Of a stretch of 64,000 bases of DNA, positions 1 through 64,000 are shown one piece after another. The notes under the pieces were generated by a model. It was given only the letters and a program-made list of their open reading frames with translations, ran no database searches and was not told the origin of the DNA. The DNA lies in NCBI GenBank assembly GCA_951406725.2, contig OX597823.1:60698001-60762000 (forward strand), in the 5' to 3' direction. This DNA is from Octopus vulgaris. Its lineage: Eukaryota. The stretch's first letter is position 1. Each line of letters begins with the position of its first letter. The translations under genes were made by a program, and so were the position numbers.

Positions 1-160
1 AAAGGAAACGAGAAAGGTGGAGAAGCTGAAATGAAACCAGAACAGTGGCAGAAAGCAAAGATGGTTGGAGAGATTGAGTTGCAGCCTCCTATGCCCCATG
101 GCATGGAGAGAACTAACTGACTAACTAATAACTAATTAACTAACTAACTAACTAACTAAG
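1..160 (+). mobile_element. 3' end of an RTE-clade LINE with (TAAC)n tail
   Basis: Translates ...SKDGWRD*VAASYAPWHGEN*, matching the RTE ORF C-terminal pattern (DR..WR..V.A.C), followed directly by a (TAAC)n tail. Confidence 0.6.
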
Positions 161-588
161 AGTTGTAAAGCAGTGCCTTAACAACACATTTTGCAAACAT
201 TTGTCTAATGGAATTATTACTGTCAAACTTCAGTATGGAAAGCCGGAATGTATTACTTTCATAATCAAAATGTGTAAATATTCTTATCTGAATATGATCA
301 TTAATGAAATATCTGCCGTTCTTAAAATACTTTTATTAGAATACAAATACTTTCATTACAGAAAGTACTATTTCAATTTATTTGATTTGAAGATTTAATT
401 TATAATAATGACTAAGGATAATTTATAAATACTGTCATTATTGAAATGTTGAACGTAAACCGAATGAAAAAAAAATGCTTCTGTTCCTGAAATACTTTAC
501 TTATTCAGTGTGAAGTTGAAATTATGTAGCTGAAGTGAAGTGTTCTCTAGGACTAGTTTTCCTCAATTGTGGCAATTTTAACATTATA

Positions 589-990
589 CAAGTAGTATCG
601 CCCGGTGTTGCTCGGGTTTATTTCAACCCTTTAGAATTGGAATTTTTGAAAAGTAAAAATTTTGCATTATGTAGCTTGTTATTCTCTTTAAGTGAACATT
701 TTTCTGGTTGAAATATACTGAAAAATGGCAATACAGCAGTCAAAAAATCATAAAAAATAGGGATTTTCAAAGAGAAAAACCCACCTTTTTGATGTAAATA
801 ATTTTTGGTGTTAACATGGTCCAATTTGAATTTTGTCTTCTGCAGAATGAAGAGCAAGTCTTCTTCTATCTTACTCTCAATTTTGGTCAACTTGCGCTGC
901 AGGGTCTCTGAGGAGATAGTGTTAGTTGAAGGCTACCAAACCTGCCATACACAGACAACTTCAGCTTTATATATATATATATATATATAT
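589..990 (-). mobile_element. Non-autonomous Helitron (Lep1-like)
   Basis: Minus-strand 3' end has a CCCGAGCAACACCGGG hairpin followed by a degenerate CTAG (CTTG); 5' end lies in a TA run; the terminal ~30 bp are shared with the copy at 10778. Confidence 0.65.
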
Positions 991-1989
991 GTATATAATA
1001 TTGCATATATATTAAAAGATATATTGCTGGAGCATTTTTGTGTTATTACTTGTTATAGCTAGTTATTGAACCAAATAGAATTTTATGAAATTTGTGTTTT
1101 TTTGTAGCAGTGTATTTATATAATCTAAGATACACAACAGCACTTAAATAGTAATGAAGTACATTTCATCAGTTTGCTTGTTTCCGTTTCAGTGTTATCT
1201 TTTAGTTTTGAGTCTCTTTGCTGTGTTAGTAAAATTGTAAACAAGTTTATTCAATACAACCCCTGACATGGGTGTACTAATGAAATATAATGAACATTTA
1301 ATATGTTATCACTATCATAGAAGAAAAAAAGAAAAACATTATTATAGTGATTTTAAACTGTTTGTTATGCATCAGTTAGCTTGGACAATAACTAGACATA
1401 AGTGACTTTGGTTATGCCATCCTGAGTATGGCCACACACGAATAGATACACATTAGCAAAAAAAAAAAAAAAAAAACTTTCTCCATTAGTATGTTTTTGT
1501 AAAAATAATTAAAAAGGAAGCCCCATGCCACTCACATACTGCGAAAGAAAACTGAATTTTGGATTGTTAAAAAAAACAACAAAACAATTTTTTTCCTTTC
1601 TTTTACAGTTTATTGTTCTAGCCCCACACAAATTCAGATGAAAATAGACAGGCACAATCTTAGTTTCATATCTTTAAGCGCTTCTGTAATGGCTGCCATA
1701 TGTTTAAATATTAATATGCTAATTAAATATTTCTTCTTACTGGCAAATATTGATAAAGAGTGATAGTATTTTGAAATCATCTACACTGAATTCAGAATGT
1801 TATTTTGTATACGTTTACTGCTGAAATTTAATTTCATTGATCAGAATCCTGCCAATTAGAGATTTAATTACATTGTAATATGTTTCCTAAAATTATTTTA
1901 TTTTTCTTTGGCATACATACTCAATCGATACTATGCAATTTAATGAATAGCGCAAATACATTTCATACATATGGATGTGTGTGTGTGTA

Positions 1990-2395
1990 TATTCTTTTAT
2001 TTGTCTCAGTCATTTTGACTGCAGCCATGCTGGAGCAGTGCCTTTAGTTGAAGAAGTCGACCCAAGGACTTATTCTTTGTAAGCCTAGTTCTTATTCTAT
2101 TGGTCTCTTTTGCCGAACCACTAAGTTACAGGGACATAATTACGCCAACATCGGTTGTCAAGTGATAGAGAGGAGACAAACATAGATAAATATATATATA
2201 CATACATACATATATATACACACACACACACATATATATATATACAACGGGCTTCTTTCAGTTTCCATCTACCAAATCCACTCACAAAGCTTTGGTCAGC
2301 CTGAGGCTATAGCAGAATATACTTGCCCAAGATACCACACAGTGGGACTGAATCCGGAACAATATGGTTGGTAAGCAAGCTTCTTACCACACACA
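1990..2395 (-). mobile_element. tRNA-derived SINE, family A
   Basis: Reverse complement of the full copies at 36990 and 45884 (GTGTGGTAAG..GTTCCGG.TTCAGTCCC head, CTTGGGCAAGT, internal TA/CA tract, GACTGA.ACAA.TAAAAGA tail). Confidence 0.85.
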
Positions 2396-2809
2396 CACAC
2401 ATTGCATGTACATGCACACGCATTTATATCTGATATTCTACATTTAAATTTGTAAAGAGTAAGAATTCTTCAGTTTCTTTTATCATTGTTATTGTTATAC
2501 AGAAGGAACATAATAATCCTGATGCTTACATCCTAGTCTACTAAGCATGTAATCTTAAGTTTAAACAATACCACATTCATTGTAATGTGGTTCTGAGGAA
2601 CCCCATTTGCTTGAATAAGAAAAAGGGAAAAAAAGCAAACAAAAAAAGCAAAGGTTCTTTATTTATTTCATGGTTGATTAGTTGTAGGAGAGGCTTTTAA
2701 CTCTAAAAGTAATTACTCTATGAAAAGTCATCCTATCCCATCCATGAAAGCCCTTAAAACATTTCTTGCAAAGTAGATTTTTGAGAGGAAACAATTTCTT
2801 ATTTTAAAG

Positions 2810-2945
2810 CTGGTATTTGACTGGCATTTTATTTTAATAATCCCAGAAGGGATGAACAACAAAGTTTACCTCAGCAGGATTTGAACCCGTTTTGTTTAGT
2901 GAGGGTGTTTTGTCTGGCAATCTAATGATTCTGCCTAGCTAAGTT
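2810..2945 (-). mobile_element. Degenerate Nin/Deu-domain SINE (family B)
   Basis: GGGATGAAC..CAAAGTTTACCTCAGCAGGATTTGAAC matches the reverse complement of family B. Confidence 0.6.
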
Positions 2946-3099
2946 GGTAGATCATTGGGTTTCAAAAAATCCTTAAATGGCAGATAGCCTTCATTAATTA
3001 AAATCTCATTAATGCTATTTTCTTTTATTACAATAAGAAAACTTAGGAGACATAAATGTCTAATTTCCCTTCCCCTTCTTGTATTCTGTTAGAAACCAG

Positions 3100-3545
3100 A
3101 AGAAATGATGGCATGTCAGACTAAATACCTCCTGGTAATTACAAGTTTTTGCATTCTGAGTTCTAATCCTACCAGAGTTGACTTTTGGCTTTCAGTCTTC
3201 TAGAGTCAATTAAACAAGTACTGGCCAATTACTGGTGTCGGTTACAGTTTAACCCTTTAGCATTCAGATTACACTGTCAAATGTAATGCTTATTTGTTTA
3301 CAGTGTTTTGAATTAATCATGCATTATTTTATGGTTTTTGAAATTTTGATGATGTGATTGTTTATTTTTAGAATGATATTACAGGGTAGGTATGAGAGAC
3401 TGAATTTGGCCAGTGTGAACATAAATCAAGTAGAATATTTGGGTTGGATGTGGTCAGGTTTAAATGCTAAAGGATTAACAGACAGTACCCTACTCCTAAA
3501 TATTCAGATCACATGCCTATGTTGCCATGTTGAAATTGAATATCA
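3100..3545 (+). mobile_element. Degenerate family B SINE split by a TTAA MITE
   Basis: TTCTGAGTTCTAATCC..GAGTTGACTTTTGGCTTTCAGTCTT; the SINE 3' part resumes after 3478. Confidence 0.6.
3253..3474. mobile_element. piggyBac-like MITE
   Basis: TTAA|CCCTTTAGCATT ... AATGCTAAAGGA|TTAA: terminal inverted repeats with a TTAA duplication. Confidence 0.8.
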
Positions 3546-3564
3546 TTAAAGGTAATAGTGGAAA

Positions 3565-3760
3565 AAGACACATGGCTCAGTGGTTAGAGCAGTGGGCTCA
3601 CAATCATGAGGTTGTGACTTTGATTCCCAGATCAGGCTGTGTGTTGTGTTCTTGAGCAAAACACTTTATTTCATGCACCAGTTCACTCAGCTGGTTCCAA
3701 GCTGTATTAGCCTTTGGATTTCCCTTGGACAACATTGGTGGTGTGGAGAGGGAAGACTGG
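3565..3760 (+). mobile_element. tRNA-derived SINE, family C
   Basis: A-box TGGCTCAGTGG, B-box-like TTTGATTCCC, then GTGTTCTTGAGCAAAACACTTTA; related to the copies at 25733, 31553, 33660 and 57060. Confidence 0.75.
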
Positions 3761-6700
3761 TATGCTGGTCTTCCATAAAAACAACCTTGCCCAAACTTGT
3801 GCCTTGGAGAGGAACTTTCTTGGTGTACTCCCATGGTTTCTTTACTCTTGTGGCAAAAGTAGTAGAGCACTTGTTAAAATGTGCTCTGGTATTTATTTCT
3901 AACGAGCAGCAAGGACTTCACTAAAGGCAGCCAGATGGAGGGTTGACCTGGGCAATGAATAGCATGTCTATTGTGTATTGGCATTTATCTATCCATCTAT
4001 CTTTTATGCCCTATTCCTGGAAGGCTCAGTTCTCAGGCACCTCCTCCATAGGGACCTGTCAGAAGCAACCAAGATTCGATTTTCTGGCTTGATTCCTAAG
4101 CATGAACAACTGAGACTATGGATATTATCCAACCATCTCATGCTCCTAGATCTCATGTTGGTCAGCTCAGATTGAAGAATCTGTCTTGCGATTCTTTCTT
4201 GCAAGATTCAAATCACATATTCATGGTACCAAGGCTGTGACTTCTCAATGCCAGTGCAGTAGTTAGGTTTTAGTGTCTTTGACTTTTTGTTGAAATGGTA
4301 CTGAGAGGAACACATTGGAATAGTCTGTTTTGCAGACTTGCTGAGCCAGATATTGGCGTAAAAGATAACATTTTACAATTGATGATGAACTGAAGGAGAG
4401 ATTTTTAACTAAGCAGCTCCAATTCTTATCAACCATTCCATGACGGAAAGCTGTTTCAGAAGAGCATTTTAATTCACTTCTTCACTTAGACAAATTAATC
4501 TTATCAAATCATTTTTTTTTTCTTTTTCTGTTTGTACATTGTGATCAAATTTATTTCAACATGTATCCTTTTGAATACTCTTGTTACCCCACTTCCATAT
4601 ATCACTGATTCTGCATGCCCGTTTCCTATTAGCAGTGAACTTCATATAGATAATGAGTAAGTAAAGGTATTGTGTTCAGATAAAAGAATTTTTATAATAA
4701 AGGGTTATGGTTAACTTCAAAGATGAATTTCTTATGATCAGTAAATCAAAGTATCGAGCTGGTATCATTGTCACAAACGGATACTTGAAAAACTTATATT
4801 ACTTTCATCGTGTACAATTATTACTTGCTTCATCTCTCATTAGTATATAATCACAGCAAGAAACCTCTTAACAGAATAGTTCATACATGATGTTCATTAT
4901 ATCTCTGCTAGCTAATATCTGTGTAATTGTGTGGCTCTAGAATATTTTTATTTCAATGAAAATCGTTTTTTAATAACTTATTTTGATAATTAATCTTTTA
5001 AACGATATATACGTTTTTGTATTGATTTTGTTTTTACTAGCAATATGTGTAAGATTACTAGAGTTAACTCATTGTTTATCAACTTTTTCATTGTGCTTTA
5101 CTTACAATTTTCTCAAACAAAGTCTTGTATATGTGTGTATATATATATGCATATGTATGTGTATATGTGTATATGTGCATATATGTATATGTATATGTAT
5201 AAATGCATATATGTATATATATATGTGCACATAGGTATATATATATATGTGTGTGTGTGTTTACATATGGTACCATAGTACAGTGCTTAGGAGAAATCTA
5301 CCATACCTAGTTATGCTGGCAGCATGATTCTGTGAATAGGAGAGACAAGTGGAGAGAAAGGTGAGTTGTATGTATGCATGTGTGTGTATATACATACTCA
5401 CACACATGTGTGTACATTTTCCCTCTATTCATTACTAATAGCCAGATTAAAAGCTAATAACTTGATTCCACTCTATTTTAACAATATCTGAAATGCTAGC
5501 ATGCAAATCTATATAAATTCAGCAGACCTTATGTTGATTTTTAACCTGTTTTATATTTCTTTCACTTTCTTTTCTGTTCAGTTATCAGGCTTAAAGCAAT
5601 CATCACATTCATTATTTTATGGAAATTCCTCTGATTATATATTTCTGCATCTATCCATATATGTTTGCAACTGTGAGAAGAGAGAAGAATGTATGAAAAA
5701 TAAAAAAAATATTCTCAGTTAATTGAAAGTAGTATAATATCATCTACACATTACTCATTAAAATTTCTATTCAAATATTTCAGCCTGATAATTACTCATT
5801 AAAGACAACTGTAAAGTTGCATTTATTTTTAAAATGTCCATTTATTAATTTCTCCGAGATAAATCCTATCTAAGCTCATTTATTTTTACATTATAAGCTA
5901 ATTCTGAAAGATTTTTCCTTTCCTTTGCATGTGCGCATGCCTGCGTAAGTGCTGAAAATAACTCTGGGAAATAGCTTGTACTTAAACAATGTTAATCATT
6001 CTGATTGAAATAATTTTCTGTATTGTACGGATATATTTTGTTATTGAGTCTTAAAAATCACTTTTCTTCATTGGTATGAATTTTTATAGATTGTTTTATA
6101 AAAACTACCAACTATGAATGTTGTTATGAAACTGTTCTTCACATATAAATAGTAAATTATAAGAAGAAATAAATAGAAGTGTCTTAATTGTATTTCGATA
6201 AAACTTTTCTTAATGTCAAAAATATCGCCCTTGTGTTATCAAATGAAGAGAAATACTCATTTCTGCAATTCTAAACAATTAGTCACAAATACTCACAGGT
6301 TGCCATGACGAGAACATAGGCACATGTGTACACTTACATACACGCACACACACACTTTCTCTCCTACAAACCTTAACACATACACACACAAATCTGCAGA
6401 TTTGTGTTCTCATTCATGTTTACGCTGGCTTACACATTCATTTTTATTCACATATTGTCATTTATTCTTGCATGCACCTACATACATACATAAAATAAAC
6501 AAACAAAATATATAAATGCATGACTACTGAGCTTATTATTATTTGAGGTTGCGTGTGTAAAAGTTCTTAGATTTTCATAAGTTCTCTCTAATTCCATTCA
6601 TTTAAACTGATCCCCCCCCTCTCTGAAACGAGTTAAATGTTTCCACTTAATTTATTCTTCCTTAGAAAATTCTGTTTATTGTTTTCATGGAGAGGTAATT

Positions 6701-6829
6701 GATTTTATGTGTGATAATATCTGTCACTCATGTGTATCTAGATCCCCCATTCATGAAATTACTTTTCCAAACAGTTGTATTCCATCAGCCAAGTATGACT
6801 CAGATCATTCACACTGTGAGGCAGCTTCT

Positions 6830-7380
6830 GCATGGTCACGCAAGGTGCTAGAAATAGCAGCTAAATCTCACTTGTATCACCTCACCTTCCCTTGCTGTTT
6901 TAAAAACAAACAGACCATTTTAGAAATGCAGTAAAATCATGTCAGCAACCAGGTCGTGGTTGATGCAATGAAAATTTTAGCACCAAATAACGAACATTTA
7001 AGTGAAGTTAAATCTTTGTGCATTTTCAAATGGCTGATTTGTGTCTTCCATGCTGCAGTTGTTTTACTTTTGACACACTGTCTCAGATCAGATCACTTAC
7101 CTGACAGGTACACCATTGAAATATTAGATAATGTACTCTGAAAACAGCTTTATGATTTCAGCTTTTGACCATAGTTTGGGGTTAAATAACAACCGCTAAA
7201 TCATCAAAATAGAGACTCCTATGAGACAACGAAGGACCTTATATGAAGTCATTCGACTTACTTTCTTACTTAACATAAGGCATTTTGTTCATATGAAGAA
7301 CAAAATTATGACTGGATCATTTCTTATCTTAGGTCTGTGTGACAAGAGTTTACCTGTGGCCAAAGAATCACAACAACAGT
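6830..7380 (+). repeat. Two copies of dispersed repeat family D with (CAA)n-like tails
   Basis: GGTCA..CG....GCTAGAAATAGCAGC.AAATCTC motif and AAACAACAAC tail; similar sequence at about 13975 and 59330-59800. Confidence 0.5.
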
Positions 7381-7649
7381 TTTAAATTAAAACCTCACAC
7401 TCTCTCTCTTTCTCTCTCTCTCTCGTTATTTTTAATCAGGGCTATTAGAATAAGTTGAGAACAGTTTGATGTATAGCTCTTTTAATTTTGACACTAAAAG
7501 AAACTATACTACAAAACATACCCCTTAAGTAAATGGTTTGTTCTATTGCATTCATAGCATTAATAATTAAGATTCACCTGTATGACTAAACTGAATCTTT
7601 CATATATCTTTGATAATATAAATCATGAAGTTTCAATTAGGTTATATAT

Positions 7650-7890
7650 GCTGGTGCCTTGTAAAAGCCTCTTGTGCTGGTGCCATGTGAAAAATACATG
7701 TGTTGGTGCTATGTAAAAAGCACCCGGTACACTCTGTAAAGTGGTTGGTGTTGGGGAGGGCATCCACCTGTAGAAACCAAACCAAAACACATATTGGAGT
7801 CTGGTGCATTCTCTCTGGCTTGCTAGCTCCTGTCAAACCGTCCAACTCATGCCAGCATGGAAAACATGTTACATGATGATCATGATGATG
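7650..7890 (+). mobile_element. RTE LINE 3'-UTR fragment with (GAT)n tail
   Basis: GTGGTTGG..GGAGGGCATCCA..TGTAGAAACC..CATGCCAGCATGGAAAA..GATGATGAT; same sequence as the 3'-UTR of the RTE at 52638-53425. Confidence 0.8.
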
Positions 7891-8648
7891 ATACTATGTT
7901 TTCAATCTAAACTGGTCAATTCCAGTGTGATGCTGAATTTAAGACTTACTGAGAATCAAAATACAGATTTCTTTCAAATCAGTAATGAATGTATTCATAG
8001 AATCTTTTTAAATGAGAGAGAGAGAGAGAGAGAGAGTGAGAGAGAGAGAGTGTGTATGTGCATGTGTGGGGGGTGCCTTCCTGGACAATATCCAGCTATC
8101 AAACTTAGACTGATACTAGATTGGATGGCATACCATTTCAGATGATTAGGAATTGTTTTCAATCATGTTAATTTAAGCTGCGTTAGAATATAATGTACAG
8201 TAGAAGCCAAACTTTATATTATCTGCTATAATATATAAAACATCTCTATCAATTTAATAACTGCACTTCGTTAAATTTGTAGCAAACAACTTTTGCTCCT
8301 ACTATAGGGTTTCATATCAGTGTTGCCAATTTAGCATTTACAATACTAGAATCTAGTGTACTCTTGAGAAAAATGGAAAATTGGAAAATCAAACTTTAAA
8401 AATTCCATTGCCTACTAGAACTGACAATACTAGTGTCACAGTAGGAGTTGAGATTCTTTTGTATTAGAAATTACATGAAGTTCCAGCATTAATTCTGTTT
8501 AGATGTGTGTGTATGTGTTATTATTTGCCAATTGGTGGTATCTTATAAATGTGTTGTATGTTTCCAAGGAACATAAAAGTTTGGGATGCAGAGACTTGTA
8601 AGTGGTTTTTCCCATGTTTCAACCAAAACAACCATTTGTTTCATACCA

Positions 8649-8856
8649 TTAACTCTTTCAGTACCAACTCACCTGAAACTGCCCCTGGTTCTATGATAAA
8701 AAAAATTCTTGTTTTAAAATGATTGAAATTAAAACCTATCAAAATTTTATATTGATTTATGGTTCAAACATCAGCTTAATAATGACAGTTATTTTACTAT
8801 ATTCTTCATTATTTTCAAAGTGTATTTCGGTAGAAGTATGACAAATATATGGTTAA
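8649..8856. mobile_element. TTAA-flanked MITE (piggyBac-like), degenerate
   Basis: TTAACTCTTT...GGTTAA ends; internally similar to 52017-52245 and about 44545-44808. Confidence 0.55.
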
Positions 8857-9263
8857 TAACAAAGAACTGTTGAAAATTTTAATCATTTGTACATGTTGTT
8901 GGTTAGCAGTTGAACCTGTGTGGATAGAATTTTTAATCAAAGGCTTAAATTACATGTTAATTTTAAAAGTATGAGCATTGCTTAGCTGTTGTATCAAATG
9001 GATTGGGATTACAAGAATATCTTTAAGTTTTCAATTTTGGTATCTTTATATCCTATTTTAAAGCATGTTTTAAAAAAAATGCCTTTTTGAATCAAATGTT
9101 GACATATTTACAGATCTTTGCTATTTGTTCAAATCTATTGCAAATATGCAAATATCTCGGTACTGCTAACATGCAGAATATAAGGATATATCCTTTTGGC
9201 CCTAATTTTAGTATTGTGACTTTTGGATCCTAACTTTAATCTTAACTTTGAATGAGAAATAAT

Positions 9264-9475
9264 AGTTTAAAATTTTGGCACAAGGCCAGCAATTTTTTAA
9301 TACCTTGACCCCAGTGCTCATCTGGTACTTATTTTATCACCCCCCCCCCCAAAAAAAAAGGATGAAAGGAAAAGTTGACTTTAACAGAATTTGAACTTAG
9401 AGTATAAAGGCAGACGAACTGCCTCTAAAGATTTTTGCTTGGCAACCTAACAATTCTGCCAGCTTGCCACTTTGG
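9264..9475 (-). mobile_element. Family B SINE with 18-bp target-site duplication
   Basis: CTTTGAATGAGAAATAAT at 9246-9263 and 9476-9493 flanks a GGATGAAAGG.AAAGTTGAC element. Confidence 0.85.
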
Positions 9476-9675
9476 CTTTGAATGAGAAATAATGGCAAGA
9501 AGATAACAGCTCATAAATGGACATTATTACTAGGAAAAATCTCAAAATTATCTTCTTTACTTTTACCAATACCTCAAACAATGATTATGAGAAAATTTTA
9601 GCATTTTGAAGAGCACACATTGTTTTTTTTTTTATGTAGATAATGTTTTGAAACATATAAAAGAACCAATTATTC

Positions 9676-9761
9676 CTCTTTTGGAATCAATGTCTTTACA
9701 TGAGAATGATTTAAGAACTCTTTTGGAATCAATGTCTTTACATGAGAATGATTTAAGAACT
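9676..9761. repeat. Perfect 42-bp tandem duplication
   Basis: CTCTTTTGGAATCAATGTCTTTACATGAGAATGATTTAAGAA twice. Confidence 0.95.
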
Positions 9762-10284
9762 GTTGAATTTACAATATAATAATAATAATAATATCTCTTT
9801 GCTTAAATATGCCAGCACTTCTAAGACTGAAAAATATGTGAAAAAACTTTTTTACTATGAAAATATTACCGGAGGAATTCCTTCAGTGATGTTGCAATAT
9901 TTGTTCTTAATCTCTTAACTCCTAATCTCATCTAAATCAAACACCGAGATAGCAAGCTTATTCAGTAGCATGAATGATATCAAAGCAAAATTGAAAAGTA
10001 TGATGCAACTTGCAGTGCCTGGAGTTGTTTCTCTCTGTAAAATATGACCTGAAATAAACATAAGTTGCTACAAGGATTATCATTTATCTGTAGCAACCGT
10101 AAATAAAATTGGCACAATAGATGCATATTGACTCAAAAACAAGATAGCAGTACTACAATAACTGAAGGACAGTTTAATTTCTATGCTTCCTTGTAAATAA
10201 GGTAGCATTTTATTGGCATTTAGTACTTTTTTTTATGTCTAAAAATCAAACATCATATTTTCTTTTTTTTTTTGATGATGATGA

Positions 10285-10760
10285 TCATCATCATCGTCAT
10301 CATTATTCATCCTCCATATTCCATGCTGGCATGGGTTAGTGCATCCAGCAAGTTCAAGGACTGCATCATGCTCTTGGGTCAGCTTTGGCATGGTTTCTAT
10401 GTCTAAATTCCCTTCTTAATGCCAGCTACCTTACAGCATATACTGGGTGCCCATTTTTTTGTGTCACCAGCACTATTGAAGTCACCATGCAGTTTGCAAG
10501 ACTACAAACCCTGTGGGAGAATGTGATCAGTTTTATGATAAGGGATCTGGTTTTAGAGTATGAAAGAAATGTAGGAGGCAGAGCAGGTTCTTGTCAAAGA
10601 GCTACATGGTTGCTCACAGAGACAGAGAATGATCAGTAGAAGCTGCAAAGAAATAGACAGATGTGTCAAGATTACCCTTCAAGGTGTTAGGTAGGTAAAA
10701 GTGAGTGGGGCTTTTACAAGATTATATGGGGAGCAGAAGATGAGGGGATGGGGAATAAGT
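10285..10760 (-). mobile_element. Long non-coding element ending in the RTE tail (old copy)
   Basis: (CAT)n plus CCATGCTGGCATGGG, then a purine-rich body like 11158-12230. Confidence 0.65.
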
Positions 10761-10777
10761 ACTCTTTTATATATGTA

Positions 10778-11154
10778 CTAGCAGTATCGCCCGGCGTTGC
10801 TCAGGTCTGTAAGGGAAATAACTATAAAGCATTTTTAGAGAGTTATAGCCAAAAAATAGCAAAAAAATGGAAAAAAATGATGGTAAATTTATTTTTTTAG
10901 TTAAAAAAGGTGGAGTTGCATCCCCTAGACAGTTTGTGTTTCTGATTCTGGACCCCATGTCGAATTTATCGATTTTTTTCAGAACTGGGAGAACTTTTCA
11001 AAATTTTCGCTGCGTTAGTTTTGAATTATGACATTGGGCTATGTGTGTGTCAAGTTTCATCAGAATCGGTTGAAAGCCGTGGTCAGGGTGAAGGTACAAG
11101 CAAACAGACACACAGAAACACGCACAGACAAACTGCCGTTTATATAGAGAGAGA
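10778..11154 (-). mobile_element. Non-autonomous Helitron with intact termini
   Basis: Minus strand reads A|TC...CCTGAGCAACGCCGGG (hairpin) CGATACTG CTAG|T: TC/CTAG ends, AT target, no duplication. Confidence 0.8.
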
Positions 11155-11157
11155 TAT

Positions 11158-11708
11158 ATCATCATCATCATCATTGTTTAACGTCTGCCTTCCATGCTAG
11201 CATGGGTGGGATGGTTTAACAAGAGCTGGTCATGCGGATACCTGAACCAAACTTCTGTGACTGTTTTGGCAGGATTTTTACAGCTGGATGCCCTTCCTAA
11301 CACCAACCACTCAGCAGAGTGGTCTTAGTGCTTTTTACATGGCACAAGCACAGGCGAAGTCAGTTTTTGGCAAGGTTTTCACAGCTTGATGCCTTTTCGA
11401 ACACCAACCACTTTACAGTGTGGACTGGGTGTTTTTAAGTGGCACCTGCACCGATAGGGTCACCAAGCACTTGCAAGACAAAAAAACCACCTCTAAGAGG
11501 AGAGTGGGCATTGGAGGAGGTGATCTTGTGTTGGATGATGAAAGGTTATTGTGAGACAGAGACACAGAAACAGGTGTCTTGCTGTAGAGGAAGTACATGG
11601 TTACCTGGCCAGAGAAAAAGAGAGAGATCAGGAAGGAAGATAGAAACAGGTGTGCTACCACAAAGGAAAATGCTTGGTTACCCAACCTGAGGAAAGTGCA
11701 GGAGAAGC

Positions 11709-11742
<34 letters not shown>

Positions 11743-12230
11743 CAGAATAGAGATGGTGGCAAAATGCCGGGCATACTCACAAAGGACAGGGATCAGAATA
11801 TAAATGGAATGGTTGAGTAGAGGCTGAAGGATATATAGATGGTGGCAAGTGCCAGGGCATACCCTTGAGGTTTGAATGCCATGATATAAGTGGCAGGATA
11901 TTGCAACGGAAGTGTGATTAAAGAGTGTGGAGAGGGAAGTGAGTGACGAAAACCTGGATATGTGTAGAGTCTGGGCAGGGGCTACTGGATAGCAATGATA
12001 CAAGGAACAGGGCCATGAGGACAGGATTGGGGAGTGAGAGCTAGGCACAATGTATGAAGGAGGAAATGTGAGGCAGAGAAGAGATGTGGAGGTGTCGGTT
12101 GGGTTGTGAGGGTAGGGTGAGTGGAAAATTTTTATTGTTACGTGTGGGTGGAACACACATGTCAGGGGTTAGCAGATAGCAATAATACAGTGGAACACTC
12201 AAGTAGGGGGGCTAGTGGAGAGCAATATAT
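11158..12230 (-). mobile_element. About 1.07-kb non-coding element with RTE-derived 3' tail
   Basis: RTE tail at 11158-11460 (partly duplicated) and a GA-rich body; related copies at 10285, 19620, 20860 and 35070. Confidence 0.7.
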
Positions 12231-12231
12231 A

Positions 12232-12329
12232 TTGGCAGTCCATATATTAAAATTGGAATGATACAGAGAAGATTAGCATGGCACCTGTACAAGGATGATG
12301 TACAAATTTGTGAAGCATTCCATATTTTT
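12232..12329 (+). pseudogene. U6: U6 snRNA pseudogene (about 10 nt missing at 5' end)
   Basis: GGCAGTCCATATATTAAAATTGGAATGATACAGAGAAGATTAGCATGGCACCTGTACAAGGATGATGTACAAATTTGTGAAGCATTCCATATTTTT; ACAGAGA box and AGC triad intact; many differences from U6 are CpG to TpG/CpA. Confidence 0.93.
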
Positions 12330-12882
12330 CAGGTTGGCATTCGGAAGGGCAAACAGCCCTAGCATTTGTCTTCTGAAGAAAGGCTGAAGACGCTCGACCT
12401 TTGTTCTCTAGAAAAACGCCGCCGCCATGGTGATCTCATTCTCGCTCATAACATTATAAGTGGAAAGTGTAACCTCTTGAAAGGGCTGTTCTTCACTCCT
12501 GCTCCAGAGCGTCAGCTGTGGGGTCACCCTGAAAAGCTCTATCTGCGACGATTTCATCTCAATCAAAGGAGAGGGGCTTTCTCCGTCCGGGTTGTGGATC
12601 TGTGGAATAAGCTGCTGGATGAGATAGTGAAGATGCCGACGACTGTTCGGTTCAAAGTCTCTCTTGACCAGAAATGGCCTGAACTCTTTGCATGAACACC
12701 CTCCCTGTACAATAACTCCATGTCCCTCTACATGGCCTTGTTTTTGCTTTTTGAGCCAAAAAATTAACTTAACTTAACAAATCAGACTGGAGTCTGGTGC
12801 AACTGCCACCAGCTTGCCAGCTCTGGTCACACTGTCCAACCTATGCTAGCATGGACAGCGGATGTTAAATAGTGATGATGAC
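12330..12882 (+). mobile_element. RTE 3' tail fused to the U6 copy, interrupted by a CR1 fragment
   Basis: GGTTGGCATTCGGAAGGGCA.. (12332-12360) resumes as AAATCAGACTGGAGTCTGGTGC..ATGCTAGCATGGA..GATGATGA (12779-12882). Confidence 0.8.
12360..12778 (+). mobile_element. 5'-truncated CR1-like LINE (ORF2 C-terminus and tail)
   Basis: ORF 12366-12695 EERLKTLDLCSLEKRRRHGDLI...GH..KL...FSVRVVDLWNKL...FK..LD is the typical CR1/L2-group C-terminus; (TAACT)n tail. Confidence 0.85.
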
Positions 12883-13727
12883 ATAATGTTGAGTTTGTGG
12901 TTCACTACATAGTTCAGTCTTACTCAAGCATGGTTTATTACTCTTTAGTATTTAACTATGCATGGAAATCGATATTTGGACAATAAATATAGGCATACAT
13001 TAGTTGTTGTTGTTGTTGTTTTTTTTTTTTATACTGTAAATTGAAATAATCTCATGTTTGTTTCAGTTGGGTTGTATTTTAATTTCTGTTTATTTGTCTA
13101 CCATATCTTAATATAATAAATGAAAATTGTTCAAGTGTTTTTTTTTTTTTGGGGTGCTTTCAAAATTCTCACCAAATGTTTAGATTTGAAGGAAAAAAAC
13201 TTTCAAGAAATAAAAGGCAAAGAAGTCTATTGTAAAAAGTGATCATGTAATTTACAAACATACACAGTATATATATATATTTTTCTTTTATATGAACACA
13301 TTTGTGTATGAGTATTTTTTTTCATCCATCTATGCTGATTGCTTCTAATATATATGTATGTATATATATATAAAGTTGTCATTTGTATAAAGGGATTAAA
13401 AAGTCGATGATGGATGATAGGCGTAGTTTCTTTTTTGTTTTATTTTATAGTCGAGGAATGTTTGACATCCATTTACGCTATATACTTTAGGATTTAAAAA
13501 GGAAAAAAAAAAAATATTGTTTCTAGAGAAATCTGAGAGAAGCTCACTCTTTTAGAAAGCAACATCTGTGTGTCTTTGTGTAGAAAAACAAAACGAAAAA
13601 CAAATCACTATTTAAAATGAATTTCTTATGCTGTATTTTCAAAATATATATATCTCTAAGATTTGATAATTTATCTTCCAACTTATATAGTTTTGCAAGT
13701 TGTATGTGATGTTTCTTTGCCATCATG

Positions 13728-13758
<31 letters not shown>

Positions 13759-13904
13759 TGTGTGTTTTTGTGTGTATATATATGTACATATATATATATG
13801 TATATATATATGTGTGTGTGTATATTTATATATATGTGTGTGTGTGTATATTTATATATGTGTGCGTGTGCATATGTATATATGTGTGTATATATATATG
13901 TACA

Positions 13905-13950
<46 letters not shown>
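13728..13950. repeat. (TG)n/(TA)n compound microsatellite
   Basis: Directly visible. Confidence 0.95.
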
Positions 13951-14029
13951 CAGCAAAATTAAGGAACGGCCATAATAGGCCATTCAACCCACTAGAAATA
14001 ACAGCCAAGGCTTCAACCGCAAAACAATA

Positions 14030-14320
14030 TTAATTCCGTAAACCAGGAGAAAATTTAAAAAACATTTACCCTGTAATACTTTATACGATGCATCGTTTCG
14101 TCTATTCTTTAATGGTAAATCAACCTGATTAAATTAAATCAAGCTAATCTTCCATAGGCCAGTAGATTCATCAGTAAAGTCAGCCAGATCGGGGCAGATA
14201 TTTTCACGAGGCAGTTCCACTACTGTCTCGGCAATATCTGACCTAAAATTTTCAAATCATCGCACTCGCGCCAAATTTATCGGCAGCAAATATAAGCTGC
14301 CGATTCCATTACGGAATTAA
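14030..14320. mobile_element. CpG-rich element with 12-bp terminal inverted repeats including TTAA
   Basis: TTAATTCCGTAA (14030-14041) and TTACGGAATTAA (14309-14320); internal hairpins. Confidence 0.5.
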
Positions 14321-14420
14321 ACAGAAAATTCATAATTAATCAATATAGGGTGGCAAAAAATTTCGCAGAATTTTTTTGCCACCAGCGGCCTAGTGGGAAA
14401 AAAGTAAATAGTCATAGATC

Positions 14421-14425
14421 GTATG

Positions 14426-14470
<45 letters not shown>

Positions 14471-14543
14471 GTATGTATATATATGTATGTATGTATATAT
14501 ATATGTATGTATATATATATATATGTGTATATATATATATATG

Positions 14544-14575
<32 letters not shown>

Positions 14576-14740
14576 TATGTATGTATATATATATATGTAT
14601 GTATATATATATATGTATGTATATATATATATGTATGTATATATATATATATGTATGTATATATATATATGTATGTATATATATATATATGTATGTATGT
14701 ATATATATGTATGTATGTATATATATATATGTATGTATAC

Positions 14741-14777
<37 letters not shown>

Positions 14778-14779
14778 TA

Positions 14780-14814
<35 letters not shown>

Positions 14815-14881
14815 GTATATGTATATACAGTAATATATATCCTTAAATCCTTAAAAATGTTTTAGCTCGAAGGCCGCGGCC

Positions 14882-14915
<34 letters not shown>
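14421..14915. repeat. (TATG)n/(TA)n microsatellite field
   Basis: Directly visible. Confidence 0.95.
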
Positions 14916-14917
<2 letters not shown>

Positions 14918-15148
14918 CAGTAATCCTTCCCCATATCGTGGTTTACCTATTGCAGTTCACCTATCATTGTTTATTATTTAAGCTTATGTTGATTCCTCTG
15001 TGGTGTTGTTTTGCATTTATAAGAAAATAGATATATACAAATTATAAAAATAATAGAAAAATTATACTGTACAATACTGTTTCTACTTACCAGATTTTCA
15101 CCTATCATGGGGGTTTTTGGAACATAACACCTGTGATAGGGAATACTG
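14918..15148. mobile_element. pogo/Tigger-like MITE
   Basis: TA|CAGTAATCC ... GGGAATACTG|TA ends. Confidence 0.65.
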
Positions 15149-18138
15149 TATATATAAAAGTGTATCTAAAGTTTTCGTAGTGAAATTGCTACAATAATTT
15201 GCTACAGTATATATACGTATATGAGGGTGAGAGAGAGTGAGAGCACACACACACTAACACATGCACATTCCTGAATGAAGTAGCAAAAGTATGTATGTAT
15301 TAGTTTAAACATTTGGCTTTTCCTGAAGTTAGTCCAAGGAGGATATTATCCCAGCCTAGGGTGGACCAATGTATTTCTTGTGTAGAGGAGGGAATTCCAA
15401 ATTGAAGCTATTTTGAAGTGCAGAATGTGTATGTGTGTGGATTTGGGGAAATAAAAGACAGTAAAGGTGATAGTGAGAAGATTAGTCTTGTGGTTTGGGT
15501 CAAGGAGCTATGAAGACATCCTGAATAGGTGGTGTTTTGGCATTGAGCTTACCTCAAGTGATTGTGCTATTTTTCTCTAATTATTAGTTTCATCAGTCCT
15601 TTTGTTTGGACATTAATTATCGTCATCTTCATTAGTTTATGGTGTTTATATGTGATAGACACATTTGTAAAACACAGCGTCCTTTTCCTCATTGGCAGAG
15701 TCATTAGAGCATTGAATGACTCGTCTTCTGCTGTTTGTTTTGGATTCTTGTATTCTGTAAACTCTGCCAATTTATTCTTTGCCTTTCATTCTTCCAGGAG
15801 TGATTGATAAAAAAGGGACCCATGTAGATTGGTGAACTGTGGGAATTATTAGGAGGTTAGACAAGAGTGCCTTGTGGCAATTGTTTTGATGCTTTGCAGT
15901 CTGTGTTTAAGGTCCATCCTAGCTTACTTTGGTGGTAAGCTTATTATTTCACTTGATTTAGCACTGCCATCTGGTCTTTGGGTGTCTTTCGGTGGAGTCC
16001 CCTTTATTAGGACTTTGGTCAAGCATTTGATTTGAGAATACCGTCCTTTGTAACATTAGTCTGAGGGATCCCTGAAAAAAAATTAAAGGGGTCATGTGTG
16101 TTACTTTTCCTCTTGACTAAGTGATAAAAGAAGAAAATAAAAAGGTACTTCTGTCATGCATTATGTAAGATCAAATGTTCTCAGGTCAAGCTTGAGCAGT
16201 TCTTAGTTTACCATTGCTAACATAGGAACCTTCTATTGTCAATTCATTGACACTATTTTCTTCACTTCGCAGCTTTTGTTTATGTCATATTTTGATATTA
16301 ATGATAGCCAATATAAATTTTGACTGGTTGGTTGGTTTCTCCAGTCACACTTTACATCATATAGAATGAGGAGGAGAGTTAACTTAAAGGATGCAGAATG
16401 AGTGCACATGTGAGGTTTAGTTGCAAGCAATGGTTTCTTTCTAAAAGATACACAAATGGAATTTTGTGGTGATATGTTTTCAATGGAGTAGACCACTATT
16501 ATGCTGATAGCACTTTGAAAAATAATAATGTATTATAAATCTACAAACGACAAAATTGTTTCATTTAATTATATTTTAAGGTAATAAATATCTTATTTTT
16601 GAAAATTTCTATTCATTTCATCATTTTTTATAATCACCAAAAAGTTTGATGATGATGATAATGTATGCCATATTTCCTGATATTACCCATAGTGGCTAAA
16701 GAATACTTCCAAAATTATCTGTTATATGATGGGAAACACTCTAGTATTTAAACAAACACATAGATTTGCTCTTACTCATTGTCAAAGTTTTGGGATTAAT
16801 TTAAATCAACTAAACCAGAATTCTTGTATTTCTTCTCTAGTTAGTATCTTACAAGTACTTTTTTTTTTATCTTGACATATTTTTTGGATTTTCGTTCAAT
16901 ATTCATAGCTATTTAGTGTTATCTGCTTTCAGACAGCATCTAATATAAATTTCAGATTCTTAGTTTGCTCATCTGACTGCAGTCTGTCTCTAAGAAAAAT
17001 AAAATATATTTGATTGTTTTCCCTGTACTATGCTTCTCTGTATTTCATGATATCATTTAGGATTGAGTATAAACTAAATAGAGGAATTGATATATAGTAA
17101 AAAAAAAAAAGTGTTATTCTGTTGTAAAATAACATTCACATTCACAACACACACATATATATATGCCTTTGTTAATTGATAAATAAGAAACAAGTAGGAA
17201 AATGGTGCTAGAACGAAAAGAATGCAAATGAATTATTGCTTACAAGGAAAGCAAAGTTTTCATTAAATGAACTTCAAAAAAATTACTTTGAATTTTTTAT
17301 TTGCAGTGTGTAAAGTATATTTCTTAAGTATCTACTAATGAGAGTAAATAGATTATATTTTTTTATAAATTCATCAATGATATATAACAATTGAACTTGA
17401 CTAGAAGATCAATAACACATTTCTATATTATGTACAGCACTGCTTAAATTGTAAATAGAACTGTTTTAACTTAAAGCACCCACAACTAATCTTAACTGGT
17501 AATTTGGTTTCTCAGCTGATTGTTCGCTAACTGGTAGTTAAACAACAACATATATAAAAACATTTGAACTAAAAATAGTTTTATTAGTCCCCTAGATTTA
17601 GCCCCAGAAAACCCTCAACTACAAACTAATCATTCGACTTGAATCTTTTTATCTATGAAATATAATTATTAATATATATTATGAATGTTTTTTCCTCAAC
17701 TTATTGGCTAAATTCAAAGCAAATGTTCCAATTTGTTCTGAAATATTTCTTAAAAACCATCTTTCACAGACACTCACACACACACACACACACACATGTG
17801 TATATGTGTGTGTGTATGCGCGCGCGTGTGTGTGTGTGTGTGCGTGCATGCGTATGTGTGTTTCTTATATCCTCTCCTACTACCGACTATTTGTAGTTGC
17901 ACACGTGAAACACCATAATTTCCTAACAGTTCCTAATTCTCTGTCAAACTACTAAGTTTGAAATAATACAGAGCTATTTCCTCAATCTATATATTAGATC
18001 AAAGAAATGTGTTTGTCTGTTATCTAGCCAAGTTCAAAACTATTGCTGTTTGACTTGCATCTAAAAATAAATAGGAATATAGATGAATAATCAAATATCA
18101 TCATCACCCTCATCATCATTTAATGTCCGTTTTTCATG

Positions 18139-18176
<38 letters not shown>

Positions 18177-18839
18177 GTATAAAATAAAAAAATATATACT
18201 TGGAGTTACTAATGGATACTGTCTCAATTAAACAATACCAATAATTCCTGTCACTGTTTATTGAAAATTTCTTTTTTTACTTTTCCTGACTAAGGACTTT
18301 TCTCTCCACAGAATATTAAATACCCAATTTAGAAGGTATTGTTTTTATTCTTGTTTATAATATTGGGAAATTTAGCAGGATAATTAATTTTTTTTCAGAG
18401 CTAAATTGTTTTATATTGACTTCCTTTTATAGCTAAAAAAAAGCATTAAATTCCACCACCCCACCACAAAAAAAAAAAAAAAGAAAAGAAAAAGAACTGT
18501 TATATACCGTCATTGATTTCAATTCTAAACATGTGCAAAAAATTGGTTTCAGTATTTTACCTTGATGATTAAAACTTATTTCTTTAACTTGTGTGAAAAA
18601 TGTAATATATAATAATTAGCTGCTTGATTGAACACTTAGCCCTCTAGCTAATGCAAGTGAAGTCTTATTAAATGCTTACTATCATTAAAGGTAAATCCGG
18701 AAAAGGTAAAGGTTTATTAGGAGGAGAAATTCTTTGATAATTTTTACCTTAAAGCTATTTTTCCTTTAGTGAGAAGGAATACAGATCTCATCAGAGTTCA
18801 GAGATTTTTGTTACTATCCTTGTAATTTATACCTGGATG

Positions 18840-19090
18840 GTTTGCTTTGATCTCCTTATCAGTCCAGACACACATACCTCACGTGACTGTGGTCAGGTCA
18901 TTCTATCTTATCCATTTTCATGTGGATGCGTTGGTGCAGTCAGAAAGAATATGGTGAGTCGTTTCATTGTACTGATTGTGTAGTTTGCTGCACCAGAGTT
19001 TTTTGAGCCATTGTTGGCATTCATTTTGGCCTCCTACTCCACTATCAAACCTTGTGAGCTTTTGACTCTGGAGGTGGTTTTTCTCACCAT
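18840..19090 (-). mobile_element. Decayed RLE-type LINE fragment (CCHC knuckle)
   Basis: Minus strand reads SKLHNQYNETTHHILSDCTNAST*KWIR*ND, the ET..HILS.C..RHD pattern also seen at 27055. Confidence 0.55.
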
Positions 19091-19199
19091 TTTCCCCGTG
19101 ATTATATTTTGGAATTCTTTGTTGATCTTTCTAATTTTTAAAGCTTTTTATTCAGTTTTTTTTTTATTTATTGGCTTCTAGTTTGTACTTTATTATTAT

Positions 19200-19460
19200 T
19201 ATTACCTCCACCTTAGTGTTTGACTGACCATGGACAAGGATGGATTTAGATGAAACTTTAGGGATGTTTGGCCTCGTGACTGGCATGAGCTGATTAGATT
19301 TTGGGATTGATCTGGTACTGGACAAAGATTCTGGATTATTTTTCCTGTTTTTTTACTTAATTTTTGAGAGCCGTCTGGTTCATTTTTAGTATTCTCGTTT
19401 GTGAGAGCAGTCAAGTTTATTTCAGATATTCATAATTTAAAAATCATCTCTGGATAATTG
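19200..19460. mobile_element. DINE-1/HINE-like non-autonomous element
   Basis: TTATTACCTCCACC start, GGATTTAGATGAAACTT and GATTAGATTTTGGG motifs typical of Helentron-associated repeats. Confidence 0.45.
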
Positions 19461-19619
19461 TTGAGTTGGCAAAAATTTATAAACCTGTAACGGACCGGTG
19501 TCCCACCTAGATGGAGAATCTATATGCCATGGAAACCTCGAAACCTGCCCTTATGAGCCAGTATGACTCGAGGCGGTAACCTTTGATTTTACCTTACTTA
19601 CTACATTACCCTTACGCTC

Positions 19620-19950
19620 TCTTACAAAAATGTGAGTAACCATATAGTTCATTTACTGCAACAGATATGTTCTACTGTGGCCCCTTTGTACATACTTTCA
19701 CTTCCCATCTCCTAGCAAAAGTCCTTCTTTTCGGGGGTTCATAATCTTACCAACTCCATGGTGACCTTACTAGTGTTTGTAGCACAAGTGAGGTACCCAG
19801 TACACACTGTAAAGTGGTTGGTATTAGAAAAGGCATCTAGCTATAGAAACCATGCCAGACTAGACAATGGAGTACATTGCAGTCTTTTAACCTGTTGGAT
19901 CTTGTCAAGCCATCCAACCTATTTCAGCATGGAACAGGAACGTTAAATGA
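19620..19950 (+). mobile_element. RTE-tailed element fragment
   Basis: CACACTGTAAAGTGGTTGG..AGCATGGAACAGGAACGTTAAATGA. Confidence 0.7.
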
Positions 19951-20859
19951 TTGGGTGGGCATGTGTGTGTATGGGGAGGGGGTGTAGATGCTCATACACA
20001 TATATAAGTACATGTATTAAGAAGTTTGCTTCTAGCCATATGGTTCAAAGAACTTTAGGAAAGTGCCTTTTACTGTGGTATCATATTTGGAAGGTAGAAA
20101 CTATGCAGCAGCCTACCTTGTTTGTATTGTGCATTTGTGCTTGTGTTTTGCATTTACACTGGTCTCAATACTAGTGTTGTATTCCTTTATGTTCTGTACC
20201 TTAGCACTTCATGGTACTCCTTTTCAGCTATGTGTACTGGAGAAAAGTCTGAAATGAAGTACCATATTCAAGGACAAAATGTATTTCTCAGTCCTAGATT
20301 TGAACTTATGACTTATGGCCTAATGGTCTTCAGTCCAACACTGAAACAGCTAGATCATTGCCTTCGCGTTGTGTTCATAGTGTTAATGTGTAATGTAACT
20401 TAAATATGTTCAATAGTAATGAAGTATAAATAATTAAAAGAAATAATTATGTTTTATATACATTTTAAGATGTTTTTAACCAGAAAATAACTTTCATTAA
20501 CGATATTTTATAAAATTCTCTTTTGTTTTTTATTTGGTATTTTTATTTCAAATAATTAGTCTAAACAACTTTTTGTGATTCAATGTTTTTACATATACTA
20601 ATCTAATTTAAAGTGAAAGATAAGTTTTTGAGAAATTTGATTTAAATAGCTGCTATAAATTTTTAATAATGTAATACATATTTTAAGAAAATTGAATTTT
20701 GTAATTCTAGTTGTGCCAGGCTAATATTTAGACATTGATATTTTACTCTGATTTTACTTTGAATTAAAAGTGTTTCAAATGAAAGCAATCAAATAAGTGA
20801 AAATGAATTTTGAGAAGACAGTACACTGATATTAGAATGGTTAGAAGTTTGCTAATAAG

Positions 20860-21185
20860 CATCATCATTATTGTCATCATCATTTTATGTCCATTTTACA
20901 CTCTGGCATGGGTTGGAGCATTGACAGGAGCTGGCAAGCCAGAAGAATATGCCAAGCTCTACTGTCTGCTTTGACATAGTTTCTATGGCTGGATTTTCTT
21001 CCTAATGCCAACAACTTTACAGAGTGTATTGGTGCTTTTATGTGGCACCAGCACTTGTGAGGTCACTATGTAACTTGCAAGACATGATCCCTGAACTGAG
21101 TAGGAAGTCATATTGAAAGACGGGGCTTTGTGCAAAATGATAAACGGTTACAGAATGAAAGAAGGACAGGAACTGCTGTCTTGTA
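20860..21185 (-). mobile_element. RTE-tailed element fragment
   Basis: (CAT)n..GGCATGGGTTGG..CCTAATGCCAAC. Confidence 0.7.
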
Positions 21186-21384
21186 AGAAAAAAAAATGTT
21201 TATTGTAATCTAGATGATTGTGCTAACTTTTGCATCACAAAGACTAGGTATGTCCTTACCCTAAATCTAGAACTCAAAAATTTCAGATGTGAAAATTCTG
21301 ATAAATCGTGTGTGAACATATTGCATGAAATGACCTTTATACAGCCAGAAGTTAAGTTTCCAAATATTGGAGACTCTGTGGAAG

Positions 21385-21585
21385 ATACCTGTGCCACACA
21401 AATGACACCTATATTGGTGGCACATAAAAGCATCCACTACACTCTTGGAGTGGTTGGCATTAGGAAGGGCAGCCAGTTGTAGAAACCATGTCAAATCAGA
21501 CTGGCATCTGGTGCAACCTTCCAGCTTGCCAGCCCCAGTCAAACCATCCAAATGGTTTGACTGGTACTGTTGACGATGATGATGA
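21385..21585 (+). mobile_element. RTE 3'-UTR fragment
   Basis: GTGGTTGGCATTAGGAAGGGCAGCCAGTTGTAGAAACC..GATGATGAT. Confidence 0.75.
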
Positions 21586-23050
21586 TTTGATTTGTCTTGT
21601 GTGTACTATCACTACTTCTACTGGTGGTACCACTACAGGTTGGCAACAGAAAGAGCACCCAGTTGCAAAAGACTGCTACAGAAAAACTACTGGGCATGGA
21701 AAAGCAGATGTGAAATGCTAATGATGATGAACTTAAGGATTTGTTAAATATAGTTTTAATCAATTGTTGTCTTAAATTAAGAATTTACATTCAAGGCATT
21801 TCATTTCCTTTTTGTTGTCAAATGTGTTTTTTATTTTTGCTTTTGTTGCTTCTTTTATTTTGGGTTTGAAGTATTTCTTTGTAAGTCATGAAATAGACTA
21901 ATTAACCACACTTCAATTTTTTTTCTTCTTTGATACAACCTTTCAATTTGTGAAATGATTTGGTTATTTTTAATTATCATTTATTTTAATGTTAGTGCCA
22001 TGTCCAAAAAAAAAAAAGGAGAAAAAAAGGGTCCTCTTTATTTTTTCCTTAGCTTTCCATTTATCCTTCATTGTGTTTCTTTTCTTAATTTGACTCATAT
22101 ATGTAAAAGATGGCACCCAAAGGTGACCAAAGATTTAATCAAATGTAGTAACGAGTTAATAAACCCATAGACAATTGACCATTTTGCCGCAAAATGAAGG
22201 GGAATGAATATATTCTATTCAATAATTATTTATTTAATAATTCAGGAATTTTTATCATTTTTCCTTTTGGATATATTTTCGTTATAATATTAAATCCCTA
22301 TCACAAATTACTACTATGTTTTTATTAATTAGATACTGTAGAAAGCAAAAACTGTGTACAATGCCAATTCTTATTAAACAAAAAGGAAATTCTTTCAGAA
22401 TTACAAAAAATCTAAGATGTATTAGTTTCCTTCAGAGTTTTGAAGAATTTCAGTTATTTATAAATATGTTTGGATTGGAATGCTTTCTAGTTCTTTCCTG
22501 ATTAAATTTTTCCTGCAAATTTTATAAGTTTAAAATTAATGGTAAATTTTATAAATACTTCATCAGTATAAGAAGGCTTCTTATAAAAACATTTGCAAAA
22601 TATATGATAGATTGAAATTTGTAACAAAACAAAAAAAAATCTTATTCAGTAGTTTGAACATAGAACTGAAGTCACTTGGCTTAAATTGTTTTATATTCTC
22701 ATTAAATTTTCATATAATATTATTCTTAATTTGAATTTTTTATTATTAGAGAAGTCAAACACAGCAGCACTCTTAAATTAAGACATTTTTTTTGCAAAGC
22801 AATGAAATAAAATATATAGGTAATTAGCTATAGGATTGTAGATTTTTCAATATTTTTCTATTTTCAAAACTAATTTAATCTAATTTAAATTAATTTTGTA
22901 AATTTTATACTCTTCTTGAAATAAAAATTAGCTTGATGCTATTTTTGGTTTCCTATAATATACAAAACTTATTCGTCTTCCAACTTTATTCCTACAATAT
23001 AAGATCCCTTTAGTGAGTTCTGTACTTACATATTACCTTTGTTTTTCTAG

Positions 23051-23118
23051 ATTGCTCAAAGCTTGTCAGCAATGCATGGATGAATATTCTAATGGCATGG
23101 AAGAAAAGTTGCCTGCAG
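23051..23118 (+). CDS. Isolated 68-nt internal coding exon of an unidentified long-intron gene (xLLKACQQCMDEYSNGMEEKLPAx)
   Basis: Acceptor ctttgtttttctag, donor CAG|gtatgt, open frame (phase 2 to phase 1), higher GC than the repeat-poor AT-rich flanks. Confidence 0.7.
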
Positions 23119-24803
23119 GTATGTGATAAAAAGAAAACATATATAATATACCAAGTTTAAAAAAAACAAAACAAAATAATCTATACAACCTAATCTCGAT
23201 AGCTAGTATAAATCTTTATTATATCATACATAAAGAAAATGACTTTAGAATTCAATAGAAAATTGAAAGAAATCAGAGCAATATCTAATATTTGCTGTAA
23301 TTTAAGTTGTTTAAATATTTAAATTAGAATTCTCAATTCTCTAGCTCTGTCTTTTCATAGTGTCATGTGTAGTTAACAATTGTACAAAAGAAATCAAGAA
23401 AATAAATCATTTTATTCCAGTGTAAAAGAGCAAAAAAATGTTAGATGAATATTTGTGATAATGTTGTATTGCAAATATATGTTTTCTATGCTGATGCATT
23501 CAGTAAGGTTAATTACATATTTGAATAATCTGAAAAATTAAATGATTTACAAAGAATTACTATATTTTTTCAATGTCAAAACATGTCTTACCGTGTATAC
23601 TCTTTTAACGGTTCCAGACAGCAGGTTGTGGCCTTGAATCTGTATTGGAGGTTTTTTTTCTTTTTGTTTTCCCTTTTTGGCTCTAAAAGTTTTATTTGTG
23701 AATATAACAGTTTTATTTGTGAAGATATTCCAAAAAGTTACCTTAATATAATAGATATTATGTAAATTATTGTATAAATATTGCATAATCTGTAGGAAAA
23801 TATCTATGAAAGTAATTCCATTTTTTTTGTTTTCTTTTAACCCACTTCAAATAACATTTGAGTTGGACAGTGCTTACTATTAATTTTCTCTTTGATTCAA
23901 ATCTGAAGACATATTTATTTTTTATCTTGTTTTGGCGGTTACATTTTTGTTATATTTTTGAGCTTCTTGGTCATTCTTTCATTTGCTTTTCTCCCATATT
24001 AGTATGAATGGTATGAAAGTGTATCTTCTAGTGATTACATTTGTAGAAACCAATGCCAGTGAGGCAAACCAGATGTCAAGATTATTATAAGTTTGATAAT
24101 GATAATAATTGAATAATCAGAGCAAACTGGTCAAAATATGTCCCAACAAGATATAAATGTTCTCACAATTGAATAAGTATCTAGTACACAGTCATTAATA
24201 TTGATTGCTACTAGTAAAAAGACTGAAACGTAGAGATGGAATCACATTTAAATAATTTTGCCAATGTTTGTACAGTTTATTTCTGATGGTTTGTGATAAT
24301 CACTGACACTACTTTTATACTATTACTGAAAATGTTATTGGTGATGATGAAAATTCTTTGGATATTTTATAATTAAAATTCTGTTGTTTGAATTTGAATG
24401 TTCATAATTTAATTATAAAGTACAACTTAAAAAACAAAAATCATATGGATACATAAATATCTGATATATTTGACAGTTCTGTTTAGTATGTTTTTAAAAA
24501 TACAGAATTTTAATGTATACCATGTTGTGTTACATTATATTTTGATTATTAATCTGTTGGATTAAGGAAGAATGGGTATAGATTTAGGATGAACTGAATC
24601 TAAGGAACATTTCATTAAAGTGAGGACTAAAAATAGAAATCCCATAGAGCCTTGCTTTTCTTTTTGCATTAAAGGTATTATCATAATTTCTTTCTAAAAC
24701 ACAATTGAATCCAAATATCCGTCTTTTTAATTATTTTTAAGGTCTTCAGATTTATCTATCAGATGTTGAAGTATCCAAGGAATTATTTCAGAATAAAGAT
24801 TTA

Positions 24804-24930
<127 letters not shown>

Positions 24931-25732
24931 AGAAAGAAAGAAAGAGAGACAGACAGTAATGAACACAAAACTTTGAAAAACACCTTGCTATAAGATCATG
25001 ACAATATAATCTCATCCAACAACGTCTGAAATGAGTTACTACACACAATCTAAGATACATTCAGAAATACATTTTCTCTATCCCTGAGAAACTCACCATT
25101 AAAACTTTTGCACTTTCATGTGTGTGTGTATATATGTGTGTGTATGGAATGATATACTTGCTCTCTCTGGTCTTTCATGGTGATCACAAACCTATAATAT
25201 ACCTACAACTGTGCTTCAAAAGTTAGGCTTTCTTTTTAAAAAGCAGTCAACACTTAAGTTCTGATTAGTTACTGACCACCTCCAATGCACAAATGGAACT
25301 CCCATTTCAATACTGTTGACATATCTGGGATGATGCAGCTGCTATGCACATACATTCATACAAACATACACACCCACACATTCTAGATCATCCACATAAC
25401 AGTAAACCTTTATTCAACCAATGTGCAACAGTCATTAACTTAGAAATGTATTATAGCCACCTGCTGTTATGTTAGTGGTGTTTTCAGACTTGAGTTGAGG
25501 AATTCTTATATATTTTTTGAATAAAATTGTGTAACCTGTATCTATATTTTACATATAACTACCACTGAGTTAATTTTGCTAAGACATTAAAAAGAAACTA
25601 AAATTGTTTTAGAGAAATAATTTAAGTGGAAAAAAACCTGAAGAAACTAAGCTTGTAAATACCATTACTTTCAAATGTTAGATCTTGTTCTTTTATAAAA
25701 TAAGTTTTAACTAAATATCATTAAAAGACTGT

Positions 25733-26042
25733 GAAGGCACGTGGCTTAGTGGTTAGGGTATTTGGCTCATGATTGTAAGGTCATGAGTTCAAGAACCAGT
25801 GGGGTGTTGTGTCCTTGAGCAAAACACCTTTCTTCACGTTGCTCCAGTTCACTCAGCTGGCAATAAAGAGTAGTACTTCAAAGGGCCAGCCTTGTCACAT
25901 ACTGTGTTACGCTGAATCTCCTTGGGAACTATTTTAAAGGTCTGTGGAGTGCTCAACTGCTTGCATGTTAACTTCATATGCAGGATGTACTGTTGATAGG
26001 ATCAAGTGGAGCCCTTGTCGTCATTGCTAACAGCGTGCCACC
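25733..26042 (+). mobile_element. tRNA-derived SINE, family C
   Basis: TGGCTTAGTGG A-box, GAGTTCAAG B-box, GTGTCCTTGAGCAAAACAC; 3' half shared with 31553. Confidence 0.8.
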
Positions 26043-26842
26043 ATTTTTTTTTATTATTAAAAGACCTTTTTATCATGGAGATCCCTAGAATATTTTCAAG
26101 AAACTTTGTCTTCTATCACTATAGCAGCACTTCTTGTTTCTCCAGAAACCTCAGCTGAACATAGGTTGCATCAGCTACATCCTGTTTAGGAAGGCTAGCA
26201 GGGACCTCCAAGTAAATAATGCATGTATGTGTGTGTGTAGGGGCAATTAATCATTTAAAAGTATTAAAGAAATGAATAAATAAAATTTTAAAGATTTTAA
26301 TATAATTGTCGCTGTATACTTATTGTATCAAGTTTTTATACTTGGTGCTTTCCTTCAATTTTTCTCATCAAGCTATAGAATATAGAGAGAGTAGGGTGGT
26401 GGAGAGAAAACCCCAAGATTGTTATTGGAAATACTGCAATTCAAATGTCAAATAGTCATGGAACCGAAATGGCTTTGAGCCGGCAACCATTTATTATTGT
26501 GTTAACATTTATTTGTTAATTTTGATACAGTTTGCCACTTGGAATTTTATGATGCATCATGTTATGATTATCATTACCTGGCACATTGGCAAATTCTGCC
26601 CAGTAGAGTGTGCAACATGGTACCTGACCTATGTGGCCCATTATCTATCTAGGATACAGAAATATGTGTTCCTCCTCCTCTTCCTCCTCATCACTATCAC
26701 CTCCACCACCACCACCACCGTTGCCACTGTCCTCACTACCATCATCAACTTCACTAGTGTCTTATGGCTAGATAATGTGAACCTATTCTAAAACTCAGAT
26801 AGACAATAATAATAATAACAGAAACAACAACAACAATAATAA

Positions 26843-28139
26843 CGGTTTCAAATTTTGCCACAAGGGCAGCTGTTTTGGTGGAGGGAATGATTCAATTACA
26901 TCGACCCCAGTGTTTAACTGGTACTTATTTTATCAACCCTGAAAGGATGAAAGGCAAAGTCGGAATTTGAACTCAGAATGAAGCGATGGGCAATTTCATC
27001 CAGCATACTGACGATCCTACCAGCTCGCTATCTTAATAGTAATAATAATAATAATACAAGTAACTGCAAAATATGTGAAGATGGAGAAGAAACAATAAAT
27101 CATATTGTCTCTGGCTGCCCAGTCCTGGCTAAGAAGGAATATATTCACAGATGGGACCTATATACACTGGAAGCTGTGCCAACACTATGGAATAACAACA
27201 GAAAAAAGATTGTATAGGCACACACCAGAAAAGGTTACAGAAATGAGAAAGCAACCATACTCTGGGATATGCCAACACACGCAGATAGAGAAATTAAGGC
27301 CAATAGGTCGGATATAGTTGTCAGAGATCACCAAGGATAAAAAATGCTTTCTAATCAATGTATCAATACCAACAGATGACTATGTTTCTCTAAAAGAAAC
27401 AGAATAACTTTCAAAATACAAAGATCTGGAAATAGAGGTAACTCGAATGTGGAGTCTAAAAACAGAAGCAATTCCTATCGTAATAGTATGATGAAAAATA
27501 CTCAGACAAATACATAACAAAAACACCAGGAAAACAAACATGCAGAAATAGCCCTACTAGGCACTGCACACATTCTATGTAAAACACTTTCAGTGCAGTA
27601 AAAATATGAGCATCACAACAAACCACAGCACATACCCAAAGGCATACAGAGCTGCGCTCGGTAGTGCAGTGAAAACACGTGATAAAAATAAGACTTTTGT
27701 ATAATAATGATGATGATGAGGATGATTTCAAAGTTTGGCACAAGTTCAGTAATTTTGGAGTAGGGGTTAAGTTGATTAAATTGACCCTAGTGTCCAACAG
27801 CAACTTATTTCATTGACCCCCAAAAGGATGAAAGACAAAGTCAGGGGATCTGAACTCAGAATATAAAGACAGAAGAAATACTGCTAAAACTTCTGCCAGC
27901 TTACAGACTTAGAAATGATAATAATCTTTTCTACTCTAGGCACAAGGCCCCAAATTTTTGGGGAGGGGGCTAGTCGATTAGATCGACCCCAGTTTGCAAC
28001 TGGTACTTAATTTATCGACCTCAAAAGGATGAAAGGCAAAGTTGACCTTGGTGGAATTTGAACTCAAACTGTAAAGACAGATGAAATACTGCTAAGCATT
28101 TCGTCCGGTGTGCTAATGTTTCTGCCAGCTTGCCCCACC

Positions 28140-28183
<44 letters not shown>

Positions 28184-28438
28184 TAATGATAATAATAGCA
28201 GCAGCAGCAATAGCAATAACAATCCTTTCTGCTATAAGCACAAAGCCTGAAATTTTTGGGGAAGGAGGAAAGTTGATTCCACTGACCCCATTCCATAATT
28301 GGTATTTTCTTTTAATCAACGCTGAATGGATGAAAGGTTAAGTCGATCTTGGCAGAATTTGAACTCAGAACATAAAGACAGACAAAACGCTGCTTAGCAT
28401 TTTGCCCAGCGAGTTAACAATTCTGCCAGCTCATTTAC

Positions 28439-28440
<2 letters not shown>
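26843..28440 (-). mobile_element. Cluster of four same-orientation family B (Nin/Deu) SINEs separated by (AAT)n
   Basis: Copies at about 26843-27030, 27725-27905, 27922-28140 and 28222-28440, each with GGATGAAAG..AAGTC..TGAACTCA. Confidence 0.85.
27055..27705 (+). mobile_element. 5'-truncated RLE-type (R4/Dong-like) LINE
   Basis: CKICEDGEETINHIVSGCPVLAKKEYIHR (CCHC), YIHWKLC, ILWD, (P)DIVV and KYKDL motifs with frameshifts; flanked by (AAT)n. Confidence 0.85.
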
Positions 28441-28471
<31 letters not shown>

Positions 28472-29103
28472 TAAATATCAATACTATCTGAATATATGAG
28501 TGCTGCTGCTGCTACTACTACTACTCCTACATTATGATGAAGATATTTAAGGCGATAATTGAATCTGCTCTTAATGCAGTTATTGTATTTAGTTGTTATG
28601 TTTTGTCTCGGTCACATTTTACAGTCATATCATTTCCATACAAATGTTTATTACAGAACTTATACCCTGCGCACGTGTGTGAGTGTGTGTGTGTGTGTGT
28701 GTTAGTTTGTGAGTGTGTGGGTGGTTACAGATCGCTTACAGTTATACGCTTTTGAAAATCACTTAGCATGACATGCACACACACACACACACACTCTTGC
28801 TCTCTCTCTTTCCGAGGTTGACTGTATTAACAGAGCTTTGCTTAATTACTTAATTAATTTTTAGGTGAGGTGTATAAGACAAAAAAAAAAAAAAAATTTT
28901 TTTTGTTTGTTTCCCTTATTCATATATGTTTATTTTTTTATTTTTTTTTTTACTATAGAGTTATAGTTCAGTCTTATAACTTTTACTTGCCAAAATAATT
29001 AATGATCATGATAGATAATGAAAGATAAACAATGTTTAACAAATAGCTTCTTTTGAATTTACTTATCAATACAAATCATCCAAGATATAAAGACAATAAC
29101 AAA

Positions 29104-29150
<47 letters not shown>

Positions 29151-29721
29151 TATATATAGATATATGTGTGTGTGTGTATTGTGTATATACATTTATTATG
29201 TATGTATTATGTATATATATTATATTAAAAGTTAAGATATCATTTGATTTCTTTTCATTATGGAAAATAATGTTATCTCGAACAATCTATAATTATGTAA
29301 AGGTGATAGCAAAGATAAAATAGAGAAGTGGTCGAAACAGACAAAAGGCTAAACAAGAAGAAGAAGAATAAGAAGAAAAATCTGGTTTATGTTTTTCAGT
29401 TGTTAATCAAGCCTTTTCTATACATTTTCACTGTTTCAGAGGTTTATATCTTCTTTCGTTATTTAAGTTTTGCTTTACTGCAAAACTAATTCATTAAATT
29501 TTGTTATCAGCTTCAGAAAAACTATGCGTAAACACACACACGTGTGTGTGTGTGTGTGTGTGTGCATGTGTGTTTGTGAATATACACACTGTGGACATTC
29601 CTATGTGAAGTCATTCATAAGTCACTCACAGAAGTACACATCTTTAAAGAAATGTATTCCCTTCCTCTCATTTTTTTACCTCACTCTAGCATATGCACGA
29701 ACACACACACACACACACACA

Positions 29722-29752
<31 letters not shown>

Positions 29753-30119
29753 TTTGTCATGAGAACTTACTGAGACACGTGAAGTTACAGCCCACGCAGT
29801 AAAGAAGTGCTTGTGCACCCAGTGAAACAGAGACACAGAAAATACTTAAACACACACCAATGAGAACAGAAACACATTACAGAGTATACATGGAACATTT
29901 CATATGACACACACACACACACACACACATATACACTGACACATATTTGCATACACTTATATAAAGGAAATCGAACACAGGACTACAAACCCCACTACAC
30001 TTACACATAAACACACATATACTCTCTTCTTACTTAAACAAAGTCATCGTAAGCTGGTGCACAAATCCAACACAAACGCAGTACATGCACACACCTACCA
30101 GTACACCTGCATTCATTAA

Positions 30120-30201
<82 letters not shown>

Positions 30202-30221
30202 TTAATGTGTACAGGTGTATA

Positions 30222-30284
<63 letters not shown>

Positions 30285-31458
30285 ATATATATATACACAT
30301 ATATATATATCACACACACATGTGCAAACACACACACACATAACCATCCAATGCATGCCACCATGTTAAAGGATGATGATCACACACACACATACAACAC
30401 ACATACACACACACATACACACACACACATATGCATGCTTATAGTTAATGATCCTGGTTGCCACATATACATAGCCAATAAAACTGACACACACACACCC
30501 ACATTTCTATTTCTTATGAGACAATAACTTGTCTTAACTGATAGATGTGCATGCTCGTACACAAGCACACATGTGCAAGCACTCAGACTCCTACATACAC
30601 ACATACCCACACATCTGGCTCAATATTCTAACACACGCTCACATTTATGTACAGAGATGCTTCCAAAGGAACAGTGAATGCCTCATAATAAACATTAGCT
30701 GACTGACACACACACATACACACATGCATGCACACATGTGCGCGCATACACACACATTGAATGAGATAAATAGTTACTTAGAAATATACACACAATCAAT
30801 ATTTACTCTTTCTTTTTCACATACACACACACACTTATGTACACACACTCACGCACATACACACTCTCACATACACATACACACACAAATATTCTCTGGC
30901 AAACACACATAGTCGTCTGAGAGGCAGATGCACACACAAATATTCTCTGTCGGGTTTTATATACACTAGCAAATACGTACACACAAACATTTACTTACAG
31001 ATACACACACACATACACAAAATGCATGCAACCATACATGCACAAACACATACGCTCACTCACACACACACACACATGTTCACCGACAGATACACGCTTT
31101 CACAGTCCTTCACTGGCACGTACACACGTACACAAAAAAATGTTCCTTCTAAGATACATGCACAATCTCGGCCAGATACACAGACATACCAGCATTCATT
31201 CATAGATATACATACATTCTTTGACTGACAGATACACCTACCCATACAAACTACGTACAGGTGCATTCACACGAACAGACACACACACACACACACATAC
31301 TGATACATACACCTATAGACACACATTTATCCATCCATCTATCTATACCTATCTAATTAATTTCTTTCTCTCTCTCTCTGTTTTCTTTTATATGTGTGTG
31401 TGAATATGTATATATGTGTGTGCTTTTATATGTATATACATGTATATATATGTGTGTG

Positions 31459-31510
<52 letters not shown>

Positions 31511-31552
31511 TATATATATAGGTGTCTGTGTGTGTATATATACATATATAAT

Positions 31553-31928
31553 GGAGGCACAATGGCCCAGTGGTTAAACAGCGGACTTGTGGTCGTACGA
31601 TCACGGTTTCGATTCCCAGACCGAGCATTGTGCATGTTTACTGAGTGAAAACACCTAAAGCTCCACGTGGCTCCAGCAGGGGGTGGTGGCGAACCGTGCA
31701 GTACACTTTCACCACAAATTTCTCTCACTCTCTCTTCCTGTTTCTATTGTATCTGTATTTCAAAGAGCCAGCCTTGTCACACTCTGTCATACTGAATCTC
31801 CCCGAGAACTACGTTAAGGGTACACATATCTGTGGAATGCTCAGTCACCTGTACGTTCATTTCACGAGCAGGCTGTTCCGTTGATCATATCAACTTGAAC
31901 CCTTGTTCTTGTAACCGACGGAGTTGCA
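31553..31928 (+). mobile_element. tRNA-derived SINE (family C variant)
   Basis: GGAGGCACAATGGCCCAGTGG..GGTTTCGATTCCC head, inserted in (TA)n. Confidence 0.85.
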
Positions 31929-31948
31929 CGATATATGTATATATATAT

Positions 31949-31991
<43 letters not shown>

Positions 31992-32716
31992 TGAGTTTAA
32001 TAGATTAAAGCCACATATCCACCAGCACATATGTACTCTCTTGCATGCATAGACACATGCATACATACACATATACATATGTGCATACATAGTCACTAGC
32101 AGTCACACAGTCATGCAAGCACATCCATTGGATGTCGCACAAATACATCTTGTAGCGAGCACACAGACACATCAGCAGACGTGAAAAATATCCACTAGCA
32201 GACACACAAACACATTTCTTAGCAGGAACAAGCACCCATACTAGCACATACGTTGGCGGCTACATGTGCACTTTCACCAGCAGGGACACGTACACATCTA
32301 GCAGATATGCGCACCATTCACCCAACAGCCACACACATACACACTCGACACACAGCAATTACACAGACACGTACTTACTAGCAGATATACTTACACACAT
32401 TCACTGACAGGCAGACTGACAAATGCACTAACACACACACACATGCAAACGCACCCACATTTATGCATATTCACACACCATTTCCAGCAAACATATGCAC
32501 CCATCCAGCAGATATACATTTACATGCATGTGCTTATACACATCCTCTGGTTGACACACTTTCACTAGCAGGCATGCTGGCACCCGACTAACAGGACACA
32601 CCCCATATGTGTGTGTGTGTGTGTGTATAAACATACAGACACACACACTCATACATATATGCATATGCATTTATTTACATATACATATTTATTTATACAT
32701 ACATATATGTTTATAG

Positions 32717-32754
<38 letters not shown>

Positions 32755-32793
32755 TTCGCTAGCCACTACACGTTTTTATTTTTGCTCCTTGTT

Positions 32794-32831
32794 TCTTTCT
32801 GTAGAAGAGCGTAGGCTTGAAACATTAAAGA
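32794..32831 (+). ncRNA. Degenerate minimal hammerhead ribozyme motif
   Basis: TCTTT-CTGTAGA-a-GAGC gtag GCTT-GAAAC-ATT-AAAGA: stems I and II pair; core mutated. Confidence 0.45.
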
Positions 32832-33511
32832 CTTTTTCGCTTCACGAGCGTTAAACTAATACATCTCTTTGTTGTCTACACAACCTGTCTTCGTCTTTTA
32901 TTTTTGTAAATTCTTCCCGTATATATATATATATATAAATGTTTGAAATATTCTTGTTTAAAGTCAAGAGATTGCAAGTTATAAAATTTATTTAATAATT
33001 TGTACTATAACCTGTTATTTCAGTATTTCTGGGTTAGGATCATGTCTTCAGGATATTTATGGAGAAAAGTTGTTGATAGCTGATTTTTCTGCTCTATAGC
33101 ATGAATGTATCCAGTTGCAAACAAATGTGTGTGTGTATGTATATGCATATATTTACTCAGACATGTATGTGTGTGTATATCTGCAAATGAGTGCATGTGT
33201 GTGTGTACCTCAATAAACACACTGCAGAGCAGAGAAATTAGCTGTTGATGCCTTTTTCTGCCTAAATTTCCTGAAGAATAAGTCGTAACCCTGAAATATT
33301 GCAATACCAGGTAATAATGCTATCCATCACAATGCATTATTAACTTTTAGTACTTGAAATTGTTTTGGCTTCATAAAAGTATTTAACAACATATATATAT
33401 ATATATATCTGACAGTGCTTCATGAACTATATCAATACATACATACATACATTCTTTATGTATGTGTGTATAAACACACATATGCACACACACATACACA
33501 CATATATATGT

Positions 33512-33555
<44 letters not shown>

Positions 33556-33566
33556 ATATATATATG

Positions 33567-33607
<41 letters not shown>

Positions 33608-33659
33608 GACTCTCCTGCTATTAGACAACGTATGAAGGTTTGACAATTTCTTGCCAAAC

Positions 33660-33908
33660 AACTACAGAGATGATTTGTTTATAGTGATCAAATGTTTGTG
33701 TAGACATAAGCTCACTCCCTCCATCAGGTCAACATTACCTGTACAGGTGCAACTGGGTGCCACTTGTCAGATGTTGAAATGATCACAGAGCAACATGAAA
33801 TGAAGTGCTTTGCTCAAGAACACAACGCAACGCTTGGTCTGGGAATCGAGCCCACGATTTCACAATCACGAGTGCAGCACCCTAACCACTAAGCTATGAG
33901 ACTTCACA
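33660..33908 (-). mobile_element. tRNA-derived SINE (family C-related)
   Basis: GCTCAAGAACACAAC..GGGAATCGAGCCC..CCTAACCACTAAGC is the reverse complement of a tRNA head. Confidence 0.8.
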
Positions 33909-34022
33909 ATATATATATATATATATACATATATAAAATGTGGTTTAATATTTCACTTAGGTATTATAATACTAATAACCTGGTGTAGAACTCAATATAT
34001 GTATGCTTCAGTATGAGCAGTA

Positions 34023-34318
34023 ATAAGAGAATGAGATGACACAGGAATAAAAGATTATCTTTTGAACTTCATTAGCTAACAGCTTTTTCTGCTACAAGTT
34101 GCAGTGGGTACATAGTCGAGTGCCTGCGTAACATCTTATATGAGTAACACTTTATAGCTTCATCGGAGCCTCATATTTGAGGCTCTGATGAAGGTATAAT
34201 GTTTTATTCTGGTACTCAACTGTGACTATGAGTCCACTGCATGTTTTTGCAGAAACAGCTGTAAGCTAATGAAGTTCATAAGATAATCAGTTATTCCTTT
34301 GTCTTCTCATTTTCTTAA
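34023..34318. repeat. About 295-bp imperfect palindrome with hammerhead-like arms
   Basis: Centre GAGCCTCA-tatt-TGAGGCTC; arms GAACTTCATTAGCT / AGCTAATGAAGTTC and further matches to the ends. Confidence 0.9.
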
Positions 34319-34859
34319 ATAAAACTTTTAGTTTTGTGGTTCTCAAACTGACTAATTGCTTTTGTATCCATTTAATTCTTCTTTCTATGTCATAATGTTG
34401 GTCAAGTTTAAAGAGTTTAAAACCTCTTAATTTTATTAAACACTGCTATTTGTTTACTTCCTTTTCCATTCCCTCTGTCCATCTTGTACAAAAGAGAACT
34501 TTAGATAGCATTTACACATGCCTGCATTCATTTGTTGATGCACATACAAGTCTACATATCTTAGTGAACATATGCATATGTGCTTTCACATACATTGGCT
34601 TGCAGGTTGATACAGGTATGCAAACACACACACACACACACACACTCACACACATGCACTTCCATTCATCGGTGAACATGATACAAATTCATCAAATGTC
34701 CCTCGTCAAGTGACATATGCAATGCACACATTAAACAGGTATGATTACGAAAGACTGATATGTGCAGTAACAGATGACACATATCATTTAAAAGGCGTGA
34801 TCACTGAAACATATCAACTAGCAGCAGACACATGCATACATAGAAGTTTGTCCTTTACA

Positions 34860-35070
34860 GGTGTCAGTGCCACATAAAATGCACCTGTGCTACTGCTGCG
34901 TAAACACACTCATGCCGGAGGCATGTAAATAGCACCCAACACACTCTGTAAAATTGGTTGGCATTAGGAAGGGCATTCAGCCATAGAATCCATGTCACAA
35001 CAGACAATTGGAGTTTGGACAGCTCTCTTGCTGGTCAGCTTCTGTCAAGCCGTCCAACTCATGCCAGTAT
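34860..35070 (+). mobile_element. RTE 3'-UTR fragment
   Basis: GGTTGGCATTAGGAAGGGCATTCAGCC..CCAACTCATGCCAG. Confidence 0.75.
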
Positions 35071-35640
35071 TTGATGTCCTTTTTCCATATTGGCATAAGT
35101 TGGGTGGTTAGACCTGAACAAATTAGCCAGAGAGCTGCACTTAGATCCAATCTCTTCGGCTTGGGTTCTACAGCTGAGTGCCCTTCCTAATGCTTAGCTT
35201 CTTCACAGAATGTACCAGGTGATTGTCTTTTCATGGCACCAGCACTGGTGAATTCCCCAAATATCTGCAAGACTAGATCCCTCAACAGAGTGGGGTATAG
35301 TACTGAGGTATATGAAAGGATGATAGAAGGACAGGAGTAAGGGTCTTACTGAAGAGATGAATACATGGCTTTCCCCATTGAGTTTGTATATAGTGCATAT
35401 CAGTTTGGTGGGAGGAAGAAGGAAAGGAAATAGGAGTGGGTCTGGGAGGAGAAGGTGACACAGGGACAGTAGTAAGAATACAATGTGATGTGTAGATGGA
35501 TAGGTGGTACCATTTACAATACCTGAATAAGTAGTAGTACAGAAGGTTGGTTGAGGGATGGTTATTGGAGATATTGGAAATTGTTGGGGAAGGCTTAACT
35601 TACATTGCCAGCAGATGAAAACATCCATATAGTCATTAGT
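35070..35640 (-). mobile_element. Long RTE-tailed element (old copy)
   Basis: GATGTCCTTTTCCATATTGGCAT..CCCTTCCTAATGC plus a purine-rich body. Confidence 0.6.
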
Positions 35641-36166
35641 GCACAAACTTGAATTTACTAAGATACCTCTGGGGCACCAGAGGTATCTTTTAGTCGAATA
35701 AATTGATCCCAGTACTTATTTTTTTAAGCTTGATACTTATTCTATTTATCTCTTTTTCTGCACTGCCAAGTTACAGGGATGCAAATACACCAATACCAGT
35801 TGTCAAGCGGTGATGGGGACAAACACAGACACAAAAGCAGTATGGTTAAGTATCCATACCTCCATGCAAAAACCAAACTTATGCGTATGCACACACTCAC
35901 GTAGAAACCCAGCAATAAATACCCTGCATATGTGAATGCAATAACACATAGCAACACATTAGAACATATGCACATATATATAAATTCCATCGGACCTACA
36001 TACTTGTGTTCATATAAATACATAAGACCACACACACATATACACACACACACATTTATACAGATATCTTTTACACACTGTTGTACAGTTGCCTGTATAA
36101 ATACACACATGTACAGCGTCACGCACTTGTTCACACAAATATTAAGCAAAAAGCATCCAACACACA

Positions 36167-36213
<47 letters not shown>

Positions 36214-36949
36214 ACGTGCATTTCATGGCGTTCTGTGCATATGTGTTTTCAGTATATTATTTATCCATTTCTTTCTTTGTTTCCTACAAGTTTTCCTTGC
36301 GTAATATAAATGGGTTTACTTTTAAAATGAAATACATAAGAAAATAGATGAGTGCTAAAAGGTTTTGGCAAAAATGCTGGTAAAATCTTTAATAATATAA
36401 AGAGATAAGTAATATGATATGTTGCATGTGACATGACGCAGTGAAATCTTAGTCATAAAACTTAATCAGCAATAAAAGTGGAGTTGATATATTATTGTAG
36501 CATGGCTCTGCTCTTGTGATCAGAAGAACTTAACCAAAAATCTTGACTTTGCTGTCAACAGAATGGTTCCTATTACTTGCAAGATGTCAGCTGGTTGATG
36601 CTTGTGGTGTCATAAATGTCACATCACAAGGCATTGAAGCCTGGATAGTGCATGAAACAACACTGAAGGTGTCTGTCACTTTTACTAGTTATGCATGACT
36701 GTTACTTTGAGAAGTTATAACTATTATCAAAAACTCGGAACACTGATCTTTGAGAGCAAGACAAATAAATATAAGTGTGGAATATAGATATAATAAAGCT
36801 TAGGCCAAACAAACAAGTTGTCAAGCGAGAGTCATTGAAGATCAATTTTTGAGCATTGGTCAAATGTTATACTTGTTTCTGTCCTTAAGAATTTTGTGCA
36901 AGAAATATTGTTGACAACAAAGCTAGTCCAATATTTATGCAAAAATTAA

Positions 36950-37714
36950 AGTTGGTGAATCGTTAGCATTCCAGGCAAAATGCTTAGCAGCAGGAGTGGC
37001 TGTGTGGTAAGTAGCTTGTCTACCAACCACATGGTTCCGGGTTCAGTCCCACTGTGTGGCGCCTTGGGTAAGTGTCTTCTACTATAGCCTCGGGCCGACC
37101 AAAGCCTTGTGAGTGGATTTGGTAGACGGAAACTGAAAGAAGCCCGTCGTATATATGTATATATATGTATGCATGTATGTGTTTGTGTGTCTGTGTTTGT
37201 CCCCTAGCATTGCTTGACAACTGATGCTGGTGTGTTTATGTCCCCGTTACTTAGCGTTTCGGCAAAAGAGACTGATAGAATAAGTACTGGGCTTACAAAA
37301 GAATAAGTCCCAGGGTCGAGTTGCTCGATTAAAGGTGGTGCTCCAGCATGGCCGCAGTCAAATGACTGAAACAAGTAAAAGAGTAGAAAGAGAGAGCATT
37401 TCATCTGAGTTCAAATTCCACTGAGGTTGACTTTACCTTTCACCCTTTCAAGGTTGATAAAATGAGTACCATTTGAACACTGAGGTTGATGAAACTGACT
37501 TACTCCCACCCCCGAACTTGCTGGCCTTGTGCCAAAATTTGAAACCAAATGTTTATGTGAAAATTTAAGGCAGTGAGCTGGCAGAATTGTTAGCATGCCA
37601 GACAAAATGCTTAATGGCAGAGGTTGACTTCACCTCCCATTCTTTCTGGGTTGATAAAATAAGTACTTCCTTGAAATTGCCAAAATTTGAAAACCAACAT
37701 TTATGTGAAAATTT
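36950..37714 (+). mobile_element. SINE nest: family A (36990-37395) inside family B, followed by a second family B with TSD
   Basis: Family B head ..AAATGCTTAGC| family A copy |AGCATTTCATCTGAGTTCAAATTCC; TTTATGTGAAAATTT repeated at 37552 and 37700. Confidence 0.85.
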
Positions 37715-39124
37715 GACTGAATGCATTGGCAAGCATGAACGTAAGAACTAGATACAAATGATAAAAATAAGAAAAATGAATGTAAAAGACTCGACATATG
37801 AAAATAGAGAACTTATCAGCTGCCTCATCAGGAATTGTTTCAACATTTTGTAATAGAGTTGTTACCTTAGTCGCATCAATGAGCCACTGGTCATATTTGC
37901 TAGGGAATTTTTACAAATTTGTATACACAAATTTTTACATATGGTATTTGTCGTGTTTTATCTTCATTGAAGTTGACAAATGTTTAATATTATTGGAAAA
38001 GATGTTTTATTTAATTTCATCATAAGAGAGCTATGTTTTTCATTTCTGTATTCCAGTTGAACGTCTTAATGATACTTTTCCTGTCTTTTGCCACTAAGAC
38101 TCTATTATATGTTTGTATCTCATCTCCACTATATCAGTTACCTAACAAGCAGATGTGACATTACCCAAGTGGTATCAACTAGCCATTGTTGATACGACTT
38201 TATCTCAAGGGATTGAGGTACCAACTTGAGGTTAAGGTAGCAGCTCTATCTCAAGATGTCAAAACTGCTAGAACTGGAGATAGCTGATGAGGGCTAAATT
38301 TTCTTATGTTTTGTCTTTTATGTCCTTTATCATTTGTGTCCATTTGTAATACACACATGGCACAAACATCCCCCCCCCACACACACACGCACACACACAA
38401 CATACCCTGATATACAGACTCAACACAAGTGTAAAGAAACAAAGATTAAAACTTATAATTTCTTTGTTTTAAATGACATTTATTTGTAATATGAGACTTT
38501 TAACTTGAATTACGATCCTTTACTGGTTCACCACTTTCTGAGTGTATTTGTGTCTGTATACGTATGTATGTTTACATATCTATGTACACATGTCTGAGTA
38601 CATATATGTATATTTCTAAGTGTATGCATATATGTGTGTTAGTGTATGTGTGTGTGTGTGTGTGTGTATATATACATATATATGTTCATATAGGAGAGAT
38701 TTAATTTGTTCAAAATTACATGTTAAGCATTTATTATTGTCTTTAAAGTATATATTTTAACCAGCTCTATTGAATAAAGTGTTTCCATATAGAAAATATT
38801 GCACTCCATAACATGGTTAAAAATTCAACTAAGAGTCTGATCTTCTAGTAACAATATTACGTCATTTAATAAATATTTTGGCAGCAATTCTTCAGTCATG
38901 CTGTCGACGATAACAGTGTGGGTAAGATATTTTTTTTTATACTGTTACACAAGTAAGATATATAAATTCAATTCAAAAGTCAAATTATAATCATTAAGTT
39001 ATCATGTTGCAGTATAAACAAGATTATTTTAAAATGTAGGCATATTCAATAAAGATAGAATACAGTGAACGGGATGAAAAGAACAGAATGCTTAACCGGT
39101 TTATTCAAAACTTTGGTAAATCTG

Positions 39125-39579
39125 CATATATGTGTGTATATATGTATGAATAGATGTATGCATTTGTACATAAATGTGTGTGTGTGTGTATGTGTATATA
39201 TGTATGAATAGATGTATGCATTTGTACATAAATGTATGTGTGTGTGTATGTGTATATATAAATATACATACATATACCTATGTGTATATGTATATATATA
39301 TATGTCTGTATGTCTATATATATATACACGTATATATATGTATATATATATGTGTGTATATATATATGTGTGCATATATATATGTTTGTACATGTGTATA
39401 TATGTATGTTTGTATATGCATGTATGAATGTGTATGTATATGTGTGTATATATTTCTATGTGTACATACATACACACATACACATATATAAATATATGCA
39501 TATATATATAGGTATATATACATATATATATATACATATATATGCATATATATATATATATATATATACATATGTATAC

Positions 39580-39642
<63 letters not shown>

Positions 39643-39675
39643 ATGTGATATATCTATATGTGTATGTGTGTGTTT
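39125..39675. repeat. TA/TG compound microsatellite
   Basis: Directly visible. Confidence 0.95.
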
Positions 39676-40444
39676 AGTATTTGCAAATGCACCTATAGAT
39701 TTGACATCTACTCTCGATGTCAGCATAGTCTTTGTTGAATTTTATCAATGGAGAGAAGAACGGTGTGTGTATTTAATTTCATCGTCTATCAAGCCGAGAT
39801 ATTCATTGCAGTAAAATTTAATTTTAGAATAACTGAGATACCCTGTTCCTTATAAACACGTACACGCACACACGTACACACACACACATACACACACACA
39901 TGCACAGACAAAAGTGAAAATAGTCAAGTATTTCTGAATAATTTCAGATTATTTTCTGTGGAAATTAAATCAAGACTTATGTAAAAAATAGATTAAAATT
40001 CTAAGTTTATAGTTTATGTATGGGTTACAGTGTTTCAGAAATTGAACTTAATAAAATGTAAGATTTTTGATGCTATAAAAAGTTGGGCAGAAATCTTTGT
40101 CTTTTTTTTTTTTTTTTAATTTATTTCTTACAGAAAGTTTTTGTTAATTGTGTTGATCCCTTTCTTCTTGCTGGCGTAGTCTATACAGAGTGAGTGGTAT
40201 TTTATTTTTGTTTCTCACCATTTTAATGCTCACTTTTCCATGCTCGCATGGGTCAGACAGAATTTGTTGAGGTAGATTTTCTTTGACTGGACCAGCTCTC
40301 ACCTCTTACCACGTAAGGTAATAACCACCTCATGACCAGATATATTTGCTCAGAAGAGTAGAAGTGAAGGATACGGATTCCATAACTGTGATACTCATTC
40401 ACAATTATCACATGTTGTCAAGGCAAGGAGGCAGCACATATATT

Positions 40445-40620
40445 TCTTAACTACCCACAAGGGGCTAAACACAGAGGGGACAAACAAGGACAGACAAAGG
40501 AATTAAGTTGATTACATCGACCCTAGTATGTAACTGGTACTTAATTTATCAACCCCAAAAGGATGAAGGGCAAAGTCAACCTCGGCGGAGTTTGAACTCG
40601 GAACGTAACGACGGGCGAAA
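40445..40620 (-). mobile_element. Family B SINE (CCCCTTGTGGG tail variant)
   Basis: Reverse complement of the 59444 copy. Confidence 0.85.
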
Positions 40621-40904
40621 TGCAACCAACTGTAGAAACCATGTCAAAACAGACATTCGAGCTCAATGCAGTCCTCTGATTCATTGGATCTTGTTAACTC
40701 ATCCAACCCATACTAACATGGAAGATGGATGTTAAATGATGATGATCTATAACATAAATGTAAACACATACTGACAGTATGTGTGTGTGTGTTTGCATTT
40801 ATGGCATAAAAACCATTGTGGTTTATGTCTGTGCTTCTTTATGTACTATAGCTTAGTAAAATGTTAGATTTATAAGCCCTAAAATTCACTCCATAATTGT
40901 CCAC

Positions 40905-41172
40905 GGGCATATGATTTAGTGGTTAAGAGTGCAGGCTACTAACCCCAAGATTCCGAGTTCGATTCCAGGCAGTGACCTGAATAATAATAATAATAATGAT
41001 AATAATAATAATAATGATAATAATAATGATAACATCGAAAAATACCAAGACACCTGATGAAGGCTGGAGGGTATATCGGTTGAAACGTTGTGTTAACAAC
41101 AAACAAGATGAGGACAAATATCCATCAAATGTAAATAATGTATATAATTCCTCATCTCTTAAATATAGAACT
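40905..41172 (+). mobile_element. tRNA-headed SINE-like element carrying a hammerhead motif
   Basis: TGATTTAGTGG A-box, GAGTTCGATTCC B-box, (AAT)n, then CTGATGA..GAAAC. Confidence 0.75.
41049..41094 (+). ncRNA. Minimal type I hammerhead ribozyme (Penelope-type)
   Basis: Stem I GACAC/GTGTT, core CTGATGA (41054-41060), stem II GGCTG/CGGTT (with wobbles), GAAAC, palindromic ACGT stem III, GUU cleavage triplet. Confidence 0.7.
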
Positions 41173-41829
41173 GCATTAGCTTAGTAATTTGACAAACAAG
41201 AGTTGATAAAATAAGTACCATAGTGAAATAAGTACAAAGGATCAATATGGTCAGTTAAACTCTCATCAGTAGTGCTCCAGCTTGGCTGCTGTCCAGTAAC
41301 TGAAACCAGTAAATGAAAAGTAAAACAACCACTTCTTGTTCTGTAATAAGGAAAGAAAAAAAAATATTCCAATAATTGTTTCTTGCAAACCATTTACAAT
41401 ATAGTTTTTCTTTTTATGTCTCTCAGTGCACTTGCACTGAGAAGTATTATAAGGAATAAGGAAGTCTTATATTTATTTCCAATTAACATTATCATTCGTT
41501 TGCAATCTTCTATACTTGACTGCCTATATAAGAAAAACATATTTACATTCATTAATTACAAATGAAAAGGAAAAAAAAAAAAAAAAAGGAGAAAACAATT
41601 TAAATTTCTGCAAAATAAGATTCCCATTAAATATCTCCTTTTGACAGTTCTGTTATACATCTGTTTGATATAGTTCATGACCTCATACTATTGCTGTTTC
41701 ATATGTTGAAATCTAAAGATGTTAGTTCAAGGAAAACACTTTTTGGTGGTTTTAATTTCATTTCTTGGAAAAGAAAGAGGAATAAAAGAAAAAAAGATGT
41801 TTAAATATATACTTGGATTCCTAAATTAA

Positions 41830-42472
41830 TTCCAGATTTTTAGCGCTAGGCCAGCAGTTTTTGAGAGAGGGGATAAGTTGATTACATCGATCCCCAGTGC
41901 TTGACTGGTCATTGTCTTATCAATCTTGCAATGTCAAACTCAGCAGAATATGAACTCAGAACGTGAAGACTGACAAAATGCCACTAGCCTGGAGTGCTAG
42001 CTATTCTGTCAGCTCACTGCCCTCTTGGATTTTACTAAATTAATATTTATGTGTATGCAAGGTGGTGAGCTGGCAGAAGCATTAGCATGTCAGGTGAAAT
42101 GCTTAGCAGCATTTTGTGTCGCTATGTTCTGAGTTCAAATTCCGCCGAGGTCGACTTTGCCTTTCATCCTTTCGGGGTCAATTAAATAAGTACCAGTTAT
42201 GCACTAGGGTCGATATAATCGACTTAATCCATTTGTCTGTCCTTGTTTGTCCCTTCTGTGTTTAGCCCCTTGTGGGCAGTAAAAGAAATAAGCATTTTGT
42301 CTGTCTTTATGTTCTGAGTTCCAATTTCATAGAGGTTGACTTTGCCTTTCATCCTTTCAGGGTCGATAAATTAAGTGCCAGTTGTGTACTGGGGTCAGTC
42401 TGATCGACTGGCCCTCTCCCCCAAAATTTCAGGTCTCGTGCCTAGAATAGGAAAGAATATTTATGTGTATGC
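41830..42472. mobile_element. Head-to-head family B SINEs; the + copy is a B-in-B composite
   Basis: Minus copy 41835-42022; plus composite 42059-42455 flanked by the 17-bp TSD AATATTTATGTGTATGC (42042, 42456). Confidence 0.85.
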
Positions 42473-42879
42473 TTTTTATTTTGTTAATTTGGGAAATGAT
42501 ACTATTGTTGTTTCATATTATTTAGAATCAACCTCAAATTGTAAAATTCTTTCAAAATTCTATTTTGTCAACTGCTGGTGGATATGTACATATGAGAAGC
42601 TGCACATATGTGTACTTGCTAATAGTATATGTATGTAAGAATGTTCTGCCTGCAAGTGATCATTATATGTGTGTGTTCATTTCTCCCTTCTTACAAGTGG
42701 ATATGTGCAGTTGTGCTAATGGCACTGTGTGTTTTAGTGGATGTGCTTGTGCACTTGCTTGCAGATGTGTGCACGAGTATATGTTTGTGTGGCAAGCTAA
42801 TGTTATAATATGCATTTGTCTAACCCATACTAGCATGACAAAATGTATATGAAGTAAATGAAGGAATATATATATATAT

Positions 42880-43103
42880 ATCTTTTATCTTTTACTTGTT
42901 TCAGTCATTAGACTGCAGCCATGGCGGGGCACCACTTTGAAATTTTAGTCAAATGAATCAACCCTAGTGTTTATTTTTTAAACCTGGTAATTATTCTATC
43001 AGTCTCTTTTGCTCAACCACCAAGTTATGGAGATACAAACACACCAACACCAGTTGTCAAGTGGTAATGGCGGGGAAAAACACAGACACAAAGACATATA
43101 TAC

Positions 43104-43143
<40 letters not shown>

Positions 43144-43295
43144 GCTTCTTTCAGTTTCTGTCTACCAAATTTACATGCAAGCTTTGGTTGGCCTGAGGCT
43201 ATAGTAGAAGGTACTTGCCCAAGTTGCCATACAGTAGGACTGAACCCTGAATGATGTGGTTGGGAAGCAAGTTTCTTGCCACATAGCCATGCCTA
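42880..43295 (-). mobile_element. Family A SINE
   Basis: Full-length reverse-complement copy. Confidence 0.85.
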
Positions 43296-43309
43296 TATAT
43301 ATATACACA

Positions 43310-44209
43310 CAAAATATGGACAAAATAATGGAAACACCTTAAAATTTCAAACAAATTTATTTTATTTGGCTTCTACAAGGTATGGACATGTACAAAGTTT
43401 GAATTGTTTCCAAAGGAATTTTTGTCCATTCTTCAACTAAAACAGTCTCCAGTTCTTGTGATGATGGTGGAGGATATCAGCTCTTTACTTGTTTTTCTAA
43501 AATGCTCCATAAATGTTCAATAATATTGAGACCTGGGGACTGTGGTGGCCAGATAAGATGTTCAACTTCACTAGAATGTTCCTTGTGCCATTCAGTAACA
43601 ACTTTAGCTGTGTGAATTGGTGCGTTATCATCCTGAAAGAAACAGTTCCGCAACCATAGGATGAATTTAATCTACTCTAAATGCTTTGCAACATTTGTTT
43701 TTGAAAATAGTGGTTTTCTGATGGCAGCCCGCCCATAAAATCCAGCTTTGTGCAGCTTCTGGTGAACAGTTTTTGTGGAAGTGATCCCTTCTAACAATTC
43801 GCGTAAGAGTCCGACGGTCTCTATCTGAAAGTTTTGGTTTTTTCCAGAGTTTTGTTTCGACGAGGAGGCATTTTTCGCCTCTTTCTCAAAGGCTGTCATT
43901 ACTTTTGAGATAGTACTTCTTAATACACCAAACATTTCAGCTGTTTTCATTATGCTAGCACCTGCCATAGAAGCACCAACAATTTGACCTCTTTGAAAGT
44001 CTGATAGATCTGTCATTTGAATAAATTTTATTTACCTTTTTCTGATGATATCTGAAAAGAAACAGCAATTTTAGCAAAACATGTTAAGCAACACTTAAAC
44101 ATAAAAACATAAAAATAAATAAGCTTTTATAAATAAACAAGGTTTTATAGATATTTCAAAATTATGATGCTATGATGCTAGGTTTTTCGATTATTTAGTC
44201 CAACTCCTG
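43310..44209 (-). mobile_element. Deleted Tc1-like DNA transposon
   Basis: ORF 43672-44016 MTDLSDFQRGQIVGA..HTH; downstream QDDNAPIHTA and WPPQSPGLNIIEHLW; inverted repeats GGACAAAATAATGGAAACACC / GGTTTTTCGATTATTTAGTCC. Confidence 0.9.
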
Positions 44210-45883
44210 TATATATATATGTATATATATAAAAAATTCACCTGTATGAACATATTCAATAATGTAAATATTTATTTTTTTTTACACTTGTCAGACATAA
44301 TTATTTCTTACATGTATACCTTTCCTTAGTGTATTCATTATTATTACTCCCTGATATGTCTTAATACTTGAAGAACTTTATTTCTATCTTCCATATCTAT
44401 AGCTTGTCATTGGTTGCTTAGAACTAATTTTAGAGATGATCAAGGGTGTAAAGTTTACTATCAGTATTCTTCAGCAGACAAGGGGTAGAGAAGACTATAA
44501 AGCAGGGAAAGAGAGAAAAAGCATGCTCTTTGAATGATATCACTGTTAATTTTATTATAAAAAATTCATTGATTGATTGAAAGCGAGGTCGTTTGTAACC
44601 ATATTTCTTTTCAAATAGACTTTGTTTCAATAAATTTTGAAAATAATGAAGATATTGGCAAAATAATTTTATCATCAATAAGCTGGTGTTTTGGAGTAGA
44701 TTAACATGAAATTTTGAAGGAATGGCAGGCTGTAATTTAGATAGTTTAAAGCAGGGAGCTTGTATCATAGAACCAAAGTCTCAGACAGATTTGTATCATA
44801 AGGGTTAACTGGATTTTGTGCAGACCTTCTTAGTATTTGAAAGACAAATTATTTCAAAGGATTTTATAAATAATATTTATTTACTGGTGTCTTTTAGGTA
44901 TTTGTATATTTATTCAAACAATTTTCATTTCCAAGTGCTTGCATATGTTATACATCTTTGTGCATGTGCACACACACACACACACGTATACAATTGTATT
45001 CGTGGTAACTCTCTCTTTTTCTCTCTCTATCTTCCTCTTCCATTCTGTCAAAGTTTTCTCTCTCCTTATAAATTATGAATTTTAATGTTATTAAGACTAG
45101 CATAAATTTGTAGACATTAATAAATCATAGACATATATCAATAATTAAATAGAAATATGAAGATTCAGTTTCATTTTGTTTTGTGAAATCTTCTGGACTT
45201 ATATATATATATATATGTATGTATACCTTTAATCCATCTTAAAAACATGGATATACAAATAAAACTTTATTGACATATTGTCTAGATTAAATTTTTAAAA
45301 ACCTATTCATTACTCATTTAATATTTAAAGATGTATTCATATGACTTGTTTTAATTTCTTCCCTTCAAAGATAGTTTTAGGAATTTTCTAGTTTAAATGA
45401 CACAGTATTCTGACATATTTAATCAGAATAAAATATTGAGTCTGTTTAAAAATGTTCTGAATCTTAAAACATTAAATTTTCTATCCCTTTCAAGTTTAGT
45501 TACTGTTGACTTTAAAGTAAATTTTTGATATGTTTTTATATTAATTCCGAGACTTTAAATGAATTGTTTCCCAGTGGGACTCTGAAACAAAATAAATATA
45601 AATTAAAACATTTTGAACTTAACTTTTAATAAGTCTATTTATTATCCACCATAAATATATTTATTGAAGTTTTTTAATATTTAATATGTTTCAAAAAAAA
45701 AAAGAAGAAATTAATATATTTTGTAAAGGAAAAAATGTTTTGTCATTGAATTTATATGATATTTAATATTAATTTATAAGAGATTTTCTTCAAAATTCTA
45801 TTTTAAACCCTTTCATTAAGAATGCAAATCTCTTAATGTTAGATTCTTATTAGCACTGATTTGCTGTAAATAACTTAACACTA

Positions 45884-46048
45884 GGCACAGGAGTGGCTGT
45901 GTGGTAAGTAGCTTGCTTACCAACCACATGGTTCTGGGTTCAGTCCCACTGCGTGGCATCTTGGGCAAGTGTCTTCTACTATAGCCTTGGGATGACCAAA
46001 GCCTTGTGAGTGGATTTGGTAGTCGGAAACTGAAAGAAGCCCGTCTTA

Positions 46049-46088
<40 letters not shown>

Positions 46089-46305
46089 TATATATATGTT
46101 AGTGTGTCTGTGTCCCCTCAGCACCGCTTGACAACCGATGCTGGTGTGTTTACGTCCCCGTCACTTAGCGGTTCAGCAAAAGAACCCGATAGAATAAGTA
46201 CTAGGCTTACAAAGAATAAGTCTTGGGGTCGATTTGCTCGACTAAAGGCGGTGCTCCAGCATGGCTGCAATCAAATGACTGAAACAATTAAAAGAATAAA
46301 AGAGA
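45884..46305 (+). mobile_element. Family A SINE, well preserved
   Basis: GGCACAGGAGTGGCTGTGTGGTAAG..GGTTCAGTCCC..GACTGAAACAATTAAAAGAATAAAAGAG. Confidence 0.9.
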
Positions 46306-46442
46306 CCAGGACTTATTCACCACATCTTAACCCATTCCAGTTAGCAGGACCAGTTACCACAACCACCCCTGTTAAACTCATTACCCCAACCTCATCCTAC
46401 TGGATGGATTCTAAAATTAACCATTGTCTTTATTCTGATACA

Positions 46443-46761
46443 TAGTGGAACCATGGTTTAGGAACGCCTCTCATCGCAAACAGATCAATTTATGAACTAT
46501 TTTTCAAACATAAAACATCTCAGATGGTGAACAATCTCAAGTAACAAACATAGAAGCCAGCAACAATGGTCAGCAACAAGCTGGGAGTATTAGTGGGAGA
46601 GCATCAGTTTCTGTCTAGCTTTCAATCAGTGCATATCCCTGCTTGAATTCACCATGCCTTCTTTTGAATTTCCTACAGGAAAAATAGTTATCGTTTACAA
46701 ACATTTTGGTTGATGAACAGTCTTCAGGAATGAATTAAATTCGTAAATGGAGGTTCCATTG
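46443..46761. mobile_element. pogo/Tigger-like MITE
   Basis: AGTGGAACCATGGTTTAGGAA ... TTCGTAAATGGAGGTTCCATTG|TA inverted ends. Confidence 0.7.
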
Positions 46762-46949
46762 TATATTCTAAACTCACCTTGTTACTGAAGAAATATACAA
46801 GCAAATAAAGAAATAAAGACGAACGAATATCCTGCAGTTGGTTTGAATAAAAATTTGTCTTCTCAATCTCTTCAGAATGATTTGTTCTTTCTGTTGATAC
46901 ACTTTGTGAGACACCCCATACTTGCTGAATGAATCTTATCTAGAGATTT

Positions 46950-47320
46950 GAAGATTCACAATTCCTTCTGGCTGTTTTATTCTTCTTGTAAAGATTCAAC
47001 CAATTCAACAATTGAAGCCTTTCACACATTCTACACACTTGACCTTTCCTCTCTTCCAAAACTGAACAATTTCTCCTGCACTTCAATACTTCTCACCACA
47101 TTTGTAGTTCTTCTAAAATGGCAATGGAACATATATACTGAATTTGTACCTGTGTTTGAAATTTTGTTTTCTAGTTTTTTTTTAAATTTGCCAACTGTTA
47201 AATTTTTTTAACCACTTTTATGCAGACACTCTCTGGCATCAAGTGTTCTTCTATCTTGTTTTCACTGAAACAACTCATTCTTTCAATTGCAAAATTACTC
47301 AGTTTTTGAAGATATTTTCT
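46950..47320 (-). pseudogene. EVC2: EVC2-like C-terminal exon remnant
   Basis: gttttag|RKYLQKLSNFAIERMSCFS.. (human ILKKTCLPLRERMIFS) and ..VQEKLFSFGR (47058-47075; human TGEKLFIFRN); frameshift in an A7 run. Confidence 0.65.
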
Positions 47321-47482
47321 CTAAAACATGCAACATCAATATAGAAGACATAAGATGTTCTTCAAAAGCTTAGTGACTGGTGTATTGATAACGACTGATA
47401 ATCCTTTTATCTCTAATTAAGATTACCGCAATGAGGGGCAAAGTATGTTTCTGTCATCATATGCAGCTAGAATAATTTTCAC

Positions 47483-47559
47483 CTCCTTTTCCCTGCAATT
47501 GCATATTTCTAGTCCCTTGTCAAACTATCTCATCTAATTTTGAATTATATTCTTTTTTT
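47483..47559 (-). pseudogene. EVC2: EVC2-like exon remnant
   Basis: atag|..EYNSKLDEIV*Q/GLEICNCREKE|gtgaaa versus human DGKLRGDLISRGLEK. Confidence 0.55.
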
Positions 47560-47607
47560 CTATATTATGAAAATTTAAAAAAAAAAACCTATTAGTGATT
47601 CATTGAC

Positions 47608-47775
47608 CTCTCTCTTTAATTTTCTCATTTGTCAAATTAGCTAAATTTTCCACACTCGTTGCCAAATATACAAGACTCAACACTGTGCATGTTGTCTGTG
47701 TAGTTAGGCTGGCAAGACTGAGATGTTCTTGAATTCTCTTTGAAAAATAGTGTTCTTGCTGGGAAAGTTGATCTT
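47608..47775 (-). pseudogene. EVC2: EVC2-like exon (still open, 168 nt, phase 1-1)
   Basis: ttttttatag|EDQLSQQEHYF..LASLTTQTTCTVLSLVYLATSVENLANL|gtcaat versus human LCSQELRL..MAMVPGATLRRLLSVVLPTASQPQLLALL. Confidence 0.65.
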
Positions 47776-47827
47776 CTATAAAAAACATTCAACGAAAGAT
47801 AGGTTAATGTTGCATTCTCTTATTTAC

Positions 47828-47989
47828 CATTCTCAGCTAACTTTTAAAGACCTGTTTTTGTGTATATAAATGTAAGTACTGTTCTTGTGCTGTGGCATCA
47901 CTTTGTTATGTTTTAAGTCAGAACTACTAAACCCTTTTATTTGATGCCTTTATCACAGCTGTACATAGTCTTTATTTTAGAACATATAA
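47828..47989 (-). pseudogene. EVC2: Exon remnant with stops
   Basis: tgtttttttag acceptor and G|gtaaat donor; LYVLK*RLCTAVIKASNKR; phases compatible with the neighbouring exons. Confidence 0.5.
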
Positions 47990-48108
47990 CTAAAAAAACA
48001 AAAAAAATATGAAACATTGAACTACTAGCTCTGAGTGTAAGTTCATATTCTATTGTAGATTTTCTACCCTTGTGCAAATTTTTCAGTTTTTCTGAACAAG
48101 TTACTTAC

Positions 48109-48248
48109 AACATCATATTGAAGGAGAGACTTCTCCCTTACATCCGACTGGTTTAACTCATTATCATGTTTTGTGTGCTCTTTCTGTTGTGTCACTTTCA
48201 TCATAAAATTCCTCTATATTCCTTGTTTCTGAGATGTCAGTTCTTTAT
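48109..48248 (-). pseudogene. EVC2: Exon remnant with a single in-frame TAG
   Basis: aaatag|xKELTSQKQGI*RNFMMKVTQQKEHTKHDNELNQSDVREKSLLQYDV|gtaagt. Confidence 0.55.
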
Positions 48249-48279
48249 CTATTTAAAATATTTCTCACTGAGTTTATCG

Positions 48280-48622
48280 TTTACTTGTTTTCAGACATTA
48301 GACTGTGGCTATGCTAGGGTAATGTTTTAAAGAATTTTAGATGACTGAATCCCTCCCCCACCAGTGCATGTTATTTTATTAGGCCTAGTGTTTATTGTAT
48401 TGGTCTCTTTTGCCAAACCACTAAGTTATAGGGACATAAACACACCAACACCACTTGTCAAGCAGTGGTGGAGGATAAACACACACACACACACATATGT
48501 TTCTGTCTACCAAATCACTCATAAGGCTATAATAGAAGACACTTGCCCAAGGTGGAATACAGTGGGACTGAACCTGGAACCTTATGGTTGAGAAGCAGAA
48601 TTCTTACCATACAGCCATGCCT
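48280..48622 (-). mobile_element. Family A SINE (internally deleted)
   Basis: TTACTTGTTTTCAG..GAAGACACTTGCCCAAGG..CAGCCATGCC. Confidence 0.8.
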
Positions 48623-48816
48623 GGTTTCTATAGCATGCTTTTTAATCATTGTTTAGTAAACTTAGTTATTCTTATTTTGGCAATACTGCTAATAATAATG
48701 ATAAAAGTAAAAAAAAAAAAAAAAAAGTGAAATATAGAAAGCATTTTGTCAATCTTCTTTGTACGATTATATTGTCACCAAAAAGAAGAGGAATTCTTTC
48801 ATATTCGATTCCAAAC

Positions 48817-49700
48817 CTCCTTTTTGTCAGTTGTTTCAAATCCACTGCTAATTTTGTAGCTAGTAATTTTTTTCAGATGAATTGTGGAATGATCATAATT
48901 TCTTAGATAATTTACTAAGTTAGATAAATGTCGAGACAGAATTCTTCTTTCAGTAAGATAGAATGTATTAACATTGTCCATTGTTGTATAAAAAAATGCG
49001 TATTTCAACATCTAAAGATGCCAGAAACTGATAATTATATGCTAATCCCTACTATCTGCTAAATTTGATTCCATAATCAACTTTTGTCACAGTGTTATTT
49101 ACAATACGCTACTTTGCAGTCAATTGAACATAAGAAGTTGTAGGCATATTAATACTTGTTGTCTTTTGCTTGTAAGCTTCCAATTTTTTCCTCCCTGCTA
49201 TGTTATTTTATATAAACCTTCTTAGAGGAATTTAGAATGAAATATTTAAGCCCTTTCATCTTGTGCTGTTCCTATCAATTTGGCTATCATAATCCTAACT
49301 ACAATCGTAAGTTTTACGTCATGTAAGAGGAATTCATATTGAAAAAGATCAGTTCTTTGTGTAGAAGACTTTTCTTTATGAAATTCTATGGTTTTGATTT
49401 TTCAAATATTTTTCTCTTATTTTTTACTTTTTTTTTAATGTTTTGGTTTAAGGTTTCATTTCATTTTTTTTTCTTTCTGATTTTATTGTCATTATTTTAT
49501 TTATATTTTCTCCGTCTATGTATATCATTATCTTGGCTAAGTAACCATTGTGAATTTTTGAATAAACATTGGCTAATAACTCGAGTCTACAGTTCCTTGC
49601 AAAACTTTTGACTTTTACCAAAATACATAAAAGCATCTACTTTGTAAGCTTTAGATTTGAAGTTCAATGTGTTGTTCTAAATGGGATAGAAGAACATTAG
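48817..49700 (-). pseudogene. EVC2: Several EVC2-like coiled-coil exon remnants
   Basis: KSKP*NFIKKSLLHKELIF (human KSKGELLKKCIEDKIHL), REEKIGSLQAKDNKY (LRERVQRMEAQEGGF), LIHSILLKE (SIQDLLLEE); acceptors at 49701 and 49012. Confidence 0.5.
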
Positions 49701-50489
49701 CTGAAAACAGTCAAGATAATAGCATTCAATAAAAGATAACCATTGAATTAATCTTCATTTATTTAGAGCATCAGATATGTTATGAAATGAACATCATGTG
49801 CACTAAAATTGATGTAAATCATTACACAAAAGAAGCATAATGAAGATTAAATAAATGAACCATATCCAGACATTGACGAACATCTTTTCTTTTTTTTTTT
49901 CCTATTATTATTTAAGTGAAATATAACTTTAGAGTGTTTTACTTATCCTATACTTCATTTTTATTTAAAAATTATGACAATCATTATAAACTTGTTTTGT
50001 GACTAGAAAACTTATATTTTATTTGATATGTATAATTTCCTAAAAAGTTCTTTTAAATTAAATCTACTAATTGTCCTATTTTTCCCAGACAAATTATAAT
50101 CTATCCATAATTTGTATTCAATCTCTATCCTAACATACAAAGAAAGAATTTTTGAATACAATGATTAATTGCAATTCTATTATTTTAAATCTTTTTCCAT
50201 TTTTTTTTTTTTTACAAATAATATTATTTAATTATGATTGACAAAATTCAAAGTTTTCTTTGCTCATTTTAATTTTTAAATTTATGGCATTTTGTTAAAA
50301 CTTAATCAGGACAATTTTCATCATCCACTAGTTTTTAATATTTGTTTTTCCAAGATGCCAAAATATTTGAAGTCTCTAAAATCATACATTAAGGGGTAGG
50401 GGGTGGGGAGTGTGTGGGGTGGGGAGGGTTAGAAAAGAAAAGAAGCAAAAGTCCAATTTGTTAAGCTGAAAAAGTTTAATAAAATAGGT

Positions 50490-50690
50490 ATTCCAGTTAT
50501 CTCTAATTTTATATAGTTTCTTTTCTTTTCGCTTCTTAAGATAAGACTGTGTAACAAATTTTGATTTTGAATCTCTTGCAACTTGACATTTATCTTAACA
50601 GGTTTCATATTTCAGCTTTTTCAGCAATCTCCATAATTTTTTCTTTGTATAACTTGGAACTTTTATTGCTATTGATTTGATTAATTTTTC
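50490..50690 (-). pseudogene. EVC2: EVC2-like exon remnant
   Basis: EKLIKS..KKLWRLLKKLKYE / KINVKLQE..LHSLILR versus human THLIQK..DQMEMLLERAQTE / SIKQKLDN..LHQKLITK. Confidence 0.5.
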
Positions 50691-51299
50691 AGTTATTAAG
50701 AAGTCTCAGCCATTGAAAAATCATTCGTCCATTATCTATCAAACCATGTTTTCATATTTATTGGAAAAGGAAATGTATAAAACATAAAATATGTTAATTA
50801 CACAATTAAATGTGTGTGTGTGTGTGTAGCCATATCTGAACATTTCTACTTAGCTACTTCAGATCTGGTAAAACTTTAAGAGTATTGGAACGACTTTTAT
50901 TATTTCCAAAAATAATTTTAGTTTTGACAGTATTTTCTTTGTAGCGTGAAATCAAATTACTTTATTATATAATCATCTTTGTAGGTTACATCTATCTTAA
51001 GTACAGGTTAAATCCAATGTGAAGAAATCTGTTATTACATTCCAAGGCAGGGATCGTACATCTTGTAAATACCATCTTGATCAAGGTATGTAACCACTCA
51101 CCTTAAATACAACACATCCCTCTTCAAAATGTCAAGAAACCCTGTATTACTTCTGAACAGCACCAGTGCTTTTCTAAGTGCATTTTAACTGAATATAGCA
51201 CTTCGTTACCAACAATCGTCACTCCCAGTTAAACATAATTTACAATTGCTGCCAAAGTCGATACATTCACCCCAGCCTTTGCACCTCACTCTACACATG

Positions 51300-51510
51300 C
51301 TAATATTAATTGTTGTCCTTCATCACTCGTTTCACTAAGAGATCCAAAAGACCGGTTGCACTTGAAACTTTGAACAGGCCAGATAATGTACCCAAAAGAA
51401 GTGTACTCATATCTGTTGCTGCTCAACTTGCTGCATTATTCACCAAACCATTCCAATTCAGTTGTTATTCAGCCAATTTTCTTCCTTCGTGGATGGATGC
51501 CAATACCATC
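51300..51510 (+). mobile_element. Old Jockey/CR1-like reverse transcriptase fragment
   Basis: RPDNVP..VLISVAAQLAALFTKPFQFS..PSWMDA resembles the GPDGIP..LK.CA.ELA.PL..LF..S..P..WK.A motif. Confidence 0.6.
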
Positions 51511-51800
51511 TCTGTATTAATATCTCCAGTGTTATGGGAAAATAACAAATTCCTATCTTGCCTAGGAAGAGACTTGTTTTTTAGTGATAAGGATGGAATT
51601 TAATTTAATAAATAAATAAACAAATAAATAAATAAATGGAGATGAAGCCGTAACTCTTTAGTACAAATGGCCTGCATTCTTAAAGCACCATTCTAAAAAT
51701 AGCATGCTTTCTCTTTACAGGGACTTAGAATTTTGATAAAGTATATTATTCGACTCTTATAAAAAACTACTTTTGTTGGATATCTAAACAAGCATCTTAC

Positions 51801-51950
51801 GTGAAGATTTTTTAAAATAATCTCAAAAATATTCCAGAAATTTTGTTGTATTCAATGAAGCCATTTCCAAAATTTTCTCTCTGCCTTTCAACAATGAACT
51901 TTATCTGGTGAAAGTGCCCTCTAGATCTACACTTCCATAGAACCATGCTG
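51801..51950 (-). pseudogene. EVC2: EVC2-like exon remnant
   Basis: HGSMEV*I*RALS...KAERKF versus human HGLEQEHLRKSLA...KAHRQL; donor CAC|gtaaga. Confidence 0.5.
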
Positions 51951-52016
51951 TCAGATGTAGCTGGTAATGAAACAGTGATATAGGGAATGTTTGAGCCTCA
52001 CACACAGAATTATATC

Positions 52017-52245
52017 AATCCCTTTAATACAGATTGGCCTGAAACTGTCTTTGATTCTAGGATACAAACACTACTGTTTTAAAGTGATCTAAATAAGAAT
52101 TCTTTCACCAAAATCTTATGTTAATTTGTTTCAGACACCAGCTTAATTATCAGAAAATTATTTTACTAAATACTTGATAATTTTTTAAAATTAATTGAAA
52201 CAAAGGTAATATATTGCAGCACAAATGTGATAACAAAAGGGTTAA
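52017..52245. mobile_element. TTAA-type MITE
   Basis: CCCTTT...AAAGGG|TTAA ends; similar to 8649. Confidence 0.55.
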
Positions 52246-52264
52246 ATTGAAGCAGTCTGCAATA

Positions 52265-54368
52265 TAGTCTTTGGCAATACCATTGTTATGCTTTCATTAT
52301 TCTGTGTAACGTTCCTTTTTTTTATTATTTTAGTTTCTTCAGTTTTTGGGTGAACCACACTAATAACTTTTGAATGAAAATTGTCCCTCTAGACATTTTT
52401 TCCCCAGAAAATGAAGGGTAATGATCCATATTAGGCATATATATTGAGTATATATTTAACAGAAAATCATAATAATGTTATAACATTTTTTATTGACATA
52501 ATGAATTATGTAGACATATGAGCGTCATTTTGACGGATAACTTCAAAAACCCTATTAGTCATGGAATCTGCCAGTTGCTTAATAGAAGCAGGTTGGATTG
52601 CCTCTGCTGCAGCTTTCACGGTTGCCCATAAGACATCTCATCATCATCATCATTGTCGTTGTCATTTAACGTCCACTTTCCATGCTAGCATGGGTTAGAC
52701 GGTTTGACTGAGGGCTGGCGAGACATAAGGCTGCACCAGGCTCCAATCTGATCTGGCAAAGTTTCTACAACTGGATGCCTTTCCTAACGCCAACCATTCT
52801 GAGAGTGTAGTGGGTGCTTTTTACATGTCACCAGCACAAGAGCCAGTCAGGTGGTACTGGCATCGACCACACTGAAATGGTGCTTTTTACGTGCCTCTGG
52901 CACATGAGCCAGTCAAGCGGCACTGGCAACGATTATGATTGAATGGTGCTTTTTACGTGTCACCAGCATGGGAGCCAATCAGGTGGCTCTGGCAACGCTC
53001 ACACTCAAATGGTACTTTTAACGTGCCACTGGCACAGGTGCCAATCAGGTGGTACTGTCATCGGCTATGACAATGATTTCACTTGTCTCAACAGGTCTTC
53101 ACAAGTGCAGTTTATTGCCCAATGATTGAAGGGTACTCTTAAATGGGCTGGTTATGCTGTACTGGTATAGGCCATGGTTACAGTCACACTTGGCTTGCTG
53201 GGTCTTCTCAAGTACAGCATATCTCCAAAGGTCTCAGTTAATTGTCATTGCCTCGGTCAGGCTCAATGTTTGAAGGTCCTGCTTCACCACCTCATTCCAA
53301 GTCTTCCAGGGTCTACCTCTTCCACAGGTTCCCTCTACTGCTAGGGTGTGACATTTTTTCATACAGCTGTCCTCATCCATTTGCAACACATGACCGTACC
53401 AGTGCAATCGTTTCTCTTGCACCGAAAATTGGTGTCTGTCAGCATAGACATATTGTTTAATGATGGACCAAAGATTTTTGATAGGGTTGAGATCCGGAGA
53501 TGCTAGTGGCCACACCATCAACCTTTCTTATTGTATACCGTAAGACCCTAGAAATGTTTGAGTGGTCCTAGCAGAGTGGGAGGAAGCATTGTCAGGCATG
53601 AATACGAGATTCCTTAGAAGTGACAGTAGTATGTCATATAGCCAGGGATCCAAGACCTCCTTCAGGAGATTACAGTAGACCCTGACTGGGCCAACAAGTT
53701 TGTCCCCAATGATACCAGCCCACAACATGGTTCCTCCACCCTGTTGTTGACGTTGTAAATGTTGGGGATGCTTATCTCCAAAATAGACCCAACCATTTGC
53801 CCAACTGTCAGGTTCGTCAAGGGTCACCCTGGTTTCGTCAGTGAACAGAACACAGCTTAAGTCTAATATCATGCACATTTGGGCCCATTGAAGCCTCTAA
53901 CTCCTGTAAGGAAGGCAGTTTCAGGGGTTCTCATATTGAAGCCATGGTCCCAAGGATGCGATTTCTGGTGGTTTTTCTACATGAGGAAGTCTGGAGGTGG
54001 TGAAAATGGCTTTGCTTGTTTGTCCAGGCTGCCCACATAATTTGTGGCCAATATTCCTTAAATGCCTAGCTGTCACAGTCTTAGAGGCCCCACAATCGGA
54101 TCGTTTCTTCCTTGGTGCTCATGTGGCTAAATAATTCATTATGTCAATAAATGTTATAATTTCATAATGGTTTTCTGTTAAATATATTCTCAATGTATGC
54201 TTAATACGTATCATTATCCTTTATTTTGTGAAAAAAAAATGTCTACATGGGCTATTTTCATTCAAAAGCTATTAGCGTGATACACCCCAAAACTGAAGAA
54301 TCTGAAATAAAAAACAAAGGACATTACACAGAATAATGAAAGCATAACAATGGTGTTGCCATAGTGTG
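52265..54368 (-). mobile_element. Tc1-like transposon with about 240-bp terminal inverted repeats
   Basis: Inverted repeats about 52265-52509 and 54131-54368; VLFTDE, MLWAGI, FMPDNASSH and WPLASPDLNPIKNLW motifs, disrupted. Confidence 0.9.
52638..53425 (-). mobile_element. 5'-truncated RTE LINE inserted into the Tc1 transposase
   Basis: VQEKRLHWYGHVLQM..GRGRPWKTW; 3'-UTR with four ~62-bp tandem units (52810-53080) and a (GAT)n tail. Confidence 0.9.
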
Positions 54369-54459
54369 CAAACCAACTGGGAAATGTTTAATTGAAATTG
54401 ATTCACAGAAAACTGAGAAATCCTAAATTTCACTCCTAAGCTATTAACATCGTTCTGGG

Positions 54460-54736
54460 TGTGAGTATATGTGTGTGTGTGTGTGTGTGTGTGTCTATGT
54501 ATTTATGTGTGTGTCTCTTTGTGTCTGTGTTTATTCCTTTCCATCATTGCTTGACAACTGATGTTGATGTGTTTACATCCTGTAACCTAGCAGTTCAGCA
54601 AAAGACCAATAGAATAAGTACTAGGCTTACAAGGAATAAGTCCTGGGGTAGATTGCTGCAATTAAAACTCCTTTAAGGCAGTGCCCCCAGCATGGTCACA
54701 GTCAAAATGACTGAAAGAAGTAAAAGAATAAAAGAA
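54460..54736 (+). mobile_element. Family A SINE 3' half
   Basis: GCTTGACAACTGATG..GACTGAAAGAAGTAAAAGAATAAAAGA. Confidence 0.8.
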
Positions 54737-54764
54737 TTCCTGTAATGATGCTAATTATCTGTAC

Positions 54765-55190
54765 GAAAATATAATTGATATTTTCTGCTTCTGCGATACT
54801 TTTCCAGTGTCTTCTATTGCTCTGGTTTTCATATCCACCACTAAAAGTATTTGATTCTTCCTCCATAAAGTGTTATGTGATGAAATATGTAAAAAAAAAA
54901 GAAAAGAAAATATTTAGAAAATATGAAAAATTGTCTCTTGTAAAGAGTATCCCTGGGGATATCTCTCCTTCTCACTGCATAAGAAGACGCTTGTTTCAAA
55001 GCCATTGGGTAAAACCACTTCCCACAGTTAAAGATACTTAAATTTTGGGTAGATATATCTGCTTTCTGCATTGAAAGGGTTAACATAAGCAAGCTTGTGA
55101 CCACTGTGTAAATCAGAACTCTTTGTGAATGATATTTTGGATTGAGTTTCTTTTTTGCCTTCTTGTAAATATGAATCCACAGAATGTTAC
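54765..55190 (-). pseudogene. EVC2: EVC2-like juxtamembrane cytoplasmic exon remnants
   Basis: SQRVLIYTVVTSLLMLTLSMQKADISTQ versus human ACRTQISKDIIALLLKNLTSSGHLSPQ; VDMKTR versus CDLETR. Confidence 0.6.
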
Positions 55191-55815
55191 CATAAGGTCT
55201 GGCACCTATAGTCAACTACCAGATGAACTGAAGCATGTAAAAGAAGAGTATTCTTCTTAAAAACAGCAAAAACACCTGCATCAGGCTTGAACTCACAATG
55301 CTTGAGCAGGTGGGTGGTTATCCAATATCATATTCACTCAGCAGTTTTGCTTGTGTATTCAACCCACAATAGCATGGAAAGGTAGTCATGAAAAGGTTTA
55401 TGATAATCTGTATTGTAAATGAAATTGATATATCTTTTATTCTTTATCTTATAGCGGTGGGGGCAGTTATGGACACATCCCTTCCCTCGAAATATAACTT
55501 TAAAAAAATATTTCCATTATTATTCATACATTTTATAATAGAGCTAAAGGTTATCATCTACCAATGCTATCATAGCAAAGAAAGTGACAAAAGCCTTTGA
55601 CTTTTGATGTTTTCATATCTGAAAGTTGTCAGTATTAATATTACTTTGCTATTGTTAAAGCGAGGTCAACTAAAAGTTGTTCCTTCTAACTATGTCAAAA
55701 TCATTTCAAATAAAACACTTTTGCAAACAGAGCAAAATACTGCTGTTTTATTTAAGAGGCTGGGAGGTGGTGGAGGGATATATATATGTATGTATGATGT
55801 ATATGTGCGTGTGCA

Positions 55816-55850
<35 letters not shown>

Positions 55851-56686
55851 CTATATATATATATATATATATATACTCATATATATGTTGTATATCTGTA
55901 TATCTATGTGTGCGTACATATACATATATGTATGTATAAGTGCTCTCACACACACACACAAACATGCACACAAACACACACGCACAAACATGCACACAAA
56001 CACACACACATATGCATATACATGTGTGTCAAATGTTTAGCAGATTAGAAGGTCTCTGCTAAAATATAAATATATTTTAAAGTTATATATGTAGACACAT
56101 ACATACAAATATATCTATATCTATAAATATATATATATATATATATGCACACACACATACACACACATGTAAGTATGTGTCTCTATGTATGTCTTTATGA
56201 TGTATTTTAGCAGAGACTAATATGCTCAATATTTGGCATCGATAAGTTTCTTTTCAAATTTAAGTCTGATGTAAAATTATGGTCGATATGTGATTAAGTT
56301 TCAGACTTCTTTGATTGTATGTCATAGATTAACGTGAAGCCGTTTGATTCAGTTTAATGAGCTAAATAGTTAGTGAGAAATATATGAGCATTTCTGGTGT
56401 GGTTCTTTTACTCTTTTTTTGGAAGATATATTTTGTTTCCCCAGATTTCTACAGTCAAATAAATACTGTATCTTCCAGCATACAACTGACATTGTGTATA
56501 TTGTTAAATCGTAGTGTAAACATTTGAATGTTATCTTTCCAAATCCTGCTGCATTTTATATGGAGTTTTCAGTTTGCAAATGCCATCTTTGTGTATAAGT
56601 AAACCTACATTTTTGACTGCAAGTTTTAGTGTGAAAAATTCAACTTGCATGCAGCAAGCCAAAGTAATATTTTTGTGTGTATATTG

Positions 56687-56892
56687 ATTTCAAATTTTGG
56701 CACAAGGCCACCCATTTTGGTGGAGTGGGTGAGTCAATTACATTGACCCTCAGCATTCAAATGGTACCTTTTTTTATCAATTCCAAAGGGATGAAAGCAA
56801 AGTCGACTGTGGCAGAATTTAAACTCACAACGGAAAGATGGACAAATTGCAGTATTTTGTCTGACATGCTAATGATTCTGTCAGCTTGCCAT
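56687..56892 (-). mobile_element. Family B SINE
   Basis: TTTCAAATTTTGGCACAAGG..GGGATGAAAGCAAAGTCGAC. Confidence 0.8.
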
Positions 56893-57059
56893 CTTTTTTC
56901 ATTTTTTTGTGTGTATATTAAATTATAAAGTTTTATATCTGTAGGTAAGCAGTTTCAGAAATAAAAGAAAGGTGTCTCTCTTCGGTGTAGGAGGTTAATG
57001 GATTTATATTTGCACAATTCAAGAAAAGAACTAGGTTAGAGTAAAGGGTAAAGGGTGAA

Positions 57060-57358
57060 GACCCCTTTTGGTCATGAATGACCATGGGATTGTTCCTAGG
57101 AAATTCCCCTCCGAGGCACAAGTCCTGGCAAGGTTGTTTATGGAAGAACAGCCTCCCCTCTCCATGTCACCAATGTTATCTAAGGGCAAGGCAATGGCCA
57201 ATACAGCTTGGCACCAGTGATGTTGCAACTCATTTCTACAGCAGAGTGAACTGGAGCAACATGAAATAAAGTGTTTTGCTCAAGAACACAACACATAGCT
57301 TGGTCCGGGATTTGAACATATTGCCTCTTGATTGAGACCTCTAACTACTGAGCCATGT
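57060..57358 (-). mobile_element. tRNA-derived SINE (family C-related)
   Basis: GCTCAAGAACACAAC..GGATTTGAAC..CTAACTACTGAGCCATGTG. Confidence 0.75.
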
Positions 57359-57729
57359 GTTAGAATAATACAACCAAAATATAACTGTTGCGTTGTTTTC
57401 AGATTAGAAAAGTTACAGAGCAAAGTATCATTTGAGAATACATGTGAAAGGTATTTCTTCCTTTTCTTTGTTTTTCTTTTTGTTAGTCTGCTCATGCCAT
57501 TGGAACAGTTAGGTAAATATATACAGCTAGCAGATAGAGACATTGACACATGTAATGAGTCACTCGGTGCTTCTAAAATGACTGAAAATTATTTTCCATT
57601 GTAGTTTAGAAACCAAATTAGATAAGATATTTTCCAAGAACATTTTAATTGTCTTTTATTTTAATTACTTTTTTTCAGTAATCAAACAAATTCATTTACT
57701 TTATTCCTGCTATGGTTAATCTTTTTTTC

Positions 57730-57980
57730 ATTTCTTCAACTTGTTTCAGTTATTTGGCTGTGGCCATGCTGGGGCACCACCTTTGAAGAGTTTAGTTGAA
57801 CAAATTGAACAAATCCAGTGCTTATATTTTTAAGCCTGGTACTTATTCCCTCAGCCTCTTGCTGAACCACTAAGTTGCAGGGATATGGGGACATAAACAA
57901 ACTGTGAGTCATACGGTGAGGGAGAGGTAACACAAAGACATACACACACATGCAGACACACAGAGATACACACACACATA
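57730..57980 (-). mobile_element. Family A SINE 3' half
   Basis: CTTGTTTCAG..GGCCATGCTGGGGCACC. Confidence 0.75.
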
Positions 57981-58528
57981 TATATATGTATGTATATATA
58001 TATATATCTGTCTATCTATCTATCTATCTATCATCATCATCACTATTTAACATCTGCTTTTCATGCTGGCATGTGTTGGATAGGAGCTGGCTTGGCAGGA
58101 TACTGCACTGAGTTTCAGTGTTTGTTTTAGCATGGTTTTTATATCTGACACAGACACTGAAGCTTGGTACATCCTTCTGCCCAGCCAGCTTCTGTTGAAC
58201 TGTCCAACCCATGCCAGCATGGAAAGCAGATAGGAGGGGCATTAATATATATGACAAGTTTCTTTGAGTTTCTGTTCACAAAATCCAGTGACAAGGCTTT
58301 AGTCAGGTTGGAGGCTCTACCAGAAGATACTTCCCCAAGGTTTCTCACAGTACCCCTGGAACCAAGGCCACAATGTCAGGAAGCAACCTATGATTAACGT
58401 TAAAGAAAATTTTTTAAACCAAATGCTTTAAAAATATCTCTGATTTAACATCATACTTTAACCAGTTAGATAAAGCAAACCCATTACTGGTGAGAAATCT
58501 AAGTAATATTTAAAATATGCGATTGTTT

Positions 58529-58574
<46 letters not shown>

Positions 58575-58599
58575 TGTGGATCCTCAGTTTAGTCTAACT

Positions 58600-58888
58600 C
58601 AGCCATTCCCAACATTTTTTTGTAACATGGACTGGTCTCATGCAAGACAATTTCTCTACAGACTGGGATCACTCACATAAAGTGCATAATATATAATTTC
58701 ATTATTACATATATAATTGTACGTATATATTACATAGATAATGCATATATAATGCAAAAATTCTTTGCAGACTGCAAAAGTCAATAAAATAGAAGAAGAA
58801 TTTTAAAATGTATTTTTTCTGTTTGATCTGGTACCAAATGGTCCTCAGCCTGGTACTGGTCCATAGCCTGGTGTTTATAGACCCTTGG
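58600..58888. mobile_element. hAT-like MITE
   Basis: CAGCCATTCCCAAC ... TTATAGACCCTTG resembles CAG.GGTCCCCAAC..GTTGGGGACCCCTG hAT ends. Confidence 0.5.
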
Positions 58889-58899
58889 TCTAAATGGCA

Positions 58900-59230
58900 A
58901 ATACACAGTCCTTCTTAACTTAATAGGCAAATTAATCATAAAATTAAAATAATCTACAAACATAAAAATTATTGTAAATGTTTCCATGAACCATAAGGGC
59001 TCAAAATTCTTGTTTCTGGATTCTGTAGCTTACTGCACTTGAGAGATAAATTCAATCCCAGCTAGCATACCAGGTAACATTCTCAGAAGGTCACATTCCT
59101 ATCCTCTGTAGCTTAGTGAACTATGACATGTATATTTATGTATTCTGCTGAGAGGCATAGCGAAATGCAAACAGTGACCACATGCTGGTAGTTTAATACA
59201 TTATCCACTGAACCATTTCAAAATGATGCA
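58900..59230 (-). pseudogene. EVC2: EVC2-like extracellular-domain exon remnant
   Basis: INIHVIVH..E..L...GLNL / ETFTIIF / INLPIKL versus human ARIWLLVN..ELLL...GLTI / DAFAVSY / LKLPAQL. Confidence 0.45.
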
Positions 59231-59443
59231 AACTTATCAATTATTTAATTATACTATTATCAGTTTCTTCAGAACAGAAATTGGATCATCAGTAAACTAT
59301 CTCCATATACATTGAGGAGTCAATCAGGGATCTTCTATGTGGTTATTCGATCTGCTAGAAGTAGCACAGTGGGACCTCCCTCAAATTGCATTATCTTTTA
59401 AAAAGGACATATTAGATAATGTGTGGTCCTAGGTATATACTCT

Positions 59444-59678
59444 GGTAAAGCGGCAAGCTGGCAGAAATGTAAGCAAGCCGGGTGAAATGCGTAGCCGTAT
59501 TTCGTCTGCCATTACGTTCTGAGTTCAAATTCCGCCGAGGTCAACTTTGCCTTTCATCCTTTCGGGGTCGATAAATTAAGTACCAGTTACGCACTGGGGT
59601 CGATATAATCAACTTAAATCCATTTGTCTGTCCTTGTTTGTCCTCTCTGTGTTTAGCCCCTTGTGGGTAGTAAAGAAA
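59444..59678 (+). mobile_element. Well-preserved family B (Nin/Deu) SINE with 14-bp TSD, inserted in a family D repeat
   Basis: GCCTTTCATCCTTTCGGGGTCGATAAATTAAGTACCAG; TAGGTATATACTCT at 59430 and 59679. Confidence 0.9.
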
Positions 59679-59945
59679 TAGGTATATACTCTTGCTGGCG
59701 GGGGTGAGGTGGGGGTATGAGAGTACCTAAATCAGCTTTGACCATTGGTCTGCTCAGCCAGATCATCAGTTAATCTGGAGCTAAACAACAAAAACAACAA
59801 CATTTTTAATCCAAACCCCAACACATATATTTTTGTATTCAATATGGTATGCTAAGTAGATCCCTAACATTATTGTTGTTATATGAGGAGGTTTCTGAAG
59901 TCTCACTTGGCAATTGGAGTACAAATATCATTATAGTACAAATCT

Positions 59946-60180
59946 GGTAAGTTTGCAATCATCAATTCACTGCCAAGAAAGTTAACTGTAAAATTCTTGG
60001 TTGCATGTTTTGATCTCCATTAATTTCATTTTTTTTTTTTCAATAAAATAGTCTTTAATTAGTAATGGTGAGATACTATAGATATATTTTCTCGGTAAAC
60101 TTTCCTTGCGGTGAACTTACTTCACAGTGAATTGATAGGGGCGAACTGTCCTGCAATGAATTGATTATGACAAACTTACC
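59946..60180. mobile_element. Foldback-type MITE with 28-bp inverted ends and ~15-bp subterminal repeats
   Basis: GGTAAGTTTGCAATCATCAATTCACTGC versus GCAATGAATTGATTATGACAAACTTACC. Confidence 0.6.
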
Positions 60181-60924
60181 TGTAATCATTATAGAATGTG
60201 TCTAGTGCAAAAAATCACCCAATGAGAATAAAATTCCCATCAAGGTATATACTGAGCAGAACATTTGAACTTAGTACTAGAAGACGACAAAACACTCAAC
60301 AGTTATGCAGTGCTACTGCCGTTGGCAACAATGATTTATATGTGCTTCACTTTGAGCATAAACCAAATTGCGCAGCTAAATCCAACTTCTGCAGTGCACT
60401 ACTCCTGTTCATATCGATATACACATTTGATAAATATTTTTTCTTTGTTTTTGTAAAACTTTGGTTACATTTATATTTGATTTTTCTTCTCCATGTAAAG
60501 TTGCTTTCTGTTGAAATGAAATTGATTAAAATGAATCCATTATAGGAGTTACAGAAGAAAGAAAAAAAAAAGTTTCTTTTAATGGGGATTGATTGTCTCC
60601 CAGGATGTAAAAGGCTTTTATTTTTTTTTTGCCTTTTATTTGTAAAGATTTATCGCAAAAGATGCAAACTTCTCTTTACCAATGTTTACAAGAAACTTTC
60701 ATTTGTTTTTTGTCTTTCTCTCACCAGCTTCTGCCGTGTTGTACTGCTAATTATGACCAAGTGTTAAATCGTCTTGTTTCCATTGGCTTATTGTCAAATT
60801 TGACTTATATATGTGTGTATATTTTCAGTGTATGAATGAATACACACACATACACACATGACGTATGCATGCACATACATGCGCATGCATGCACACACAC
60901 AATGTATATATATATAGATATATG

Positions 60925-61352
60925 TATACTTGTTTCAGCCATTAGACTGCTGCCATGCTGGGGCAACGCTTTGAAGAATTTTTAGTCTAATGTATCGACC
61001 CTAGTACTGTTTATAAACCTGCTACTTCTATTTGTTTTATTTGATGAACTGCTAAGTTACGGGGATAGTTATCAACAATGGTGGGGGAGACAAACACTGA
61101 CACAAAGACACACACACAGAGATATACATACATACACACACACGCACACACACACACACGCACACACACACACACACAGACAACATACACATATACGATG
61201 GGCTTCTTTCAGTTTCCATGTACCAAATCCACTCAAGGCTTTGGTCAGCCTGTGGCTATGGTAGAAGACACTTACCTAAGATGCCATGCAGTGGGACTGA
61301 ACCCAGAACCATGTCATTTGAAGCAAGCTTTTTACCACACAACCATACCTGT
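60925..61352 (-). mobile_element. Family A SINE
   Basis: Full-length reverse-complement copy. Confidence 0.85.
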
Positions 61353-62299
61353 CCCTATGTATATGAACAAAGCTGAACACACGTATAGGTAATGTGTGTT
61401 GTTAGTTTGTGGGTTGGCTGCAGTTTTTAGGTGTAAGAGAATATATTCTTTATGCACCTGGTGTAAAATACTCATGAAAGTATATGAAAGCATATTTGTA
61501 TGTTTGTATGTATGTGTGTGTGTATGCACACACACACACACACACACAATTGCTTTTACATTTCTTTAATGCCTATTGGTCCATGCTAGGCATGGGTTTG
61601 GATGGAGAGTCATTTGATGCAGCACTTTATGGCCAGATGCCCTTCATATCACTAATCCTTGCCTGTTTCTCAAGTAAGGGTTATTTTTTATATTCCATTA
61701 GTCTTCAAAATCAAAGCAGCTTCATTCAGATAGTTATATTTGTGTGTGTGGATATACATGATTGTTGTTGTTATTACTTAACTCCTGATGAACCCTGATC
61801 AAACAAATGTTTGACGAAAACCCTTCAAACCATTTTGTCCTGATTGGTAGACGTGCCTAAATCAATATTTGTGAGTGTCTTTGTATATGGCACTCACTGT
61901 TTTGATGTGAACATGTGGCCCTGTTTAACAGAAATATGATGACGATAGGTATTCCAGTCATGATCATCTTGTTGAGAGTTATCCTAGAGGTTGATAGCAA
62001 GGTAGAGATATATAGATAGGTAAATAGATACATAGTTAGATAAATAGGCAGGTTGATGTGAAGATAAATATATAAATGGATTGATAAATAGATAGATAGA
62101 CACTTGATAGATATTCCATTGCAAGAGGGATCAGATTTTTCTCCTTTTTACGCAACAGCTTTGGTGGTAAATTTTGAAAATTTGAGTCTTTAAAAAAAGT
62201 ACTAAGTAAATAAAAGCTAAAGATATTAAAGGTTATCGTGATATTTTGCCCTTCGTGGTTATATGTTAGATTCAAATCTCATAAAGGATTCGTGAAAGA

Positions 62300-62431
62300 A
62301 TGTTAAGTACAAGACTAAGCGTGATAAACTCAGATTTGCTCACTGTAAATTACACAACATTTTTGGTGATGTCTGTGGTTGAAGAGGCAACTGCTACAAC
62401 ACTGGCAAAGGCGGCTCCTGAAATAATTTAA
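62300..62431 (+). pseudogene. Possible EVC first-exon remnant (signal-anchor-like)
   Basis: MLSTRLSVINSDLLTVNYTTFLVMSVVEEATATTLAKAAPEII* loosely resembles human EVC [30 protein letters not shown]; divergent from the EVC2-like gene. Confidence 0.3.
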
Positions 62432-63127
62432 GAATGCCACATTGAAAAAAATATTATGAGCTTAAGTTATAACATCACAAGTTCAAATTCTGGGAAAAAA
62501 AAAAAGTGCTCATTACCTTTTTAAGGAAGGAATTGAAAAGAAAGTATTTTGGGCTTTCCTGAAGGCATCACCTTTATGAGACGATTTTGAACTGTGTGAA
62601 CGTTGAAAGTCAGTCATTTGGTATTTTTTCAGAGCCTTAAAAATTAGTCATTTAAAATTTTTCAATGAAAGCAAACAAAACCACACTAATTGCTGCCTGT
62701 CAAGAATAGTGTATGTTACAGTGGTAATTAGATAGTTTGTAGTGTGAAGATTATTTCCACCTATTTATTATTCTATTCTTATAGACCCTTAGCCAGTATA
62801 CCAATTCAGGATAATGTTTCTTGGTTACAGTTACATGAAGTTCATATTCATAAAAAATCATTTTTTACAATTAAATTTTATGACAATTATATATATATAT
62901 ATACATACATACACATACAAAGTATGGAGGTTTAGTTCACAGGTGATCTAAACAATTAGGTACACTAGGTAAGTGCTGTAATGGATTACTGGGGCTCCAA
63001 GACAGTAGTTATGGAGCCATTGCAAATTTCTGAAGCAGCAGATATAAAATAGTTAAACAGGACATCAAACATTAAGGCAAGGCAAATATCTCGAGTCATG
63101 TACAATATTATAGGAACAAATTCAAAA

Positions 63128-63164
63128 TCTTACAGCTGTTTCTGGGATATTCTGTCATCAGAGA
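63128..63164 (-). ncRNA. Minimal hammerhead-like motif (stem II decayed)
   Basis: Minus strand TCT-CTGATGA-CAGAATATCCCA-GAAACAGCTGTA-AGA. Confidence 0.5.
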
Positions 63165-63217
63165 CAAATAGAGGGAAAAGAATATGGTATATATCAATAA
63201 GATGTTGTCATCTTATT

Positions 63218-63252
<35 letters not shown>

Positions 63253-63574
63253 AACCTGGCATGGAAAAATAGACATATACTTGAGCAAATACACAGACAT
63301 GCATGCTAACAACTAATAGTTATTCTCATGGCATAGTGCTGATACCCCCTTACTGAACCTACTCCATCCTAACCCCTCTCTTCCTCTCTTTTTCTTACTA
63401 ACCCCCAACACACATGCTACTCTTTCTCTTGTGTTTTCCTCTAACACGTCTCTGTTATTCTCTCCCACTCACCTCAGTAAGTCCATCCCTTCAGTCATAT
63501 TGAATCTGTCTCTCAGCACCTCAAGTGTGAGTTACAAGTGGACATAACTTTTTATTAACTGATATAGGCTCTTC

Positions 63575-63915
63575 TGAACAAAGGTAATACTCAACATGGT
63601 CACCATCATGAGCAATGCACTTGCACCATTGTTAAGCTCAACTTTTGAGTCATCTTTGAAAAATTTCAGGTGTGTACTGTTGTACCCACTTCTTCAAAGC
63701 CACTCTTAGCTGTCTGTGTTGTTGAATCGTTGTCCCCAAAGACAGTCCTTCATTGGACTGAACAAATGGAAGTTAGAAGATAACAGATCCAGGTTGTATT
63801 GTGGATAAGGAGTCATTGATTGGCTCAATTTGCTGATTGCTGATTTGTTGCCAAAAATGTGTGGTTGCACATGATTATTGTCAATGTGGATTGTTTTCAG
63901 ATTTGTGTTTGATCT
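63575..63915 (-). mobile_element. mariner transposase fragment
   Basis: HIDNNHVQPH..PYPQYNLDLLSSNFHLFSPMKDCLWGQRF resembles HDNARPH..HPPYSPDLAPSDFHLF..L.G.RF. Confidence 0.8.
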
Positions 63916-64000
63916 TTTCATTCAAATCACTTCTTTTGAGTATCTCAATTCACTGCTTAATGTAGAAGGTGGGCAAGCTGGTAGAATCACTAGCATGCTG

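Follow-up and report, generated by a model that had tools for sequence, protein, structure and literature searches.

A probably decayed, gene-like exon chain in the octopus genome and its putative identity as EVC2

Introduction

The question at this locus is whether an octopus has lost the ciliary gene EVC2 and still carries its remains. EVC2 (limbin) is described as the ciliary membrane partner of EVC (PMC3052239, PMC10413113). Both genes are reported lost in arthropods and nematodes, and a gastropod retains both (PMC3052239); with EVC2 present in that gastropod and in two annelids (PMC9695228), an ancestral copy is expected. A sequence-only reading of 64,000 nucleotides of Octopus vulgaris DNA (the window) proposed a fossil EVC2 gene on the minus strand, on the strength of short words in N-to-C order matched by hand to human EVC2. 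Our preferred reading, which we hold with a little less than even confidence, is that the minus strand at 46.8-48.3 kb holds a dead, single-copy, multi-exon gene, putatively EVC2, with genuine stops that for the most part recur in a relative. That this DNA is a decayed multi-exon gene is likely; EVC2 as its identity stands slightly below an even chance.

Results

Candidate exon chain

The five downstream segments of the sequence-only reading (48248-48109, 47989-47828, 47775-47608, 47559-47483 and 47320 onward) are present, with GT or AG at all nine quoted boundaries:

48109..48248, minus strand: candidate dead exon a, 140 nt; donor good (94th percentile) but acceptor weak (28th), purine content 0.64
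47828..47989, minus strand: candidate dead exon b, 162 nt; acceptor at the 100th percentile, donor at the 94th
47608..47775, minus strand: candidate dead exon c, 168 nt; no stop in the chain frame, carries the VLSLV motif
47483..47559, minus strand: candidate dead exon d, 77 nt; acceptor at the 67th percentile, donor at the 97th, purine content 0.73
46778..47320, minus strand: candidate dead exon e, 543 nt; 4 stops in 181 codons, ending in a very strong donor (46778)

Ranked against every GT or AG site in the 64-kb window, all four chain donors fall between the 91st and 97th percentiles; the five acceptors rank 28th, 100th, 90th, 67th and 84th, and the donor at 46778 reaches the 99.9th. The claim of mostly compatible phases holds from 47989 to 46778, which reads without a frameshift, but fails for exon a, which misfits the frame of the rest of the chain (1, 5 and 6 stops in its three frames), and for EKLFSF, which does not read in the frame of ERMSCFS. 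In exon e, ERMSCFS sits in the chain frame; this exon is possibly two, separated by a 37-nt GT-AG interval at 47149-47113.

The segments had also been described as riddled with stops, and they are: joined from 47989 to 46778, four segments give 316 codons with 10 stops, compared to 20 and 24 in the other frames (binomial P = 0.008, or 0.024 over three frames, with boundaries picked post hoc). Exon b contributes 4 stops in the chain frame and exon d 2, while exon c has none there (4 and 3 in its other frames). A further candidate exon at 46672-46653 was discarded; it is located at a jump in depth and by eye resembles a transposon end.

Was this ever a gene?

Purine content is 60% in the proposed exons and 49% in the introns, and the purine-rich segments alternate with T-rich GT-AG gaps of 48-162 nt, with phases compatible across three junctions. 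A phase-aware gene model gave the chain a score of 28.6, exceeded in only 10 of 701 other windows (21.9 on a fixed grid, with 23 windows above). Without prompting, its path included four of the nine quoted splice sites, among them both boundaries of exon c and the donor of exon a; it skipped exon d. The places that outscored the chain and were inspected by eye were purine runs or transposon-like frames. The helical-protein composition score of the chain was exceeded in 8 of 476 windows.

Three of six intrinsic tests were negative. A splice-chain test without phase found the chain unremarkable (323 of 1004 other windows were equally good), and a codon-usage model trained on 2493 codons from spectrin and myosin exons of this genome, and confounded by G+C, gave it a score of 2.0, which is no signal. 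A fewest-stops test returned 11 in the chain versus 14.7 ± 3.3 (P = 0.17). The splice matrices were generic approximations, not derived from this genome.

These results bear on the view that the stretch was never a gene, and that exons, phases and motifs reflect pattern-seeking in unique AT-rich intergenic or intronic DNA. It is favoured by the negative tests, by positive ones that reach only P of about 0.01-0.03 for a stretch chosen post hoc, and by motif scores under the random level with some motifs inside a repeat (below); the neutral change and lack of splicing described later fit it equally well. The alternation of purine-rich segments and GT-AG gaps with compatible phases, and the several identical boundaries found by an automatic gene model, argue against it, and we regard it as unlikely, at about one chance in four.

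Upstream pieces

The fossil gene had been extended upstream through pieces near 49-50.7, 51.9, 54.8-55.2 and 58.9-59.2 kb. The following features lie there:

49150..50770, minus strand: possible upstream pieces (about 50770-50500, 49821-49642 and 49260-49150), single-copy apart from short matches
51801..51960, minus strand: possible upstream exon, 160 nt, single-copy; acceptor at the 97th percentile, donor at the 98th
53237..53896, minus strand: DDE transposase remnant between the proposed pieces (Pfam DDE_3, E = 3e-11)
54745..55096, no strand assigned: dispersed repeat, about 350 nt in length and belonging to no gene; at least 40 other places, 69-86% identity
55097..55260, minus strand: unique DNA, without a repeat match, carrying RVLI, with SLLM at the repeat edge
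58901..59230, minus strand: unique DNA in which INLPIKL follows an acceptor-like site at 58953 (95th percentile)

Gene-like signal was absent from four windows covering 49-52 and 54-55.7 kb. The stretch 49150..50770 showed no coding or gene-model signal and no Pfam EVC2_like match, and 55097..55260 gave neither a Pfam EVC2_like nor an Atlas match. The possible exon at 51801..51960 has 2, 1 and 5 stops by frame, the quoted HG..KAERKF frame holding most, and a contig of run X16 is identical over 51818-52057. Inside the repeat at 54745..55096 are DMKTR, at 54835, and half of the second quoted motif, LS..ISTQ. A repeat adjoining 58901..59230 starts at about 58900, its matches confined to 58900-58780. 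Rfam gave no matches over 44-62 kb.

Is it EVC2?

Eight peptides had been matched by hand to human EVC2: INLPIKL, RVLI..SLLM..LS..ISTQ, DMKTR, HG..RAL..KAERKF, EKIGSLQAKD, VLSLV..TS, ERMSCFS and EKLFSF. All are on the minus strand in the order given; the likeness itself fared worse. The quoted motif pairs total 180 BLOSUM62 points and were beaten by the collinear eight-match chains of 12 of 12 random 1308-residue proteins (means of 268 on the whole region, and of 211 and 232 on exon-like segments alone), although this is a severe null, giving unspecified positions a score of 0 and placing no constraint on spacing. One and a half of the eight motifs fall inside the repeat at 54745..55096, which indicates that by-eye matching misfires here; a further by-eye match within the repeat was likewise false.

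The order and spacing of the C-terminal pieces may resemble those of vertebrate EVC2. Several more short words from the unique segments presumably follow the order of human EVC2 near its intron positions, above all the last intron, whose place relative to these words is putative. The last intron of human EVC2 is reported to come after c.3659 (PMC10756976).

Resemblance to EVC2 extends to the helical-protein-like composition of the C-terminal segments, but neither Pfam EVC2_like nor any protein matched the chain significantly. In 44 read-through segments (27 + 17), Pfam found no EVC2_like domain (PF12297), at low power given broken pieces of 30-90 residues, and Pfam on 150 of 315 selected ORFs over a 204-kb span found transposase domains only. 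HMMER with 47150-47800 against cluster representatives of 1.84 billion proteins returned nothing at E ≤ 0.001; three segments used in word-seeded searches of longer proteins gave 557, 141 and 308 candidates, all of them above E = 10. One PDB search returned no matches and another a single weak, unrelated one (E = 0.49). The Atlas, queried with one stop-free ORF, gave no usable match, and a metagenome scan with exon c gave 593 pattern matches, of which 0 were confirmed. These blank searches weigh little, because the pieces are short and broken.

The tail and the surroundings of the chain may also depart from EVC2. The W-peptide of mouse EVC2 is described as having an FV motif, a basic RRKKN motif 17 residues on and its end 35 residues past FV (PMC10413113). 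In the chain, the similar words F-S-F (47066) and K-K-N (46987) are 79 bases apart in different frames; the nearest basic word after EKLFSF is 26 codons on and in another frame, and the chain frame extends about 95 codons beyond EKLFSF, up to the donor at 46778. Invertebrate tails may differ from that of the mouse. A signal peptide and one transmembrane segment precede the coiled-coil regions of EVC2, and the gene is described head to head with EVC in snail, amphioxus, sea urchin and vertebrates (PMC3052239). By eye, neither a signal-peptide exon nor a transmembrane exon was picked out here, and no intact EVC partner was found upstream by codon score (200 kb) or Pfam (150 of 315 ORFs), to both of which a decayed EVC is invisible. 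Codon score and Pfam likewise found no neighbouring gene that could serve as a synteny anchor.

The chain may be the decayed gene of some other helical or coiled-coil protein (for instance EVC, one of the EVC3 paralogues, or an unrelated protein that may be octopod-specific), its EVC2 words being coincidental. The gene-like signals are mute on identity, the frame runs well past the point at which the mouse protein ends, and EVC3.1 and EVC3.2 paralogues have been reported in invertebrates (10.1101/153437). Against this, no other family matched in any homology search, and the putative word likenesses would point specifically to the EVC2 C-terminus. We consider another gene improbable, roughly a one-in-four prospect.

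Copy number and reality of the stops

The stretch 46800-48300 is single-copy DNA, and 49050-52050 is single-copy except for three matches of 41-90 bases. Were the chain a duplicate pseudogene, an intact EVC2 would lie elsewhere in the genome. The genome-wide EVC2_like profile search worked on single exons, with a permissive initial step and four candidates scored, and gave nothing over the cut-off; it also missed the CPLANE1 Joubert domain and can therefore miss divergent genes. However, no second copy was found at the DNA level, the best other match to exon c at the protein level in the genome had E = 5.6, and the three weak genome matches to EVC2_like were rejected as noise (stop-containing, low-complexity or repeat-like). 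A duplicate is very unlikely.

An intact gene disabled by assembly errors is effectively refuted, as contigs of other runs, including some under another organism label, carry the same stops. These contigs agree with the assembly with 0-8 differences over 240-1180 bases. Of sampled 31-letter words, 92-94% were present in runs under the same organism label from two studies, one of which may be the source sample. In contigs under another organism label, 2 of 405 bases are different in a part with four or more stops in every frame; over about 1180 bases, which take in a segment with five or more stops per frame, the differences come to 8 letters and 2 gap letters.

Most chain stops are common to a relative about 5% diverged (organism E): in the compared part, from an incomplete list of differences, 7 of 9 chain-frame stops are unchanged. 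Both stops of exon d also occur in organism E, while two of the four in exon b are sense codons there, and the acceptor AG of exon c is altered. Substitutions were similar in proposed exons (21 of 651 bases) and introns (15 of 418; P = 0.73), in a small sample from that same incomplete list. At 47255-47261, organism E has a net 7-base gain that joins the ERMSCFS and EKLFSF frames; we dropped the reading of this as an ancestral repair because a tandem duplication of 15 bases, perfect and apparently derived, occupies that place in organism E.

No RNA run was listed among those containing the sequence. Contigs from two runs, guessed to be RNA but possibly DNA, continue through three predicted introns without splicing. 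Among the 15 joint rows listed of 102, each of the 15 touching repeats, there was no spliced contig, which weighs neither way. The stretch 46.8-48.3 kb is likely dead, single-copy, neutrally drifting, gene-like DNA with no sign of assembly error.

Discussion

Unitary pseudogenes such as primate GULO and UOX are anchored to working orthologues via alignment and synteny. The octopus chain is like them in its single copy, apparent exon-intron skeleton, stops common to related species and neutral change, but it differs from them in this anchoring and is far more decayed. If it is a dead gene, putatively EVC2, function would have been lost before the split of this lineage and organism E. Neutral drift would have followed, with repeats and a transposon inserted among the 5' pieces, and the remnant would yield no protein and have no present function.

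The sequence-only reading went further, to a decoupling of Hedgehog signalling from the cilium in cephalopods, for which we find no support. EVC and EVC2 are described as tissue-specific regulators even in mammals (10.1101/153437), and EVC was reported as not found in two annelid transcriptomes that retain most other ciliary components (PMC9695228). Open exons matching Dzip-like_N (Dzip1-like) and tectonic are present in this octopus genome and look intact. Losing one anchor protein would not prove that signalling had left the cilium, and single-gene losses from the EvC complex are already known in other protostomes. Cuttlefish arms are reported to be patterned by Hedgehog and Smoothened (PMC6581508), and the extent to which invertebrate Hedgehog signalling depends on the cilium is described as an open question (PMC9695228). 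Our literature search found no paper on cephalopod EVC2; Pusapati 2014, on the evolution of EVC, IQCE and EFCAB7, may list lineages that lost EVC2.

Should the EVC2 identity be false, the locus would be of little interest, either a dead gene without a name or simply non-coding DNA. If it is true, protostomes would have lost an EvC-complex gene independently once more, as arthropods and nematodes lost EVC and EVC2 (PMC3052239), but here in a mollusc and with a remnant still visible, from which the loss of this ciliary Hedgehog gene could be dated. That a fossil octopod EVC2 was lost after the split from other cephalopods along with EVC, IQCE and EFCAB7 is doubtful, at a little less than one chance in five. 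If such a joint loss of the EvC zone did take place, octopus and squid would form a natural pair for testing the need for this zone in invertebrate Hedgehog signalling.

The proposed exon chain and tests of its coding signal

The sequence-only reading proposed a dead EVC2 gene from five minus-strand segments.

Proposed exons of the chain
48248-48109 (-), exon a
47989-47828 (-), exon b
47775-47608 (-), exon c
47559-47483 (-), exon d
47320-46778 (-), exon e

These segments carried AG/GT at all nine quoted ends, as claimed. The four donors ranked in the 91st-97th percentile among the window's GT sites, while acceptor ranks varied between the 28th and 100th. Gap lengths were 119, 52, 48 and 162 nt, and purine content was 60% in proposed exons vs. 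49% in gaps. Exons b to e joined into 316 codons without frameshift. This frame contains 10 stops, and the two alternatives contain 20 and 24 (P = 0.008; 0.024 over three frames). The claimed phase compatibility held for the four joined segments, which share one frame, and not for exon a, which is out of frame.

Six intrinsic tests of the chain were split, three positive and three negative. The low stop count of the joined frame was one of the positives. Only 8 of 476 other windows had a higher helical-protein composition score, and 10 of 701 exceeded the chain (28.6) in a phase-aware gene model; on a fixed grid the chain scored 21.9, with 23 windows above. The gene-model path used donors 48109, 47608 and 46778 and acceptors 47989, 47775 and 47112, leaving out exon d and the 47320 acceptor. 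These positive P values are optimistic, because the stretch and its boundaries were picked after the fact. Phase-free splice chains were as good in 323 of 1004 windows (439 once composition was added), and no signal came from codon usage (score 2.0) or the fewest-stops test (11 vs. 14.7 ± 3.3). Among the upstream pieces attributed to the same gene, those in windows spanning 49-52 kb and 54-55.7 kb gave no signal in the three tests scoring them. We consider a decayed gene at 46.8-48.3 kb probable; that the chain was never a gene is unlikely.

Identity of the probable decayed gene

All eight peptides quoted as matching human EVC2 were found, in the order described. The motif pairs total 180 BLOSUM62 points. 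All 12 of 12 random proteins matched to EVC2 in length outscored this with a collinear chain over the whole region (mean 268), and likewise when confined to the exon-like segments (means 211 and 232). This null ignores spacing and gives unquoted positions 0 points, so the shortfall makes the motifs insufficient rather than false. As proof of EVC2 they fail, scoring below random chains and lying in part inside a repeat.

54745-55096, dispersed repeat of about 350 nt (at least 40 copies, 69-86% identity)

The repeat houses DMKTR and the LS..ISTQ half-motif, and its purine-rich inner part mimics an exon. A further by-eye EVC2 match inside it looked equally good and was rejected as dispersed repeat. 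The HG..KAERKF frame has 5 stops where its alternatives have 1 and 2, and EKLFSF lies outside the chain frame. Tail spacing at the locus is unlike that of mouse EVC2, for which PMC10413113 gives FV at 1185-86, RRKKN at 1202-06 and the end at 1220.

The Pfam EVC2_like model, suggested as a check, gave nothing above cut-off genome-wide, nothing at the locus and no match on 44 read-through segments. HMMER against 1.84 billion representatives was blank for the chain, as were three word-seeded searches, PDB and Atlas searches and a metagenome scan, all of low power on broken pieces of 25-60 residues. The genome-wide search with Pfam models likewise missed the CPLANE1 Joubert model and found open exons of two ciliary families.

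Open exons for Dzip-like_N and tectonic (two loci), on contigs C6 and C7 of this genome (G000)
G000:C7:46917063-46918600
G000:C6:134985398-134985934
G000:C7:116074987-116079892

No intact EVC2 copy turned up in this search, which also missed CPLANE1 Joubert. Further short words in unique DNA follow what we take to be the human EVC2 order, and the last predicted intron lies near the presumed place of the human one, its position relative to the words being likewise assumed. On these presumed resemblances EVC2 is the leading, if tentative, candidate. A dead gene other than EVC2 is unlikely. The donor of the human last intron is tabulated at c.3659 (PMC10756976). The prior for EVC2 is reasonable, since the gene is known from a gastropod, where EVC is its head-to-head neighbour (PMC3052239), from two annelids (PMC9695228) and from sea urchin cilia (10.1101/153437), and since no intact copy was seen here.

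Copy number and probable decay

The interval 46800-48300 has no other copy in the genome, 49050-52050 has only three short matches elsewhere, and no second protein-level copy of exon c was found genome-wide. Same-organism-label runs from two studies, one of which may be the source sample, contained 92-94% of sampled words. Contigs labelled organism D differed at 2 of 405 bases over stop-rich 46825-47229 (at least 4 stops in each frame), and an organism A contig was identical over 51818-52057. The stops are genuine, with near-identical letters in contigs of other organism labels, and assembly error is rejected. A duplicate pseudogene is very improbable.

A contig from organism E, a relative, covers 47009-48290 and departs from the window at 62 letters (about 5%). 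Among 40 of 131 difference rows listed, 36 were used (three lying beyond 47040-48108 were set aside, as was one that involved several contigs); changes fell on 21 of 651 exon and 15 of 418 intron bases (P = 0.73). In the listed rows, 7 of 9 chain-frame stops were unchanged and 2 were sense codons in E. The exon c acceptor is lost in E. Equal exon and intron change and common stops fit inactivation followed by drift: the gene would have been inactivated before the lineages of the window and E split, and would have drifted in both. At 47255-47261 organism E also carries 15 bases duplicated in tandem, a net gain of 7. At 47432 a 10-base insertion is shared by E and one organism A run, which may mean that the window holds a deletion allele.

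Genomic surroundings

The window belongs to a 118-Mb contig (C10) of the 2.8-Gb genome and is AT-rich, with microsatellites and short repeats throughout. Codon scoring of 404 kb around the locus picked 16 ORFs, by eye transposon-like or low-complexity, and a Pfam search with 150 of the 315 ORFs selected in the inner 204 kb gave transposase domains only; neither provided a neighbouring gene to anchor synteny. Over about 400 kb (G000:C10:60558001-60962000) no intact protein-coding exon was recognised, although short exons would escape. This region would be a gene desert, or else one very long intron. Other elements were observed.

53237-53896 (-), DDE transposase remnant (Pfam DDE_3)
43480-44031 (-), DDE transposase remnant (DDE_3 and HTH_Tnp_Tc3_2)
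52813-53070, tandem array, 66-base unit, 3.7 copies; similar array near 2700-3240 of another stretch examined (L017)
12363-12692 (+), 110-codon ORF, by eye resembling a retroelement protein's end; unmatched in Pfam at E<=0.01
L012:9200 to L013:1000, two further stretches (G000:C10 ~60851200-60853000), local duplication of about 830 bases, purine-rich repeats

Hedgehog signalling and the EvC complex

The proposed decoupling of Hedgehog signalling from the cilium does not follow, even if the EVC2 identity holds. Mammalian EVC and EVC2 are tissue-specific regulators (10.1101/153437); annelid transcriptomes with most other ciliary components retained yielded no EVC (PMC9695228); cuttlefish arms are patterned by Smoothened-dependent Hedgehog signalling, cilia being unmentioned in the portion available of PMC6581508; and this genome has the Dzip-like_N and tectonic exons. 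No report of EVC2 in cephalopods was found in the literature searched, which did not include the principal study of how the complex evolved. If true, the finding would add an example to a familiar class, unitary pseudogenes, and lengthen by one the list of EvC-complex genes lost in protostomes.
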